Origin: Candidatus Entotheonellaceae bacterium
GTDB lineage: Bacteria; Tectomicrobia; Entotheonellia; Entotheonellales; Entotheonellaceae
NCBI GenBank assembly: GCA_965238075.1
Contig: OZ250173.1
Location: 2,496,001-2,560,000 of the forward strand
Length of the DNA stretch: 64,000 nt
Reading direction: 5' to 3'
In this document: piece after piece, positions 1 to 64,000 of the stretch
How the letters are laid out: every line of letters starts with the position of its first letter
How positions within the stretch are numbered: position 1 is the stretch's first letter
Translations under genes and position numbers: made by a program
The notes under the pieces: model-generated
Seen by the model: the letters and a program-made list of their open reading frames with translations, nothing else
Told to the model about the DNA's origin: nothing
Databases searched by the model: none

Positions 1-274
1 TGCCGACTACACTGCGAATGTTGTGCCGTAGCTGCGTTTGATAAAACGTCATCTGCTGGAGCCAGATGGCGTCGCTGACGCTGATGAGCAGTTCTCCCCA
101 CCTGAACCGCACGGGGTGCGACACCGTCGCGAGTTGAGAACCCGCGATCGCGGTCCAGTTGCGTTGCAGCGCAACCAGGGTGACGACGTTGTCGAGTCCG
201 GCCTGTTGTAAGGCGTCCGTCAGCGCGACGTGCAGCGGCTGCAGCGCTTTCGTGTCAGAAGCGCGGCGATTCAT
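1..274 (-). CDS. DUF721/DciA-family protein (3' end runs off the window)
   Basis: Manual translation MNRRASDTK...QRNWTAIAGSQLATVSHPVRFRWGELLISVSDAIWLQQMTFYQTQLRHNI fits the DUF721 pattern (W..I.G...A....P......L.I.V....W.Q.L). Start overlaps the plsC stop region. Not in the ORF track. Confidence 0.7.
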   Translation of the reverse strand, partial: MNRRASDTKALQPLHVALTDALQQAGLDNVVTLVALQRNWTAIAGSQLATVSHPVRFRWGELLISVSDAIWLQQMTFYQTQLRHNIRSVVG

Positions 275-980
275 TGTCAGAGCCCTCGGGCTGAAGTCGG
301 GGGCCTGGCGCGGAACGGCTCATTGTTGCCGGTTGGTCATTATACGTCAAGGCGGCAATAGCCCCCATGATTTCTTTAACAATCGCCTCGGCGGTTTCCT
401 TGCTATTGGGCCTTTGAAAATACGGCTGCAGGTCCAACGGCTTGCCGTATCGCAGCGACACCGGCGTGCGCCAGCGCGGCCACCATCGTTTGGAGCCCCA
501 GACGCGGTCGGTACCGACGACGAGGGTCGGGATGACAACGGGTTGAGCCTGGTGAATGATCTTGCCTAGCATGCGGTTGCCTTCGTGCAGATGGCCGTCG
601 CGACTACGGGTGCCCTCGGGGAAGAGCATGATTTTGCCGCTGCGCATGTGAGTGAGCATGCGGCGGATGCCGCGCAGATCGTTCTTGCCGCGGCGGATGG
701 GGAAGACCCCCCAGGAATTCAGAATGAAGCTGACGATGGGCAGACGGAACAGCTCTTCCTTCGCCGGCGCCCAGATCGTCTGGGCGCCGTGGGCCCTGTT
801 GATGGAGTAGGGGATGATCAGGGTGTCGAACATGGAAAGATGATTGCTGGCGAGCACCACACCGCCCCGGCGGGGTACGTGCTCCAACCCCTGGATGCGC
901 AGCCGGCAAAAGGGAAACAGGAAGAGCCCGACCGCCCGGGTGGAAAAACGGAGCCACAGTGTTAACAGGGTGGATGGCAT
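255..980 (-). CDS. plsC: 1-acyl-sn-glycerol-3-phosphate acyltransferase
   Basis: NHLSMFD (HX4D) and FPEGTRS acyltransferase motifs. Confidence 0.85.
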   Translation of the reverse strand: MPSTLLTLWLRFSTRAVGLFLFPFCRLRIQGLEHVPRRGGVVLASNHLSMFDTLIIPYSINRAHGAQTIWAPAKEELFRLPIVSFILNSWGVFPIRRGKNDLRGIRRMLTHMRSGKIMLFPEGTRSRDGHLHEGNRMLGKIIHQAQPVVIPTLVVGTDRVWGSKRWWPRWRTPVSLRYGKPLDLQPYFQRPNSKETAEAIVKEIMGAIAALTYNDQPATMSRSAPGPRLQPEGSDNESPRF

Positions 981-1014
981 GATGGCTCCGTTGGACGCCT
1001 CCTGGCCACCGGCG

Positions 1015-1476
1015 TCAGGCTTGTGGCGTTGGGTTGGCGTTTTGGCTCAGCACCTGGTGTGCGGCCTGCAACGCCAGCTCATAGCTGTGTGGTCCGAAAC
1101 CCGCCACCTGGCCGAGGGCGATGTCCGCAATGTACGAATGTGCACGGAACGGCTCGCGCCGATAGATGTTCGACAGGTGGACTTCGATGACCGGAATGCT
1201 CACTCCCAGGATCGCATCCCGCAGGGCAACGCTGGTGTGGGTGAAAGCAGCGGGGTTGAGGATCAGGATATCCGCTTGCCGGCCGTGGGTCTGAATCCAG
1301 TCGATCAGTTCCCCTTCGTGGTTTGACTGAAAGCATTCCGTTTCATGTCCCAGCCGCGACGCTTCCTGCTGGAGGTTCTGATTGATGCCGGCCAGGGTAG
1401 TGGTCCCGTAGATGTGCTGTTCGCGGCTGCCCAGGAGATTGAGATTCGGGCCGTGTGCGATGAGTATCCGTGCCAT
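1015..1476 (-). CDS. aroQ: Type II 3-dehydroquinate dehydratase
   Basis: GPNLNLLGSRE...YG, QSNHEGELID, NPAAFTHTS and EVHLSNIYRREPFR motifs. ATG at 1476 preferred as start. Confidence 0.95.
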   Translation of the reverse strand: MARILIAHGPNLNLLGSREQHIYGTTTLAGINQNLQQEASRLGHETECFQSNHEGELIDWIQTHGRQADILILNPAAFTHTSVALRDAILGVSIPVIEVHLSNIYRREPFRAHSYIADIALGQVAGFGPHSYELALQAAHQVLSQNANPTPQA

Positions 1477-1490
1477 GGCTGTTCCCGCCC

Positions 1491-2606
1491 TCACTGCGCG
1501 GTTGCGGGTGTTGCGGCGTATTCCTCAAGCAGCTCTTGCAGGACGTCGAGAGGCACGGATTGCTGGAAGACCACCGCGCCGATGTCTTCGAGCATCACGA
1601 ACCGCACCACGCCGTTGATCGATTTTTTGTCGTGCGCCATCAGGTCCAGCAGGAGCTGGGGCATGATGTCGGCGTACGCGACGGGCAGACGCAGGGTTGT
1701 CAGCAAGTCGCACAGCCGTTCGCGTACGTCCGCTGAGCAATACTGCAGCCGCTCGGACAGGCGCGCGACCAGAGCCATGCCAATGGCGACGGCCTCCCCG
1801 TGTGTGTAGCGTGCGTAGGCGGTGGCGGCTTCAAGCGCGTGGCCAATCGTATGGCCGAAATTGAGAATGGCCCGCACGCCCTTCTCGGTGGGGTCCTCCT
1901 GCACCACCCGCACCTTCACTGCGATCGCCCGCTCGATGAGCGTGGTCAGCGTGGCTTCGTCGCGTTCTCGGATGGCCTGAACGCGGTTTTCCATAAAGGC
2001 GAACAACTCGGGGTCGCCAATAGCGCCGACTTTGACGATTTCGCTTAGTCCGCACAGGTATTCGCGCTCCGGCAAGGAGGCCAGCAGGCTGGTGTCCGTC
2101 ACCACCATGCGAGGCGGGTAGAAGGCCCCGATCAGGTTCTTGCCGAGGGGGTGATTGACGCCCGTTTTGCCGCCGATGCTGCTGTCGACCATGGCCAGAA
2201 GCGACGTGGGCACGTGTACCAGTGGAATGCCCCGCATGTAGCTGGCGGCCACGAAACCGCTCAAATCGCCGATCACGCCGCCCCCCAGGGCGAAAATCAC
2301 GCTTTGCCGGTCGGCGCCCATCCGCGCCAACCTGGTGAACAGCCTGGCCGCATGCCTCAAGGTTTTGCTCCGCTCACCCTCCGGCACCAGACACGACTCT
2401 ACCGCGTAGTCGGCCGCACGCAGTGATTCGCTCAGCCGTCCGCCGTATAACTCGTACAAGCCGGGATGCGTCAGCACAAACGCCTTGCGCCCCTTGTTCC
2501 AGGCGCGCGCCTGCTGTCCCAATTGCGCCAACGCCCCGGCGCCGATATGGATGTCGTACTGTTCGGTAGCCGTCTGCACGGCAATGCAACGTAGCGTGGA
2601 TGGCAT
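1491..2606 (-). CDS. aroB: 3-dehydroquinate synthase
   Basis: GGGVIGDLSGF, PTSLLAMVDSSIGGKTGVN and LNFGHTIGHALE motifs. Confidence 0.95.
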   Translation of the reverse strand: MPSTLRCIAVQTATEQYDIHIGAGALAQLGQQARAWNKGRKAFVLTHPGLYELYGGRLSESLRAADYAVESCLVPEGERSKTLRHAARLFTRLARMGADRQSVIFALGGGVIGDLSGFVAASYMRGIPLVHVPTSLLAMVDSSIGGKTGVNHPLGKNLIGAFYPPRMVVTDTSLLASLPEREYLCGLSEIVKVGAIGDPELFAFMENRVQAIRERDEATLTTLIERAIAVKVRVVQEDPTEKGVRAILNFGHTIGHALEAATAYARYTHGEAVAIGMALVARLSERLQYCSADVRERLCDLLTTLRLPVAYADIMPQLLLDLMAHDKKSINGVVRFVMLEDIGAVVFQQSVPLDVLQELLEEYAATPATAQ

Positions 2607-2688
2607 GATAGCTCCTTACAAAAACGTGTCGCGTGGGTCATGAACCCGGCAATGGTATCACAGCTTTCAACGATGGCGCCCGGCGTCA

Positions 2689-4743
2689 TCACTGCAGCGT
2701 CTCCAGGCTTTCTTGCGGTTCGCGGATGATGCGCGGGGTGATGAAAAACAACAATTCGTCGGTGCTGTCAAGGTTACGGGTTCTGCGGAAGAGCCAGCCC
2801 AGAACGGGGATTTTCGAGAAGAAGGGCACGCCGTCCTCGCTGGTGCTCATGTCGCGGGTGTAGAGGCCGCCGATGACCACCGTATCGCCATCGCGCACCA
2901 GCATTTCGGTGGTGGCTTCGCGGGTAATGATGGTGGGCACGCCGTCGCGCGAGGTTCGCGTGAAGTCGGCGGCGTTGCGCGAGGCCACGATCTTCATGTT
3001 GATGAAGCCGTGTGGCGTTACGTGCGGGGTGACGCGCAGGCTGATGCTGGCGTCGGCGAACTGCGTCTGGGTGCCCTGATTCGCGGAAGTGGTCTCGAAC
3101 GGAATGCGCCTGCCGCTCTGGATAAGGGCTTCCGTGTTGTCCAGCGTAGCAATCCGCGGCCTGGAGATCACCTTGCCACGCCCGGAGGATTCCAGGGCGG
3201 AGAGGTGAACGTCGAGAAAGCTGCCGCCGATGCTGGCGAAGGAAATGCCCATCGAGCCGCCGGCCCCCGTTCCGACCAGGGCGGGCAGGTCCAGAATGAA
3301 GTTGCCGGGAACGTTGGAGCCCGCACGGGTTCCCGCCCCGAAAATTGATACGGCGTTGGGAAACGACGCGTTGATTTTCTCTTCCGTACGCCCGGCAAGT
3401 TGCACCCCAAGATCGCGCAAGAAGTTGCGGGAGGACTCGACGATACGCGACTCGATCATGATCTGCGGTGTCGGGCGATCCAGCGTCGCCACCAGATCGG
3501 TTATCGTGCTGATGGCGGCCTGCGTATCGTTGACGATAATCGTATTGGTGCGCGTATCGACAGCCAGTGAGCCTTTGTCGCTCAACAGTTTCTCCAGGTT
3601 CGGCTGCAGGGCGGCGGCGTTGGCGTAGTTGATGGTGACCACCTGCGTGAACGTCGGCTGGATTTGCCGCTGTATCTCCTGCTCCCGAAGCCTGGCCTCG
3701 CGTTTCTTGGCGAAATGCTCCAGCGGCGCGATGCGGATGACGTTGCCGGACCGTTCGTGTCCCATGCCGTTGATGCTGAGCATCGCGTCCAAGGCCTCTT
3801 TCCACGGCACGTCATCCAGCCGAGTGGTGACTTTACCCTGCACATCGGCCCCGGCGATGATGTTCACCCCTACCGCGTCAGCGATCAGCCGCAGGACGTC
3901 GTGAAGGTCGGCTTCCTGAACGTCGAGGAAGATGGTTTCCTCGCTGGGCACAGAAGACGGCTCGGCGGGCTCCGATGGCGGTTGTTCCAGGGCTGCTTCG
4001 TCCCCCGGGACTTCTACGCCCGCTTCGGACGGCACCGACTCTGCAGCTACTTCGTCCGCCGCGGAATCCGTAATCGTTTCGGAGGCCGGGGGTTCTGCGG
4101 GTATTTCCCGCGTTGTGGATTCTGCCGACGTTTCAGGTGTCAGAGATTCTTCGTCCCTCTCGGGCAACATCGGCTCTGTGGCAGCATCTTGCTCCGTGGG
4201 CGTCGCATCCGCTTCAGGAACCGGGATCGGGCTCTCGGCAGCACCGGCGTCAGGCTGTCGGTGGGCCAAAGCGAGCCGTATAACCCCCTCGTCCTGTTCC
4301 ATCTCAAACGGAACGGCTTCATGCAGATAAACCCTGATGACGACCTGCGGTTGCATGTTGCGAATCTGTTCCACCGCCACCACTTTGGTCACGGTGCCGC
4401 CCGGGTCCTGCACGGCAAAAACCGATTGTTGGGTGCCCAGGCGCGTTGCTTGAATGTCCAGGGCCACGTGGGTTGGCTCGTAGCGCTGATGGGCGCGTAT
4501 CTGCGGCGGCGTGCCCGAGGTCCGCACGACAACCACCGCTGCATCGACTTGGTTTTCAAAGGAGACGTCGGTTACGACCGTTGCCGCGTCGCCGAAGAGG
4601 TCCGGCACCGGCTCGGGCTGCCACAGGGCGTCGGATCCGGCTGGCGTGTACGGCTCCAACTCGGTGCGGCATCCGCTGACGCACAGGGCTGCGACAAACC
4701 CAAGGACCACAAAAAAGAAGATTCCGGCAAGGCGCATACTCAC
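2689..4743 (-). CDS. pilQ: Type IV pilus secretin PilQ (lipobox, AMIN-like region, acidic linker)
   Basis: C-terminal secretin motifs (QIMIESRIVE, LSALESSGRGKVISRP, VPFFSKIPVLGWLFR, ELLFFITPRII). Last gene of the pilMNOPQ operon. Confidence 0.92.
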   Translation of the reverse strand: MSMRLAGIFFFVVLGFVAALCVSGCRTELEPYTPAGSDALWQPEPVPDLFGDAATVVTDVSFENQVDAAVVVVRTSGTPPQIRAHQRYEPTHVALDIQATRLGTQQSVFAVQDPGGTVTKVVAVEQIRNMQPQVVIRVYLHEAVPFEMEQDEGVIRLALAHRQPDAGAAESPIPVPEADATPTEQDAATEPMLPERDEESLTPETSAESTTREIPAEPPASETITDSAADEVAAESVPSEAGVEVPGDEAALEQPPSEPAEPSSVPSEETIFLDVQEADLHDVLRLIADAVGVNIIAGADVQGKVTTRLDDVPWKEALDAMLSINGMGHERSGNVIRIAPLEHFAKKREARLREQEIQRQIQPTFTQVVTINYANAAALQPNLEKLLSDKGSLAVDTRTNTIIVNDTQAAISTITDLVATLDRPTPQIMIESRIVESSRNFLRDLGVQLAGRTEEKINASFPNAVSIFGAGTRAGSNVPGNFILDLPALVGTGAGGSMGISFASIGGSFLDVHLSALESSGRGKVISRPRIATLDNTEALIQSGRRIPFETTSANQGTQTQFADASISLRVTPHVTPHGFINMKIVASRNAADFTRTSRDGVPTIITREATTEMLVRDGDTVVIGGLYTRDMSTSEDGVPFFSKIPVLGWLFRRTRNLDSTDELLFFITPRIIREPQESLETLQ

Positions 4744-5696
4744 CCTCCTTTGCCATCCTGGCGCCGCAGCGGCAGGGTGAGCGGTTCCGAAATGACTTCG
4801 TTTCCAGGTGTCACGTAAAGTTCCTCTATAATGAGCGCCTGCTCGCGGATTTCGGAAACGCGCCCGCCGTGCATGCCCATCCGGGTGCCGACCGTGACGT
4901 AATACCCCTTGCCGTCCGGCGCCTTGACCAGCGCTTTGCTGCCGAAGCTGCCCCGCACAATGGCTACCAGCTTCAGGGCCGCCAAGTCGAAACGTTCCAG
5001 CGGCTCCCGCACCTCGTCGGGTGCACGTTCCACGCGCTTGGGGGTCGCTGGCGGGGGCGCCTCTTTGACGAGGGGTTCCATGGGGTCGCGCCGTCCCTGG
5101 GGGTCATAACCGAAGCCTGCAGGCGCAGCCATAGGCCCCACGCCCGCTTCGTCTTCGCCAAGATAACGAAACGTAGTCGCCAGGCATTGCGTCGCTCGTC
5201 CCGTCGCCCGTATGTCGAGCTGGTTCACCTGAATAAGGCCCGGCAATGCGGTCAAACCATCCAGGAATAAGCCGACGGCGTGATAGGGACCTTTCAGTTC
5301 CATGGTGACTGGCATTTCCGCGTACAGTTCGTTGCGTTGCTCGTTCTGGGGTCGCAGTAAGTCGATCCGCAGGCCCGTGCGAACGCCAAGGTCGGAAATC
5401 CGGCGGATCAGGGCGGGTGGGTCCTGTTGCCGCGGCAGGAACTGTAGATGCTGGGTCAACTCGGTTCTGAGTGCAGCCACGGCATCCTCCAGTGCCTCGA
5501 CCTGTGCGGCGATGGCGCGTTGACGCTGCAACTGTTGCGCCCTTGAGGCGTTGCGCTCCTGCAAGGCGGCCAGTTCTTCGGCGCGCAGTTGGTGCACGGC
5601 GTTCCAATAGGTGCCCCCAGCCAACAGCAAGAGAACCGGCACCATCACCCAGCGATACAGGCTCGGAATTGTTTCGAGGCGCTCTATCCAGCCCAT
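4740..5696 (-). CDS. PilO-PilP fusion protein
   Basis: N-terminal TM plus PilO domain (YAEMPVTMELKGPYHAVGLFLDGL), continuous with a PilP domain (YDPQGRRDPMEP, REPLERFDLAALKLVAIV, ALVKAPDGKGYYVTVGTRMG). Confidence 0.85.
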   Translation of the reverse strand: MGWIERLETIPSLYRWVMVPVLLLLAGGTYWNAVHQLRAEELAALQERNASRAQQLQRQRAIAAQVEALEDAVAALRTELTQHLQFLPRQQDPPALIRRISDLGVRTGLRIDLLRPQNEQRNELYAEMPVTMELKGPYHAVGLFLDGLTALPGLIQVNQLDIRATGRATQCLATTFRYLGEDEAGVGPMAAPAGFGYDPQGRRDPMEPLVKEAPPPATPKRVERAPDEVREPLERFDLAALKLVAIVRGSFGSKALVKAPDGKGYYVTVGTRMGMHGGRVSEIREQALIIEELYVTPGNEVISEPLTLPLRRQDGKGG

Positions 5697-5699
5697 GGA

Positions 5700-6281
5700 T
5701 TACTCCGATTGCCTCACGGCCTTGTCGCGGTTGTCGGGCGGCGACAGGTGAGCGGACACGATGAAGGCAGCGATGGACCTGCCGTGCAGCGTCCCGGCTT
5801 TCGATTCCACCAGGGCAACACGTGAGAACGGTGCGCCGGGGGCCGCAGCAAGATTCTCCATGAACGTCGCGATGCCTTCATTGTCAAATGATTTGCCCGT
5901 GATCTCAAGACCTGCGTCTGTATCGCGTATGGCGTCCAGCCATATCTGTTCCGGGAGGCTCTGACTGATAGTTGTAAGCAGCCGCGCCGGCTGTCTTTGG
6001 GTGCTGCGCAGGCCGCCGATCACCGATACCTTGTGTTCGAACTCCGCCTTCTCGATCTTTAATCGTTCCGTTTGTTTCAGGAGGGGTCGCAACGTTTGCA
6101 ACTCGGCTTGCATCCGCCGTTGTTCGTCACGTTGCGCCGTCAGTTGATCGTTCTGCGTTCCATGCAATCGGGCGCCGACCGCCGCCAGGACGAGTAGAAT
6201 CAGCAGGGTCAACGACAGTTGCCACCACGTCTCACGGTGACGCCTGGAGCTTTGCGTTCCGAGCAGATTGATGCGGATCAC
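5700..6281 (-). CDS. pilN: Type IV pilus assembly protein PilN
   Basis: MIRINLL PilM-binding motif, TM, coiled coil, LPEQIWL and ITGKS...IATFMENL. Confidence 0.9.
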   Translation of the reverse strand: MIRINLLGTQSSRRHRETWWQLSLTLLILLVLAAVGARLHGTQNDQLTAQRDEQRRMQAELQTLRPLLKQTERLKIEKAEFEHKVSVIGGLRSTQRQPARLLTTISQSLPEQIWLDAIRDTDAGLEITGKSFDNEGIATFMENLAAAPGAPFSRVALVESKAGTLHGRSIAAFIVSAHLSPPDNRDKAVRQSE

Positions 6282-7354
6282 CGGTCGCCTCGCCTCCTCA
6301 AAGCCAGTCCCACACCCACCGCGGCGAGGGGCGCCATGTCTTGCAGGTAGGCGGCATCGAACTGGCTGTCGTCACAGTAAACGCGGTCGAACGGATTCGC
6401 CACGCTGACCGGCAGCCCCAGGTGCGCGCCGAGAAAGCGGTCGAGACCCCTGATGCAGCCGCACCCGCCGCTGATCACGACGCGGTCGACGCCTCGGTTG
6501 GTCGTGGTACGAAAAAGATCGAACGAGCGCTGGAGTTCGCCGCCAATCTCGGTGCTCACCGTTGCCATGACGTCGAGCAGGGCCTCTTGCCGCGCGGCGT
6601 CAATGTGTCCATGGCCCATTTTCAGCGCTTCGGCCTCATCGTGATCGATACCCAAAGCGCTCTGCACCGCGGACGTGTAGCGGTCGCCGCCGATGGCGAC
6701 GGCGCGCTGAAACGTTGTCGCGCCGTTGGATACGATGTTGACGTTCATCGTACTAGCGCCGATATCGACGAGGGCTATCGGCGTGTCTGCCAAGCCGTGC
6801 GCCGCCTCGAATGCGTTCGCCAAAGCCAAAACGTCGATATCGACTACGGCCGGCCTGAGACCAGCGGCGGTGAGCAGACTCGCTCGCTCGGCAACCCTCG
6901 CTTTCCGCGCCGCCACCAGCAAAACGTCCATCTGACCGCCCGTGGCGTTGCCCGACGCCAGAATCCGGAAATCCAGGTTGATATCAGCCATGTCGAATGG
7001 AATATGCTGTTCCGCCTCCCATTGCATCGCTTCGGCCAGCTCCCTGTCGCTCATGCGGGGCAGGCGAATGGTCTTGGTCAGCACTGCTTGGCCCGAGAGT
7101 GCGACGGCCGTATCCCTGGCGCTGATTTTCTCCATGCGGATCAGATTGCGGATCGCTGTGACCACGCTGCCTTCGTCCATGATGGTATGATCGACGATGG
7201 CTCGAGGGGGCAGGGGCATGACGCCAAAGTTGACGAGTTGGTAACTGCCTTGGCGAGCCTTGAGTCTGACCAGCTTGATCGAATGGCTGCCGATGTCGAG
7301 CCCCGTCAGCAGGGGTTTGCGGCGGAAACGCGGGAGGCGTTGCAGAAGAGCCAT
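6278..7354 (-). CDS. pilM: Type IV pilus assembly ATPase-like protein PilM
   Basis: GLDIGSHSIKLV, EAEQHIPF, LVDIGASTMN, VISGGC and VANPF motifs. Confidence 0.93.
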   Translation of the reverse strand: MALLQRLPRFRRKPLLTGLDIGSHSIKLVRLKARQGSYQLVNFGVMPLPPRAIVDHTIMDEGSVVTAIRNLIRMEKISARDTAVALSGQAVLTKTIRLPRMSDRELAEAMQWEAEQHIPFDMADINLDFRILASGNATGGQMDVLLVAARKARVAERASLLTAAGLRPAVVDIDVLALANAFEAAHGLADTPIALVDIGASTMNVNIVSNGATTFQRAVAIGGDRYTSAVQSALGIDHDEAEALKMGHGHIDAARQEALLDVMATVSTEIGGELQRSFDLFRTTTNRGVDRVVISGGCGCIRGLDRFLGAHLGLPVSVANPFDRVYCDDSQFDAAYLQDMAPLAAVGVGLALRRRGDR

Positions 7355-7379
7355 GGGTAGAAGTCAACTCCCGGCGAAA

Positions 7380-8525
7380 ATGTTCTGGCACTTGCGGAAA
7401 ATTTGGCACTTTCGGCATCAGCGCGGGGCACCGGAAGTCTCCCTGGCGGAGACGGTCAAGGGCCTGCAAGCGCTGCTGCTTGATGACGTGGCGGCGGTCC
7501 TGTCGGACACGCTGCGTCAGGTGTTTTCACGCCCGGTGAGCATCTCCGAACTCCGCCGTCTTGACATTGCTTTTTTCCAGGAGGGTCGTGAGCAGCGCGT
7601 CTGGCGCGCCCAAGCCAGCCTGCAAGACGGTGCCGCGGGTACGTTCGGCCTCATTATAGCGCGGTCTATGGGAGCCAGTCATGACGTGACGCAGCGCGAT
7701 TTCGGGCATCTGCAGTGCCTGTCCGAATTGCAGCCGCGCTACTGCGTGCGGCCTTATGTGCAAGCGACGGCACCGGTGGCCGACGGCCTGGCGGCGTACA
7801 CGGTGCAATGGTGCGAGTCGCACAAGGAACTGGTGTTCGAGGTGAGCCGCGACGGCGGCACCTTTCTGATCAACCGCCCCGAGGGATTCCGGGTCAAGCC
7901 CGGAATGACGTCAGGGGCGGCGCACCGCCACTTCAGCCTACAGGCGTCCCGCGGCGTTTGGCGGCGGATTGCAGAAGTGTTGTGCTGGTATCCGGGCCTG
8001 CGCGGCGTCAACGTGCAGGCGGGGGATTTCATCGGCCGGGTGGGACCGGACGGGCAGGTTGATCTGAAGCTGACGACGGCTCGGCAGTTGGCGGCAGATA
8101 CGTCGCCGGAAGCGCATATCGGGGCCATGTTGCGGGGCATGATCACGGCAAGCGGCTACCTGAGCGACGGGCGGCAGCCCTTCGACCGCGGCATGTCTTA
8201 CGAAACTTTTATGTTGCGTATGCGGGGGGTGCTGGAGCGGCGCTTTGGCGACAGGGCAGCGGCAATGGCCCGGCAGCAGTGGGAGCTGTTTCGGGCTGGG
8301 GCCTTTGCCCGGCAAGAGGATTGGCTGAAGGAAGATTGCGTGCTGGGAACCTTCGACCGCTGGCGGGCCGATTATCCGGCGGACGTGGCTTGGCGTGAGA
8401 CGAAACGGCAGTGGCTGGCCTACGCCGAGGCGGTACGGACTGGCCGCATGGCGCCGTCGTGGTGGTTCCCGGCGGGGGAAATTCCGGAGTTGCTGGAGTG
8501 GCTGGGGCAACGGCTCAAAACATGA
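7380..8525 (+). CDS. Hypothetical protein (start uncertain: 7353 or 7380)
   Basis: Long ORF filling the gap between pilM and hflC with protein-like composition. No family recognised. Confidence 0.6.
   Translation: MFWHLRKIWHFRHQRGAPEVSLAETVKGLQALLLDDVAAVLSDTLRQVFSRPVSISELRRLDIAFFQEGREQRVWRAQASLQDGAAGTFGLIIARSMGASHDVTQRDFGHLQCLSELQPRYCVRPYVQATAPVADGLAAYTVQWCESHKELVFEVSRDGGTFLINRPEGFRVKPGMTSGAAHRHFSLQASRGVWRRIAEVLCWYPGLRGVNVQAGDFIGRVGPDGQVDLKLTTARQLAADTSPEAHIGAMLRGMITASGYLSDGRQPFDRGMSYETFMLRMRGVLERRFGDRAAAMARQQWELFRAGAFARQEDWLKEDCVLGTFDRWRADYPADVAWRETKRQWLAYAEAVRTGRMAPSWWFPAGEIPELLEWLGQRLKT
7884..7909. repeat. GTCA-type REP-like palindrome inside a CDS
   Basis: GGATTCCGGG-TCAAG-CCCGGAATGAC (reverse complement GTCATTCCGGGCTTGACCCGGAATCC). 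Same architecture as the intergenic copies near 34.5-34.6 kb. Confidence 0.65.
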
Positions 8526-8574
8526 TTTTGAACAGGGACGGCCGGGCCAGGATGACCTGGCTCGGCCTCGCTTT

Positions 8575-9750
8575 CTACTGCGTCCGTTCACCCATCGGCC
8601 CGCCGCTGGACGCTTGGCCGTCGCCATCCATCGGTGCCGGCGCGACTTCCGGCATGATCGCCGCCGGCTCGAGGCCGTTCGGGGTAGGCTCGGTGCTCTT
8701 CAGGCCGTTCGCCTGATTCAGGTAACGGTAAAAATCGCTGTCCGTGGTCAACAGCAGGCTGGAGTTGCTTTTCAGCGTTTTCTTGTACGCCGCCAATGTC
8801 TGGATAAAGGTGTAAAACTCGGGTGCCTGGCCATAAGAGGCGGCGTAAATGCCCGCTGCCTCGGCATCGGCTTTACCGATAACCTCCTGCGCCAGACGAT
8901 ACGCATTGGAGCGCAGGCTATCGATCTCCTTCTCTTTCTCGCCGCGAATCTTGGCGCTCTCACCGTCGCCGATCGAACGGAAACGCGCCGCAATACGCTG
9001 ACGTTCGGAAATCATGCGCTCATACACCCGCTGTTCCACCTCCTGAACATAGTTGATGCTCTTGATACGCACATCGATCAATTCGATGCCGAAATTCGGC
9101 AGGTTCTCCTGCGCGCGCTCGACCATGAGTTGTGTCAGGCCGTCCCGTCCTAGACGGACCTCCTGCACGATACTCGGAGCCATGGCCTGAGGTGCCGGCG
9201 GCGCCGGTACAACGGGCTGCGCCTGTCCCGCGTCCGGCTCGGCGTCAACCGCGGGCGCAGGGCTGGCATCCGCCGAACCATCCAACACCCGCCGCTCGCT
9301 GCCCTCAAGGCTGTCCAACGGCAGTTCGCGGTTGGAGTTGCGCACCGATTCGATCAGCAGGTGGGAACTCACCACGTCGCGCGCCGCCGAGTCAATCAGA
9401 TCGTCCAAGCGGCTTTGAGCGGATCGCTCGGTCTTGACCGCCTTGAGAAACTGCAGCGGATCGACAATGCGCCAGCGCGCCGTCGTATCCAGCTTGATGA
9501 AGCGTTTGTCCAGGGTCGGGATCTCGTCTGGTGAGCCGTCCCATTCCAGAATGCGTTTTTCGAAACGCCGCACACGCTGAATAAACGGCGCCTTGACCTT
9601 CAGCCCCGGCGTCGTGATGGCGTCACCGACCGGCTCGCCGAACTGCGTGATGATAACCAGTTCCGCCTCGTCCACTTGGTAGAGGGCCCCGCCGACCGTC
9701 ATCAACACGGCCACTACAACCACGCCAACTACGGCAACTAATTTGTTCAT
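8575..9750 (-). CDS. hflC: FtsH modulator HflC
   Basis: SPFH domain (QFGEPV, ARWRIVDP, RMISERQRIA, PEFYTF). Follows hflK. Confidence 0.92.
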   Translation of the reverse strand: MNKLVAVVGVVVVAVLMTVGGALYQVDEAELVIITQFGEPVGDAITTPGLKVKAPFIQRVRRFEKRILEWDGSPDEIPTLDKRFIKLDTTARWRIVDPLQFLKAVKTERSAQSRLDDLIDSAARDVVSSHLLIESVRNSNRELPLDSLEGSERRVLDGSADASPAPAVDAEPDAGQAQPVVPAPPAPQAMAPSIVQEVRLGRDGLTQLMVERAQENLPNFGIELIDVRIKSINYVQEVEQRVYERMISERQRIAARFRSIGDGESAKIRGEKEKEIDSLRSNAYRLAQEVIGKADAEAAGIYAASYGQAPEFYTFIQTLAAYKKTLKSNSSLLLTTDSDFYRYLNQANGLKSTEPTPNGLEPAAIMPEVAPAPMDGDGQASSGGPMGERTQ

Positions 9751-9763
9751 TGCATCATCTCCT

Positions 9764-10789
9764 CTACTTGGCGACCGGGCTGGTTACCGTGGCGGGCGTG
9801 TTACCACGCTGGAGATCAAGGAAGGGCAACAGGGAAGATTGCTGTTTAGCGTCAAACACGAACACCTGTCTGACCTCGGGCAGAACGTCCTGCATCGTTT
9901 CCAGATAGAGGCGGCGGCGAGTAACGTCCGGAGCTTTCCGGTATTCGGTGAGCACGGCGTTGAAGCGGGCCACGTCGCCCTTGGCGGAATTGACGCGCTG
10001 GATGGCATAACCCTCCGCCTTGGCGATGGTGCGGTCTGCTTCGCCCCGTTCGCGCGGCACCTCCTGGTTGTACTCCTGCCGCGCCTGATTGATCTTCCTC
10101 TCCTGCTCCTGCTGCGCCTCGTTTACCTCGTTGAAGGCGCGCTTGACGGCGTCGGAAGGGGGCGTAACGTTCTGCATCTTCACCGCCTCGACGTGCAGGC
10201 CGGTTTCGTAGAGGTCCAGCAGTTCCTGCATTTTCTCCTCCACCTCGCTGGCGATCTCTATGCGGCGCTCGGTCAGCACCTCGGTGACGGTGTGATCGCC
10301 GACCACCGTGCGCATGACGATTTGGGCCACGTCGCGCAAAGCCGGCACCGGGTCGCGGTTGGCGAACAGGAACTTCACCGGATCGGCGATGCGGTATTGG
10401 ACGATCCACTCAACATCGGCCACGTTGAGGTCGCCGGTGAGCATGATGGCCTCTTCAGGGTATGAGCGCGGGCTGAAACGCGTTCGCACCCCCGGCTCTT
10501 CCGTGCGGAAACCGAATTCCTCCTTGTGGATGCGCTCCACCTTTACCTTGCTGACGGTTTCCACGCCAAACGGTAATTTATAGCGCAGCCCCGGGTCTTC
10601 GAGGCGGACGTACCTGCCAAAGCGTTGAACGACCGCGACTTCGTCGGCCTCGATCGTGTAAAAAACCGTCAAGAGAATGCTCAGAGCGACCAATACCAGG
10701 ACGCCGATAATGACTAGTCCCTTTGGGGGACGGGGGATGTTGCCGTCAAACGACAGTTCACGATCCAGACCATCATTGTCTCCTTGCAT
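9764..10789 (-). CDS. hflK: FtsH modulator HflK
   Basis: MLTGDLN, VQYRIADP, AEGYA and APDVTRRRLYLETM motifs. Confidence 0.93.
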   Translation of the reverse strand: MQGDNDGLDRELSFDGNIPRPPKGLVIIGVLVLVALSILLTVFYTIEADEVAVVQRFGRYVRLEDPGLRYKLPFGVETVSKVKVERIHKEEFGFRTEEPGVRTRFSPRSYPEEAIMLTGDLNVADVEWIVQYRIADPVKFLFANRDPVPALRDVAQIVMRTVVGDHTVTEVLTERRIEIASEVEEKMQELLDLYETGLHVEAVKMQNVTPPSDAVKRAFNEVNEAQQEQERKINQARQEYNQEVPRERGEADRTIAKAEGYAIQRVNSAKGDVARFNAVLTEYRKAPDVTRRRLYLETMQDVLPEVRQVFVFDAKQQSSLLPFLDLQRGNTPATVTSPVAK

Positions 10790-11055
10790 CTCGATTTCTC
10801 CTTCCTGAGCCGATGCCGTGCGGGCTCTGGCGCTGCCATCGTCAGTTACCCCACCCGAATGGTAACGCGCCGCAAATTATCAGGGTTTCGATGCGGTAGA
10901 GTATACGGGAAAATGTTCAGGGCGGCACGGCGATCGCCCTCACGTTGCCCGGTCCGGCGTGTTGACGCTGTGCCGGGCATCAAGTACGATGCCGTCCCTG
11001 CATTCTTGTCGTTCTTCCCGACGACCTTTCAGCCTTGGCCCAGCAGGCTTTGAGC

Positions 11056-11652
11056 ATGCAAAACGAAGAAGTAGAGGTCAAGTTTGTCCTTGATGACTTG
11101 GCGGCCATGCGCCAGTGCGTTGTCGATATGGGCGCGGTCCTCAAAACTCCCCGCACGTACGAAAACAACATCACGTACGACACCGCTGAGGGTCGGTTGC
11201 GGCAGGGCGGCCGACTGCTGCGTCTGCGGCGTGACCGACGCAACGTGCTGACCTACAAGGAACCGTTGCCGCGCGAGGACGCCGATTTCAAGGTGCGGCA
11301 GGAGTTCGAGGTGGAGGTGAGCGACTTCGCGCAGGCGCAGTCCATCGTCGAAAGGCTCGGGTTCGAGGCGTCGATGCGCTACGAGAAGTACCGCGAGACG
11401 TTCACCTGTGAGGGCGCCGAGATCGTTCTGGACGAGTTGCCGGTGGGAAACTTCATGGAGATCGAGGCGACACGCGAGCAGATTCGCGCCATCACGGCCG
11501 CCTTGGGCCTCGACTTTGCCGACCGGCTGCGCGGCAGTTACGGCGACATCCTTGAAGCCGTTTGCGCCGCGTACGCCCTGCCGTTGAGCGACATGACGTT
11601 CGACAACTTCCGCCATCTGACCATCGATCTGCACGCCTGCCGCCTGACGTAA
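11056..11652 (+). CDS. CYTH-domain protein (class IV adenylate cyclase-like)
   Basis: EVEVKF (ExExK), LRLR, TYK, YEKYRE and FMEIE motifs. Confidence 0.88.
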   Translation: MQNEEVEVKFVLDDLAAMRQCVVDMGAVLKTPRTYENNITYDTAEGRLRQGGRLLRLRRDRRNVLTYKEPLPREDADFKVRQEFEVEVSDFAQAQSIVERLGFEASMRYEKYRETFTCEGAEIVLDELPVGNFMEIEATREQIRAITAALGLDFADRLRGSYGDILEAVCAAYALPLSDMTFDNFRHLTIDLHACRLT

Positions 11653-11675
11653 CACCACCGCCTTTCGGAGTCCCC

Positions 11676-12467
11676 ATGAAACCCCGCGTGTTGGTTCTGT
11701 CCGGTTGCGGCATCAATTGCGAGCGCGAGACGGCGCATGCCTTCAGCCTGCCGACGGTCGGCGGCGAGGCAGTCTGCGTACATCTGAACGACCTCATCGC
11801 GCAACCCGACCGACTCGACGGCTTCCACATCATGGTCATTCCCGGCGGCTTTGCCTTTGGCGACGACATCTCTGCCGGCATCGTCCTCGCCACGCGGCTG
11901 CGCTACCGGCTGGAGCGGCCCTTGAGCAGGTTTTTGGGGGATGGTAAGCTGCTGCTCGGCATCTGCAACGGGTTTCAAGTCCTTGTCCGCCTTGGTGTTC
12001 TGCCTGCTGCAAAGGGCCAGAAATGGGACCAGGAAGCCACCCTGACCACCAACGATTCGGGAAAATTCGAGGACCGTTGGGTGTACCTGCAAATCGATCC
12101 CGCTTGCCCCTCTCCCTTTGTGCAAGGCATCGACCGCCTCTACCTGCCGGTACGCCATGGCGAGGGCAAGTTTCTGACGCGGGATGACGACGTTTTGTGC
12201 GCCTTGCGGACGAATCACCAGATCGCCGCCCGCTACATCGGACCAGACGGCGACGCGGCACCCTATCCCTGGAATCCCAACGGCTCGGTCGACGACGTGG
12301 CCGCGGTATGCGATCCGAGCGGTCGGGTGTTCGGCCTCATGCCGCATCCGGAAGCCTATACGCACCGGACCCACCATCCCCGCTGGACGCGCGAATCGCT
12401 GCCGGAAGAGGGGCAGGGGGTGGCGATCTTCCGCAACGCCGTCGCCTTTGCCCGTACCCACCTGTGA
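11676..12467 (+). CDS. purQ: Phosphoribosylformylglycinamidine synthase glutaminase subunit
   Basis: GINCERE, PGGFAFGD, GICNGFQ, HGEG and GLMPHPE motifs. GGAG RBS before ATG 11676. Confidence 0.93.
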   Translation: MKPRVLVLSGCGINCERETAHAFSLPTVGGEAVCVHLNDLIAQPDRLDGFHIMVIPGGFAFGDDISAGIVLATRLRYRLERPLSRFLGDGKLLLGICNGFQVLVRLGVLPAAKGQKWDQEATLTTNDSGKFEDRWVYLQIDPACPSPFVQGIDRLYLPVRHGEGKFLTRDDDVLCALRTNHQIAARYIGPDGDAAPYPWNPNGSVDDVAAVCDPSGRVFGLMPHPEAYTHRTHHPRWTRESLPEEGQGVAIFRNAVAFARTHL

Positions 12468-12511
12468 CGCTCCGCAACCCTCTGGTCGTAAATGACGATC
12501 TGCAATAAAGG

Positions 12512-13972
12512 ATGAAGTCTGTGACACGCCCCACCTCTGATTACCAGGATTACGTGAATCCCTTGGTAGACCGCTATGCCAGCCAGGACATGAGCCACCT
12601 CTTCTCGCCGCAATACAAGTTTCAGACCTGGCGCCGCCTGTGGGTGGCGCTCGCCGAGGCCGAGGCGGAGGTGGGACTGAACATCAGCCAGGCGCAGATC
12701 GAGGAGTTGCGGGCGCACGTCGAGGACATCAACTTCGAGGTGGCCGAGGCTCAGGAAAAAATTCTGCGGCACGACGTCATGGCGCACATCCATGCCTACG
12801 GCGCCCAGTGTCCGCAGGCGCGCGGCATCATCCACCTGGGCGCCACCAGCGCCTTCGTGGGCGACAACACCGATCTCATCCAGATGCGCGCCGCGCTGGA
12901 ACTGATCCGTACCCGCCTGGTCAACGTCATGGACGCCCTGGCGCAGTTTGCCGCCGCGCACCGGGACGTGGTGACGCTGGGGTACACGCATTTCCAGCCC
13001 GCCCAGTTGACCACCGTGGGCCGCCGCGCCGTGTTGTGGCTGCAGGACTTGACGTTCGACCTTGAGGACCTGGAGCACGTGCTGGCGACGCTGCACTTTC
13101 GAGGCGCCAAGGGCGCGACGGGTACGCAGGCCAGTTTCATGCGTCTGTGCAACGATGATGCCGACAAGGTGAAGGCTATCGACCAGCGCGTGGCGGAGAA
13201 AATGGGTTTCGAGCGTACCCTGCCGGTGACCGGCCAGACGTACCCGCGCAAATACGACAGCCGGGTGCTGGGCGTGCTGGCGGCGGTGGCGCAATCGGCG
13301 CACAAGTTCAGCAACGATGTGCGGTTGTCTCAGAGCCTCAGCGAGATGGAAGAACCCTTCGGCAGCTCGCAGGTCGGCTCATCGACCATGGCGTACAAGC
13401 GCAACCCGACGCGCAGCGAGCGCATCGCGGCGCTGTCGCGGCACGTGATCTGCAACAGCCTCAACCCGGCGCTCACCGCGGCCGGGCAGTGGTTCGAGCG
13501 CACCATTGACGATTCCGCCAACAAGCGCCTGAGTATTCCGGAAGCCTTCCTGGCGACGGACGCCATCCTGGTGCTGTACCAGGAAATCGCCGCCGGTCTC
13601 ACGGTCTATCCGGCCGTGATGGCCCGCCGGGTGGCCGATCACCTGCCCTTTCTAGTGACGGAAAATATCATGATGGAGGGCGTCGTTAAGGCCGCCGGCG
13701 ACCGCCAGATGCTGCACGAAAAGATTCGCCAGCACGCGATGGAAACGTGGCATCACATGCGCGTCGACGGCGGCCAGAACGACCTGCTCGGACGCCTGCG
13801 CGACGACCCGGCCTTCGAGGCGGTGCGGGCGCAGATACCCGACGCCCCGACGCCCCATGCCTACACGGGCCGGGCGATGCAGCAGGTCGATGAGTTTCTT
13901 GAAACGGTGTATCAACCCATCCGTGAGCGGCATGGCGCCCTGCTTGGCGCCGTTGTTGAAACGCACGTGTAA
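12512..13972 (+). CDS. purB: Adenylosuccinate lyase
   Basis: RHDVMAH, IHLGATS, THFQPAQ and the GSSTMAYKRNP signature. Confidence 0.95.
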   Translation: MKSVTRPTSDYQDYVNPLVDRYASQDMSHLFSPQYKFQTWRRLWVALAEAEAEVGLNISQAQIEELRAHVEDINFEVAEAQEKILRHDVMAHIHAYGAQCPQARGIIHLGATSAFVGDNTDLIQMRAALELIRTRLVNVMDALAQFAAAHRDVVTLGYTHFQPAQLTTVGRRAVLWLQDLTFDLEDLEHVLATLHFRGAKGATGTQASFMRLCNDDADKVKAIDQRVAEKMGFERTLPVTGQTYPRKYDSRVLGVLAAVAQSAHKFSNDVRLSQSLSEMEEPFGSSQVGSSTMAYKRNPTRSERIAALSRHVICNSLNPALTAAGQWFERTIDDSANKRLSIPEAFLATDAILVLYQEIAAGLTVYPAVMARRVADHLPFLVTENIMMEGVVKAAGDRQMLHEKIRQHAMETWHHMRVDGGQNDLLGRLRDDPAFEAVRAQIPDAPTPHAYTGRAMQQVDEFLETVYQPIRERHGALLGAVVETHV

Positions 13973-14006
13973 ACCCAGACCGGCGCTATCCGGGAGTGGC
14001 AACGAC

Positions 14007-15278
14007 ATGCTGGACATCCGATTCATCCGTGAGCAGCCCGACATCGTTCAAGCCGGTGCGCGCAAGAAGCGCATCGACCTTGACATCCAGCAATTGCTTA
14101 AGGTGGACGAGCAGCGGCGGCGCCTGCTGGGCCGGGTCGAGCACCTGAAGGCGCAGCGCAACAAGATGTCCAGGGAGATCGCCACGCTGCAAGAGGAGGC
14201 CAAGCAGGCGGCGATCGCCACGATGAAGGAGGTGGCAGCGGAGAGCAAGGGCCTGGAGGGGGCGCTGCGGGACGCGGAGGCGGCTTACGAGGCGTTGATG
14301 CTGCGGGTTCCGAACGTGCCCGCGGACGACGTGCCCGAGGGAGAAACAGACGCCGACAACGTCGTTATCAAGACCTGGGGCGAGCCGCCGAACTTCGACT
14401 TTACGCCGTTCGATCACGTCGAGCTTGGCGAGCGGCTGGATATCATCGACATTCCCAGGGCCGTCAAGCTGGCCGGCGCCCGCACTTATTTCCTGAAGAA
14501 TGCCGGCGCGCTCCTCGAACAGGCAGTTCTGCAGTTCGCGCTGTACCACATGGTGCGCAAGGGTTTCGCGCCCTTCCTGGTGCCGCACCTGGTGAAGGAC
14601 GAGCCGATGGTGGGCACGGCGTATTTTCCCGTCGGCCAGGAGCAGACGTACCGCCTGCCGGAGGACAACGTGAATCTCATTGGCACCGCCGAGGTTCCGC
14701 TTACCGCATACCGCGCCAACGAAATTCTCGCGGAGAGCGACCTGCCGAACTACTCGGTGGGGCTTTCGAGCTGCTACCGCCGCGAGGCCGGGACTTACGG
14801 CAAGGACACGCGCGGGCTGTTTCGCATTCATCAGTTCCAAAAGGTGGAGCAGGTGGTGCTGTGCGCCAATGACTCAGTGGTTTCAGCGCGGGAGCACGAG
14901 TACATTCTGGGCAACGCCGAGGAAATTCTGCAGGCGCTGGGCCTGCCGTACCGGGTCGTGCTGGTGTGCGGCGGCGACCTGGGCGTGCCGCAGGTGAAGA
15001 AATACGACATCGAAACCTGGATGCCGGGGCGACAGGCTTACAGCGAAACGCATTCGGCGTCGAAGTTTCACGACTTCCAGGCGCGCCGCCTGAACCTGCG
15101 CTACCGCACCAAGGAAGGCGCGCTGCGCTTCGTCCACACCCTGAACAACACGGTGGTCGCCTCGCCACGCATCCTCATCCCGCTGCTGGAGGTGCATCAG
15201 CGGGCCGATGGCAGTGTGGCGATTCCAGAGGTCTTGCAGCCGTTTATGGGGGGGATGGAAGTCATCGAGAAGCGTTAA
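14007..15278 (+). CDS. serS: Seryl-tRNA synthetase
   Basis: MLDIRFIRE start, GTAEVPL, YRREAG...RGLFRIHQFQKVEQ, DFQARR and HTLN motifs. Confidence 0.97.
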   Translation: MLDIRFIREQPDIVQAGARKKRIDLDIQQLLKVDEQRRRLLGRVEHLKAQRNKMSREIATLQEEAKQAAIATMKEVAAESKGLEGALRDAEAAYEALMLRVPNVPADDVPEGETDADNVVIKTWGEPPNFDFTPFDHVELGERLDIIDIPRAVKLAGARTYFLKNAGALLEQAVLQFALYHMVRKGFAPFLVPHLVKDEPMVGTAYFPVGQEQTYRLPEDNVNLIGTAEVPLTAYRANEILAESDLPNYSVGLSSCYRREAGTYGKDTRGLFRIHQFQKVEQVVLCANDSVVSAREHEYILGNAEEILQALGLPYRVVLVCGGDLGVPQVKKYDIETWMPGRQAYSETHSASKFHDFQARRLNLRYRTKEGALRFVHTLNNTVVASPRILIPLLEVHQRADGSVAIPEVLQPFMGGMEVIEKR

Positions 15279-15298
15279 CGGATGATTGAAACGCCCGC

Positions 15299-16102
15299 CT
15301 AGAAACCGCCGCCGTCCGGCAGGAGGGGATTCGGCACGGGGGTGCTGGTGTACAGCACGACGACCTGCCCTTGAATCTCGTCCTGGTGCGCTTCCAGCGC
15401 CACCCGGTACCTGTCTCCCGATTTATTCCAGAACGCCTTGCCGCCACGGCGCATGAGGAACAGGAACCGCTCCTGCGCCTCGGGTGGGACGTCCAACTGC
15501 TGCATCAAGTCGTTGAGTTGCTCGGACGCCAGTGCGAATTGCTCGCTTTGCGGGTAAAGCGCCGCGACGCGTTCCAGCGACTGACCGCGTGGATGGAAGA
15601 GGGCGATCAACGTCTGCCCTTGGCCGGCCTGCTTGTCGACCTGGTAATAACGCAGCACGCGGCGTTTGGCACCGGGTGTGAGGGGCTGGAAAAGCAGCGC
15701 CTCGTAGGTGGCACCGGCTTGTTCGAACTGTACGTCGTCATAAGGCGGGTCGAAAAAGAGGTCGAAAACCTCGGCGTCGAAGGCCAATTCGATCCAGTAC
15801 GAACCGGGGGGCAGGGTCAGGCGCAGGGGGGTCTTGCCGCGATAGGCATCCCGATTGCTGTTGTGCGACGGGACTTCCTCAGGATCGTAAGGCTGCACGT
15901 AGACGTCCGCGGCTTCGGGAATCGAGGTCACCCATATCTCGTCCGCCGCCGCCTGCACGGGCATGCCGGTAGGCATCGGCTCGTTGAAGTCGTAGGACTG
16001 ATACAGGGCCTCGCAGCCACCCAACAACACGGCAACCACGGCAACAAGGCATACCGGCCAGCACGTTTTGAAGCGACTGAGGGTATTCATGCCCGCCTTC
16101 AT
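15299..16102 (-). CDS. Hypothetical lipoprotein with PEGA-like segment
   Basis: Lipobox LLGGC. VTSIPEAADVYV...GKTPL..L.PGSY resembles PEGA. Confidence 0.65.
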   Translation of the reverse strand: MKAGMNTLSRFKTCWPVCLVAVVAVLLGGCEALYQSYDFNEPMPTGMPVQAAADEIWVTSIPEAADVYVQPYDPEEVPSHNSNRDAYRGKTPLRLTLPPGSYWIELAFDAEVFDLFFDPPYDDVQFEQAGATYEALLFQPLTPGAKRRVLRYYQVDKQAGQGQTLIALFHPRGQSLERVAALYPQSEQFALASEQLNDLMQQLDVPPEAQERFLFLMRRGGKAFWNKSGDRYRVALEAHQDEIQGQVVVLYTSTPVPNPLLPDGGGF

Positions 16103-16133
16103 GATTTTACCTGGAGCGTTTTCGGATCATAAA

Positions 16134-16224
16134 CTCTCCCCGTGAAGGGGGAGGGAACCAGAGGACTAATCCTCTCCCACGAAGAGGGTTTCACTCCCTC
16201 TCTCCTGGAGGGAGGGGGGTGAGG
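16134..16224. repeat. Cluster of degenerate CCCTCTCCC/GGGAGAGGG REP-like hairpins
   Basis: Three imperfect hairpins in an intergenic gap: CTCTCCCC-GTGAA-GGGGGAG, CCTCTCCCACGAAGAGG and CCCTCTCTCCTGGAGGGAGGG. Confidence 0.5.
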
Positions 16225-16273
16225 TGAGACACGACCCGGTTCCTTCACGATTCAATCCGATACGGAAAATGCT

Positions 16274-17257
16274 CTACGTTTTCTGTTCGTACACCTCGGG
16301 ATTGACCACGTGCTGCGGCCGCTCGCCTTGCAGCACGGCGAGCGCGCTTTGCGCCGCCATCACCGCCATGCGTGTACGGCTGGCAACCGAGGCGCTGCCG
16401 ATGTGCGGCAGCAGAACGACGTTCTCCAAGTCCTTCAACGCCTGTGGTACCTCGGGCTCCTGCTCGAAGACGTCGAGCCCCGCGCCGGCGATCCACTGTT
16501 CCCGCAACGCACGGACCACCGCCGCTTCGTCAACGACCGGCCCCCGCGACGTGTTGATGAGGTAGGCCGTCGGCTGCATCATGCGCAGTTCCTTTTCACC
16601 GATGAGATGTCGGGTCTCGGCGGTGAGCGGCGTGTGCACGCTGACAAAATCGGCCTTTTGCAGAAGCGTTTCCAACTCCACCCAGGTGGCGCCGAGTTCG
16701 GATTCCAGGGCTTCCGGCAGGCGCTGCCGGTTGTGGTAGAGGATCGTCATGCCGAAGCCGCGGGCGCGCCGCGCCACCGCTTGCCCAATGCGCCCCATGC
16801 CCACAATGCCAAGGGTGCGGCCATGCACGTCGTTGCCCAGCAGGAGCAGCAGGCGCCACTCCTTCCATTTGCCGGCGCGGATATAGCGGTCCGCCTCGGG
16901 AATGCGCCGCGCGATGCTGAACAGCAGACCCCACGTCAGGTCAGCGGTGGATTCGGTGACGACGCCCGGTGTGTTGGTGATCACCACGCCCCGCCGGGTC
17001 GCCGCCGGCACGTCCACGTTGTCGTAACCCGCCGCCACGTTTGCCACTACCTTCAGGTCGGCGCCCGCTTTCAGGAGCGCCGCATCGATGGTGTCGGTGA
17101 CCACGCAAATCACCCCGTCCATACCGGTGACGGCTTGGCGCAGGGTTGCCGCATCGAGGGGCCGGTCCAGGGGGGTGAAGTGAACGTCGCAGGCCTGTCG
17201 GGCAATCGCGACGGCTTCCTCGGGCAGCTTGTGGGTGATGAGTACGCGGGGTGTCAT
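16274..17257 (-). CDS. D-2-hydroxyacid dehydrogenase (glyoxylate reductase/D-glycerate dehydrogenase family)
   Basis: GYDNVD, TNTPGV, GMGRIG, INTSRG, GLDVFEQEP and LPHIGSA motifs. Start MTPRVLITH. Confidence 0.9.
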   Translation of the reverse strand: MTPRVLITHKLPEEAVAIARQACDVHFTPLDRPLDAATLRQAVTGMDGVICVVTDTIDAALLKAGADLKVVANVAAGYDNVDVPAATRRGVVITNTPGVVTESTADLTWGLLFSIARRIPEADRYIRAGKWKEWRLLLLLGNDVHGRTLGIVGMGRIGQAVARRARGFGMTILYHNRQRLPEALESELGATWVELETLLQKADFVSVHTPLTAETRHLIGEKELRMMQPTAYLINTSRGPVVDEAAVVRALREQWIAGAGLDVFEQEPEVPQALKDLENVVLLPHIGSASVASRTRMAVMAAQSALAVLQGERPQHVVNPEVYEQKT

Positions 17258-17261
17258 GCGC

Positions 17262-18863
17262 CTACGCCTCGGCGGCGGCTTTCTGTTGCTCCGCTTCGAC
17301 CAGAACGCGGCGCAACACCTTGCCCGAGGAGGTCTTGGGAATGCTGGCGACGAACTCGACCTCGCGCACCTTCTTGTATCCGGCAATGCGACTGGCCACG
17401 AAGTCCATTAACACGTCCGCCGCGACCTCCTCGCCCGGGCGCAGGATGACCAGGGCCTTGGGAATTTCCCCCGCCTCGGCGTCTGGTTTGCCAAACACGG
17501 CGCAATCAGCGACCGCGGGATGCTGGAACAGCGCCGCCTCAACTTCCGCCGGGGCAACGGAGAAGCCCTTGTATTTGATCATCTCTTTCTTGCGGTCAAC
17601 GATGTAGACGTATCCCTGATCGTCGATGCGCGCCACGTCGCCGGTCGCCAGCCAGCCGTCGCGCAGCACGCGGCTCGTCTCTTCGGGAGACTTCCAGTAG
17701 CCCTTCATGACGTGGGGGCCCTTGATGAGCAGTTCACCCACGCCGCCGGTGCTCAGTTCCTGCTCGCCGGTGGTGAGATCGACGATCTTCTGCTCCTGAT
17801 TCGGAACCGCCAGGCCGACCGAATCGAGCTTCACGCAGCCCTGATCGACGGGGTTCAGATGCGTCACCGGAGAGGCCTCCGTCAGGCCGTATCCCTGCAG
17901 GACGCACACGCCGGTTTTGTCCTGCACGCGCTGGCCCACATCAGGCGCCAGGGGCGCGGCTCCGACCATGATGTACCGCATGTGCGAGAGGTCGAACTGT
18001 TCGACGTTCGGGTAGTTGTCCAGGGCCACCACAATGGGCGGCACGGCGTAATACAGGGTGACTTTGTACTGCTGCGCCAGGGCCAGCGAGAGCTCCAGAT
18101 CGAACGCCTCCATGATGACCAAGGTCGCGCCGGCGTAGATGCCGCCGCCTACCAGCATCATGCCGTAGATGTGATAAAAGGGCAGGAAGATGAGCAGGGT
18201 GTCGCGCTCCGCCATGCGCCCGCTGGAGATGAACTGGACGTTGTTGGCCACCAGATTCTGATGGCTCAGCATGACGCCCTTGGGCAGGCCGGTGGTGCCG
18301 CTGGAGTAGGGCAGAGCGACCAGGTCCTCGGCCCAGTTCAGCGCCACTTGCGGCGGGTGCTTCGGGGACGAGCGCCGGATGAGGTCGCGAAAGAGGTGTG
18401 TATTCGGCTCGGCATTCCGTCCGACAATGATCACTTCCTTGAGGCTCGGCACCTTTGCGCGCACCGATTTGACCAGCGGATAGAGCGACTCCTGCACGAC
18501 CAGTACGCTGGTTTCGGCGTCGTTGAGCTGGTGTTGGATCTCGTCTTTCTTGTAGGCGGGATTCATCGGTGTGGCCACGGCGCCCAAGCGAGCGGCGGCG
18601 TAGAAACTGATGATGTATTCCGGGCGATTGGTCATGTAGAGGGCAACGCGGTCGCCCTTTTTAACGCCGAGGCCGCTGAAGGCGTTGGCAATGTTGTTGG
18701 TCAGTCCGTCGAGCTCTCGGTACGAGATTTTCTGTCCCTGAAAGATGACTGCCTCTTTTTCCGGAAAACGCTGAGCCGTCTCCCACAGCATTTCGCCAAA
18801 GGGAATTTCCGGAATGTCGATGTCCGCTCGAAAGAAATCCCCAAGCGTGCTGTCTGGGGTCAT
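17262..18863 (-). CDS. Acyl/aryl-CoA ligase (4-coumarate-CoA ligase-like ANL enzyme)
   Basis: YSSGTTGLPKG, QGYGLTE, TGD, DRKKEMIKYKG and PKTSSGK motifs. Confidence 0.9.
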   Translation of the reverse strand: MTPDSTLGDFFRADIDIPEIPFGEMLWETAQRFPEKEAVIFQGQKISYRELDGLTNNIANAFSGLGVKKGDRVALYMTNRPEYIISFYAAARLGAVATPMNPAYKKDEIQHQLNDAETSVLVVQESLYPLVKSVRAKVPSLKEVIIVGRNAEPNTHLFRDLIRRSSPKHPPQVALNWAEDLVALPYSSGTTGLPKGVMLSHQNLVANNVQFISSGRMAERDTLLIFLPFYHIYGMMLVGGGIYAGATLVIMEAFDLELSLALAQQYKVTLYYAVPPIVVALDNYPNVEQFDLSHMRYIMVGAAPLAPDVGQRVQDKTGVCVLQGYGLTEASPVTHLNPVDQGCVKLDSVGLAVPNQEQKIVDLTTGEQELSTGGVGELLIKGPHVMKGYWKSPEETSRVLRDGWLATGDVARIDDQGYVYIVDRKKEMIKYKGFSVAPAEVEAALFQHPAVADCAVFGKPDAEAGEIPKALVILRPGEEVAADVLMDFVASRIAGYKKVREVEFVASIPKTSSGKVLRRVLVEAEQQKAAAEA

Positions 18864-18908
18864 GCACCATCTCCTCGGTCGTTGTGTTGTGTGTGGGATG
18901 TCCAATTA

Positions 18909-19964
18909 TCAGTAACTTGGAAGGTTTTGGTTGGCGGGCGCATCATACTTAGCCTGTCGCTGGGCTGTCAAGGACGAATGCGGGCCTGTGAGCGCCACGA
19001 TCCGGGCGGCGAGCTTGTGCGCGTCGTGGCGAATCAGGTGCATGCCGACGTGCATCCCGGAAGCTTGTGGACGGGTGTAGGCGCGCAGGGTCTCGGGGTC
19101 CGGATGCTCGGCCAGATCGGCGGCGATGAGGCAGGTATCGGCTGGCGTCAGGTCGTTGACGACGGGTTGGGCGCCTTGGGGTTCGTAGAGGCGCAGCAGA
19201 TCCGGCGGCAGCGGGGCGTTGTTGACGAGCACCGCGTCCACCGGGCGGCCCAGGTAGGGTTGCAGCGTCGTGAGGTACTGCCGGGCGGTGTATCCGTCGG
19301 TCTGGCCCGGCTGCGTCATCAGGTTGAGCACCTGGACAATGGGCGCCCGGCTGCGCCTCAGGGCCTGTTTGACGCCGGGGTGCAGAAGCACGGCGATGAT
19401 GCCGGTGAGCAAGGAGCCGGCGCAGATGACCAGCAGATTGGCGGCGGCGATGGCTTCCGTGACGGCGGGATGCGCGGGGGTCGGAGGTTGCAGGAACAAC
19501 CGTTTGATGAGCGCCATGGAGCGGCGCTGCATGATTTGCCATTCGCCGATGAGGCGGCGGCCATCGGTGAGCTCGGCGCCGATCTGCGTATCGCCGTCGG
19601 ATACCGGCAACACGCGCTGGGCAAAGCCGGCGGCCTCGCGGATTTCGGCTGCCGCCGTGTTCAGGCTGCCGTGCTCGCTGGCCAGCGCCGCCAGGATGAC
19701 GTTGCCGACGCTGACGCCGTCCAAGTCGCCGGCTGTGAAGCGGTGTTGCAACAGCCGGCCCCACAGCGAGTTGTTGTCGGCCAGGGCGTTCAGGCACTGG
19801 CGTGCATCGCCCACTTGCGGGATGTGAAGCAGGCAGCGGAGGTGGCCGCTGTGGCCGCCGTTGTCGGTAACCCCGACGATGGCCGTGACCTCGCATGGAT
19901 GCTCTCGCAGCCCCCGCAGGAGGGTCGCCTGTCCGGTGCCGCTGCCCAAGGTGACGATGTGCAT
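18909..19964 (-). CDS. YvcK/GlmR (CofD-related) UDP-sugar-binding protein
   Basis: GSGTG, VTDNGGHSG, GSLLTGI, NLMTQPGQTDG and IRHD motifs. Confidence 0.85.
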   Translation of the reverse strand: MHIVTLGSGTGQATLLRGLREHPCEVTAIVGVTDNGGHSGHLRCLLHIPQVGDARQCLNALADNNSLWGRLLQHRFTAGDLDGVSVGNVILAALASEHGSLNTAAAEIREAAGFAQRVLPVSDGDTQIGAELTDGRRLIGEWQIMQRRSMALIKRLFLQPPTPAHPAVTEAIAAANLLVICAGSLLTGIIAVLLHPGVKQALRRSRAPIVQVLNLMTQPGQTDGYTARQYLTTLQPYLGRPVDAVLVNNAPLPPDLLRLYEPQGAQPVVNDLTPADTCLIAADLAEHPDPETLRAYTRPQASGMHVGMHLIRHDAHKLAARIVALTGPHSSLTAQRQAKYDAPANQNLPSY

Positions 19965-19971
19965 GAGAGGC

Positions 19972-20847
19972 CTACTCCGTAAGGGATGCCGTTTGCTGCT
20001 GACGCCATGCCGCAGGGCCGCCGAGATTCCAGGCATCGGTGTCGTACTTGGTGTGCCGCAATGCCTCGGCCAGACGGCGCTCGGCGGGTGACAGTTCTTC
20101 GGCCAATAACTCGGTGCCGCCGGTCAGACAGTCGGCAAAGCCTTGGCGCAGCGCCCGGTGCAGGGCCGCGGCATCGAGCGGCGTGGGTGCCACTTCGTTC
20201 ACTGCCACCATGCTTGCGTACGACTCGTGGAGCAGTTGCGAGCGCCGGTCGGCTGGCACACGCAAACACGCGAACAGGCGCTGCCGGTCCATGGACAGGG
20301 GAATCGAGCCGTGTTGCAGCAGGGAACGACGCCCGCGTTTCTGGGCGCTGCCGACGAGTTTCCTGCCGGTGGCGCTCAACTCGTAGCGCGACATGGCCGC
20401 GAAGCAGGCCGGGGACGCCGCCCGGGGCGCCGAGGCGAGGACGCTGGGGCGCTCAAGGCGCACCGCCAGCCCCGCGTGGCGCAAGGCTGCTGCCAGCGCG
20501 AGACCGATACGATGGTAGTGTTCCGTGATACTGCCTTCCCGGTCCGCCAGCCGCAGCGGCATCACGACGCTGTATGTCGCCTCCTGATCGTGCAGCACCG
20601 CGCGTCCGCCGGTGGGGCGCCGTACCAGCGTCACCCCGTGCTGCCGACAAGCCGCCGCGTCGACCTCTTTCTCCACGCTTTGGGCGTATCCCAGCGACAG
20701 CGTCGGCGAGGACCAAGTGTACGCCCGCAGCGTCGGCGGGCTCTGGCCGGCCTCGTGCGACAGCAGCAGGGCCTCATCTACCGCCATGTTGAAGGCGGCG
20801 TCGTTACAGCCGGTATCGAGGAAACGCCATGCCGTGGCCAAGGGCAT
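19972..20847 (-). CDS. Lipoate-protein ligase family protein (LipM-like octanoyltransferase)
   Basis: NMAVDEALL, RRPTGGRAVLH, KLVGSAQ and LQHGSI motifs. Adjacent to gcvH. Confidence 0.88.
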   Translation of the reverse strand: MPLATAWRFLDTGCNDAAFNMAVDEALLLSHEAGQSPPTLRAYTWSSPTLSLGYAQSVEKEVDAAACRQHGVTLVRRPTGGRAVLHDQEATYSVVMPLRLADREGSITEHYHRIGLALAAALRHAGLAVRLERPSVLASAPRAASPACFAAMSRYELSATGRKLVGSAQKRGRRSLLQHGSIPLSMDRQRLFACLRVPADRRSQLLHESYASMVAVNEVAPTPLDAAALHRALRQGFADCLTGGTELLAEELSPAERRLAEALRHTKYDTDAWNLGGPAAWRQQQTASLTE

Positions 20848-20851
20848 CTTC

Positions 20852-21229
20852 CTAGGTAATGGTTGCCTGGTAATCGTCGGCGCCCAGCAGTGCCTGCCAG
20901 TCGTCGGGATTGGACGTTTCGATGACGATCATCCATCCCTCCTCATACGGCTCGCGGTTGACCAGTTCCGGCGCGTCGTCCAGCCGCGCGTTCACCTCGG
21001 CGACCGTGCCGCTCACGGGTGCGAACAGATCCGAGACGGCCTTGACCGACTCCACGACCCCGAACGATTCCCCCGCCGTGACGCTGCGGCCGACCTGCGG
21101 CAACTCCAAAAACAGTACCTCGCCGAGTTCTTCCTGCGCGAAATCCGTGATCCCCACCGTTACCCGGTCGCCCTCGCGCCGTGCCCACGTGTGTTCGCTG
21201 CTGTAGCGCAAATCCTGCCGAAATTCCAT
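20852..21229 (-). CDS. gcvH: Glycine cleavage H protein
   Basis: YSSEHTW, GITDFAQEELG, lipoyl site ESVKA and PYEEGW. Confidence 0.95.
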   Translation of the reverse strand: MEFRQDLRYSSEHTWARREGDRVTVGITDFAQEELGEVLFLELPQVGRSVTAGESFGVVESVKAVSDLFAPVSGTVAEVNARLDDAPELVNREPYEEGWMIVIETSNPDDWQALLGADDYQATIT

Positions 21230-21379
21230 CCGACTGTCTCCCTTTCAGCATATGGCTATTGTACAAGATTCAATCGTGACGTGCGTGGGTATCACGGCGG
21301 CGCGACCTTTACGGGCCGGTGCGTTTGTTGTTACAGTCCTGGCACTTGCAAATGGGTCCCACCTCCTGACAGGTCAAGC

Positions 21380-22951
21380 ATGGCTCATCGCCCCACGCCC
21401 GAACCGCTTGCCAACGTCCCGTCCCGCTTTGCCGCCGCTGTATTGCTGGCCTCGCTCGCCGGCGTGCTGACCGTCTCGCCCATGTTGTACGAACCCTTGT
21501 GGCCGCTGGCCTGGATAGGCCTGCTGCCGCTGTTCGTGGCCCTGCGCGGCGGTTCCGCTGCAAGGGCGTTCGCGCTCGGTTGGTGGACGGAAACCCTGAT
21601 GTACGGGCTGGGGGCCTACTGGCTCGTCAACACCATGGTCGATTTCGGCCACATCCCGCTGCCGCTCAGCCTCCTGTTCTTCGTCATTGTCGCCACCGCC
21701 AATGGCGTGCGCATGGGGCTCTTTGCCTGGTGGGTGCGGCGCATGCAGACCAGCGAGAGTCCGTGGTGGTACCGCTTGATGCTACCCGCCTGCGCGTTCG
21801 TCGCCCTGGATTTCGCCTTTCCGCGCGTGTTTCCCTGGTACCTCGGCTTTCTGCAATACCCGGCCCTGCCGCTCATCCAAGTCGCTGACCTGACCGGCAT
21901 TCACGGCGTCACTTTTATTCTCGTGCTGTGCAGCGTTGGCGGCGCTGCATTCGTGTCGGCTCGGCAGTCACCGGCGGGCGCCGGGCGTTACCGGATGGCC
22001 GCGGCGGTGGGATGCGTGCTCTTGCTGCAAGTCGGCTACGGCCTGTGGCGCATGCCGCAGGTGGCGGAGGCGATGCAACAGGCCGAGAGCCTGCGGGTGG
22101 TGCTGGTGCAGCCGAACCTCGGTATTGACGAAAACCGGAACGGCCCCAAGCGCCGGGAACACCTGCGAATGCTGTCGGACCTGAGTGCGGCGACCCTGGC
22201 GCCAGAGCCGGATCTAATCATCTGGCCTGAGAGCGCCTACCCCTACGCGCTGGCGACTCAAGAGTCGTTCCTGTACCTGCCGAAGGGGCTAACGAACGAG
22301 GTGCCGTGGCTGATCGGCGGGATGGCCTACGAGGGTCAGGACGACGCGCGGCGGTTGTTCAATTCCACTTGGTTGGTGGCGCCCGGGCAGCGCATTGTCG
22401 GGCGCTACGACAAGCACGTCTTGCTTGCCTTTGGCGAATACGTGCCCATGCAGCGTTACCTGCCGATCCTCGGACGCATTTCCCCGGCAATCGGCAATTT
22501 CACCCCCGGCGAGGGGGCGCGCTTCCTGACCCTGCCGGACGGTGTATCCATCGGCCCCTTGATCTGTTACGAAGACATTATGCCGCTACCGGCCCGACTG
22601 GCGGCGCGCCAAGGGGCACGGGTGCTGGTGAACCTGACGAACGACATGTGGTTCGGGCCGACCCGCGCGCCATACCAGCATCGCAATGCGGCGGCTTTCC
22701 GGGCGGTGGAAAATCGGCGCTCTCTGGTGCGGGTGACTAATACCGGTGTGACGTCCATCATCGACGCCATGGGGCGCGAGCAGTCGGCACTGCCCATCTA
22801 CCAGCGCGGCACGCTGGTGGATGACGTGGCGGCTCTGCAGATACCCACCGTCTATCAGCGTTTCGGGGACTGGTTTGCCTGGCTTTGTTGTGCGGCGGCG
22901 GTTGGGTTGCCGGGATGGCAGTTCGTCCGGCGGGGTGCCGGGCGCTGTTAG
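21380..22951 (+). CDS. lnt: Apolipoprotein N-acyltransferase
   Basis: Multiple TMs plus nitrilase-fold motifs WPE, YDKHVLLAFGEY, ICYE, TND and NTG. Confidence 0.93.
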   Translation: MAHRPTPEPLANVPSRFAAAVLLASLAGVLTVSPMLYEPLWPLAWIGLLPLFVALRGGSAARAFALGWWTETLMYGLGAYWLVNTMVDFGHIPLPLSLLFFVIVATANGVRMGLFAWWVRRMQTSESPWWYRLMLPACAFVALDFAFPRVFPWYLGFLQYPALPLIQVADLTGIHGVTFILVLCSVGGAAFVSARQSPAGAGRYRMAAAVGCVLLLQVGYGLWRMPQVAEAMQQAESLRVVLVQPNLGIDENRNGPKRREHLRMLSDLSAATLAPEPDLIIWPESAYPYALATQESFLYLPKGLTNEVPWLIGGMAYEGQDDARRLFNSTWLVAPGQRIVGRYDKHVLLAFGEYVPMQRYLPILGRISPAIGNFTPGEGARFLTLPDGVSIGPLICYEDIMPLPARLAARQGARVLVNLTNDMWFGPTRAPYQHRNAAAFRAVENRRSLVRVTNTGVTSIIDAMGREQSALPIYQRGTLVDDVAALQIPTVYQRFGDWFAWLCCAAAVGLPGWQFVRRGAGRC

Positions 22952-22991
22952 GGGAGAAGAGCAGGCCGGGCACCTGCTCTTCCACAGGGGG

Positions 22992-23279
22992 TCATTCGGG
23001 GCGTATTTCGTCAACCTTGGCTCGGGTGGCGTCTTTATCCTTGAACCAATCGGCGTTTATGGGTGTGTAGTCCTTCCACTCGTCCGGCACGTCCTCTTCC
23101 GTGAAAATGGCCTCTACCGGGCACTCGGGTTCGCAAGCACCGCAGTCAATGCACTCGTCCGGATCAATGTACAGCATGCGGTCTTTGCCTTCCTCGAAAT
23201 GAATGCAGTCCACGGGACAGACATCCACGCAGGATTGATCCATGACGTCGATGCACGGGTCGGCGATTATATAAGTCAT
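22992..23279 (-). CDS. 7Fe-type (3Fe-4S/4Fe-4S) ferredoxin
   Basis: [17 protein letters not shown] and [12 protein letters not shown] motifs. Confidence 0.93.
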
Positions 23280-23455
23280 TTCCTCACATCCTCCATTTCC
23301 GACGATGAAGCGTTGGAGACGCGCGGGTGTTCTCGCTGTGCGTCAACTACGGCTGCTTATGGTTGCATAAAGATACCTTAACCATACAAATTCTGGCAAG
23401 GCTGACACCGAGCGAGAGCAGGCCGCTGCCTTTCCTTGACGGGAGGCCGCTCTAC

Positions 23456-23753
23456 TCAGGCTGTCCCCTTGCCGCCGGTCCTCTCGATGAGAGCCGACAA
23501 TGCCGCCATCGCCTCGGCGTGCCGCCTGTCATCCTGCCGGCGCTGCTCGTCCATCCGCTGTATGGTCTCCGTATGACGGTCTGCACTTTCTTTGAGTTGA
23601 AGGTCAATTTGCCGGTCTCTTGCCGCCGCCGCCTTCCACATCTGCCGCAGGCCAACTGCAATCAAGGCACTGCGCCAAGCCAACACCAGCGCTCATCAGC
23701 AATTGCAGAAACGGTAGAGATTCCGTCTGGGTCAACGATGGTAGGCCGATCAT
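23456..23753 (-). pseudogene. Small membrane-anchored coiled-coil protein with a probable frameshift
   Basis: MIGLP...LQLLMSAGVGLAQC continues as LIAVGLRQM...LIERTGG in another frame. The hydrophobic helix is broken near 23665-23670. Confidence 0.5.
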
Positions 23754-23815
23754 GTGTTCTTTCCCGTTATTGAGAGCCGTCTGATTTATAGCCACGCCTC
23801 AATTGAATCGGCGAC

Positions 23816-23844
23816 ACACTAGGGTAGGCGGTGGATTGAGTCAA
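23816..23844 (-). promoter_or_regulatory. Candidate sigma70 promoter for the small gene/ferredoxin
   Basis: TTGACT-N17-TAGTGT on the minus strand. Confidence 0.45.
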
Positions 23845-23851
23845 GCCACAC

Positions 23852-23973
23852 TCCCTGGCCTGATCTTGCCGGAGTTGGCGTGACAACAGGCTGAAAACAC
23901 GGGTACCTTGAGGGGTCCCGGAAAGTATATTAGACTCCCCCCTGTGGCTCACCGAAGGACGAGAAAGGCAGGA
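23852..23973 (+). ncRNA. Candidate structured RNA (long interrupted stem-loop, class unknown)
   Basis: Nested pairings by eye: CCTG/CAGG, TCTTG/CGAGA, GTGA/TCAC, ACAGG/CCTGT, CTGA/TTAG and CGGG..ACC/GGT..CCCG. G-U wobbles favour the + strand. Confidence 0.35.
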
Positions 23974-24017
23974 CGTTCTACCGCCCGATTGCATGTCGCA
24001 GCATAAGGAAATGGATC

Positions 24018-24428
24018 ATGTATAGACAAGTATTGGCGTGGTTGTGTGCGCTGCTGCTTGCCACCGCGGCAGGAGCGTGTTCTAAGGGTGAGAGCGATGC
24101 GCCCGGGACGTTGCTGCAGGAACTCACGGCGCGCATGGCGTCTGAGACGCCGCCAGTGGTTCTGGACGTGCGGACACCGCAGGAGTACGAAGCAGGGCAC
24201 GTGCCCGGCGCCATCAACATGCCGCACAAGGCGCTGGCCGGCCGGCTGTCGGAAGTGCTCAGCTTCCGCGACCGGGAGGTGGTGCTGTATTGCGAACGCG
24301 GCAAACGTTCGGAGATGGCGCGAGCGGTGCTTCTTGAGGCGGGCTTTACATCGACTCAGCTCCTGCAGGGGCACATGGTCGAATGGCGCCGTCAGCGGCT
24401 GCCCGAAAACAGAGGTATCGACCCATAA
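24018..24428 (+). CDS. Rhodanese-domain lipoprotein
   Basis: Lipobox AGAC, LDVRTPQEYEAGHVPGA and active-site loop YCERGKRS. Confidence 0.88.
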   Translation: MYRQVLAWLCALLLATAAGACSKGESDAPGTLLQELTARMASETPPVVLDVRTPQEYEAGHVPGAINMPHKALAGRLSEVLSFRDREVVLYCERGKRSEMARAVLLEAGFTSTQLLQGHMVEWRRQRLPENRGIDP

Positions 24429-24446
24429 ACCCGCAGGGGACACGGT

Positions 24447-25262
24447 GTGATGGATACGAACGGATTGGCGCAAAACGTGATCGCCGTAGCCAGCGGCAAG
24501 GGCGGCGTGGGCAAGTCGACTGTCGCCGTCAACTTGGCGGTGAGTCTCGCCGCCGAGGGGGCCGAGGTCGGGTTGCTGGATGCCGACATTCACGGCCCCA
24601 ACATCCCGATCATGATGGGCATCCGCGAGCAACCCCGTCTGGATCAGGACCGCAAGCTGGTGCCGCTGGAGCGGCATGGGGTCAAGCTGATGTCGGTAGG
24701 CTTTATGGGTGGGAGTTCCAAGCCGGTGATCTGGCGTGGCCCGCTGGTCGGTCGCATGATCAAGCAATTCCTGTACAACGTCGACTGGGGAGAACTGGAC
24801 TACCTGCTCATCGACCTGCCTCCCGGCACCGGCGATGCGCAACTGACGCTGACCCAGTCGGTCGCCCTCACCGGCGGCATCATCGTCTCGACGCCGCAAG
24901 ACGTGGCGTTGCAGGATGCCTTGCGGGGCATGGACATGTTTCTGAAGGTCGAGGTGCCGATCCTCGGGCTCGTCGAAAACATGAGCTACTTTCTGTGCCC
25001 GCATTGCCACGAGCGCAGCGACATTTTTTCCCACGGCGGCACGCGAGCGGCCGCCGAAACCCGTCAGGTGCCCTTCCTCGGCGCTCTGCCGTTGGACACC
25101 AAGATCCGTCAAGGCGGCGATGTCGGTGTTCCGATCGTGGTGTCGGAAGCGGGTTCCAGCCATGCCGACTGCTTCCGCGCCATGTGCCGGGAACTGCAAG
25201 CCAGCATCGAAAAGAGCCGCGGCAAGCAGCCCATCCGTGCCCTTCAAATCGACCAGAGTTAA
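24447..25262 (+). CDS. mrp: Mrp/ApbC Fe-S cluster carrier ATPase
   Basis: SGKGGVGKST, DADIHGP, WRGP, DLPPGTGD and ENMS..CPHC motifs. Confidence 0.93.
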   Translation: MMDTNGLAQNVIAVASGKGGVGKSTVAVNLAVSLAAEGAEVGLLDADIHGPNIPIMMGIREQPRLDQDRKLVPLERHGVKLMSVGFMGGSSKPVIWRGPLVGRMIKQFLYNVDWGELDYLLIDLPPGTGDAQLTLTQSVALTGGIIVSTPQDVALQDALRGMDMFLKVEVPILGLVENMSYFLCPHCHERSDIFSHGGTRAAAETRQVPFLGALPLDTKIRQGGDVGVPIVVSEAGSSHADCFRAMCRELQASIEKSRGKQPIRALQIDQS

Positions 25263-25274
25263 CGGTTGGCCGGA

Positions 25275-27089
25275 CTAATCCCGCTGCCCGGCGGTGGACA
25301 AACGCCGGTCCAGGTCGTAGGCGGCGCTGATCAGCGCCAAGTGTGTGAACGCTTGCGGAAAGTTCCCCAAATGCTCGCCGTGCGGGCCAAGCTCCTCGGC
25401 GAACAGGCCGAGGTGGTTGGCGTAGCCCAGCGCCTTTTCGAACAGAAACCGCGCCCCTTGCAGATCGCCGCTGCGCGCCACGCATTCCACGAACCAGAAG
25501 GTGCAAATACAGAACGTTCCCTCGCCGCCCGCCAGCCCGTCGGATACCTCTTCCGTGCGGTATCGGTACACCAGTGAATCGTCCACCAAATCTTCGTGAA
25601 TGGCCTTCAGGGTAGAAATCCAGCGCGGGTCCTTGGGGCCGATGAACTTCACCAATGGCATGATCAGCGCCGAGGCGTCCATGGCCGTCGTGTCCGCGTG
25701 TTGCACAAAGGCTCGCCGGGGCTCGTTCCAGAATTTGGTGAACACCTCCCTGTAGATATCGGTGCGCACCCGGTGCCAGCGGTCCAGCGGCGCCGGCAGC
25801 GACCGCTTGTGGGCCAGCCGGAAGGCGCGGTCAATGGCCACCCAAGACATGATGCGAGAATACAGGAAGGCATGCTGCCCGCCGCGCACCTCCCAGATCC
25901 CCTCGTCCTTGCGTTGCCAGTTGGCGCAGACCCAGTCGACCAGGCGCGTCAGGTTCTCCCACAGGTCGTACGATATGGGATCGCCGTACTTGTCGTAGAG
26001 ATACACCGAATCCATCAGTTCGCCATATATGTCGAGTTGCAACTGATCGTACGCGCCGTTACCGATACGCACCGGTGACGATTTGAGATATCCCTCCAGG
26101 TGCGGCAGGTGCTCCTCCGTCAGGTGATGGCGGCCGTCGATGCCGTACATGATCTGAAGTGAGCCGTCGTCGTTCGGCTCCGCGCAACGCGCCTCGATCC
26201 ACTTCATGAACTCCCCCGCTTCTTGCGTGTACCCAAGGCGTATGAGACCATACAGCGTGAAGGAAGCATCGCGGATCCAGGTGTAGCGATAGTCCCAGTT
26301 GCGCTCGCCGCCCACCTCCTCGGGCAGGCCAAAAGTCGCCGCCGCCACTACCGAGCCGTGCAGGCGGGAAGTAAGCAGTTTCAACGTCAGGGCCGAGCGA
26401 TTCACCACTTCCCGCCAGCGCCCGCGATAGGTCGAGCGCGCCACCCACCGGTGCCAAAAATTAACCGTCTCTTTGAACGAACGCGACACATAACTCGGCG
26501 ACGACAGGGAGGGCTCACCGGGAATCGCCTGCTCCAGAACGAACGACGCCGACTCGTTGCTCCGCAGGGTGAATTCGGCAATGGCGGCGCCGTTCTCGAT
26601 GCGCACCGGAATCTCCGTGCACAGACGCAGGGCGGTTTTGTCCGGCCCATCCGAAACGAACAGCACCCCGTCAAACGTTTCCGTGACCTTGTGGGTCGCG
26701 CGTCCGTAGTCGAAGCGGGGCTCGCAAATCATGCGGAAGGTGATCTCGCCGCGCACGGTCTTGACCCGGCGCACCAGGTTGTGGGCGTGCCCGTGGCCAT
26801 CTTCCTCCAGGGGCATCAAATCCGACACTTCAGCCACCCCTTCGTTGGACAGAAAACGGGTCAACAGAACATTCGTATCGGGCAGGTAGAGTTGCTTGTG
26901 GCTTGAGGCAGCAAATATCGGGGCGATCTGGAACCGGCCGCCTTTTTTTTCGTCAAGCAAGGCCGCAAAAACCGTCGGCGAGTCAAAGTGCGGGAACGAC
27001 ATGAAATCGATCGATCCATTCATCCCGACGAGCGCCACGGTATGAAGGTCTCCGATCACGCCATAATTCTCAATCGGCTGGTACGGCAT
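25275..27089 (-). CDS. Glycoside hydrolase family 15 (trehalase/glucoamylase-like)
   Basis: PIENYGVIGD, LPEEVGGERNWDYRYTWIRD, QLDIYGE and LGNFPQAFTH motifs. Confidence 0.93.
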   Translation of the reverse strand: MPYQPIENYGVIGDLHTVALVGMNGSIDFMSFPHFDSPTVFAALLDEKKGGRFQIAPIFAASSHKQLYLPDTNVLLTRFLSNEGVAEVSDLMPLEEDGHGHAHNLVRRVKTVRGEITFRMICEPRFDYGRATHKVTETFDGVLFVSDGPDKTALRLCTEIPVRIENGAAIAEFTLRSNESASFVLEQAIPGEPSLSSPSYVSRSFKETVNFWHRWVARSTYRGRWREVVNRSALTLKLLTSRLHGSVVAAATFGLPEEVGGERNWDYRYTWIRDASFTLYGLIRLGYTQEAGEFMKWIEARCAEPNDDGSLQIMYGIDGRHHLTEEHLPHLEGYLKSSPVRIGNGAYDQLQLDIYGELMDSVYLYDKYGDPISYDLWENLTRLVDWVCANWQRKDEGIWEVRGGQHAFLYSRIMSWVAIDRAFRLAHKRSLPAPLDRWHRVRTDIYREVFTKFWNEPRRAFVQHADTTAMDASALIMPLVKFIGPKDPRWISTLKAIHEDLVDDSLVYRYRTEEVSDGLAGGEGTFCICTFWFVECVARSGDLQGARFLFEKALGYANHLGLFAEELGPHGEHLGNFPQAFTHLALISAAYDLDRRLSTAGQRD

Positions 27090-27197
27090 GACGACTCTCC
27101 TTGCACAGCACGTTGAAAGAGGGACTCCCTCCCCCCACGACACGATTGCCGTTTACCCAAGAGGCCCGCAATTATACAGGAAGCGGGGGCGAACACG

Positions 27198-29012
<1,815 letters not shown>

Positions 29013-29083
29013 CATGCCCGCCCCGCAACCCCACCTGATAGCCCCGTTACGAATATCCGTCACACGAAACTAAGGAGAAGACC

Positions 29084-29893
29084 GTGGGAGTTCTGGATGG
29101 CAAAGTGGCCATTGTCACCGGCGCCGGACGCTTGCGCGGCATCGGCCGGGCGACGGCCGTGGCGCTGGCGGAAATGGGCGCCGATGTGGCCGTGACCGGC
29201 ACCGGACGGCATCCCGACACCTTTCCCGATGACGAGAAGGCGGTGAATTGGCGCGACGTGCACAGCACGGTGGAACAAATCGCCGCAGCCGGTGGCCGCG
29301 GCCTGGCGCTGATCGGTGACATCAGCAATTCCGATGACGTGCAAGGCTTTGTGCGTCAAACGCGCGAGGCATGGGGCCGGGTAGACATTGTGATCAATAA
29401 CGCCGCGGTGGCGCGGGGTGAAGACCGCGTGCCGGTGGTGGAACTCAGCGAGGAGTTGTTCCGGCGCGTTTTGGAGGTCAAGGTGGTCGGGTCGTTCCTG
29501 CTGTGCAAGGCCGTCATCCCGGTGCTGCTGGAGCAGAACGAGGGCGGCCGCATCATCAACATTTCGTCGGTGGCGGGCAAGCGCGGTTCGGCCAACACGT
29601 CGGCGTATTGCGCGTCCAATTTCGCGTTGCAGGGGTTCACGCAGTCGCTGGCGCAGGAACTGGCGCCGCACCGCATCAGCGTCAACGCCGTTTGCCCGGG
29701 AATCATCGACACGGCCCGCATGGACGTTCTGGGACGCGGCGAAACGTGGCAGCGCAACGTCGATACCGTGCCCATGCAGCGCGCCGCCAGCGACGAAGAG
29801 GTAGCCGGGCTGATCGCCTACCTGTGCACGCCGATTGCCGCATACATCACCGGGCAGTCCATCAACATCGACGGCGGCCGGGTCATGTGGTAA
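29084..29893 (+). CDS. Short-chain dehydrogenase/reductase
   Basis: TGAGRLRGIG, NNAA, YCASN (Lys of YxxxK replaced by Asn) and ITGQSINIDGG. Confidence 0.9.
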   Translation: MGVLDGKVAIVTGAGRLRGIGRATAVALAEMGADVAVTGTGRHPDTFPDDEKAVNWRDVHSTVEQIAAAGGRGLALIGDISNSDDVQGFVRQTREAWGRVDIVINNAAVARGEDRVPVVELSEELFRRVLEVKVVGSFLLCKAVIPVLLEQNEGGRIINISSVAGKRGSANTSAYCASNFALQGFTQSLAQELAPHRISVNAVCPGIIDTARMDVLGRGETWQRNVDTVPMQRAASDEEVAGLIAYLCTPIAAYITGQSINIDGGRVMW

Positions 29894-31489
29894 TCAGGCG
29901 CTCCCTCTGTAACGCCGCAGAAACCACATGAGCGGCATGACGGCCAGGCAGATCATGGCCAGCACCAGAAAACAGTCCTGATACGCCGCCACCATGCCCT
30001 GCTGCGCCAAATGGCGGCCCAACAGGGCCCATGCCTTCATATCCGCCATGGCGCCCACCTCGCCCGCGCGGCCCATCAGGTCCCAGGCGGGCGTCAGCAC
30101 GTCGTGCCAGGCGAGCGACGAAGACACCTGCTGCTGGTCCAGGGCTATCGTGTGATACGCCGAGCGGCGTTGCAGAACGGTGGTCATCAGCGCTACGCCG
30201 AGGGTGCCGCCGACGCCGTGCTGGATGAGCGTCAGGATGCCCGACCCCATGCGTACCTTTTCGGGCGGCAGCAGCACCAGGGAGGCGGCGTTCATCGGCG
30301 TGAACACGAAACCGATGGTGATGTAGCGCACCATGATCATCCACGTCACCCAGCTAACCGGCTGGTCCAGGGTCAGGAAGGAAAAGCTGTACGAGGCGAG
30401 GGCGAACAGGGCCAGGCCGGTCCAGATGATGTAGCGCCGGTCGAGCTTATCGGCCAGCCGACCGGCCAGCAGCGTGCTGATACCCATGCTCAGGGCGCCG
30501 GGCAGTTGGACGAGGCCGGCCTGCGCCGGTGTGTAGCCCATGAGGCGCTGCAGCAGGATGGTCTGCAGGAAACCGGTGCCCCAGAAGGCCATGGCGACAC
30601 CGAGACCCGCCAGCGAGATGGCGGCGAAGGCCGGGTCTCGGTACAGGCTCACTTCCACCAGCGGCTCCTGTTTCCACAGTTCCAGAATGACGAAGGCCAC
30701 GAAAGCCAGCCCGCCGATGACGAACAGGCGCTGAATGATCGGGGCGTCCCAGCCGAGCCGTTGGCCCTGACTGAAGGCGCTCAGCAGGCAGACCAGAAAC
30801 ACCGCCAGACTCACCAGGCCCGCCAGATCGAAGGAGCGCTTGACTGTTTCACGAGTGTTCGGCAGCACCAGCATGACCAGCAGCATACCGAGGATCCCCG
30901 GTACTATGTTGAACGAGAACACCATGCGCCAGCTCAGATACTCGGTCACGTAGCCGCCCAGCACCGGCCCGAAGGCGGGGCCGAACGACACCCCCAGGCC
31001 GTACAGCCCCATGGCCAGGCCGCGCTGCCGGGGCGGAAAGCTGCTGTGCAGGATCACCAGCGCCATGGGCATGATGGGGCCGCTGCCGATGCCTTGCAGC
31101 ACCCGGAACAGAATCAGCGAGGTGCTGCTCCAGGCGAAGCTGCACAGGGCTGAGCCGCTGACGAACACCAGCAGACTGATCAGGAAGACGTTGCGATTGC
31201 CCAGCCGGTTGCCCAGCCAGCCGACGGTGGGAATGAGCACGGCGCCGGCGATCATGTAGGCGGTGACGATCCACTGCGCCTGATCAAGGTTGAGGCCGAA
31301 CGCCGTCATGATGGGCGGCAGCGCGACGCTGACCGTGGCACTGCTCATGACCACGATGAAGGCGCACAGCATGACCGTGAGCGCCACCCACCACTTGTAG
31401 GATGGCCGCTCGGGGGCGATGGTGAACAGGCGGCGCCAAGCACCCTCAGAACGCTCGCGCATTGGCTCCACGCGCTGCGGAGATGCCAT
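29894..31489 (-). CDS. DHA2 (EmrB/QacA) MFS efflux transporter
   Basis: About 14 TMs, WIVTAY, RVLQGIG and GPAFGPVLGG motifs. Confidence 0.9.
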   Translation of the reverse strand: MASPQRVEPMRERSEGAWRRLFTIAPERPSYKWWVALTVMLCAFIVVMSSATVSVALPPIMTAFGLNLDQAQWIVTAYMIAGAVLIPTVGWLGNRLGNRNVFLISLLVFVSGSALCSFAWSSTSLILFRVLQGIGSGPIMPMALVILHSSFPPRQRGLAMGLYGLGVSFGPAFGPVLGGYVTEYLSWRMVFSFNIVPGILGMLLVMLVLPNTRETVKRSFDLAGLVSLAVFLVCLLSAFSQGQRLGWDAPIIQRLFVIGGLAFVAFVILELWKQEPLVEVSLYRDPAFAAISLAGLGVAMAFWGTGFLQTILLQRLMGYTPAQAGLVQLPGALSMGISTLLAGRLADKLDRRYIIWTGLALFALASYSFSFLTLDQPVSWVTWMIMVRYITIGFVFTPMNAASLVLLPPEKVRMGSGILTLIQHGVGGTLGVALMTTVLQRRSAYHTIALDQQQVSSSLAWHDVLTPAWDLMGRAGEVGAMADMKAWALLGRHLAQQGMVAAYQDCFLVLAMICLAVMPLMWFLRRYRGSA

Positions 31490-31638
31490 TTGGCTCCCTA
31501 ACCTTTGGTGAGGTGAGACGATGCGTTGGAGAAGTGCTATAAGGAATAGCCCGCTTCGGGGAACACAGGCAGATTACACCGCAGCAGGAAGCGATGCAAA
31601 ACGGGCGTCAGCATGACGCACACGCAAAGGAGGCAGGC

Positions 31639-32370
31639 ATGCCGCAGACAAATCGCGTGAAGGCGGCCATGAAAGAAGGGCGCATGGCCTACGGCTACAA
31701 CCTGGCCTTTCCGGCCCCGTGGGTGGTGGACATCCTCGGCAAGCAGCCCTTCGACTTCGTATGGCTCGACGGCGAGCACGGGCCGTTCGGGCTGGAGCAA
31801 CTGGAGCACCTATGCCGCGCCGCCGAGGCGGTGGAGGTGACGCCCATCGCGCGCGTGCCGGACATCAAGGCTTCCACCATCTTGCGCTTTCTCGACCGCG
31901 GCATACAGGGCGTTCTTGGTCCCCATATCGCCACCGCGGCGGACGCCGAGGAGCTGGTGCGGTCCTGCTATTTCGGCCCGCTCGGCGAGCGCTCGTTCGG
32001 AGGCAACCGCGGCACCGATTACAACCAGGGCATCGACGACAAGGCGGCGTATTACCGGATTGCCAATGACAACATGCTGGTCGGCGCTCTGCTGGAGGAC
32101 GCCAGCGTGGTGGACAACCTCGACGAGATTCTGGCGGTGGACGGGATCGACTATTTCGGCATCGGACCCAACGATTTCGCGCAGAGTCTGGGTTATCCGG
32201 GGGAACCCGACCATCCGCAGGTGCGCAAAGTCATGGCCGAGTTGACGGCGCGCATTCGCGGCGCCGGGAGGCGTATGACGGACGACGTCATGTCCTCCGT
32301 GTGGGTGAGCGGCTTGCTTGCCGAGGGTGCACAGCGCTTTCTGGCGGACAGGAAGAACGGGAACGGTTAA
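31639..32370 (+). CDS. HpcH/HpaI aldolase family protein
   Basis: FDFVWLDGEHG, ARVP, LDRG, P.GERS and IGPND motifs. AGGAGG RBS. Confidence 0.88.
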   Translation: MPQTNRVKAAMKEGRMAYGYNLAFPAPWVVDILGKQPFDFVWLDGEHGPFGLEQLEHLCRAAEAVEVTPIARVPDIKASTILRFLDRGIQGVLGPHIATAADAEELVRSCYFGPLGERSFGGNRGTDYNQGIDDKAAYYRIANDNMLVGALLEDASVVDNLDEILAVDGIDYFGIGPNDFAQSLGYPGEPDHPQVRKVMAELTARIRGAGRRMTDDVMSSVWVSGLLAEGAQRFLADRKNGNG

Positions 32371-32396
32371 CGCGATATCTGAAAGGACCCACTGTC

Positions 32397-32828
32397 ATGC
32401 AGCAGCCAACCGTTGTCGCCGTTATCGACGATCTCTTCTTTCAGGCCAAAGTGCGCACCGCTTTGCAGCATCTGGGGCTTGCCGCCGAAATCGTTCCCAA
32501 CGGCGGGCGCCTGCAGGCCCGCTTGCAGGGGGGCGGCGTGCCGGCCTTGGTGATCGTCGATTTGACGCTGCGCGGCGACGACGCGACTGCCCTCATTCGG
32601 GACCTGCGGGCCGAGGAACACGGACGTTCGGTGCCCATCCTGGCCTTTGGCTCTCACGTTGACGTCGAGGTGCGGAAGCAGGCGCTTCAGGCCGGCGCGA
32701 GCCAAGTCGTGGCCAAGTCGGCGTTTGCCAAACGGCTGCCGCAGTTGGTGCGCCAATTTGTGCCCGCAGACGCCGGAGATAATCCCGTTTCGGCGTTGCC
32801 GGAAGATGGGCAGGACGAAGCCTGCTAG
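32397..32828 (+). CDS. Single-domain response regulator-like protein
   Basis: DDLFF, VIVDL and AFGSHVD...A..AGA CheY-like pattern. Confidence 0.75.
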   Translation: MQQPTVVAVIDDLFFQAKVRTALQHLGLAAEIVPNGGRLQARLQGGGVPALVIVDLTLRGDDATALIRDLRAEEHGRSVPILAFGSHVDVEVRKQALQAGASQVVAKSAFAKRLPQLVRQFVPADAGDNPVSALPEDGQDEAC

Positions 32829-32838
32829 CCTGAGGCGC

Positions 32839-32867
32839 TTGACACCTTTCCGGCGCCCTGTTACAAG
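32839..32867 (+). promoter_or_regulatory. Candidate sigma70 promoter of the cold-shock gene
   Basis: TTGACA-N17-TACAAG with an extended -10 TG. Confidence 0.55.
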
Positions 32868-32928
32868 GTGCCCGTGCTGGCCGGGTGGCATACCGGATTG
32901 ACAACGTCATGGAAGGAGGATGGGGTTC

Positions 32929-33129
32929 ATGGCAGTCGGGAAGGTCAAGTGGTTCAACGACAAAAAAGGCTTCGGCTTTATCGAACAGCCCAACGGGGAA
33001 GACATATTCGTTCACTTTTCGGTGATTGAAGGCGACGGGTTCAAGTCACTCGACGAAGGCCAAGAGGTGGAATACGAGGCGGTTCAGGGGCCGAAGGGCC
33101 TGCAGGCCGCTCGCGTTGTCAAGCGGTAA
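32929..33129 (+). CDS. cspA: Cold-shock protein
   Basis: GKVKWFN, KGFGFI (RNP1) and IFVHFS (RNP2). GGAGG RBS. Confidence 0.93.
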
Positions 33130-33167
33130 TACGATGACGTCCCGGCGCTTGTCGGGACGGATTGCTG

Positions 33168-33752
33168 TCAGGCGGGAAGGGTTTCCAGCAAATCGAGGAA
33201 CTGTTTCAGGATTTTCCCCGTTGTTCCCCAGATCACGTGCTCCTGATACTCAAAGAAGACACTCCGTACTTCACGCCCCCCAAATTCGCGGCATTCCTCC
33301 CCACGTGGGTTGTGCTGGCGCAGGAAACGCAGCGGCACTTCGACAATCAAGGCGGTCTCTCGCCGATCAACAATGAATGAATATGGATACGGGATGGTGC
33401 CGACGAAGGGTCGCACCAGATAATTGCTGTTGCTGGTCAACAGGTCGTCGAGCTGGCCGAGTACCCGCACGTGCGCCGTTTGCAGACCGATCTCCTCCTG
33501 GCTCTCGCGCAGGGCCGTTTGCCGCAGCGTGCCGTCTTGCGTTTCGTAGCCGCCGCCCGGGAAGGACATCTGCCCGCGGTGATGCGGAACGGTTTCCGAG
33601 CGTTTGGTGAAGACGACGCCATAGTCGCCGTTGTGGCGGTACAGCGGCAACAGAATCGCTGCCAAACGACGCCCCGGCACGGTGAGTTCCCGGCCGGGTC
33701 GAGCCTTCAACAGGCCTTGGATGCGCCCTTCCAGGGGTGCCCGCGTCGTCAT
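33168..33752 (-). CDS. CoA pyrophosphatase-type Nudix hydrolase
   Basis: HRGQMSFPGG, Nudix box ALRESQEEIG and IWGTTG. Confidence 0.9.
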   Translation of the reverse strand: MTTRAPLEGRIQGLLKARPGRELTVPGRRLAAILLPLYRHNGDYGVVFTKRSETVPHHRGQMSFPGGGYETQDGTLRQTALRESQEEIGLQTAHVRVLGQLDDLLTSNSNYLVRPFVGTIPYPYSFIVDRRETALIVEVPLRFLRQHNPRGEECREFGGREVRSVFFEYQEHVIWGTTGKILKQFLDLLETLPA

Positions 33753-34120
33753 TTCGCTGCCGGTGCGATGGCCACCACGGCGCGGCGATGCGTGCCGTCG
33801 CCAACTTTCTTGTCCTCATCGTGTGCCTCGACTTTGAATCGCAGCTTGCGCCCGTCCACGTCCAGCAGTTCGGCCCGCACCGTGACGCGTTTGCCCTTTG
33901 GCGTGGCGGCGAAATGTTTCACGTTGACCTCGAAGCCAACCGTCGTGTGCCCCTCCGGCAACAGCGATTGCACCGCCTGGATGCCCGCCCGTTCCATCAA
34001 GCTGATCATCGATGGGGTCGACAGCACGCCGTCCCCGCCCATGTGACTGACCACCAGGCTGTCGTCAACCACGGTGGTGATTTCCGCCGATGCGCCCGGC
34101 CGCAGCTTGTCCAATGACAC
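33749..34120 (-). CDS. Hot-dog thioesterase (fluoroacetyl-CoA thioesterase-like)
   Basis: VLSTP, LME, TVG..V.VKH.AATP.G and GTHRR motifs. GTG start after GGAGG. Confidence 0.85.
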   Translation of the reverse strand: MSLDKLRPGASAEITTVVDDSLVVSHMGGDGVLSTPSMISLMERAGIQAVQSLLPEGHTTVGFEVNVKHFAATPKGKRVTVRAELLDVDGRKLRFKVEAHDEDKKVGDGTHRRAVVAIAPAAK

Positions 34121-34540
34121 GCGTGTTCCTCCGTCTTGTGGGGGTGGAATAAGAGTCGCCAGAATAGCACACTTGCCGGCGGGGGATGAAGGACGGCGCG
34201 GGGGCTTCGCCTTCATGTGCCGGTGTGATTTCGGGCTAGGTTGTGATGTCGACAGGTGTCCGTTGTTAAAATTTAGGCCGGAATTTTTAATAACGTTCTC
34301 CGTCATTGAGAAAACTTGAATAAGGCGACACCAAACGACGGCGCTTTTGCAACCTGGAGAAATCGGCGTATACAAGTTACTCGAATCGTCCAGCCCCGAA
34401 TGGCCAGAGGGTGTAGCATCAGGCGTTTCATCTTAGAGCGGTTTTCGTATGACGATATGGGATCGTCGCAATGGGCAAAACCAGCCCTGATCATCCGATG
34501 TCTTACCGTGAAAATAGCCGCCGGCGTGATGGCCAACGCC

Positions 34541-34624
34541 CCCAAAGCCGTCATCCCGGTATGCGCCGGGATGACGGCTTTGGGCGTCCGAAAACCCCTG
34601 AACCCCGGCTTCCGCCGGGGTGAC
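34541..34624. repeat. REP-like palindromes (perfect 19-bp-stem hairpin plus GTCACCCCGGC-type hairpin)
   Basis: CCCAAAGCCGTCATCCCGG-TATGCG-CCGGGATGACGGCTTTGGG (34541-34584) and ACCCCGGC-TTCC-GCCGGGGTGAC (34602-34624). Confidence 0.7.
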
Positions 34625-34707
34625 GGTCCCATTTTCATGCTTCAGGCTCACGATAAGATAGGCCAGACACACAAACGCATACCGCTATAATCGGAGATGC
34701 TGACGAT

Positions 34708-36117
34708 ATGGCACAACAACAAGGCTTCGCATTCAACGATCCCGAGTCCATAGCTCGTGACGGTGACCTCAGGGTGGTTCGTGCCCGTGCCTGCGACATT
34801 GCGCCCTTTGACGGAAGCCTATTCGAAGGTTTCGATTCCATGTATGCGCTGACTTACACCTCCAGTATTCCCATGATTGTAGGCCTGCTGCGAGATCATG
34901 ATTTTCGGACGTTTGAGTGTGTATTCGGTCATGGCGGGGTGCTGTCCCGCGAGGCCGCGGAGGTTCTGGCGTTCCAGGCGGTACTCGACGAGAAGCTGAA
35001 CAAGGGCTTCATCGGGTTGGACGGACTGACGACAGAGCGCCGGGAAGTTGTCTACAACCGCGTTGCTGATGGGAGCGTGCGGTTCTATGTGGTGAAGGAT
35101 GCCGTCGCCCACGCCAAGATTTATCTCCTCGAACGGGGCGGGCTCCGGCGGGTCATTGTGGGATCGGCCAACCTATCGGAAACGGCCTTCTCGGGCAGGC
35201 AGGCGGAAACATTGATTGTCTTCGACAACGACGATACCGCTTGGCGTCATTACCGGGCGCAGTACGAAGCCGTTCGTGACGTTTCTACGAGCCATGTTCC
35301 ACTCAGACGGGAGCCCGTTGTCGCGGAGCCGGGTGTGCTGCACCTTGAAGAAACACCCAGCTTACGTGAGGCGGAAACGGGCTCCGATGGGATAACCCTC
35401 TACGTTCCGCAGGAATCAGCCGCCGAGGCTGAATACGCCGTGCCGCAGATCGCGGCCCGGGTTGAAGCCATCAAGCCCGTTTTTAAAAGAGCACTGGCCG
35501 ACGTCAGACCCGACAGGAAGGGCAATCTTCACCTTGCGTCTCGCATTATCAAGCAAATGACGCGACTGTCCCGGTCCCGGCAGGTTGAAGACGCGCCGCC
35601 GACTTCCCTGACCTTGGATAACGGTCGCTTCACGCTTTCCGGGCAAGAGCTGAACCTCGACACGGAGGCGGATGAGGTGAGCGGGGACGTGGACAGGTGG
35701 CTGGCGTTTTTCCGTAACTACGAAAACGGATTCGTGGGGGACGTACCCCGCCTGCAGCGAGATTACTTCACCTTCATGTGCTGGTTTTACTTCTCGCCGT
35801 TCATGTGCGACTTGCGCAGTGCCGCGTTACGACGAAACGTCTTCAGTTTCGACCAGCCTATGTTTGCCGTCCTATACGGTTCAAGTAACTGCGGCAAGAC
35901 CAGCCTTGTGGAAACTCTCATGACGTCCATGTTTTCCTACCCGCGCATCGTCGAAACGCGGCACTTCACCCGCAGTAACCTTCGAGGGCTTCAGCAGGCG
36001 TATCGAAGATTTCCGGTGGTATTTGATGACGTGACCAGAGACCGTTTCAACCGCCACGCCGACGAGATTATCAAGGACGAAACCATTCCGAGTATCCGTG
36101 CTTCGCGTTATCTATGA
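34708..36117 (+). CDS. PLD-family nuclease fused to a P-loop ATPase (N-terminal part)
   Basis: HAKIYLLE...VIVGSANLS (HKD-like), Walker A GSSNCGKT and Walker B PVVFDD. Confidence 0.75.
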   Translation: MAQQQGFAFNDPESIARDGDLRVVRARACDIAPFDGSLFEGFDSMYALTYTSSIPMIVGLLRDHDFRTFECVFGHGGVLSREAAEVLAFQAVLDEKLNKGFIGLDGLTTERREVVYNRVADGSVRFYVVKDAVAHAKIYLLERGGLRRVIVGSANLSETAFSGRQAETLIVFDNDDTAWRHYRAQYEAVRDVSTSHVPLRREPVVAEPGVLHLEETPSLREAETGSDGITLYVPQESAAEAEYAVPQIAARVEAIKPVFKRALADVRPDRKGNLHLASRIIKQMTRLSRSRQVEDAPPTSLTLDNGRFTLSGQELNLDTEADEVSGDVDRWLAFFRNYENGFVGDVPRLQRDYFTFMCWFYFSPFMCDLRSAALRRNVFSFDQPMFAVLYGSSNCGKTSLVETLMTSMFSYPRIVETRHFTRSNLRGLQQAYRRFPVVFDDVTRDRFNRHADEIIKDETIPSIRASRYL

Positions 36118-36740
36118 ACGCCGATGCGCGCACGTTCCGCCCCGAAATCGTGAAGCGTTCGCTGATGCTCTACACCCGAACCGCATTGCCCGGTGACGCC
36201 ACGGACGCCCGCCGCAACTTGCAACGCTCCGTCACGGCCATCCGCGATGGCATGACCACGGCGCTGTACCGCACCTATCTGAAGCGCGCCCTGCAGGCGG
36301 TGGGAGATGCCGCCGCCTCGGAGAACGACGACATCGACGCTTTGCGACTGTCCTCCGATATCCTGTGCACCCTGTTTCGGGAGAATTTACCCCCCGGTGC
36401 GGATATGCCGCATTGGTGCCGCGCCGTTACGTTGCAGGCGTACCAGAAAGCCGCGTTCGAGCGACCCCGACTGATTTTGGATCGGTTTCTGCGTGCGGAA
36501 AATTACAGGAAGGAGCAGCGCCCACCGGAGGGTTACTGGGGAATATGGGGGGACGCCGTCGTCATCGCGGTAGCTCCTCTCGAGTTCAGCCGGGTTCGTT
36601 CGGATATACCCGACTGGATACTGGACGACACGGCCAGCTCTTTAGGCCAGATCGTTATGCGGCGCGATCTGCTGGAGGAATTTCTTGGACGTCGGATTAC
36701 GCGTTCCCGCCGTTGGTTCGGCTCCCTTGGCGGACGTTGA
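36114..36740 (+). CDS. Probable C-terminal continuation of the PLD-ATPase (frameshift) or a coupled partner ORF
   Basis: The frame is open upstream of its ATG (EYPCFALSMN), giving a sensor-1-like strand. EIVKRS could hold an Arg finger. ATGA overlap with the preceding ORF. Confidence 0.55.
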   Translation: MNADARTFRPEIVKRSLMLYTRTALPGDATDARRNLQRSVTAIRDGMTTALYRTYLKRALQAVGDAAASENDDIDALRLSSDILCTLFRENLPPGADMPHWCRAVTLQAYQKAAFERPRLILDRFLRAENYRKEQRPPEGYWGIWGDAVVIAVAPLEFSRVRSDIPDWILDDTASSLGQIVMRRDLLEEFLGRRITRSRRWFGSLGGR

Positions 36741-36763
36741 TCCGGACATCGCCTGTGGCGCCG

Positions 36764-37144
36764 CTATTCATGGTACCGCACCCGGATGCGTTGGCTGAAC
36801 CGGTCCCGCAGCCAGTGCTTCAGCGCCAGACGGCTGCCGGGCACGAGTAGCAGCAGGCCGGCCGCGTCGGTCAGCAAGCCCGGCGTCAGCAGCACGATGC
36901 CCGCTGCCAGAATCAGCACGCCGTCGATCAGTTCCTCATCTGGCATGATACCTTGCGCCATCTTCTCCTGAATGCGCCACAGCACCTTCAGCCCCTCCCG
37001 GTGGGCCAGGGAGGCACCCAGTACCGCGGTGAGTACGAGGATCGCCAACGTTGCCAGGGTGCCGATGCGCGAGCCGATCTCAATCAGCAGGACGATTTCG
37101 GCCAGCGGTAGTGCAATGAACAACACCAGCAATTTGATCAGCAT
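36764..37144 (-). CDS. fxsA: FxsA family membrane protein
   Basis: PLAEIVLLI, TAVLG and LLTPGLLTD..G.LLL.P motifs. Confidence 0.9.
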   Translation of the reverse strand: MLIKLLVLFIALPLAEIVLLIEIGSRIGTLATLAILVLTAVLGASLAHREGLKVLWRIQEKMAQGIMPDEELIDGVLILAAGIVLLTPGLLTDAAGLLLLVPGSRLALKHWLRDRFSQRIRVRYHE

Positions 37145-37253
37145 GCCGATCCCTTTCCCACACGTTCGTCCAGTGTGAAAACTCCTGCTGCTGCGCCGCG
37201 TCGGAACCCCGAAAGGGCGCTTTCCAGGCGGCCCAAACACAGTTCCGTATCTG

Positions 37254-37282
37254 TTGACACTATAGGCGGTATTCAGTAGCAT
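37254..37282 (+). promoter_or_regulatory. Candidate sigma70 promoter upstream of the coiled-coil/OmpA gene
   Basis: TTGACA-N17-TAGCAT. Confidence 0.55.
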
Positions 37283-37570
37283 GCCAACATTTGTACGTTT
37301 CCTTCGGCTTGCCGCAGGAAGCGTATCGCCGGATGTGAGGCGGCTGAGGCGCGTCACGTCGTCCGCAGCAACCCCTCGGCTTCCCGGCCCGTTCAGGTGG
37401 GTTCCGGCAGGTAGTCGGTACTCTTACTCACACTTTATCGTCACACCTATCAAGCCATGAATCCTTGCGAACATTTCCAACCCTGGCGGAGCGCGTCCTG
37501 TGCCCGATGACAGGTTGGCGATACGTATGAACGTATCCGTGGAAGCACGACTCATTCTGGGAGAGCACTC

Positions 37571-40500
37571 ATGACCCAACGGACGGTGGTGGTACTGATA
37601 ACAGCCGCGGTAATTTTCGCAGCCGCTGTCGCCGGGCAGGCGGATGACGCGCTGCGTTGGAAGAACAAGCAATTGCAGGCGGAGTTGAGTCGGTTGCAGG
37701 CGCAGGCGGCCACCCACGCTCAAACGGAGGCCGATCTGGAGATCGAGCGGCGCCAGAAGGATGCGGCTCGGCAGATGTTGGCGTCGGTGCAGCAGCAACT
37801 GAGGGATGCCCAGACGTTGCTGGTGCAGGGTCAGGAGCGGGATGCCGCTTTGCAGCAGGACCTGTCGCAGGCGCAGCAGCGGCTGGCCCGGGCCGAGGCG
37901 GAATCGGCCCAGTCGCAAGGCGCCCAGCAAGCCCTGACGGGGCTGCGGGGTGAATTGGCGAACACGCAATCGGCGCTCGCTGAGGAACAGGAACGGCACC
38001 GGACCTCCCGTGGCATATTGGCCGGTGTGCGTCAAGCTTTGGAGCAGGCCAGCGCCGCGGTGGTGAAGCTGCGTTGGGCACAGACCAGACAGAGCCAGGC
38101 GAGCGCTTTAGCGCAAGCCGCCTTGCAGGCGAAACTGATGGAGGCGCAGCAACGGCAGTGGCAGGCCGAGCAGGACACCGTGTCGCTGCGGCAGGAGTTG
38201 TCGCAGGCGAATGGGATGGCGGCGAAATTGCAGGTGCAGGCCGTCAGTGCCCAGGGCGAAGCCAGTGACACGCAGGAATCGCTAGCGGCGGTGCGGCGGA
38301 CATTGGCGGAAGCCCGGTCGGCCCTGGCGCAGGAGCAGGGTCGGTATCGCGTGGTAGCGCAGGTGCTGTCGAGCACGCAGCAGCGGCTGGGGGAAGCCAA
38401 CGTGCTGTCGGTGAAATTGCGGGCTGAACTGGACAATGTAGGGCGGGCGGCTGCCGTGCGCCAAGGCATGTTGGCGTCGGTGCAGCAGCAACTGAGGGAT
38501 GCCCAGGCATCCATGGTTCAGGGTCAGGACCGTGAGGCTGCTTTGCAACAGGACCTGTCTCAGACGCAGCAGCGGCTGGCCCAGGCCGAGGCGGAATCGG
38601 CGCAGTTGCAGGGTGCCCAGCAAGCCCTGGCGAGGCTGCAAGATGAATTGGTTGGCACGCAGTCGGGACTCGCTGAGGAACAGGAACGGCACCGGACCTC
38701 TCGTGGCATATTGGCCGGTGTGCGCCAGGCCTTGGAGCAGGCCAGCGCCGCGGTGGTGAAGCTACGCTGGGCACAGACGAGACGAGACCAGGCGAACGCC
38801 GTATCGCAAGCGGCCGTGCAGGAAGAACTGCTTGAGGCGCAGCAACGGCAATGGCAGGCCGAGCAGGACACCGTGTCACTGCGTCAGGAGTTGTCGCGGA
38901 CGAATGCGACGGCGGCAGGACTGCAGGCGCAAGTCGCCAGTGCCCAGGGCGAAGCCAGTGACGCGCAGGAATCGCTAGCGGCGCTGCGTCAGGCGTTGGC
39001 GAATGCCCGAACGGCCCTGGCGGCGGAGCAGGGTCGGTATCGCGTGGTAGCGCAGGTGTTGTCGAGCACGCAGCAGAGGTTGGCGGAAGCCAGCGTGTTG
39101 TCGGTGCAGTTGCGGTCGGAACTGGGCGATGTAAGGCGAGTGGCTGCCGTGCGTCAAGGCATGCTGGCGTCCGTGCAGCAGCAACTGAGAGGCGCCCAGA
39201 CGTCGATGGTGCAGGATCAGGAACGCCAAGTGGGCCTGGAGCAGACGTTGGCGCAAACCCAGCAGGACTTGGCGCAGGCCAACGCGGCGGCGGAACGGGC
39301 GCAGAGCGAGATGGTGCGGCAGACCCGGACTAACGAGGTTCGACAGTCGCAGATGAACCGGGACCTTGTGGACGCTCGGGCGCAAGGCGAGGCGGTGCAA
39401 CTGATCCTGGCATCTGTGCGGGAAGAGTTGGCGCGTACCCGCCGAACACTGGAGCAGGAGCAGGGGCGCAACGCGGCACAGGGCGAGGTATTGGCCAACA
39501 CGCAGGCGGCGTTCTCGGAAACCTCCGCGTCGCTTGCCGAAGTTCGTGCGGCGATGGCAGAGCAGACCGAGGCGCACGCTAACGCGCAAGCGGCGGCGCA
39601 GGCTGACAAGCAGCAATGGGTCGAGCGTTACTGGGACATGGAACAGCAGCGTAACAAGACGCGGCAAGCCATGAAGCGCGCGGAGCAGGCGTACGCGGAG
39701 ACGCAGCAAGCCCTGGATCAAACGACGCGGCAGGCACGGATTGACGAAATCCGACAGTCGCAGCTGCGCCGGGATCTGATGGAGGCGCAGGCTCAGGTCG
39801 AGGCCACGCAACAGGCCTTGTCGGCAACCTCTGTGTCGCTTGCCGAAGTTCGTGCGGCGATGGCAGAACAGACCGAGGCGCACGCCAACGCGCAAGCGGC
39901 GGCGCAGTCTGACAAGCAGCAGTGGGTCGAGCGTTACTGGGACATGGAACAGCAGCGCAACAAGACGCGGCAAGCCATGAAGCGCGCGGAGCAGGCGTAT
40001 GCGGAGACGCAGCAGGCCCTGGATCAGACGACGCGGCAGGCGCGGATTGACGAAATCAGGCAGTCGCAACTGAGCAGGGACCTGACGGAGGCGCGGCAAG
40101 TTTTGGACCGCAGGCGCGCCCGCCGTGCCGAGGCCGCTGCAGGCGTCGAAGCGGTGGCCGATCTGGTGCGGCAGCGTTTTGCGGATGAATTTCGTCAAAA
40201 GCAGTTGAGCGTGCGGGAAGGCAAACGGCGCGTGAAACTCGCGTCGTCTGAGGTCTTTGATTTCGTCAAGGCTGTTGAATTAGGAAGCCGGTCCGTGCAG
40301 ACCCTGGATCGACTCGCCGCGATACTGCAGGAACTTCCCTCGCATCAGGTGCGGTTTGAGGTCCACACGGACAGCATTCCCCTCAGGCAAGGTTCGAAAT
40401 GGCCGACGAACTGGGAGTTGTCGACAGCGCGGGCCGCTAAGCTCGCGCGTTACCTGATCGACAAGGGGGTGGCGCCCGAACGCCTGTCGATTGGCGGCTA

Positions 40501-40597
40501 CGGCGAGTATCGTCCCGTGGCCGACAACAGCACGCCGGAAGGGCGGCGGCAGAACCGGCGGGTTGAGGTGATCATTAAACCGCCGCGCCAGCGGTAG
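37571..40597 (+). CDS. Secreted long coiled-coil repeat protein with C-terminal MotB/OmpA-like peptidoglycan-binding domain
   Basis: Signal peptide (AGQA), Q/A/E/L/R-rich helical body, and C-terminal HTDS, NWELSTARA, GYGEYRP and NRRVEV. Confidence 0.85.
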   Translation: MTQRTVVVLITAAVIFAAAVAGQADDALRWKNKQLQAELSRLQAQAATHAQTEADLEIERRQKDAARQMLASVQQQLRDAQTLLVQGQERDAALQQDLSQAQQRLARAEAESAQSQGAQQALTGLRGELANTQSALAEEQERHRTSRGILAGVRQALEQASAAVVKLRWAQTRQSQASALAQAALQAKLMEAQQRQWQAEQDTVSLRQELSQANGMAAKLQVQAVSAQGEASDTQESLAAVRRTLAEARSALAQEQGRYRVVAQVLSSTQQRLGEANVLSVKLRAELDNVGRAAAVRQGMLASVQQQLRDAQASMVQGQDREAALQQDLSQTQQRLAQAEAESAQLQGAQQALARLQDELVGTQSGLAEEQERHRTSRGILAGVRQALEQASAAVVKLRWAQTRRDQANAVSQAAVQEELLEAQQRQWQAEQDTVSLRQELSRTNATAAGLQAQVASAQGEASDAQESLAALRQALANARTALAAEQGRYRVVAQVLSSTQQRLAEASVLSVQLRSELGDVRRVAAVRQGMLASVQQQLRGAQTSMVQDQERQVGLEQTLAQTQQDLAQANAAAERAQSEMVRQTRTNEVRQSQMNRDLVDARAQGEAVQLILASVREELARTRRTLEQEQGRNAAQGEVLANTQAAFSETSASLAEVRAAMAEQTEAHANAQAAAQADKQQWVERYWDMEQQRNKTRQAMKRAEQAYAETQQALDQTTRQARIDEIRQSQLRRDLMEAQAQVEATQQALSATSVSLAEVRAAMAEQTEAHANAQAAAQSDKQQWVERYWDMEQQRNKTRQAMKRAEQAYAETQQALDQTTRQARIDEIRQSQLSRDLTEARQVLDRRRARRAEAAAGVEAVADLVRQRFADEFRQKQLSVREGKRRVKLASSEVFDFVKAVELGSRSVQTLDRLAAILQELPSHQVRFEVHTDSIPLRQGSKWPTNWELSTARAAKLARYLIDKGVAPERLSIGGYGEYRPVADNSTPEGRRQNRRVEVIIKPPRQR
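37775..39215 (+). repeat. Intragenic tandem repeat, 693-bp (231-aa) period, about 2.1 copies
   Basis: ATG(T/C)TGGCGTC(G/C)GTGCAGCAGCAACTGAG recurs at 37775, 38468 and 39161. Confidence 0.9.
39530..40095 (+). repeat. Intragenic tandem repeat, 306-bp (102-aa) period, about 2 copies
   Basis: TCGCTTGCCGAAGTTCGTGCGGCGATGGCAGA at 39530 and 39836. Peptide DKQQWVERYWDMEQQRNK occurs twice. Confidence 0.9.
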
Positions 40598-40723
40598 GCA
40601 TGGGTTGCTGACCGGCCTGCAAGACAAACCGCCATTGGCATGACGCACACCGGACGGTTGTTTCGGGTGTAACGCCAATGGCGGTGATTTTTGCGGGTGT
40701 CCCGGGTCAGGGCGGAAACGCTG

Positions 40724-41266
40724 CTACGGCAAGGCGGGTTCCAGGGCCAAGCGGTGCAGTCGCCACGTCCATTCGATGTCGGTGAGCGCGCGGTGCTGGT
40801 CCTCGCCCTCACGGACCAGCTTGTAATGCTCCGCCACCGTGCCCAGCCCGAGATGCAGGTCGGCGGGCAGGGCGCCGAGCAGTTGGAAGCGTTTGTACAG
40901 GCTCCACACGTCGAAGATGTGATAATCAAACCGCCAGGGAATGCCGTGGCGCTGGTAGGCGCGATACAGAAACGCCTCGTCGAACTTCGTATTCCAGCCG
41001 CTGAGGACGGCGTCGTCCTGACATCGCTTGTCGAACTGCCGCAGCACCTCTTCAAGAGGCGCCGCCGCAGCAATGCTGGCGGGCGGAATCTTGTGGACCT
41101 CATCCGCCTCGGCGCTCTTCTCCACCTCGCCCGGATTGGCTAAGGAGTGAAAATCTTCGGCTTCGCGCTGACCGTCGGTCTCGAAAATGCAGCCGATTTC
41201 GATAATGCCATGCCGGTCGACGTCGAGACCGGTTGTTTCCAGATCGACAAAGACTAACTGAGCCAT
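40724..41266 (-). CDS. DEDDh 3'-5' exonuclease
   Basis: FVDLETTG, WNTKFD and HRALTD motifs. Confidence 0.9.
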   Translation of the reverse strand: MAQLVFVDLETTGLDVDRHGIIEIGCIFETDGQREAEDFHSLANPGEVEKSAEADEVHKIPPASIAAAAPLEEVLRQFDKRCQDDAVLSGWNTKFDEAFLYRAYQRHGIPWRFDYHIFDVWSLYKRFQLLGALPADLHLGLGTVAEHYKLVREGEDQHRALTDIEWTWRLHRLALEPALP

Positions 41267-41411
41267 GGGTTTTTCTCATTTGCGCCGAGTGGGTTTGGAT
41301 CGCTGGTGGGCTTCGGAAAGGCCAGCAGCATAGCCCATATTCCGGCGCCGAGCCAGACCTGTTCGACGCCCGCCGCCGTTGGTCATGACAGCCTAAAGAG
41401 GACTTCCGTTC

Positions 41412-42248
41412 ATGCCGCCGAATTTTGCCGCCGTCCGAGAACGCTATCTCGGTGACCTTGTTGCCAACCAGTGGTACGACGTCCGCACCTTCGGCAAGAA
41501 ACAGAGGACGGCTCTCAGCCCACCCGCCTACCTCGTCGAGCTCATCCGGCACACGCAAGTGACGGCGGTGGAGATGCACAGCCATACGCCGCGCTCGGAC
41601 GGGCTGATCGAGCCGCAGCGCATCGCCGCCTGGACCAACGCCCTATACAAGAAAGGCTATTTCCGCCACGGACATCTGGCGGTGCCGCTCGTGGTGGTGG
41701 TTACCGATCACGATTACATCTATAGCTGCGACGAACTGCAAGCCGTTTCGGGCGACAGCGGCCTGACGCTGCTATCCGCTGCCGAGGTCAGCACCGCCCA
41801 CGGCCACGTGCTGTATTACGGCGCCCAGGATGAGGTCATCGCGTCCTGCGACCTGCGGCAGCCGCAGCTCACGGTGCAGCCTGACGGCCCGGCATTTCTT
41901 CGCCAAGTCGCTGGATTGGAAGGCGGCGTGGCGGTCCCAGCGCATCCCTATCGCGAAACGAGCATTTTGCGAGAGCTTCCGGGCGACGAGGTGGCACCCC
42001 TGCTCGGAACGGTGGAGATCCTGAACGGCAAGACCCCGGCAGATCAGAATCTGAGCGCCATCGAATACGCCCGCAAGCACGGCCTGCGCGGCACCGGCGG
42101 CAGCGATGCGCACCAGATATCCCGCCTATATTCCTACCTGACCCTGTTCGACGGCCCGATTCGCACCCTGAACGATCTGGTTCTCGGCCTGCGCCAGGGC
42201 GACTTCTTCCCCGTGCACGGCGAGCATTTGCGTTTCAAGGAAAGCTGA
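41412..42248 (+). CDS. PHP-domain metal-dependent phosphoesterase
   Basis: MHSHT..SDG, TDHD, AHPYR and GGSDAH motifs. Confidence 0.85.
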   Translation: MPPNFAAVRERYLGDLVANQWYDVRTFGKKQRTALSPPAYLVELIRHTQVTAVEMHSHTPRSDGLIEPQRIAAWTNALYKKGYFRHGHLAVPLVVVVTDHDYIYSCDELQAVSGDSGLTLLSAAEVSTAHGHVLYYGAQDEVIASCDLRQPQLTVQPDGPAFLRQVAGLEGGVAVPAHPYRETSILRELPGDEVAPLLGTVEILNGKTPADQNLSAIEYARKHGLRGTGGSDAHQISRLYSYLTLFDGPIRTLNDLVLGLRQGDFFPVHGEHLRFKES

Positions 42249-42274
42249 GGCGAGAGAACCGGCAAAACGGCGGG

Positions 42275-43990
42275 TCAGTAGCTGCCGTAGACGCCGAGTG
42301 AGGATCGCAGGCGTTCCTGCATCGGTTCGGAAGGATCGATGGTGACGTCAACGACCGCCGGTTTCTGACCACTGAGGGCCTCGCGTACGGCGGGTTTGAT
42401 GTCGTCCGGCTGTCTCACCTTGAGACCCACGCAGCCGTAGCCCTGCGCGACCGCCGCCCAGTCGGTGCGCACGAACTCCGAGGCGACCGGCTGATCCCCC
42501 TGTCCCTGGCGTACCATGCCCAATTGGGCGTCGTTCATCACCACGTACGTCACCGGCGCGTCATATTGCAAGGCGGTGCTCAGCACGTGATTCTGCATGG
42601 CGAAGCCGTCGCTGCATACCGACACGCATTGACGGTCGGGGTGGAGCAGCTTGGCCGTCAGCGCCGCCGGCAGCGACCAGCTCATGCCGGCAATGCCGTA
42701 GGTGCCGAAGTAGTTGCCGGCCTGCTGGGTTTGAAAGTAGCGCAGCATCCACACCCGGTTGTTGCCGGCGTCGGCGCATACGATGGCGTCGGGGTCTAGG
42801 GTTTCGGACAACTCTCTGGCCAGCCGTTGCGGGAGGATGGGCACGGCGCCTGAGGCGCTGTAGGTGTCGTCGAAGTAGTGGAGGGCCTGTTTGTCGGCTT
42901 GCAATTGGGAAAAGCGCGGCAGGTCGGTATAGGCGGGGCGTACACCGCCGTCGGCCAGTGCTTCGTTGAGTTGGGCGAGGGTGGCCTTGGCGTCACCGAT
43001 CAGGCCGAGATCGATGGGAAAGACCCAGCCGGCGTTGCGCGGCTCGACGTCGAGCTGGATCAGCGTCTGACGGTGGGGATCGATCAGGTGCGGACTTTCC
43101 GTAATCGTGTCCGGACCCTTTAACCGGCAGCCGACGATGAGCACGAGGTCGGCCTCGCTGATGACCTTGTTGGCCGCCGGTGAGCCGAAAATACCCATGC
43201 CGCCGAGCGCCAGCGGGTGGGCTTCCGCGAATACCCCTTTGCCCAGCGTGCTGGTGGCTACCGGGATGCCGAGGACCTCGGCCAGGGTTTGCAACTCGGC
43301 GTACGCCTTTGAAGCGTGCACGCCGTTGCCGGCCACGATCACGGGTCGTTCCGCGTCAAGCAGGCGCTCAACGGTGCGTTCGATGTCGCTGGGGTGCGGG
43401 ACCGTCGGAGCGTTCTGCATGTAACCCCGCGTGTCGTAGATGCGCGGGAATGTATCGTCCGTGATCTCGCCGCGCAGCGACTCGATGGCCAGCACTGCGG
43501 CCGTCGGACCCGGGCGTCCGGTGACCGCGTGCTTGATGGCCCGCTGCACCGCCTGCACGCCCTCGCCGGGGCTGTGAGCGACCGCGGTGAATTTGCAGGT
43601 CGCCTTGAAAATCGCCGCGATGTCGAAGTTGCCGTACTCCCCGCCGCCGCATTGCAGGGAGCCGTGTCCGGGCGGCACGCCGTACGTGGTGATGTCGGTA
43701 ATCACCAGCATCGGCGAGCTGCCGAGCCCCGCTTCGATGACGCCGAACAGCCCGGTGGAGGCGGCGTAGCAGCCCTGCGCCATGAACACCCCCGGCTTGC
43801 CGGTCAGGCGGCCATACATGTCGGCCATGCACGCCGCCGTCTGCTCGTCGCGTGCCAGCACCACCTTGATTTTGTCCTGCTTGCCATACAGCGCCTTGAA
43901 TATCTGGCCGGTGTCGCCGCCGGGAAGGCCGAAGACGTGGTCGATGCCTGCCTCTTCGAGAACGTCGACAATTTTATCGACGGTGCGCAT
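42275..43990 (-). CDS. Thiamine-diphosphate-dependent enzyme (acetolactate synthase-like)
   Basis: VFGLPG, RDE..A..MA..Y, GRPGP and a degenerate ThDP motif SDGFAM...MND. Confidence 0.85.
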   Translation of the reverse strand: MRTVDKIVDVLEEAGIDHVFGLPGGDTGQIFKALYGKQDKIKVVLARDEQTAACMADMYGRLTGKPGVFMAQGCYAASTGLFGVIEAGLGSSPMLVITDITTYGVPPGHGSLQCGGGEYGNFDIAAIFKATCKFTAVAHSPGEGVQAVQRAIKHAVTGRPGPTAAVLAIESLRGEITDDTFPRIYDTRGYMQNAPTVPHPSDIERTVERLLDAERPVIVAGNGVHASKAYAELQTLAEVLGIPVATSTLGKGVFAEAHPLALGGMGIFGSPAANKVISEADLVLIVGCRLKGPDTITESPHLIDPHRQTLIQLDVEPRNAGWVFPIDLGLIGDAKATLAQLNEALADGGVRPAYTDLPRFSQLQADKQALHYFDDTYSASGAVPILPQRLARELSETLDPDAIVCADAGNNRVWMLRYFQTQQAGNYFGTYGIAGMSWSLPAALTAKLLHPDRQCVSVCSDGFAMQNHVLSTALQYDAPVTYVVMNDAQLGMVRQGQGDQPVASEFVRTDWAAVAQGYGCVGLKVRQPDDIKPAVREALSGQKPAVVDVTIDPSEPMQERLRSSLGVYGSY

Positions 43991-44072
43991 GCCGAGATTT
44001 CCTCACATGAGCTGGGGTCCGGAGCCGTTTTTGCACCAAAATCAGGGGTTTCTGGAAGATCAGGCGCCTTCC

Positions 44073-44274
44073 TGTGGATAAACGCGGCACTTGTATGCTG
44101 CGTTTTGCAGCAGTTGTCTGCTACAAATTTGTGCAATCCCATAAGCCATGGTAAATCAGATACATATGGAATTAACGTAGAGATGGGTATTTTGCTCTAA
44201 AACCGCGAAATAGCGTCATTTAGCCGCCCTGCGAGTTCCTCTTTTCCCCATCTTTTCCACAAAACCTGTCAACA
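44073..44274. promoter_or_regulatory. DnaA-box cluster flanking an AT-rich stretch
   Basis: TGTGGATAA (perfect, 44073), TTTTCCCCA (44242), TTTTCCACA (44253) and weaker copies. Confidence 0.4.
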
Positions 44275-44309
44275 ACTCCGTTAGCTTATTCAATTGCCGC
44301 ATTTTGGAC

Positions 44310-45452
44310 CTATGCGGCGACCTCGTCGGGCAGATTGATGCCGTAGAGGCTGAGAACGTTCCGGCTGGTCATTCTTTCCTTTTCGTCTTCGGGAACGCCC
44401 TCGAAAATGCGATCTAATACCGACATGGAATGCGGCCAGATGGAGTCGTGGTGCGGGTAGTCGTTACCCCAGATGAGGTTGTCCACGCCGATCAGGTGGC
44501 GGGTCAGAACGCCGGCCACATCGTCCTCAAAAGTGGCGTAGAACTGGCGCCGGAAATAATCGCTGGGCTCCATCGTGAGGTCGGGGGACGCTTCCGAGCG
44601 GGTGCGATAGGTGGCGTGGTCGAGGCGCTGCAGGATGTGCGCCAGCCAGCCGGTTTCGAATTCGCAGCACACGAAGCGCAGCTTGGGATGATGCTCGGCA
44701 ACGCCGCCGCAAATCAGTTGCGCCATGGTGGCGACCATACCGCCGTGCGTCATGGTGTAGCCAATGATGCTGCGTCCGGGGTTGCCCCAGTGCGCCGGCA
44801 GGCCCATGTCCGGCGTGCTGCCGCAGAAGATGTGCATGGAGACGGGCAGGTTCACCTCTTCCGCCGCTTCCCAGAAGGGCTCAAAATCCGGGTGGTTGTA
44901 CGGTTTGTCGAGCGGCGCCGTGCAGGGGATGGCCACGCCGCGGATGCCCATCTTGGCAACGCGGTGCAATTCGGCGATGGCTTCCTCGACGTCGGGCAGG
45001 GGTAGGCAGGCGATGCCGATCAGGCGGTCCGGGGCATGGCTTCCGTACTCATGGATCCAGTCGTTGTGCCGCCGGAACACCGCGTGCACCACGTCCCGCT
45101 CGGGGTAGGCGAACGCCGCCATGTTGACGCTGGGATACATGACCTCGCCGACGATGCCGTCGACCGCTTGTTCCTCAAGACGGGCCGCCGGATTGTGAAC
45201 ACCCGGGTTCAAGCCGTCGTAGCCGAGAGCCATGAGCTCATGCGTCTTGGGATTGTCGAGGCGATTGCCGGCGATGCCGAGGCGGCCGATATTCATGAGC
45301 GTCTCGCCATAGGCCACGTAAGTGCCCTTGCGTCCGTCCGGGTCGTTCACGATACGCGGCGCGCGGCTGCCGAAACGTTCTTCCAAGCCGGCAAATACCT
45401 CGGGCGGTTCGACGACGTGCGAGTCGCATGAATAATACCTGCTCATGGTCAT
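44310..45452 (-). CDS. Amidohydrolase_2 family metal-dependent hydrolase
   Basis: CDSHVVEP, MYPS, SMH, EFETGW and WGNDYPHHD motifs. Confidence 0.88.
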   Translation of the reverse strand: MTMSRYYSCDSHVVEPPEVFAGLEERFGSRAPRIVNDPDGRKGTYVAYGETLMNIGRLGIAGNRLDNPKTHELMALGYDGLNPGVHNPAARLEEQAVDGIVGEVMYPSVNMAAFAYPERDVVHAVFRRHNDWIHEYGSHAPDRLIGIACLPLPDVEEAIAELHRVAKMGIRGVAIPCTAPLDKPYNHPDFEPFWEAAEEVNLPVSMHIFCGSTPDMGLPAHWGNPGRSIIGYTMTHGGMVATMAQLICGGVAEHHPKLRFVCCEFETGWLAHILQRLDHATYRTRSEASPDLTMEPSDYFRRQFYATFEDDVAGVLTRHLIGVDNLIWGNDYPHHDSIWPHSMSVLDRIFEGVPEDEKERMTSRNVLSLYGINLPDEVAA

Positions 45453-45510
45453 GTCTCCTTTTGGTTATCGGGCCATCGGAACCTCAAAGCGGGGCGCTAG
45501 TCTGGTCTTT

Positions 45511-46212
45511 CTACCCCAAAAAATCAAGCAGCCGCCGGGCCGATTCGGGGTCGAGACGGCGGCTGGTCTCCTGGCGCGCAACCCCCTGCAGCTGGTGCCA
45601 ATGGGCTTGCAGAAAATGTACGACGCGCGGTTCATCGTGCTTGCTCAACTCCCGCAGCCACCAGCCGATGGCCTTCTGGACGAACCACTCCGGGTCGGCG
45701 GCGTATCCGGCGGCCCACGTCAGGACGCGTTCGGGGTCGTGGCCGGGCTTCGCGTACGGCAGGGTGTAGACGAGCGCTGCCCGGCGTCGCCAGATACCGG
45801 GGTGCATCGTCCAGCGTTCCATGTCGTCGAGGACGGCGGGGTCGTCCAACAGGCATTTCCAGGCTGCCGGGGCCAGGACGTCTTCCAGAGCCCAGCTGTT
45901 CACATCGTCCAGCCAAGCGTCGAGGGTGTGCCAGAGCCGGGGCGAGACAGGTATCTCCCGGCGGCCCAGAATGCGACCTGGGGCCATCATCAGATCGAAG
46001 GTGCCGCTGTCCCACAGTGCCTGAGCCAGTTGCAGCAGCCCCGCCGTCGTGTGCTGTTTGACGTCACATTTGACCACGCTGTCGAGTTGCGGCATTTTGA
46101 TACCCCAGTGCGGCCGCGCTGATTTGTGGTATTGCCGGTCGCGTTCGGCGCGTGCCGGGTCCGTCAACGCCCGGACCGCCTGGATGAACTGCGGCGCAGG
46201 TTCAGGACCCAT
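45511..46212 (-). CDS. DNA alkylation repair protein (AlkD-like HEAT repeat)
   Basis: NSWALED, IWRRRAA and WFVQKAIGWWLRELSK motifs. GGAGG RBS before ATG 46212. Confidence 0.85.
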   Translation of the reverse strand: MGPEPAPQFIQAVRALTDPARAERDRQYHKSARPHWGIKMPQLDSVVKCDVKQHTTAGLLQLAQALWDSGTFDLMMAPGRILGRREIPVSPRLWHTLDAWLDDVNSWALEDVLAPAAWKCLLDDPAVLDDMERWTMHPGIWRRRAALVYTLPYAKPGHDPERVLTWAAGYAADPEWFVQKAIGWWLRELSKHDEPRVVHFLQAHWHQLQGVARQETSRRLDPESARRLLDFLG

Positions 46213-46263
46213 GTCTGACGCCTCCACGTATGCGTAACCCGAGATGATGCAAGGAGAATTGCC

Positions 46264-47748
46264 GTGTTTGAAGCGGCCGAGGTAGGGCACAAAATACGGA
46301 AAGCCGAATACGAGGCCCTCGTTCCCCAGCTCCGGGTTGACTTGGTCAACGCGCAGTACGATCTGCGCACGGCGGGTTTTCCGGTCATCATCGTCATCGC
46401 CGGTAACGACCGGGCGGGGTGCAACGACATTCTGCGCAAGCTGCATGAGGTCATGGACGCCCGGTTCATGCAGACTAACGCGCTGGGGCTGCCGACCGAA
46501 GAGGAGCTCGAACGCCCGCGTTTCTGGCGCTACTGGCGCCGGCTGCCGCCCCGCGGACGCATCGGCATCTTTCTCGGCGCCTGGGTGGGCGCCCTGATCC
46601 GGGAGCGTTTTGACAGCACCCTTGACCCGATGCAGGTGCGGCAGCAGATCGATCACATCCGGCGTTTCGAAGAACACTTGGTCAACGACGGCGCCCTGCT
46701 GCTGAAGTTCTGGCTGCACCTGCCGAAACAGGAACTTAAGAAGCGTCTGAAGCAGGCCAGGAAACACCCCGAGCGGGGTTGGCAGGTCGATACCGAGGAC
46801 TGGGAGATATACAGCCGCTATGCCAAGGTACTGCCAATCGCCGAGCAGGTGGTGCGCGAGACGAGCACCGGCGAGGCCCCCTGGCACATCGTGGAAAGTA
46901 CCGATCCGCATTACCGCAATTTACACATCACCCGCACTATCTTGGAAAGCCTGACCCGGCGGCTGACGCAGCCGCAGGCCGTGGTTTCGCCGTCCGGCAA
47001 TGGGCAGGTTGTCAATACGATTACCGAAGATGATCCGACCATCCTCGATACGGTCGATCTCAGCAGGAAGCTGCCGCGTGCCGAATACCGTGCGCAACTG
47101 CGGACGTACCAGGCGCAGTTGGACCGCCTGACGCGCCAGGCGCGCGAGGTCGGCCTCACCAGCGTCCTGGTGTTCGAGGGCTGGGACGCCGCCGGCAAGG
47201 GCGGGGTGATCCGGCGCCTGATTACCGCCATGGACCCGGTGAATTTTCAAATCGTGGCCACCGCCGCGCCCACCGAGGAGGAAAAGGCGCACCATTACCT
47301 ATGGCGTTTCTGGCGCCATCTGCCGCGTGCCGGCCGGGTGCTTATCTTCGACCGCAGTTGGTATGGGCGCATCCTGGTGGAGCGCATTGAGGGTTTCGCC
47401 AGCGAGCCCGAGTGGCGGCGCGCCTACAGCGAGATCAATGCCTTCGAGGAGCAGTTGAGCGAGCACGGCATCCTGCTGATGAAGTTCTGGCTGCACATCG
47501 ACGCGGACGAGCAAATGCGTCGTTTTCAGGCCCGCCTGGAAACCCCGTACAAGAAGTTCAAAATGACCGAAGAGGACTACCGCAACCGCGAGAAGTGGCG
47601 AGACTACGAACTGGCCCTGCACGAGATGGTGCAGCGTACCAGCACCGAGTACGCCCCCTGGCACCTGGTGGCCGCCAACAACAAGCCGTGGGCGCGCATC
47701 GAGGTGCTGAAGATGCATTGCCGCCAGTTGAAGCGCCGGCTGGGATAG
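46264..47748 (+). CDS. Two-domain polyphosphate kinase 2 (polyphosphate:AMP phosphotransferase)
   Basis: Degenerate first PPK2 domain. Second domain has EGWDAAGKGG, DRSWYGR and KFWLHI. Confidence 0.92.
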   Translation: MFEAAEVGHKIRKAEYEALVPQLRVDLVNAQYDLRTAGFPVIIVIAGNDRAGCNDILRKLHEVMDARFMQTNALGLPTEEELERPRFWRYWRRLPPRGRIGIFLGAWVGALIRERFDSTLDPMQVRQQIDHIRRFEEHLVNDGALLLKFWLHLPKQELKKRLKQARKHPERGWQVDTEDWEIYSRYAKVLPIAEQVVRETSTGEAPWHIVESTDPHYRNLHITRTILESLTRRLTQPQAVVSPSGNGQVVNTITEDDPTILDTVDLSRKLPRAEYRAQLRTYQAQLDRLTRQAREVGLTSVLVFEGWDAAGKGGVIRRLITAMDPVNFQIVATAAPTEEEKAHHYLWRFWRHLPRAGRVLIFDRSWYGRILVERIEGFASEPEWRRAYSEINAFEEQLSEHGILLMKFWLHIDADEQMRRFQARLETPYKKFKMTEEDYRNREKWRDYELALHEMVQRTSTEYAPWHLVAANNKPWARIEVLKMHCRQLKRRLG

Positions 47749-47750
47749 AG

Positions 47751-48953
47751 TCAGAAAAACCGGGACAGCCGAAGCTGCACGTAGTCGTCCCGCCGCACGC
47801 TGTAGAGCAGGGCCGCTGACGGCACGTCGAAAAAGGCCACGGCTTCCAGTTCGATGGTCCAGCGGTCCCCGATGCGGCGGCTGGCCTCGATAAGGGCGAA
47901 TGTCGCGCCAGATTTGTCGTCAACGATGCCCCCCGCGAGAATGCTGGTGCTGCCGACGTCGTTGAAGGCCAGGCGGGCGCCGACAAACACGTCGTTTTCA
48001 AACGGTGTGCCGGGAGCCGCGGCGCTGCGGCCGTCGTAAAGGTATTCACCCAGCACGCCGAGGTCGAGTGTCGTACCCAACAGGTTGAAGAAGGTGTACT
48101 CGAACCCGGCGACGACGGCGCTGAAGCGGTCGCCGTGGCCCCAGCGGGTGATGGCTTCGAGCTTCCAAAGCCAGGCTTCAACCGTCCACTGCAGCTCGAG
48201 GCTGGCCTGGTCCATCTGGTCATAGACGGGGATCAAGCGAGGCTCGCCGTCGTCGCGAATGTCCAAGGTAAAACGCGGTTCCCGACTGGTGCCGCTGAAA
48301 TACCCGGCGGCGACGTCCCAGTCGCCCAACGCGTGGGTCCAGCGCGCTGCGACATCAGGATGCCATTCCTTCAGTGACGACTCGAACTGCGCGTTGTCCG
48401 TATCCACCACCAGCCCGGCGCGCAGCCGCCCCTCGCCGCCGGGGTAGGTGGGCTGGCGAAAATAGGGCAACACAAAGAACGTCAGTGTGCCCCAGTCCCG
48501 CGCCAAAGCCAGCCGCAGCATGGGTTGCCCCAGCTTGTCCTCACCATCCGAGTCCTCCACGAGGTCCGTCTGGTTGATCACGTCCACCAAATGCCGCGAT
48601 TCCGTCACGCCCCAGAACACCTTGCCGATGCCAACCAACACGTCCCAGGTCGGGGCGGCGTGCAGCCAGTTGAATTCTCGCAGGTCGAAGCGCCGGCGCC
48701 GGTCGTCGCTGAAGTCCAGGCGCGCCATCGGCACCACAGTCAGGTGGTCATTGCCGTTCGGCCAATCGTAGTAAAACTCGGGTTGCAACAGGAAGGAAGG
48801 CAGTACCTGATTGGTGTCTTGTTGCGGAAAGCTCGGCTGGTGCGGGAAACCCCGAACATCCAGCGCCACGAAACCTGATAAGGACGGCTGGGCTGCCGCC
48901 GTCACCGTCATGACCAGAACCAGCCAGGCGGCGCCCAGCCATCGGTGGCCCAT
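47751..48953 (-). CDS. Putative outer-membrane beta-barrel associated with the MMPL/LolA-like system
   Basis: Signal peptide, FWGVTES.HLVDVINQTD, amphipathic strands and C-terminal Phe. Confidence 0.7.
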   Translation of the reverse strand: MGHRWLGAAWLVLVMTVTAAAQPSLSGFVALDVRGFPHQPSFPQQDTNQVLPSFLLQPEFYYDWPNGNDHLTVVPMARLDFSDDRRRRFDLREFNWLHAAPTWDVLVGIGKVFWGVTESRHLVDVINQTDLVEDSDGEDKLGQPMLRLALARDWGTLTFFVLPYFRQPTYPGGEGRLRAGLVVDTDNAQFESSLKEWHPDVAARWTHALGDWDVAAGYFSGTSREPRFTLDIRDDGEPRLIPVYDQMDQASLELQWTVEAWLWKLEAITRWGHGDRFSAVVAGFEYTFFNLLGTTLDLGVLGEYLYDGRSAAAPGTPFENDVFVGARLAFNDVGSTSILAGGIVDDKSGATFALIEASRRIGDRWTIELEAVAFFDVPSAALLYSVRRDDYVQLRLSRFF

Positions 48954-48958
48954 GAGGG

Positions 48959-49804
48959 TCACCGCGACCGTCTCAGGGCATTGCGCGTGAAGTCCGCCTC
49001 GGTCAGCCCAACGCGGAAACGGAGGTCGCTGTAGCTGAGTCGGGTGCTCTTGCCAGTCTGGTGGTTGTGCATGTCCAGAATCAAGGCGCGCCAATACTGG
49101 TCGAGGTATTGCCGGTAGTCGGAAAACGTCAGGGTTTTCAGGAGGTCATTCTTGCGATCATAGAAATCCACTTTCCAGAAGCGGTACTCGTCGTGGTCAA
49201 TCCAGGTGAACTGCCGGGTGTAGCCGGAGTCCTTGTACACCGGTACCCGTTCAACCACGAAGCATTGCAACTCGCCGCAGGGCTCGTCGCGCAGATAACG
49301 ATGCGTGTATTTGGCCACCTCCTGTGACGCCAAGTCTTCGTAGGCGAATTCGCTGCCGAGGAACGGCCCGGACTTGTTGGCCGAGGAGATGCGCTTGACG
49401 CGCTTGAGCGCCGGCAGGTACAGCCACTGGTCATCCTGTTCGTTGACATGAGTGAAGGTGAGCAGGGCGGTGCCGCGCACGTCGGGCGGGCTCTGGATGA
49501 CGCTCAGGATCTTGTCGCCGTCGCCTTCGTCGGGCACTTCCAGGGTATTAAGGCGCAGCTCGCGGGTGCTCGTTTGGCCGTTGGCGTTTTTCAGGATCAT
49601 CCTCAACACAGCCACGGAATTGCCAAAGCCAAGGTCTCGCCGGTCCGCTTCCATAGAAATCTCCAAGCCCTTCTGATCCTCCGGGCTCTGCGCTGCCGCG
49701 GCCAGCGGCAGGAGGGCAATGAGCAGCAGGCACGTCCAGCGCGGCAGGCCTCCCCACCGGCGCCGGTGGGTGGGTTGCGTTAGTTTGGGGGTGTGTTCAG
49801 ACAT
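48959..49804 (-). CDS. LolA-like outer membrane lipoprotein-sorting family protein
   Basis: PPDVRGTALL, DDQWLYLPALKRVKRI and FLGSEFAYED motifs. Confidence 0.88.
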   Translation of the reverse strand: MSEHTPKLTQPTHRRRWGGLPRWTCLLLIALLPLAAAAQSPEDQKGLEISMEADRRDLGFGNSVAVLRMILKNANGQTSTRELRLNTLEVPDEGDGDKILSVIQSPPDVRGTALLTFTHVNEQDDQWLYLPALKRVKRISSANKSGPFLGSEFAYEDLASQEVAKYTHRYLRDEPCGELQCFVVERVPVYKDSGYTRQFTWIDHDEYRFWKVDFYDRKNDLLKTLTFSDYRQYLDQYWRALILDMHNHQTGKSTRLSYSDLRFRVGLTEADFTRNALRRSR

Positions 49805-52145
49805 TGGACGTATCCTCCACGGTGGCCAGTTGAGAGCGGTTTCTGGTATCCACGGTCATGAGCAGGGCCGGCAGGGCCGTCAGATCGGCGATCAGGGCAA
49901 AGGCGATGGTTATGGCCGTCATTCTGCCCATGCTGCCGTTCAGGTCGAACGACGACAGCGACAGAATCGAAAATCCGATCACCAGGATGATCGAGGTGAC
50001 GATCAGCGCCCGACCCACCGAGGAGAAGGCGTAGCGCACGGCGTCCTCGGCGCTCAGACCCTGCTCGCGGCGGGCGCGCAGGTACTTGCTCAGGAAGTGC
50101 ACGGTGTCGTCGACCACGATGCCCAGGGTCATGGTGATGACGATCGACAGGCCCAGATTCACCTGCCCCACGAAAATGCCCCAGACGCCGAACGCCAGCA
50201 CCGCCGGCGCCAGGTTGGGCAGCAGGCTGATGAGGCCGATCTTGAGGCTGCGCAACGCCAGGATGAGCACGCCGGAGATGAGCACCAGGGCCAGCGTCGT
50301 GCCGCCCAGCATGCTGTCGATGTTGCGCTTCGAGACGTGCGAGAACATGATGGCGCCGCTCGCCGCGCGACCGAACATCGCCTCCGGGGCGTTGGCGCGC
50401 AGCCAGTCCTCGGCCCGCACCGCCAAGCTGCGGATTTCACGCGCCGAGACGTTACCGAGCGTGGCGGTAATGCGCGTCGCTGATTTGTCGATGTTGATCT
50501 GGTTGTTCAGGTCCAGCCCGTAGGGCAGGGACAACTCGTATAGCAGGAGGTATTGAGCGCCGAGCTGGCGGTTGTCGGGCAGGCGATACCATTCCTGATC
50601 GTCGCCGTGCATACTCTTGTTGAGGCGCTTCATCGTGTCGCTGATGGTGTTGACGTGCGCCACCTCGGGTTGTGAGCGATACCAGTTGGCGAATTCTTCG
50701 AGCTTATCCATATAAGCCGGGTCGCTGATGCCGTTGGCCGAGTCGCTGCCGACGGAATGCTCGCTCTGGTACATGCCGCCAAGGTTCTCCATGGCGAAAT
50801 CGGTGTGCGTGCGGAAGGCAATGCGTTCGTCGAAGTAGTTAACGAAGCGGTCGTTGAGCTCGTTGAGGGGGATGCATAGTGCCAGCCCCAGCAGCACCGG
50901 CACGGAGCCGTACAACAACACCCGGCGGCGCCGGACGACGGTTTCGGCAAGCCATTCGACGTTGAACTTCCCGGTGCTCGTTCGCTGCTTGACGCGCACT
51001 GGCAGCACGCTCATCACCGCGGGCAGGAACAGCACCGACAGGATGAAGGCAATGCCCACACCCGTGGCCGTCATGTTACCCAGGTGGCGAAACGGCGGTG
51101 CGTCGCTAAAGTTCATGCTGAGGAAGCCGATGGCGGTGGTCAGGCTGGTCAGAAAAACCGGTTGCATATTGATCCGCAGGCTCTCGACAATGGCCTCGCG
51201 CTTGCTCCGGCCCTGGCGCATTTCGTGCAACATGGTGACCAGCAAGTGAATGCTGTCCGCCACCGCCAGCGTCATGATCATGGTGGCGGCCTGCGCTGAG
51301 GGGGGCGTCAGGCCCGTACCCATCCAGCCCGTCAGCCCCATTGCCGAGGCGGCCGAAAAGCCGACCACGAGCAGGGTGCCAAAGGTGCTGCTTAGCGAGC
51401 GCAGCAGCCAGAACATGATCACGAACATGGCCAGGTACATGAGCGGCACCAGCGTCTGCATGTCCTTGATGCCTGCTTCGAAGAAGGCGTTGTTGAGCAT
51501 GGAGAGGCCGGTGAGGTAGACGTCGATGTCGGGATACGCGGCGCGGATTTCATCAGCCAGCCGCCGGGCGTGGGCGGCCACGTCTGGCACCTCGGTTATA
51601 CTTTTTTCGGCAAAGTGCAGCGTGACGTTGACGCCGGTAACGTGTACGGACGGCGAAATGAGGCGATTGATCAGAAGCGGCTCGTTCAGGGCAACCTCTC
51701 TGGCTTCCTGCAAGACCTCAGGCGGCTGCGTCATGGCATCGGAAACCAAATCAGCCACGAACAGGTCGTCGCCTTCGGCGCGGGTGTGCTGGAAGTTGGT
51801 GACCGAGTCGACGCGTATGGCAAAGGGGATTTGCCACGCTTTTTCCGTCAACTGCTCCACGGCCGTGAGCACCGGAGCGGTAAAAACCTCGCCACCGGCG
51901 GGTGCCAGGACGAACAGGACGTTGTCGTTTTTGCCATAAACGTTTTGCAGTTCGTCGAAGGCTTTGAGCTGCGGGTTGTCCTTGCTGAAGAAAACGCGGT
52001 AATCGGTGTCGAACCACAGGAAGCGCCCGCCACTGGCGGCGACGGCCACCAGCAGCACAACAACCAATAAAATGGGCCAGCGCCAGCGGATCACCCCCCA
52101 GCCATAGGCTTGTACCGCGCTGTCGAAGGTGCCGTTTTTCGGCAT
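49797..52145 (-). CDS. MMPL/RND family transporter
   Basis: Two halves with AVADSIH and GIVVDDTVH, TSLTTAIGF, and about 12 TMs. Confidence 0.9.
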   Translation of the reverse strand: MPKNGTFDSAVQAYGWGVIRWRWPILLVVVLLVAVAASGGRFLWFDTDYRVFFSKDNPQLKAFDELQNVYGKNDNVLFVLAPAGGEVFTAPVLTAVEQLTEKAWQIPFAIRVDSVTNFQHTRAEGDDLFVADLVSDAMTQPPEVLQEAREVALNEPLLINRLISPSVHVTGVNVTLHFAEKSITEVPDVAAHARRLADEIRAAYPDIDVYLTGLSMLNNAFFEAGIKDMQTLVPLMYLAMFVIMFWLLRSLSSTFGTLLVVGFSAASAMGLTGWMGTGLTPPSAQAATMIMTLAVADSIHLLVTMLHEMRQGRSKREAIVESLRINMQPVFLTSLTTAIGFLSMNFSDAPPFRHLGNMTATGVGIAFILSVLFLPAVMSVLPVRVKQRTSTGKFNVEWLAETVVRRRRVLLYGSVPVLLGLALCIPLNELNDRFVNYFDERIAFRTHTDFAMENLGGMYQSEHSVGSDSANGISDPAYMDKLEEFANWYRSQPEVAHVNTISDTMKRLNKSMHGDDQEWYRLPDNRQLGAQYLLLYELSLPYGLDLNNQINIDKSATRITATLGNVSAREIRSLAVRAEDWLRANAPEAMFGRAASGAIMFSHVSKRNIDSMLGGTTLALVLISGVLILALRSLKIGLISLLPNLAPAVLAFGVWGIFVGQVNLGLSIVITMTLGIVVDDTVHFLSKYLRARREQGLSAEDAVRYAFSSVGRALIVTSIILVIGFSILSLSSFDLNGSMGRMTAITIAFALIADLTALPALLMTVDTRNRSQLATVEDTSNV

Positions 52146-52386
52146 GGCGTGGGCCTCCTGTACGGTTGAAGTATTAAGAAATTAACCCGCGGTCAGTCTG
52201 GCCGCGAAAACGCAGGAACGCTGGCCAATATGCCAGAATTCGTGTGTTCTTGCATGCTGCCACAGCTCCTGCGGCTCCATCAAGACGTTACGTCTCGTTC
52301 TGAGGGACGAACTGAGCCCCGCGGGTGCAGCTCTGATGGTGTCGGTGGATGGTCAGGGTGGTGTAGGAAGCAGGAAAGTGAACGGC

Positions 52387-52488
52387 TTAACGTTGGGCCT
52401 TTCGCTTGCGGACGTCTACGATGGACCACACCAAGCCAAGGGTCGACAGGACGAAAAAGATGACGGCGATCACGTCCAAATTCGTCAT
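52387..52488 (-). CDS. 33-aa single-pass membrane peptide
   Basis: MTNLDVIAVIFFVLSTLGLVWSIVDVRKRKAQR. GGAGGTGG RBS and ATGA overlap with the upstream small gene. Below the ORF-track cutoff. Confidence 0.6.
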   Translation of the reverse strand: MTNLDVIAVIFFVLSTLGLVWSIVDVRKRKAQR

Positions 52489-52676
52489 TCACCACCTCCG
52501 GCAAGCAAATTGTGGGCGACGATGTAGCATTCGAGCGCACCAGCTATGGCAACCAGCGTCCACCCAAGGTCCATTTTGTTGGTGCCGAGTGCAACGAGGG
52601 CTGCAATTGAGACGCCCTTCGCAATATCAGCCAAGGTTTTGGCAAGAAGATCACGTTGCGCGGTATTCAATTGCAT
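52485..52676 (-). CDS. Small two-TM membrane protein (DUF6722-like)
   Basis: MQLNTAQRDLLAKTLADIAK followed by two hydrophobic segments. Confidence 0.6.
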   Translation of the reverse strand: MQLNTAQRDLLAKTLADIAKGVSIAALVALGTNKMDLGWTLVAIAGALECYIVAHNLLAGGGE

Positions 52677-52765
52677 CTCCACGTGCAGCGGTATGATTCA
52701 GTCAGAAAAGTACACCTGATATGAGGGGTCATTGTCAAGAAATACTCGGTCCCTGAGGAATCCAC

Positions 52766-53662
52766 ATGCAACGTTCACTGTACGACCTCCAAGATATGTC
52801 CATTCTGCTGGCCTATGCCCACCCGGACGATGAAGGCTTTGCGACCGGCGGCATTCTGGCGCTGCTGGCCAACCGGGGGGCGCGGCTCACCCTGGTCTGC
52901 GCCACCAACGGCGACGTGGGCGAGATCAGCGATCCTGCCCTCGCCACCCCGGATACGCTCGGCCAGGTGCGCCAAGCGGAATTGCGACAGGCGATGGCCG
53001 TGACCGGCGTGCGGGACCTGCGTTTTCTCGGCTACCGCGATTCCGGCATGGCCGGAACGGACGACAACCAACACGCCAACGCGCTCATGCAAGCACCGCC
53101 CGACGAGGTGATCGGCCGGCTGGTGGACGTGATGCGCGAGACCCGTCCGCACGTCGTCATCACCCACGACCCGACGGGCGGCTATGGCCATCCGGACCAC
53201 GTCACCATGTGCCGGCACGTCACCGCGGCGTTTCGGTTGGCTGCCGACGTGGATGCCTACCCGGAGCAACTTGACCAGGGCCGCCAGCCGTGGCAGCCGG
53301 AGTTGCTTTACTACGTCTGCTTTCCGCGCAGTTTCTTCCGCCGCATGTGGCAATACCTGCGCGAGGCGGGCATCCGCCCGCCGTTCGCCAGCGAGGAAGT
53401 CGAAGCCCTCGGCACTCCGGACGACGAGGTGACGACGGTCGTTGACGTCGAGCCCTGGCTGGCCACCAAAATTGCCTCGCTGAACTGCCATCGCACGCAG
53501 ATCGATCCCCAGGGGCCCTTCCATAAATTGCCCACCCACAGGCTGCATGATATGATGCGCAACGAGTATTTCACGCTGGCTCTGCCGAATGACGCAGGGG
53601 CTGACGCTGACCTGCTGGGCAGGCTGGCGCCTGCCGCAGCCCGCCAACCGGGGCTGTCTTGA
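52766..53662 (+). CDS. PIG-L family deacetylase (MshB/Mca/BshB-like)
   Basis: AHPDDE, YRDSGM, GGYGHPDH and H.TQ motifs. Confidence 0.9.
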   Translation: MQRSLYDLQDMSILLAYAHPDDEGFATGGILALLANRGARLTLVCATNGDVGEISDPALATPDTLGQVRQAELRQAMAVTGVRDLRFLGYRDSGMAGTDDNQHANALMQAPPDEVIGRLVDVMRETRPHVVITHDPTGGYGHPDHVTMCRHVTAAFRLAADVDAYPEQLDQGRQPWQPELLYYVCFPRSFFRRMWQYLREAGIRPPFASEEVEALGTPDDEVTTVVDVEPWLATKIASLNCHRTQIDPQGPFHKLPTHRLHDMMRNEYFTLALPNDAGADADLLGRLAPAAARQPGLS

Positions 53663-53748
53663 CGCCGTTCGCATCTGCTGGTTTACTTCTGCGATACGTT
53701 CTTCCCTTCTGATCGACGAATTCAGCGAAAATCCTGGAGCGCGGTACC

Positions 53749-54552
53749 ATGGCACAAGCCGAATTGACCCTGAAGCAACACGGGTTCGGGCAAACGAGAC
53801 GCCGGGACCTGTGGTGGCTACGGCCGCTGGCGGTCTTTGCAGGACTGTCTATCTTTGTCATCTATACGACTTGGGCGGCCTTTCAAGGCGAGTATTACGC
53901 CTTCGGGCCGTATCTGTCGCCGCTGTATTCGCCGGAGCTTTTCGGCGAGTCCTCGCATAGCTGGTTCGGCGCCAAGCCGTCCTGGTGGCCCTCGGTGCTG
54001 CCGTGGTCGCCCGCTTTTCTGATCCTGTGGGCGCCCGGCGGCTTTCGCCTCACCTGCTATTACTATCGCGGCGCCTATTACAAGGCGTTCTGGGCCGACC
54101 CGCCCTCCTGCGCCGTGGCCGAGCCCCGCCACCGCTACCTGGGTGAGAATTCCTTCCCGCTGATTCTGCAAAACATCCACCGCTACTTCCTCTATCTGGC
54201 GCTGCTTTTCATCGTCTTCCTTACCTACGACGTGTGGAACGCCCTGTGGTTCACCGACGCGGCGACGGGAGCCGCGTCCTTCGGTATCGGCGTCGGCACC
54301 CTGGTGCTGGCGGCCAACGTGGTGTTTCTGGGCGGCTACACGCTGGGCTGTCATTCGCTGCGCCACCTGGTCGGCGGTGTTCTGGATCGCCTGTCGGCGT
54401 CCCCGGCGCGGCTGAAGGCATACAACTGCGTCGGCTGCCTGAATCGCAGGCACATGCTGTGGGCCTGGATGAGCCTGTGTTGGGTGGGGTTTTCGGACGT
54501 TTACGTTCGCCTGTGTGCCATGGGGATATGGACTGACTTAAGGATTTTGTAA
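53749..54552 (+). CDS. Succinate dehydrogenase membrane anchor, mycobacterial Sdh1 (Rv0249c)-type
   Basis: FRLTCYYYRGAYY, PPSCAV.EP, QNIHRY, GCHSLRH and H..WAW motifs. Directly precedes sdhA. Confidence 0.85.
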   Translation: MAQAELTLKQHGFGQTRRRDLWWLRPLAVFAGLSIFVIYTTWAAFQGEYYAFGPYLSPLYSPELFGESSHSWFGAKPSWWPSVLPWSPAFLILWAPGGFRLTCYYYRGAYYKAFWADPPSCAVAEPRHRYLGENSFPLILQNIHRYFLYLALLFIVFLTYDVWNALWFTDAATGAASFGIGVGTLVLAANVVFLGGYTLGCHSLRHLVGGVLDRLSASPARLKAYNCVGCLNRRHMLWAWMSLCWVGFSDVYVRLCAMGIWTDLRIL

Positions 54553-56378
54553 TGCTCAACTACGAGACGCATGAGTACGACGTGTTGGTCATCGGCGCTG
54601 GCGGTGCCGGCTTGCGGGTGGCTATCGAGGCTGCGGCCACCCGGCTGTCGGTCGGTCTGGTTTGCAAGTCGCTGCTCGGCAAGGCCCACACGGTGATGGC
54701 CGAGGGCGGCATCGCGGCGGCCCTGGCGAACGTGGACCAGCGGGACGATTGGAAGGTGCATTTCACCGACACCATGCGCGGCGGCCAGTATGTGAACAAC
54801 TGGCGCATGGCCGAGTTGCACGCCAAGGAAGCGCCGGAGTGCGTGCGCGAGTTGGAGGCGTGGGGTGCGCTGTTCGACCGCACGCAGGACGGGCGCATCC
54901 TGCAGCGCAACTTCGGCGGGCACAAATACCCCCGGCTGGCGCACGTGGGCGACCGCACCGGGCTGGAAATGATCCGCACCCTGCAGGACCACGGCATTCA
55001 CCAGGGCATCGAGGTGCACATGGAGTGCACGGTCGTCACGCTGCTGCAGGACGCCGGGCGGGTGGTCGGCGCCTTTGGCTACGACCGCGAACGCGGGCGT
55101 TTCCGGGTGTTCCGCGCCAAGGCGGTCGTCCTGGCCACCGGCGGCGTGGGCCGCGCCTACAAGATCACCAGCAACAGTTGGGAATACACCGGCGACGGGC
55201 ATTCCCTGGCCTACCACGCCGGGGCGGACCTTATGGACATGGAGTTCGTGCAGTTTCATCCCACCGGCATGGTGTGGCCGCCCAGCGTGCGCGGTATCCT
55301 GGTCACCGAGGGCGTGCGCGGCGAGGGCGGCGTGCTGCGCAACCGGGAAGGCCGGCGGTTCATGTTCGATGACATTCCGGAACTGTACCGCAATCAGACA
55401 TCGGACAACGAGGAAGAGGGCTGGCGCTATACCCAAGGCGACCCCGAGGCCCGCCGGCCGCCGGAGTTGCTGACGCGCGATCACGTGGCGCGTTGTATCG
55501 TGCGGGAGGTCAAGGAGGGGCGCGGCAGCCCGCACGACGGCGTATTCCTCGACATTGCCTGGATCAAAGACCGGCTGCCGACCGCCGAGGATCACATCCG
55601 GCGCAAGCTGCCGAGCATGTATCACCAGTTCAAGCAACTCGCCGGCATCGACATCACCAAGGAGGCGATGGAGGTGGGGCCGACGACGCACTACGTCATG
55701 GGCGGCATTCGGGTGGAGGCGGACACGCAGATGTCGAACGTTCCCGGCCTGTTCGCTGCCGGGGAGTGCGCTGCCGGGCTGCACGGCGCCAATCGACTGG
55801 GCGGCAACTCGCTGTCCGATCTGCTCGTTTTCGGCAAGCGAGCCGGCAAGTACGCGGCTGAGTTTGCCGCGGAACACGGCGCCGGCACTATCGACGAGGC
55901 ACAGATTGAATCGACCGCCACCTGGGCTTTGCGCTATTTCGAGTCGAACGGCAGCTCCCCGACCGAGGCGGAGAATCCCTATCGCGTGCAGGCGGATCTG
56001 CAGGACATGATGCAGGATTTGGTTGGCATCGTGCGCACCGAAAGCGATCTGCGGAAGGGCGTCGAGGCGCTGCAGGGTTTGGCCGAGCGCGCCCAGCGGG
56101 TCAGCGTGCCGGGCAACCGCGAATACAATGCCGGCTGGCATACGGCGCTGGATTTGCGCCACTTGCTGACCGTGTCGGAGGCGATTGCTCTGGCGGCGCT
56201 GGAGCGCAAGGAAAGCCGTGGGGCGCATTTCCGGGAGGATTATCCCGACAAAGACGAAAACGAGGCGCGTGAAAACATCATTGTTCGCAAGGGTCCCAAC
56301 GGCGAGATGCAGGTGACGCGGGAAGCCCTGCCCGCGACCCGTTCCGACCTGCAAACCATCATCGAGGAGATGCAGTGA
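54552..56378 (+). CDS. sdhA: Succinate dehydrogenase/fumarate reductase flavoprotein
   Basis: GAGGAG, AHTVMAEGG (covalent FAD His), QFHPTG, HYVMGG, HGANRLGGNSL and ESRGAH motifs. Confidence 0.95.
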   Translation: MLNYETHEYDVLVIGAGGAGLRVAIEAAATRLSVGLVCKSLLGKAHTVMAEGGIAAALANVDQRDDWKVHFTDTMRGGQYVNNWRMAELHAKEAPECVRELEAWGALFDRTQDGRILQRNFGGHKYPRLAHVGDRTGLEMIRTLQDHGIHQGIEVHMECTVVTLLQDAGRVVGAFGYDRERGRFRVFRAKAVVLATGGVGRAYKITSNSWEYTGDGHSLAYHAGADLMDMEFVQFHPTGMVWPPSVRGILVTEGVRGEGGVLRNREGRRFMFDDIPELYRNQTSDNEEEGWRYTQGDPEARRPPELLTRDHVARCIVREVKEGRGSPHDGVFLDIAWIKDRLPTAEDHIRRKLPSMYHQFKQLAGIDITKEAMEVGPTTHYVMGGIRVEADTQMSNVPGLFAAGECAAGLHGANRLGGNSLSDLLVFGKRAGKYAAEFAAEHGAGTIDEAQIESTATWALRYFESNGSSPTEAENPYRVQADLQDMMQDLVGIVRTESDLRKGVEALQGLAERAQRVSVPGNREYNAGWHTALDLRHLLTVSEAIALAALERKESRGAHFREDYPDKDENEARENIIVRKGPNGEMQVTREALPATRSDLQTIIEEMQ

Positions 56379-57124
56379 TGGTCATGGCAACGTTCAAGCT
56401 GTGGCGCGGCAACCGCGATGCGGGCCGCTTCGAGGACTATCAAACCGACATCACCGAGGGGATGGTCGTGCTCGATGCGGTGCACCAGATCCAGGCCGAT
56501 CAGGCCCAGGATCTCGCCGTGCGCTGGAATTGCAAGGCGGGCAAGTGCGGCTCGTGTTCCGCCGAGGTGAATGGCAGCCCGAAACTCATGTGCATGACCC
56601 GCTGCAGCGACATCCCGCTGGATCAGCCGGTGACCATCGAGCCGATGAAGGCGTTTCCGCTGATCAAAGACCTCGTTACCGACGTGTCGTGGAATTTTCA
56701 GGTCAAGAAGCGCATCAAACCCTTCAAGCCCCGGCAACCCGATGCGGACGACGGCACGTGGCGCATGGCGCAGGCCGACATCGACCGTGTGCAGGAGTTC
56801 CGCAAGTGTATCGAGTGCTTCCTGTGCCAGGACGTCTGCCACGTGCTGCGTGAGCACCAGATGCACGATGCCTTCATCGGCCCGCGGTTCTTCGTTTACG
56901 AGGCCTCCCTGGAAATGCACCCGCTGGACGTCGAAAACCGTCTCGGCGACCTCAAGGACACCGGCGGCATCGGCTACTGCAACATCACCAAATGCTGCAC
57001 CAAGGTCTGCCCCGAAGACATCACCATCACCGACAACGCCATCATTCCCCTCAAGGAGCGCGTGGTCGATGAGTTCTATGACCCGGTGCAGAAACTCTTC
57101 CGCGTTTTCAAACCGAAGCGTTGA
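56378..57124 (+). CDS. sdhB: Succinate dehydrogenase iron-sulfur subunit
   Basis: CKAGKCGSC...C, CIECFLCQDVC and CNITKCCTKVCP motifs. Confidence 0.95.
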   Translation: MVMATFKLWRGNRDAGRFEDYQTDITEGMVVLDAVHQIQADQAQDLAVRWNCKAGKCGSCSAEVNGSPKLMCMTRCSDIPLDQPVTIEPMKAFPLIKDLVTDVSWNFQVKKRIKPFKPRQPDADDGTWRMAQADIDRVQEFRKCIECFLCQDVCHVLREHQMHDAFIGPRFFVYEASLEMHPLDVENRLGDLKDTGGIGYCNITKCCTKVCPEDITITDNAIIPLKERVVDEFYDPVQKLFRVFKPKR

Positions 57125-57196
57125 CCCACCCCGACCTTCGATAGACCTGCCAGACCGGGGGGCGTTCGTTCGTCCGCCTTTACAACATTGAAAGCT

Positions 57197-57285
57197 GTAG
57201 GTCGGATTAGCCGCAGGCGTAATCCGACAGCAGAAGCTGTGCGGCGCAGTGGAATGTCGGATTATGCTTTGCTAATCCGACCTAC
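57197..57285. repeat. GTAG-type REP doublet (inverted pair)
   Basis: GTAGGTCGGATTAGCCGCAGGCGTAATCCGAC ... GTCGGATTATGCTTTGCTAATCCGACCTAC. Confidence 0.8.
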
Positions 57286-57380
57286 GTAGAACTGACGATC
57301 TTCTCAATGATTCAATATCGAAAGTATCGAACTGGAACGTCCGATTCGGGCGGGAAAAGTGGGTGGGGCCAAACAGGCAC

Positions 57381-57413
57381 AAAAAAAGGGACCTCGGAAA
57401 ACCGAGGTCCCTT
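57381..57413 (-). terminator. Intrinsic terminator downstream of pqqA
   Basis: Minus strand reads AAGGGACCTCGG-TTTT-CCGAGGTCCC followed by a T7 run. Confidence 0.9.
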
Positions 57414-57430
57414 ACGCATCAACAATCGTT

Positions 57431-57505
57431 TTAGCGATTGAGGATGTACATCGTGAGCTCAAAACCGAAACGCTTGTCCTGATAAGCAGGCTTGGTCCAC
57501 TTCAT
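57431..57505 (-). CDS. pqqA: Pyrroloquinoline quinone precursor peptide
   Basis: Manual translation MKWTKPAYQDKRFGFELTMYILNR (W.KP...D.R.GFE.TMY, E-x3-Y). AAGGAG RBS. Not in the ORF track. Confidence 0.95.
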   Translation of the reverse strand: MKWTKPAYQDKRFGFELTMYILNR

Positions 57506-57590
57506 TGATTCTCTCCTTCAGGGAGTCACTTCCCGTGGTTGTCATCCCCCGTTCAGCGAGGGAACTTGTCAACATCGTCATCATTATCTA

Positions 57591-57606
57591 TGCAAGCTGT
57601 GTGCCA
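57591..57606 (-). promoter_or_regulatory. Sigma54 (-24/-12) promoter of pqqA
   Basis: TGGCAC-ACAGC-TTGCA on the minus strand with correct GG-N10-GC spacing, 85 nt upstream of the pqqA start. Confidence 0.85.
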
Positions 57607-57771
57607 GAATTTCTTCAACCTTCTATCACCCCAGAAATAAGGCAGTTGCGGCCACAGGCCGTTTCCTGTCCGTCCGGCAAGCCCCTGCGACAGACTGTAG
57701 TATGGTACGCCCTGATTCTCCATAACCCACCTGTATACAAGCACTTATATTTCTGATACGTCGGTTGCGCC

Positions 57772-57800
57772 TGCAAAAAATGTCGCACCCCTTTTTGCGA
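57772..57800. promoter_or_regulatory. Candidate upstream activating sequence for the NtrC-type regulator
   Basis: Inverted repeat TCGCA-N8-TGCGA overlapping TGCAAAAAATGTCGCA, about 165-195 bp upstream of the -24 element. Confidence 0.4.
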
Positions 57801-57804
57801 TGGC

Positions 57805-59241
57805 TCAGGGCTCAACAGGATCGGGCGATTTTTGCCGCGTCAGACGTTTGTTCAACGCCTGACGGGTCAGGCCGAGCATGCCGGCGGCGATGCCCTGATT
57901 GCCGTCGGCGCGTTGCAGGGCCTCGGCGATCAGCGCCTGCTCGGCTTCTTTCAGGGTCGGCAGACAGTCGGGGAAGAGGGACGACAGGTTTTCCAGAGCG
58001 GCGCTCGCTTGCGGGCCGTCGTCGGGGCCGTTGCGCCGGTCGAAGGCGATGGACCTGAAGGTTTTGAGCGACAGGACGCCGCCTTGGTGCTGGGCGACGG
58101 CGTCGAAGATCATCGCTTCCAGCTCGCGCACGTTGCCGGGGAACGCATACGTTTTCAGCAGGCGAAATAGCTCCATCGGCGGTGTCGGCGTGGGCTTGCT
58201 CAACTCCTGGGCGGCATTTTCCAGAAAATGGTTGATCAGCAGCGGCAGGTCTTCCTGACGCTCGCGCAGCGGCGGGACGTGTAGGTGGTGGGCCCGCAGG
58301 CGGTAATAGAGGTCCTTGCGAAACGCCCCGGCGTTGACCCGCTCCACGATGTCCACGTTGGTCGCCACGATAACCCGCGCGCTGCTCTGCCGTGGATTAT
58401 CGGCGCCGAGCGGGTAATACGTCCCCTCCTGCAGCAGGCGCAGCAATTTGACCTGCGACGGGATGGCCAGGTCGCCGATTTCGTCCAGGAACAAGGTGCC
58501 GTCGGCCGCCTGCGTGATCAGCCCGCTGCGCGCCTGGTCGGCGCCGGTAAAGGCGCCCCTGGTGTGGCCGAACAGGGTGTCGGAGAACATCGTGTCATCC
58601 AGCCCGGCGACGTTGACGGCGACCAGTTCCCCCTGCCCGCGCGACACCGTATGCACCGAGTGCGCCAGCAGTTCCTTGCCGGTGCCCGTCTCGCCGGTGA
58701 TCAACACCGGCTGGCGCGACGCGGCAATGGCCTCGACGTAGCGGAAAATGGCATGCATCGCCTTGCTCTGCGTCACGATGGCGGTAAAGGCGTCGCGCTG
58801 GTCGAGCCTTTCGGTCAGCAGGTGTTCCTTCAGCGACAACACCTCCTCGCGCAGGTTGCGGATTTCCAGCGCCCGCGTCACCGATGACACGAAGCGGTTC
58901 TTCTCCACCGGCTTGACAAGGTAGTCGATGGCGCCGCCCTGCATGCACTGCACGGCGGTGTCCAGGTCGTTGGTGGCGGTCATCAGAATCACCGGCACGT
59001 CGGGATAGCCGGCGGCGATCTGCCCGAGCAGCTCTTGGCCGGTGACGTGCGGCATGGCGAGGTCGAGCACGACGACGCCCACGTCCTGCTCGCTCAGCAG
59101 CGGCATGACCTCGCGGCTGTCGTCGAGGGTGACGACGTGCTTGACGCCCGAGGAGCGCAGCAACACGCTGGCGCTGCGCAAAAGCTGCGGCTCGTCGTCC
59201 ACCAGCAGAATGGGGAGCGGCGATGAAGCGGTAGACGCCAT
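57805..59241 (-). CDS. Sigma54-dependent NtrC-family response regulator (REC-AAA+-Fis HTH)
   Basis: LVDDE and VVLD receiver motifs, GETGTGKE, GAFTGA, LFLDEIGD, FRKDLYYRL, PGNVREL and C-terminal HTH. Confidence 0.95.
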   Translation of the reverse strand: MASTASSPLPILLVDDEPQLLRSASVLLRSSGVKHVVTLDDSREVMPLLSEQDVGVVVLDLAMPHVTGQELLGQIAAGYPDVPVILMTATNDLDTAVQCMQGGAIDYLVKPVEKNRFVSSVTRALEIRNLREEVLSLKEHLLTERLDQRDAFTAIVTQSKAMHAIFRYVEAIAASRQPVLITGETGTGKELLAHSVHTVSRGQGELVAVNVAGLDDTMFSDTLFGHTRGAFTGADQARSGLITQAADGTLFLDEIGDLAIPSQVKLLRLLQEGTYYPLGADNPRQSSARVIVATNVDIVERVNAGAFRKDLYYRLRAHHLHVPPLRERQEDLPLLINHFLENAAQELSKPTPTPPMELFRLLKTYAFPGNVRELEAMIFDAVAQHQGGVLSLKTFRSIAFDRRNGPDDGPQASAALENLSSLFPDCLPTLKEAEQALIAEALQRADGNQGIAAGMLGLTRQALNKRLTRQKSPDPVEP

Positions 59242-59260
59242 GTTTGGTGTGCTCCTTGTG

Positions 59261-60970
59261 CTAAACCTGCAAGGCTTCCGGCGCGGACACCCGCGATTCG
59301 GCAGGGCACGGCAGCATCACGCGCGCCCGGGTTCCCTGGCCGGGGGTGGACTCGAATACCAGGTTGCCGCCGTGGTCGCGCACCAGCGTGTAGGTGATGG
59401 CGAGGCCGAGGCCCGTGCCGCCCTGCTCCTGCTTGGTCGTGAAAAACGGATCGCATAGCCGTTCGACGTTTTCCTGCGGGATGCCGATACCGCTGTCCCG
59501 AACGTCGACCTCGACATCGTGGTCGTCCTGATTATAACGCGTGGAAACGGTCACCTGTCCGCTTTCTCCCGGCAGCGCCTCCAGGGCATTGGTGATGAGG
59601 TTGACCACCACCTGCTCAATTTGTTGCATATCGCCTTGCAATGGCGGCAGGCCGTCGGCGAGATCGACCTGGAAGTCGGTCGTCTTGGCGACGCGGTGGC
59701 GCAGCAGATTCACTGCCCGTTGCACCGCCTCGTTGACCTGCAAGGTGGCCTGCACGGCCTGCTGCCGGGGGCGCGCGAAATCTTTCAGATTGCTGACGAT
59801 GCGTTCGATGCGCTGCGCGCCGACGTGCATGTCGCGGATAAGCGCAGGCACGGTCTCGCGCATTTCCGCGTACGGCAGCCCGCCAATGAGAAACTCGCCG
59901 TTCTCGTCGTGGTAATCCTCCAGAATGTGCTGCGCATCGCCCCACGCCTCGGCCAGCACGCGCGCATTCATCATCGTCAGATTATTCGGGTTGTTGATCT
60001 CGTGCGCCACGCCGGCAACCAAGGTGCCGAGCGCGGTCATCTTGTTGGCCTGGATCAGTTGCAACTCCTGCTCACGCGCTTTCTCTTCGAGGCGCGTGCG
60101 TTCGTCGATCTCACGGCGCAAGTTGGCATTGGCGCGCCCGAGGTCGCGGGCGTTGGCGCGCAGGCGATTGAACAGGTAGACCAGATAGGCCAGCAGCACG
60201 ACGGCCACCAGATACAGCAGGATGCGGTAGGTTTGCGCCCGTGCTTCCATCTGGCTGTAGTACCGCAGCGAGGCGTCCCGCAGCGCTCGCACCCGTGTCG
60301 TGGTGGGAGCCGCCAGCAGTTGACGCAGCAGGGTATCCACTTCCGGCAGCACGTCGACGATCAGGTGCCCGTGCAAGGCCAGGGTGTGCAGATCGTGCTG
60401 TAACATGGGAACGCCGGTCATTTGGTTGAGCGCCGTCTTGATTTCGTTGCTGACGGCCCGCTGCGGCGTGCGCACAAAGCGCAGCATGGCGTTGGACAGG
60501 GTGCCGATGGCCGCGGCCACGGCGCGGTCGTTCACTGCCGTCTGGGTGCTGAGCACGTGGCCGGTGTGCAGGAAATACATCAGCGAGTTGCGCAGCAGGG
60601 CGTTGTCGGCCTTGAAGTATTCGACCAGCGTTTCCTTCTCCCGCACGGCGCGCGACAGTTCCGCGATGTGCCCGCCGATGGCCGCGGCAAGCTCCTCGGA
60701 CGCCGCCGCGTTCCAGGATTCCAGGTCTTCCAGGGCGCGGTACAGCCCGTCTATCGCTTCCGACAATGAATCGTAATGGGGTAACAAACCGGCGCGGGCC
60801 AGTAGCACGTCGCGGTTCAGTTCGGCATCGTGCACCTCAAAGACGTGCAGCGCCTCGTACATGCGTTGCCGCAAGCCCACATCCGGGCTTCTGCTCTGAA
60901 GCAACAAAAACGTCAACAGCAGCAAGAGGCCGGTGACGACCAGAAGCCGCCTCCATGGGATGCCCATCAT
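59261..60970 (-). CDS. Sensor histidine kinase with an all-helical (DAHL-like) periplasmic domain
   Basis: Two TMs flanking a helical sensor (L.HYDSL, FKADNALLRNSL.YF), H-box AHEINNP, and N/G1/F/G2 boxes. Confidence 0.9.
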   Translation of the reverse strand: MMGIPWRRLLVVTGLLLLLTFLLLQSRSPDVGLRQRMYEALHVFEVHDAELNRDVLLARAGLLPHYDSLSEAIDGLYRALEDLESWNAAASEELAAAIGGHIAELSRAVREKETLVEYFKADNALLRNSLMYFLHTGHVLSTQTAVNDRAVAAAIGTLSNAMLRFVRTPQRAVSNEIKTALNQMTGVPMLQHDLHTLALHGHLIVDVLPEVDTLLRQLLAAPTTTRVRALRDASLRYYSQMEARAQTYRILLYLVAVVLLAYLVYLFNRLRANARDLGRANANLRREIDERTRLEEKAREQELQLIQANKMTALGTLVAGVAHEINNPNNLTMMNARVLAEAWGDAQHILEDYHDENGEFLIGGLPYAEMRETVPALIRDMHVGAQRIERIVSNLKDFARPRQQAVQATLQVNEAVQRAVNLLRHRVAKTTDFQVDLADGLPPLQGDMQQIEQVVVNLITNALEALPGESGQVTVSTRYNQDDHDVEVDVRDSGIGIPQENVERLCDPFFTTKQEQGGTGLGLAITYTLVRDHGGNLVFESTPGQGTRARVMLPCPAESRVSAPEALQV

Positions 60971-61995
60971 GATCCGTCCTCGACCGGGAGGGTCAACAAC
61001 TGTCCCTGGTATTCGCCGGTCAGCGTGTACAGGAACTGTACGATGAGCTCGATCTCCTCGGTGCGCAACGGCCTGCCGAGCTGTCGGGTGGCCATCAGGT
61101 CCACCGCGTTTTCCAGGGTCTGCACGCGTCCGTCGTGGTAATAGGGCGCCGTCACCGCCACGTTGCGCAGGCTGGGCACGCGAAAGACCTGCCGGTCTCG
61201 CTCGGCGCCGGTGGCGCCGAAACGGCCCGCATCATCGTCATCGCGCGGTCGGGTCTGGCTGCGAAAGATGCCGAAGCGCTGGAACATGTTGCCGCCCACG
61301 TTGACGCCCTGGTGGCAGGCGACGCAACCGTAGGATTTGAACAGGTCGTAACCTCGTTTTTCAGCATCGCTGAGTACGTCGGTATCGCCGCGCAGATACT
61401 GATCGAAGCGCGAATTGGGCGTGTTCAGCGAGCGCTGGAAGCTGGCCAGGGCGTGTCGCACGTTCGCCCGCGTCAGCCCGTCGGGGTAGGCGGTGTTGAA
61501 GGCGCTCACGTAGTCGGCGTTAGCCTGCAACTTGGGCAAAACGTCCGCCCAATCGCTGTTCATGATGGTGGGGTCGTGGATGGCGGCCTCGGCTTCCGCT
61601 TCGAGCGTACGGAAGCCGCCGTCCCAATGGAAGCGGGAGTTCAACGCCACGTTGAAAACGGTCGGGGTGTTGCGCGGGTGCAGGCCGCCCGTGAGGGTCG
61701 GCGGCCGTGACACACCGTCGCCGCCGCCCTGGTTGAGCCGGTGGCAGGTGGCGCAGGAAAAGGCGTTGTTACGCGACAGGCGCGCGTCGTGAAACAGCTT
61801 CTCGCCGAGGGCGACCTGCCCGGCATCAAGATCGGTGGAAAGAGGAATCGGGACGATCGGCTCGCTGTCCCAGGCGCCTGCCGGCGGCAAGGGGGTTTCG
61901 GCGTTCGGCGTCGGCGCGGCGCAGGCGAGGTGCAGCGCCATGACGGCCAGCGCGATTCGCACAACAACTGATTTGCCGATAGCCCACACAGTCAT
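60967..61995 (-). CDS. Di-haem cytochrome c peroxidase/MauG-family protein, probable lipoprotein
   Basis: CATCH and CVACH haem motifs, LGEKLFHDARLS, RNTPTVFN, WDG, FRVPSLRN..TAPY.HDG and a lipobox-like LAC. Confidence 0.9.
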   Translation of the reverse strand: MTVWAIGKSVVVRIALAVMALHLACAAPTPNAETPLPPAGAWDSEPIVPIPLSTDLDAGQVALGEKLFHDARLSRNNAFSCATCHRLNQGGGDGVSRPPTLTGGLHPRNTPTVFNVALNSRFHWDGGFRTLEAEAEAAIHDPTIMNSDWADVLPKLQANADYVSAFNTAYPDGLTRANVRHALASFQRSLNTPNSRFDQYLRGDTDVLSDAEKRGYDLFKSYGCVACHQGVNVGGNMFQRFGIFRSQTRPRDDDDAGRFGATGAERDRQVFRVPSLRNVAVTAPYYHDGRVQTLENAVDLMATRQLGRPLRTEEIELIVQFLYTLTGEYQGQLLTLPVEDGS

Positions 61996-62033
61996 TTCCA
62001 GCCCTTACGCATCCATGGTGAAACAAGGCGCGC

Positions 62034-62062
62034 ATGCTAGGCAAGGGCGGTATGGCTGTCAA
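62034..62062 (-). promoter_or_regulatory. Candidate sigma70 promoter of the CCP-kinase-regulator operon
   Basis: TTGACA-N17-TAGCAT on the minus strand. Confidence 0.6.
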
Positions 62063-62194
62063 GTGTGAGTGGCCCAAGGTCGTGGTGATGGCGCGGTTGG
62101 ATTGCTCAGCACAACTTGCCGATGACACTTGAGGCGCTACAGCATGCGATTGGTAACGTGGCGCCATATATTCGTTCCATATCAGGAGTGAATT

Positions 62195-62842
62195 ATGACA
62201 ACGTCACCCGATCTGACGCTCCGCGAAGCCGCCGAATTGGCCGGCGTCACGAAAACAACCGTCGAGAAAGCGGTGGAGGCGAAGGTGATTCGGCCTCTGA
62301 CCCGCCCTGCGCGTTTGCGCGGCGGCTCGACGCGCTACGTGCCGTTGCGGGCGGTAACCTATTTCGCGGCACTTAAGCAGGCCAATCTTGTTGATCTGCC
62401 CGTGCGCCTCAAGAAGGCGCTTTGGAGTGGACTTGTCCGCCTGGGGTCTACGGAACTCGCACCGGTCGAATTCTCGCCGGGCACGGTTTTGCATCTGGAC
62501 GAGTTGGCCAACGAACCTTTCGAGGCGGCGGTGCGCTACAAGGCATCGCGGGACGCCCATATCGTGTCCGACCCGGAAACGCTTGGCGGCATGCCGGTAA
62601 TACGGGGCACACGAATCACCGTGTACTCGGTGCTGGGACGCTTGCAAGACGGCGACAGTATTGCCGACCTGGTGGCGGACAATCCCGACATCCCGCGCGA
62701 AGCGTTCGAAGCGGCGGCCATTTTCGCGCGTGCGCATCCCCTGAGGGGTCGCCCGGGCGTAATGCGGCGCGCCGAAGGTCATGACGCCGCATGCGTCTGT
62801 TTATTAATGAGTGCCTGTCTCCGCAAATGGCCCGCGAATTGA
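62195..62842 (+). CDS. DUF433-domain antitoxin-like protein with N-terminal HTH
   Basis: LTLREAAELAG and IVSDPETLGGMPVIRGTRITV...GDSI..L..D.P motifs. AGGAG RBS. Confidence 0.8.
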   Translation: MTTSPDLTLREAAELAGVTKTTVEKAVEAKVIRPLTRPARLRGGSTRYVPLRAVTYFAALKQANLVDLPVRLKKALWSGLVRLGSTELAPVEFSPGTVLHLDELANEPFEAAVRYKASRDAHIVSDPETLGGMPVIRGTRITVYSVLGRLQDGDSIADLVADNPDIPREAFEAAAIFARAHPLRGRPGVMRRAEGHDAACVCLLMSACLRKWPAN

Positions 62843-63093
62843 ACGCGAGCGGCCAGCATGTTGCTGAGCACCCTCTGGATTTCGGGGGGCGTGGCGACCC
62901 CGACCACCGTGTGTTGGAACGGTGCATCGCTCACGGACTGGTCATTGTTACCGAGAACGCTCGCGACTTCCGCGCGCTTGTCGCAGCCGAAGACCTTCAC
63001 CCTGGTCTGATTATCCTGCCCTGTGTCGGCCGTGAGCGGTCTTTCGCGCTTCTCCGAGCGGCGATGGACTATCTTGAAACGATGGGGAACGCC
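62791..63093 (+). pseudogene. DUF5615/PIN-like toxin, 3'-truncated
   Basis: MRLFINECLS, D..V and VIVTENARDF...HPGLIIL. After ~63093 the ORF reads the antisense of parE. Confidence 0.65.
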
Positions 63094-63315
63094 GATGAAG
63101 CGCTTCATCACGACGAAGTAGCGGAACGTGTGCCCTGGCGGATCGAGGTCTTTGTTGGTGCGGCCGAGAAGGGGAGATGCTGCGAGAGTGTCCAGCGCCG
63201 CCTGGAACTGTTCGCGCAGCCGGCGAGCCGATCGGACGCCAAACGGCCTCACGGTGTAGGCCGTGATTTCCCTGCGATCAAGCCTGGCCGCCGTGGAGAG
63301 AACGACCCGACTCAT
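63094..63315 (-). pseudogene. ParE/RelE toxin, 3'-truncated
   Basis: [20 protein letters not shown]...FG...A...SPLLGR...FRYF. Lacks the terminal strand and LHG.RD-type motif, then runs into the antisense of the PIN gene. Confidence 0.7.
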
Positions 63316-63608
63316 TCGGACGCTCGGCGTTCGGCTTCTTCCAGAGCGTCCAGTTCCTCTTCCCATTCACGGAAGAAGGTCTCGCCGTCCACAACTTCGC
63401 CCCGGTCGAGTTGGCCGGCGCCCTCCCGGATGAGCGTGCGGAGCCGCGTGAGCTCGGCTTGGCGCCGCTCTTGTCGATCTTCGAGCAGTCGCACGGCTTC
63501 CCTTACCACCTCGCTCGTCGACTGGTAACGCCCCGAGGCGACGCAGGAGGCGAGGAACTCAGCCTGCTGCGGCGTGAAGGACACGCTTATGTTTTCTCGC
63601 TTCGTCAC
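63312..63608 (-). CDS. ParD-family RHH antitoxin
   Basis: ISVSFTP...[21 protein letters not shown]...LI.EG. GGAGGAG RBS. Overlaps the parE start. Confidence 0.9.
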
Positions 63609-63724
63609 CTAAGACTCCTCCATCTGTGCATAGATTGTCTGACATTGTAGCACACGGCTTTAGCAAGGCGCACTTCGGAAATGGGTGTCTCTCTCCGCCC
63701 CGGGGGCCGTCCACACTCAGAACA

Positions 63725-64000
63725 CTACACGGCGACCGGGAACTTGATAAACGGGTGGCAGCGGTAATCCAGCAGGATAAAGTCCTCGAAGCGCAGGTCA
63801 AAGAAGGGCTTGCGGCGGATTTGGACGTGGGGCAGGGGAAACGGCTCGCGCTGCAGTTGGGTGCGCAGGCCGTCCACGTGGTCGAGGTAGATGTGGGCGT
63901 CGCCAAGGGTGTGGACGAAGACGCCTGGTTGCAGGTCGCACTCCTGCGCCACCATCATGAGGAGCAGAGCGTAGCTGGCGATGTTGAACGGCACGCCGAC
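63725..64000 (-). CDS. thyA: Thymidylate synthase (C-terminal part; 5' end outside the window)
   Basis: [25 protein letters not shown] and C-terminal PVAV. Confidence 0.95.

Follow-up and report, generated by a model that had tools for sequence, protein, structure and literature searches.

The two-component systems NtrBC, ZraSR and AtoSC each combine a histidine kinase with a REC-AAA+(GAFTGA)-HTH_8 activator, have an adjacent target gene and use paired palindromes placed some 100-200 nt upstream of a -24/-12 promoter. Other kinases work with a periplasmic accessory co-sensor, as in the VirA-ChvE, TorS-TorT and HbpS-SenS types. In Agrobacterium, ChvE binds the periplasmic domain of VirA, and in the HbpS-SenS-SenR system of Streptomyces reticuli an extracellular haem-binding protein modulates the sensor kinase under redox stress. 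The signals that control PQQ synthesis are, to our knowledge, poorly understood. In Methylosinus trichosporium OB3b, pqqA lies apart from pqqBCDE and has its own transcript, expressed at about 30-80 times the level of pqqB-E (PMC3615186); the accessible part of that report mentions no regulator or sigma-54 promoter for the gene.

The locus described here also has a stand-alone pqqA, which in contrast to that of M. trichosporium is attached to a sensor-activator cassette. The cassette has the kinase, activator, adjacent target and paired upstream sites seen in NtrBC, ZraSR and AtoSC, but differs in its sensor (a DAHL domain in the periplasm, paired with a di-haem protein), in its output (pqqA) and in scoring below the equivalog cut-offs. 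With VirA-ChvE it shares a periplasmic partner, here encoded by the adjacent gene and predicted by modelling to bind, and the VirA-like model NF010411 finds the kinase over residues 12-280 at 296.9 bits, short of the cut-off of 647. The partner is, however, a haem protein rather than a sugar-binding protein, and the output runs via a sigma-54 activator. The likeness to HbpS-SenS-SenR lies in a putative histidine kinase co-sensor that is an accessory haem protein outside the cytoplasm, although HbpS is unrelated to the di-haem protein and does not have the c-type di-haem peroxidase fold, and SenR is not sigma-54 dependent. Literature searches found no description of a CCP-kinase-activator module or of sigma-54 control of pqqA, and none in which a sigma-54 promoter or dedicated two-component system precedes pqqA. 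The sequence-only reading that first drew attention to this DNA likewise knew of no such module.

Within the 64-kb window (the whole stretch of DNA analysed, from a sponge-associated bacterium) the locus forms two transcription units, the cassette operon followed by the pqqA unit, with all elements on the minus strand. Profile searches and motif scans recovered every gene and site of the sequence-only reading in its place, apart from a lipoprotein call discussed below. The sigma70-like promoter that it had placed before the cassette (62034-62062, TTGACA-17-TAGCAT) matches 10 of 12 consensus positions; two sites of such strength were observed in the region scanned against 1.0 expected. An alignment of the six genomes of the genus shows conservation starting at the -35 box, with unrelated flanks further upstream. 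The -10 box is kept in all six and the -35 box in five. The whole unit, from this promoter through the pqqA terminator, is retained in all five congeners.

The NtrC-type response regulator (57805-59241, 478 aa; Response_reg, Sigma54_activat, AAA_lid_14 and HTH_8) scores 93.5 bits for REC, 189.7 for Sigma54_activat and 33.5 for HTH_8. It has the receiver aspartate (D60), the intact AAA+ GAFTGA and the HTH_8 domain of an enhancer-binding protein. All 25 listed matches to named NCBIfam equivalogs are below cut-off; the highest is NtrC (TIGR01818; 338.7 versus 558.6), and AtoC (332.4 versus 714) and ZraR (262.4 versus 760) are among the others. The HTH region, which holds the DNA-binding helix, is nearly invariant across the orthologues compared. 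Only four full-length sigma-54 activators are encoded in the genome, this one included, and rpoN is also present.

The sensor histidine kinase gene (59261-60970, 569 aa) overlaps the CCP gene by 4 nt. Profile scores are 184.2 bits for DAHL (PF19443, cut-off 38; residues 30-249), 27.5 for HisKA and 96.1 for HATPase_c. The order is TM1, periplasmic DAHL (about residues 28-250), TM2, HisKA and HATPase_c, with the membrane helices assigned by eye from hydrophobic stretches. All the hallmarks of a DAHL kinase are therefore present, namely DAHL between membrane helices, the HisKA histidine (H323, invariant in the orthologue alignments) and HATPase_c. The kinase is without a PAS domain, whereas its proteobacterial orthologues have one, and a sequence search found no solved structural relative of its DAHL part. 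A CCP gene adjoins the DAHL kinase gene at 13 of 14 genome loci; in metagenomes the pairing holds at 63 of 65 loci by a strict rule and at the remaining two by eye. It spans several types of response regulator, and the two genes overlap wherever overlap was checked. One genome of the class, G010, has an in-frame stop in each of the two genes, which may reflect assembly error or decay; its promoter is nonetheless kept.

The di-haem protein (60967-61995, 342 aa) belongs to the CCP_MauG family (PF03150, 172.5 bits) and contains two CxxCH motifs. Its true start is probably the GTG at 61989, two codons inside the ORF, because the ATG is not conserved in congeners. The lipoprotein call is doubtful: the residue at -3 before the cysteine is His and the motif is missing from orthologues in other genera, and a signal-peptidase I A-x-A site fits better. 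C81/C84/H85, C224/C227/H228, W124 and M301 are invariant among 13 orthologues, and the haem motifs, the inter-haem Trp and the Met at the E-haem ligand position align with those of solved peroxidases.

The Gln and Glu of the QA.GP.....EM motif are distal-pocket residues in bacterial peroxidases. The window protein is like the classical bCCPs (PDB 1iqc, 1nml, 1eb7, 9qdt) over about 280 residues, at E values of 1e-60 to 5e-68, and it differs from them in its pocket and in that its gene sits in an operon with a kinase gene. In alignments with the solved proteins 9qdt, 1iqc and 1nml, the peroxidase motif WDGRA..L..QA.GP.....EM is replaced by WDGGFRTLEAEAEAAIHDPTIM, with Gln changed to Glu134, Gly-Pro to Ala-Ala and Glu to Ile144; the Gln/Glu pair of a classical bCCP is thus absent. 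The loop before PRN, which has a His in 1iqc and 1nml, has none here. Across the 15 aligned orthologues from activator-type cassettes, a hydrophobic residue or Lys always stands in place of the Glu, and most have His in place of the Gln.

The pqqA gene (57431-57505) encodes a 24-aa peptide (MKWTKPAYQDKRFGFELTMYILNR) that passes both curated cut-offs for the family (TIGR02107, 34.9 bits against 20; PF08042, 32.3 against 21.1). It carries the Glu-X3-Tyr motif (...GFELTMY..., E16 and Y20), whose Glu and Tyr are the residues turned into PQQ. The peptide is identical in four of five congeners and 96% identical in the fifth. Sequence and alignment delimit a conserved 5' leader of about 74 nt (57506-57579) with a predicted hairpin and the RBS AAGGAG at 57518-57513; the leader is better conserved than the spacer upstream of the sigma-54 promoter. 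A hairpin scan placed the intrinsic terminator at 57378-57413, with a 12-bp stem (57413-57386, 8 G-C pairs) followed by a T run. The terminator is present in all six genomes of the genus; several stem positions vary among congeners with pairing apparently retained, as read from the alignment rather than formally counted. The RBS, stand-alone pqqA and strong terminator of the sequence-only reading are all found, and pqqA is a separate transcription unit with a terminator of its own.

This pqqA is the genome's single copy. The pqqBCDE genes, each over cut-off, lie distant from it (76.5-79.6 kb in G000), next to a PQQ alcohol dehydrogenase gene and one encoding a MoxJ-like protein. That locus has no second pqqA, and a sigma70-like TTGACA-17-TAGTAT stands upstream of pqqB. 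The 3.35-Mb genome contains at least 10 PQQ-dehydrogenase loci.

Upstream of pqqA, the near-consensus sigma-54 promoter of the sequence-only reading, TGGCAC-N5-TTGCA (TGGCACACAGCTTGCA, 57591-57606), is present and conserved in congeners, and is the sole TGGCAC-N5-TTGCW match in the window. By chance this pattern gives a mean of 0.12 matches per shuffled window and at least one match in 12 of 100 shuffles, and the motif on its own is not rare. The call rests on the motif together with its conservation, its GG-N10-GC context, the upstream sites and rpoN. Judging from the usual -12 spacing, the pqqA start site is expected near 57579. A first candidate upstream activating site, the 16-mer TGCGACATTTTTTGCA (57772-57787), lies 181 nt upstream of the -24 T. 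It falls within a palindrome (57772-57800) that had been proposed as an enhancer, and it matches the site at the corresponding distance in other lineages; the palindrome, which comes immediately after the activator stop codon, is also scored as a terminator-like hairpin, though a weak one. A second candidate site at about -95 (57686-57701), located by congener alignment, is degenerate here, as it is in five of the six genomes of the genus: the right half-site GTCGCA is kept and the left half has diverged (core TGTCGCAGGGG at 57692). In the window genome, pqqA is the only place where the 16-mer palindrome pattern accompanies a sigma-54 motif.

A survey of the cassette in related genomes, recording the downstream gene and sigma-54 motif as had been suggested, showed one recurrent architecture wherever the cassette was found with its promoter. 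In three phyla, TGCGAC-N4-GTYGCA is found about 180 nt before a -24/-12 element, usually with a second copy at about 93 nt. We tabulated 15 loci from several lineages, counting sites at a score of at least 9/12. These loci amount to about five distinct arrangements, with a few more suggested under looser criteria, and the counts overstate independence because the compared genomes are related. In 14 of the 15 loci site 1 falls between -168 and -192, and in 12 of them between -179 and -184; the outliers are G004 (-192), G058 (-168) and L048, whose only site is at -103. Six loci carry site 2 at -92 to -95, and it is present in full in G004, G010 and the gamma-proteobacterial loci. The leader measures 70-104 nt in 14 loci and 197 nt in L048. 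Seven additional metagenome loci have the same form as the gamma-proteobacterial arrangement, and at other metagenome loci, under looser criteria, the cassette-type promoter drives other genes.

What varies is the driven gene, which is pqqA alone in the window genus, pqqA-BCDE in one sister genus and probably in a second, and elsewhere the gene for a secreted or some different protein, or else the cassette. The cassette occurs in Acidobacteriota, Proteobacteria and the window's own class, and its predicted targets outside PQQ are often secreted proteins (RTX proteins with their exporter, VgrG, subtilase). One Burkholderiales variant has a LysR regulator and an AhpC peroxiredoxin gene just upstream of the cassette. 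No pqqA was found near the cassette at 80 metagenome loci, and a cassette-type promoter at pqqA is absent in three cassette-bearing gamma-proteobacterial genomes (one of them, G042, unpublished). Since only the driven gene changes between lineages, the comparison indicates that the cassette is a widespread general sensor with lineage-specific outputs rather than a PQQ device, and that the PQQ wiring is found only in the window's family.

Within the class, pqqA occurs in 10 of 17 genomes, one copy each, and only in genera g1, g3 and g6. In g3 (G007, G011 and G013) the same sites and sigma-54 promoter stand upstream of pqqA-hairpin-pqqB. In G011 and G013 they do so on contigs without the cassette, and hence the sites stay with pqqA there. 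In g6 (G010) the sites and promoter lie downstream of the activator gene on a contig that stops before any target gene, and pqqA-pqqB sits at the edge of a second contig, which shares no exact overlap with the first. The proposal that the circuit doses only the precursor peptide therefore holds for the window genus, where pqqA stands alone, but as a derived state: by this comparison, control of a whole pqqA-BCDE operon is the ancestral form, kept in sister genera.

Modelling of the di-haem protein with the DAHL domain gave complex scores of 0.81, 0.81 and 0.79, against 0.20 for the best of three controls. Of 157 solved complexes 116 attain the score mark applied, as do 2 of 215 mismatched pairs, counts that hold only roughly for this model because our own alignments were used. 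The runs have at least 95% of contacts in common, with a pLDDT of at least 83 for the partner. The predicted interface on the DAHL side coincides with its most conserved motifs, and the di-haem protein is predicted to dock via its second (electron-entry) haem domain.

Collectively these data are consistent with a circuit to which, taken as a whole, we assign a probability of about 0.6. A sigma70-type promoter would read the three genes for the di-haem protein, the DAHL kinase and the NtrC-type regulator. In the periplasm the di-haem protein, minus two pocket residues, would act as co-sensor, docking by its electron-entry haem domain onto the most conserved DAHL face and reporting a haem-linked state: the redox poise of the cytochrome c pool, for example, or the presence of peroxide or a different haem ligand. 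H323 of the kinase would then phosphorylate D60 of the regulator, which would bind TGCGAC-N4-GTYGCA at both upstream sites, about 181 and 95 nt before the sigma-54 promoter, and open this promoter. The product would be a short terminated mRNA for PqqA, a peptide consumed one per PQQ molecule, while pqqBCDE would be transcribed elsewhere from their own sigma70-like promoter. Given the sole pqqA on the circuit and the separate pqqBCDE, the circuit would set the supply of the precursor on which at least 10 PQQ-dependent dehydrogenases rely in the window genus. Sequence comparison establishes the parts and their conservation, a promoter architecture common to the cassettes and a pqqA present only once; that the regulator binds at the sites, that RpoN is required, that the di-haem protein is a co-sensor and what the signal is are what we infer.

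Very probably the neighbouring activator switches on pqqA from its sigma-54 promoter: promoter, sites and spacing are conserved beside orthologous cassettes (15 loci plus 7 from metagenomes), and the HTH is nearly invariant. Were the promoter instead non-functional or served by another activator, with the cassette regulating something else, the three further full-length activators in the genome, the commonness of the bare sigma-54 motif and the different outputs in other lineages would be accounted for. Such a lack of wiring has very little chance of being correct, given matching palindromes at matching distances beside orthologous cassettes in different phyla with unrelated targets, sites that remain with pqqA on the cassette-less contigs of G011 and G013, and no other palindrome found beside a sigma-54 motif in the window genome.

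The regulator might drive pqqA while the di-haem protein is merely a co-expressed enzyme of detoxification or electron transfer and DAHL senses a small ligand alone. Solved classical peroxidases match the protein at E values of 4.8e-68 to 1e-55 and solved MauG chains only at about 1e-15, both haem sites, Trp124 and Met301 are retained, and the Burkholderiales LysR-AhpC variant would suit such an enzyme. We nevertheless judge it unlikely, as the CCP-kinase adjacency persists (13/14 genome and 63-65/65 metagenome loci) with several response-regulator types, each of the 15 aligned activator-linked orthologues has lost the peroxidase Glu, and the complex model holds up against its controls, with a predicted interface on the most conserved DAHL motifs. 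It is also conceivable that the protein is a modifier like MauG or MbnH, oxidising a residue of the DAHL domain or another partner, and that this modification is the signal. Its best NCBIfam matches are indeed MbnH (TIGR04039, 188.4 bits) and MauG (TIGR03791, 155.9 bits), its canonical pocket residues are altered and close docking on DAHL is predicted. Both scores are nonetheless far under the curated cut-offs (362.85 and 443.85), which places the protein outside either family, E values against solved structures are better for classical peroxidases by some 50 orders of magnitude, and the Met at the E-haem ligand position is invariant where MauG has Tyr. A modifying enzyme therefore seems very improbable. 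The co-sensor reading thus remains the one that we prefer. Its extension to a cross-phylum class of disabled-peroxidase haem co-sensors on DAHL kinases, marked by the -180/-93 signature and gating PQQ in Entotheonella-related sponge symbionts, is possible but tentative.

These findings provide a concrete and testable candidate circuit in an uncultured sponge-associated lineage that invests heavily in quinoproteins, with 10 or more paralogues in a genome of 3.35 Mb. They also offer a natural case of control on a consumed precursor alone, with the whole-operon form in sister genera for comparison, and a portable rule by which site consensus and spacing predict direct targets of a three-gene sensory cassette. 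They further propose a new job for the peroxidase fold and give the little-studied DAHL sensor domain a putative partner. If the cross-phylum extension is true, this class of redox or oxidant sensor would be recognisable by TGCGAC-N4-GTYGCA at about -180 and -93, and PQQ synthesis would be coupled to the periplasmic electron-transfer chain that PQQ feeds.

The cassette and pqqA form four open reading frames on the minus strand at 57378-62062, as delineated by gene calls and profile matches. A promoter scan placed a sigma70-like promoter (TTGACA-17-TAGCAT) 5' of the first cassette gene, which by profile match encodes a CCP_MauG di-haem protein of 342 residues (60967-61995). It is followed on the same strand by the gene for a 569-residue histidine kinase (59261-60970; domains DAHL, HisKA and HATPase_c), which shares its first 4 nt with the end of the CCP gene, and by that for a 478-residue NtrC-type regulator matching REC, sigma-54 AAA+ and HTH_8 profiles and carrying GAFTGA (57805-59241). 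The sigma-54 promoter motif TGGCACACAGCTTGCA (57606-57591, minus strand) lies between the regulator gene and pqqA (57431-57505), whose 24-residue product scores above the cut-offs of both PqqA models, and a hairpin scan found a terminator, a 12-bp hairpin with a T run, 3' of pqqA on the minus strand. The gene and site order proposed in the sequence-only reading was thus borne out by gene calls, profile matches and motif scans. Its description of the CCP-like protein as a lipoprotein was not: a His stands at -3 from the Cys, the motif is absent in other genera, and the signal is better matched by an A-x-A cleavage site. TGGCACACAGCTTGCA is the sole TGGCAC-N5-TTGCW match in the window; taken alone, without comparison, it is weak evidence for a promoter, since 12 of 100 shuffles also contained a match. 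An Rfam scan of 57100-57900 gave no match at the gathering score, the best being ncS54 (25.7 vs 43) on the terminator.

The order CCP, kinase, regulator, pqqA was kept in all five congeners, with identities of 88-90% for the CCP protein, 88-93% for the kinase, 95-98% for the regulator and 96-100% for PqqA. In the intergenic alignment the conserved blocks were the upstream site, the -24/-12 element, the leader and the terminator, the stem of which varies at several positions among genomes with pairing apparently kept (an alignment read by eye, with no formal count). The pqqA 5' leader (57506-57579) shows stronger conservation among congeners than the site-to-promoter spacer and contains a predicted hairpin; it matched no Rfam family and might be a post-transcriptional control point. 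Similarity among the congeners starts at the -35 box 5' of the first gene, and the unit therefore starts there. Just 5' of the cassette, at 62195-63608, are toxin-antitoxin-like genes (DUF433, DUF5615/PIN-like and a ParD antitoxin) that are present in the congener G001 and absent from the flanks of the others. That the module is mobile was considered and rejected, as an sdhAB-like downstream flank is common to four of the five congeners and only the upstream flank varies, through toxin-antitoxin insertions.

For a wider comparison of promoters we tabulated 15 loci, each oriented on its target, using the consensus TGCGAC-N4-GTCGCA with a threshold of at least 9/12 for site 1 and counting positions from the -24 T of the sigma-54 promoter. 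The window has site 1 at 57772-57787 (about -181) and site 2 at 57686-57701 (about -95), the right half alone of the latter being kept. Site 1 was found at -168 to -192 in 14 of the 15 loci, 12 of which fall within -179 to -184, the outliers being the genomes G004 (-192) and G058 (-168); a Bryobacterales locus (L048) has a single site, at -103. Site 2 lies at -92 to -95 in G004, G010 and four gamma-proteobacterial loci. The leader measures 70-104 nt in 14 of the 15 loci and 197 nt in L048, where it separates the sigma-54 promoter from the CCP gene and holds a 19-codon frame, MWKYQRTIVSTRCHDCGSG, after a GGAAAGGAA stretch (6752-6811); this frame may be chance or a small peptide.

The targets of these promoters are pqqA alone in the six genomes of the window's genus, pqqA-B... 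in three genomes of the sister genus g3, the cassette itself in L048, an RTX-repeat protein in L143, and a divergent 280-residue secreted protein with no Pfam match in L052, L142, L144 and seven further metagenome loci. The 280-residue protein (L144 6717-7559, L142 5996-6838, L052 about 4700-5547) is conserved, begins with a signal peptide and ends in a VPLP-hydrophobic-KRKK tail; in gamma-proteobacteria its gene is the divergently oriented sigma-54 target of the cassette. Looser criteria gave further metagenome loci with the same site-promoter arrangement, chosen by eye from a noisy list, in which the genes downstream encode a subtilase, a poly-gamma-glutamate hydrolase, VgrG, a hydantoinase, a divergent RTX protein paired with an ABC exporter, and unknown proteins. 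At the acidobacterial loci L053 and L055, the sites or promoter were not recognised. Tabulating downstream gene and sigma-54 motif across related genomes, as had been suggested from the sequence, revealed a promoter architecture that recurs and targets that differ. Furthermore, the C-terminal HTH stretch of the regulator, GNQG[IVL]AA..LG[LI][ST]RQALN[KR]RL, is nearly invariant across 11 orthologues, which fits one shared DNA site. Together these comparisons argue strongly, though indirectly, for binding of the regulator to these sites and for activation of the promoter beside them, which in the window is the pqqA promoter, and we put the probability that it drives pqqA at about 0.8.

A scan of species-representative genomes with the kinase alignment gave 78 loci, in 14 of which the match covers the DAHL part. 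A CCP homologue lies directly 5' in 13 of these 14, and an orthologous regulator (61-95% identity) 3' of the kinase in nine (L047-L055, from Bryobacterales, Vicinamibacterales, Acidobacteriota, Burkholderiales, Gammaproteobacteria and Methylobacter tundripaludum). At the five more distant loci the kinase is paired with other receiver proteins, the CCP gene being kept in four and absent in L079. With the DAHL part alone as query, metagenomes gave 80 loci, with the CCP gene directly 5' in 63 of the 65 that had room (in the other two, L173 and L210, the CCP gene is overlapping or in pieces) and the regulator directly 3' in 39 of 44. The distribution is patchy, since the cassette is present in 4 of the 61 genomes of the family of G045, a gamma-proteobacterium. 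A plasmid collection searched with the kinase gave distant matches only. In proteobacterial kinase orthologues and L045 (G008, of a genus within the window's own family), some 120 additional cytoplasmic residues, PAS-like by eye, separate HisKA from the second membrane helix (A3 alignment columns ~290-430); the window's kinase and acidobacterial kinases are without them. At L076 (5062-6561), a distant Burkholderiales CCP/DAHL-kinase variant with a REC-REC regulator, the genes directly 5' encode a LysR regulator and an AhpC/TSA peroxiredoxin.

None of the 80 metagenome cassettes has pqqA nearby, and the signature was not found 5' of pqqA in the cassette-bearing gamma-proteobacteria G042, G043 and G045; we therefore regard the cassette as a general sensor. 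(G042, the genome of L051, is flagged unpublished and is included in both the cassette counts and this negative.) The proposed PQQ-control module thus survives as a predicted wiring to pqqA via shared sites, but the cassette is not PQQ-specific and has other outputs elsewhere. At the Vicinamibacterales locus L053, a gene for a 680-residue PQQ-dependent dehydrogenase (5380-7422) begins 22 nt 3' of the regulator gene and is probably cotranscribed with it; a pqqA was looked for in this genome and not found.

Of 17 genomes in the class, 10 were found to have pqqA, always as one copy and only in the window's genus and the sister genera g3 and g6. In G007 (g3) a convergent solute-binding-protein gene comes next after the cassette, and then TGCAACGTTTGTTGCA, TGGTACGCGGCTTGCT, pqqA, a hairpin and pqqBCDE. 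The other two g3 genomes, G011 and G013, have the sites, promoter, pqqA, hairpin and pqqB as in G007, on contigs apart from their cassettes. In G010 (g6) the sites and TGGCACGGCCTTTGCT lie 3' of the regulator gene, where the contig ends, and pqqA-pqqB lies at the end of a different contig; no exact overlap between the two contigs was found. The G010 CCP and kinase genes (L041, 2382-5257) contain in-frame stops (...DVDQR*VALGQ... in the CCP gene), which could be assembly error or a decaying sensor, and despite these the regulator gene and promoter look intact. On this distribution of arrangements, the most economical reading is that a sigma-54-driven pqqA-BCDE operon was ancestral, and that in the window's genus pqqBCDE later moved to a dehydrogenase cluster while pqqA stayed with the regulator. 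The idea that the circuit doses only the precursor peptide consequently applies to the window's genus, where pqqA stands alone behind the sigma-54 promoter, but not to g3, where pqqA-B... lies behind it.

The window's genome is a single contig of 3.35 Mb with one pqqA, that at 57431-57505, and at least 10 separate loci encoding PQQ-dependent dehydrogenase propellers. The pqqB, C, D and E genes lie at 76.5-79.6 kb, adjoining genes for a PQQ-dependent alcohol dehydrogenase and a MoxJ-like protein, with no pqqA there and a sigma70-like TTGACA-17-TAGTAT 5' of pqqB. The genome contains rpoN and four full-length sigma-54 activators. No sigma-54 motif was found at the pqqB and PQQ-alcohol dehydrogenase loci, and a search of the genome for a second regulon member gave no other 16-mer site beside a sigma-54 motif.

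The locus is present as contigs in four RNA-library runs (X12, X13, X17 and X18), and the runs containing it include some labelled sponge metagenome; being contigs, these data carry no transcript start, end or strand. In X18 a contig on the pqqA 3' end has a depth of 32.7 vs 2.4-6.8 on the cassette genes, contig depth being unable to rank genes. A contig break at 57370 was rejected as a transcript end, because it is due to a high-copy repeat at 57181-57361. The summed contig depth of this repeat is 2455 (X12) and 3094 (X13) vs about 107-161 alongside; loose contig ends at 57196-57285 are numerous in all four runs, and the repeat breaks assemblies just 3' of the pqqA terminator.

The closest solved relatives of the di-haem protein are classical bacterial di-haem peroxidases (9qdt, 4.8e-68; 1iqc, 2.8e-62; 1nml, 8.6e-60; 1eb7, 1.8e-59), compared with 2.3e-35 for the MbnH-type enzyme 6e1c and about 1e-15 for MauG, and the protein falls far under the cut-offs of the NCBIfam MbnH and MauG models. 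W124 and M301, like the two CxxCH motifs, do not vary among 13 orthologues. Three solved peroxidases have WDGRA..L..QA.GP.....EM, the Gln and Glu of which we take to be distal-pocket residues at the haem that binds peroxide (Gln104 and Glu114 in P. aeruginosa), a literature search on them having yielded no usable paper; the window protein has WDGGFRTLEAEAEAAIHDPTIM. When 15 orthologues from cassettes of the activator type are aligned, I, L, V, M or K stands in place of the Glu, and mostly His in place of the Gln; three distant homologues not linked to an activator keep both residues. The loss of the Gln and Glu argues against ordinary peroxidase turnover.

A complex of the haem protein (residues 36-342) and the kinase (residues 27-252) was modelled from our own alignments of 13 and 14 rows. 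The model's confidence scores were 0.81, 0.81 and 0.79, and the best of three controls had 0.20; among solved complexes 116 of 157 come up to this mark, and among mismatched pairs 2 of 215, counts that apply only roughly here because the alignments were our own. At least 95% of contacts are common to the runs, and the partner pLDDT is at least 83. In the modelled interface the haem protein contributes residues 43-48, 220-244 (the region of the second CxxCH) and 305-308, and the kinase residues 64-77 and 114-135, stretches which hold the invariant Y66, D67, E117, D122, A124, N128 and S129. A sequence search with the DAHL part matched no solved protein, and a known complex is therefore unlikely to account for the pass. 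We consider the chances evenly balanced that the haem protein is a bound co-sensor of the kinase.

The circuit is real and well conserved: a two-component system of the sigma-54 type, with a putative accessory sensor in the periplasm. In agreement with the sequence-only reading, literature on pqqA regulation, DAHL kinases and peroxidase-kinase pairs, covering few subscription journals, gave no description of such a module, nor, within the same coverage, of a sigma-54 promoter for pqqA. There is a precedent for a pqqA that stands alone, since PMC3615186 already describes Methylosinus trichosporium OB3b pqqA as apart from pqqBCDE and very highly expressed. PMC9088363 mentions a region in Burkholderia where PQQ genes occur together with a histidine kinase, a c-type cytochrome and a sigma-54 regulator, which might be the same cassette.

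We propose a model where the di-haem protein would read a periplasmic haem-linked state and pass it to the DAHL domain, the kinase would phosphorylate D60 of the regulator, and the regulator, at about -181 and -95, would open the sigma-54 promoter to give a short terminated pqqA mRNA. The LysR and AhpC neighbours of one Burkholderiales variant are a hint of an oxidant signal, and a redox or oxidant signal overall is a tentative, rather doubtful assignment. The unrelated outputs elsewhere suggest a general extracytoplasmic cue rather than a quinoprotein-specific one. PQQ synthesis consumes PqqA and pqqBCDE has its own promoter, so that in the window's genus the circuit would set the supply of the precursor. 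What is newly recognised is pqqA as an output, and the di-haem protein and DAHL kinase as a proposed sensor pair; the dehydrogenase gene at L053 provides a second, independent link between the cassette and quinoproteins.
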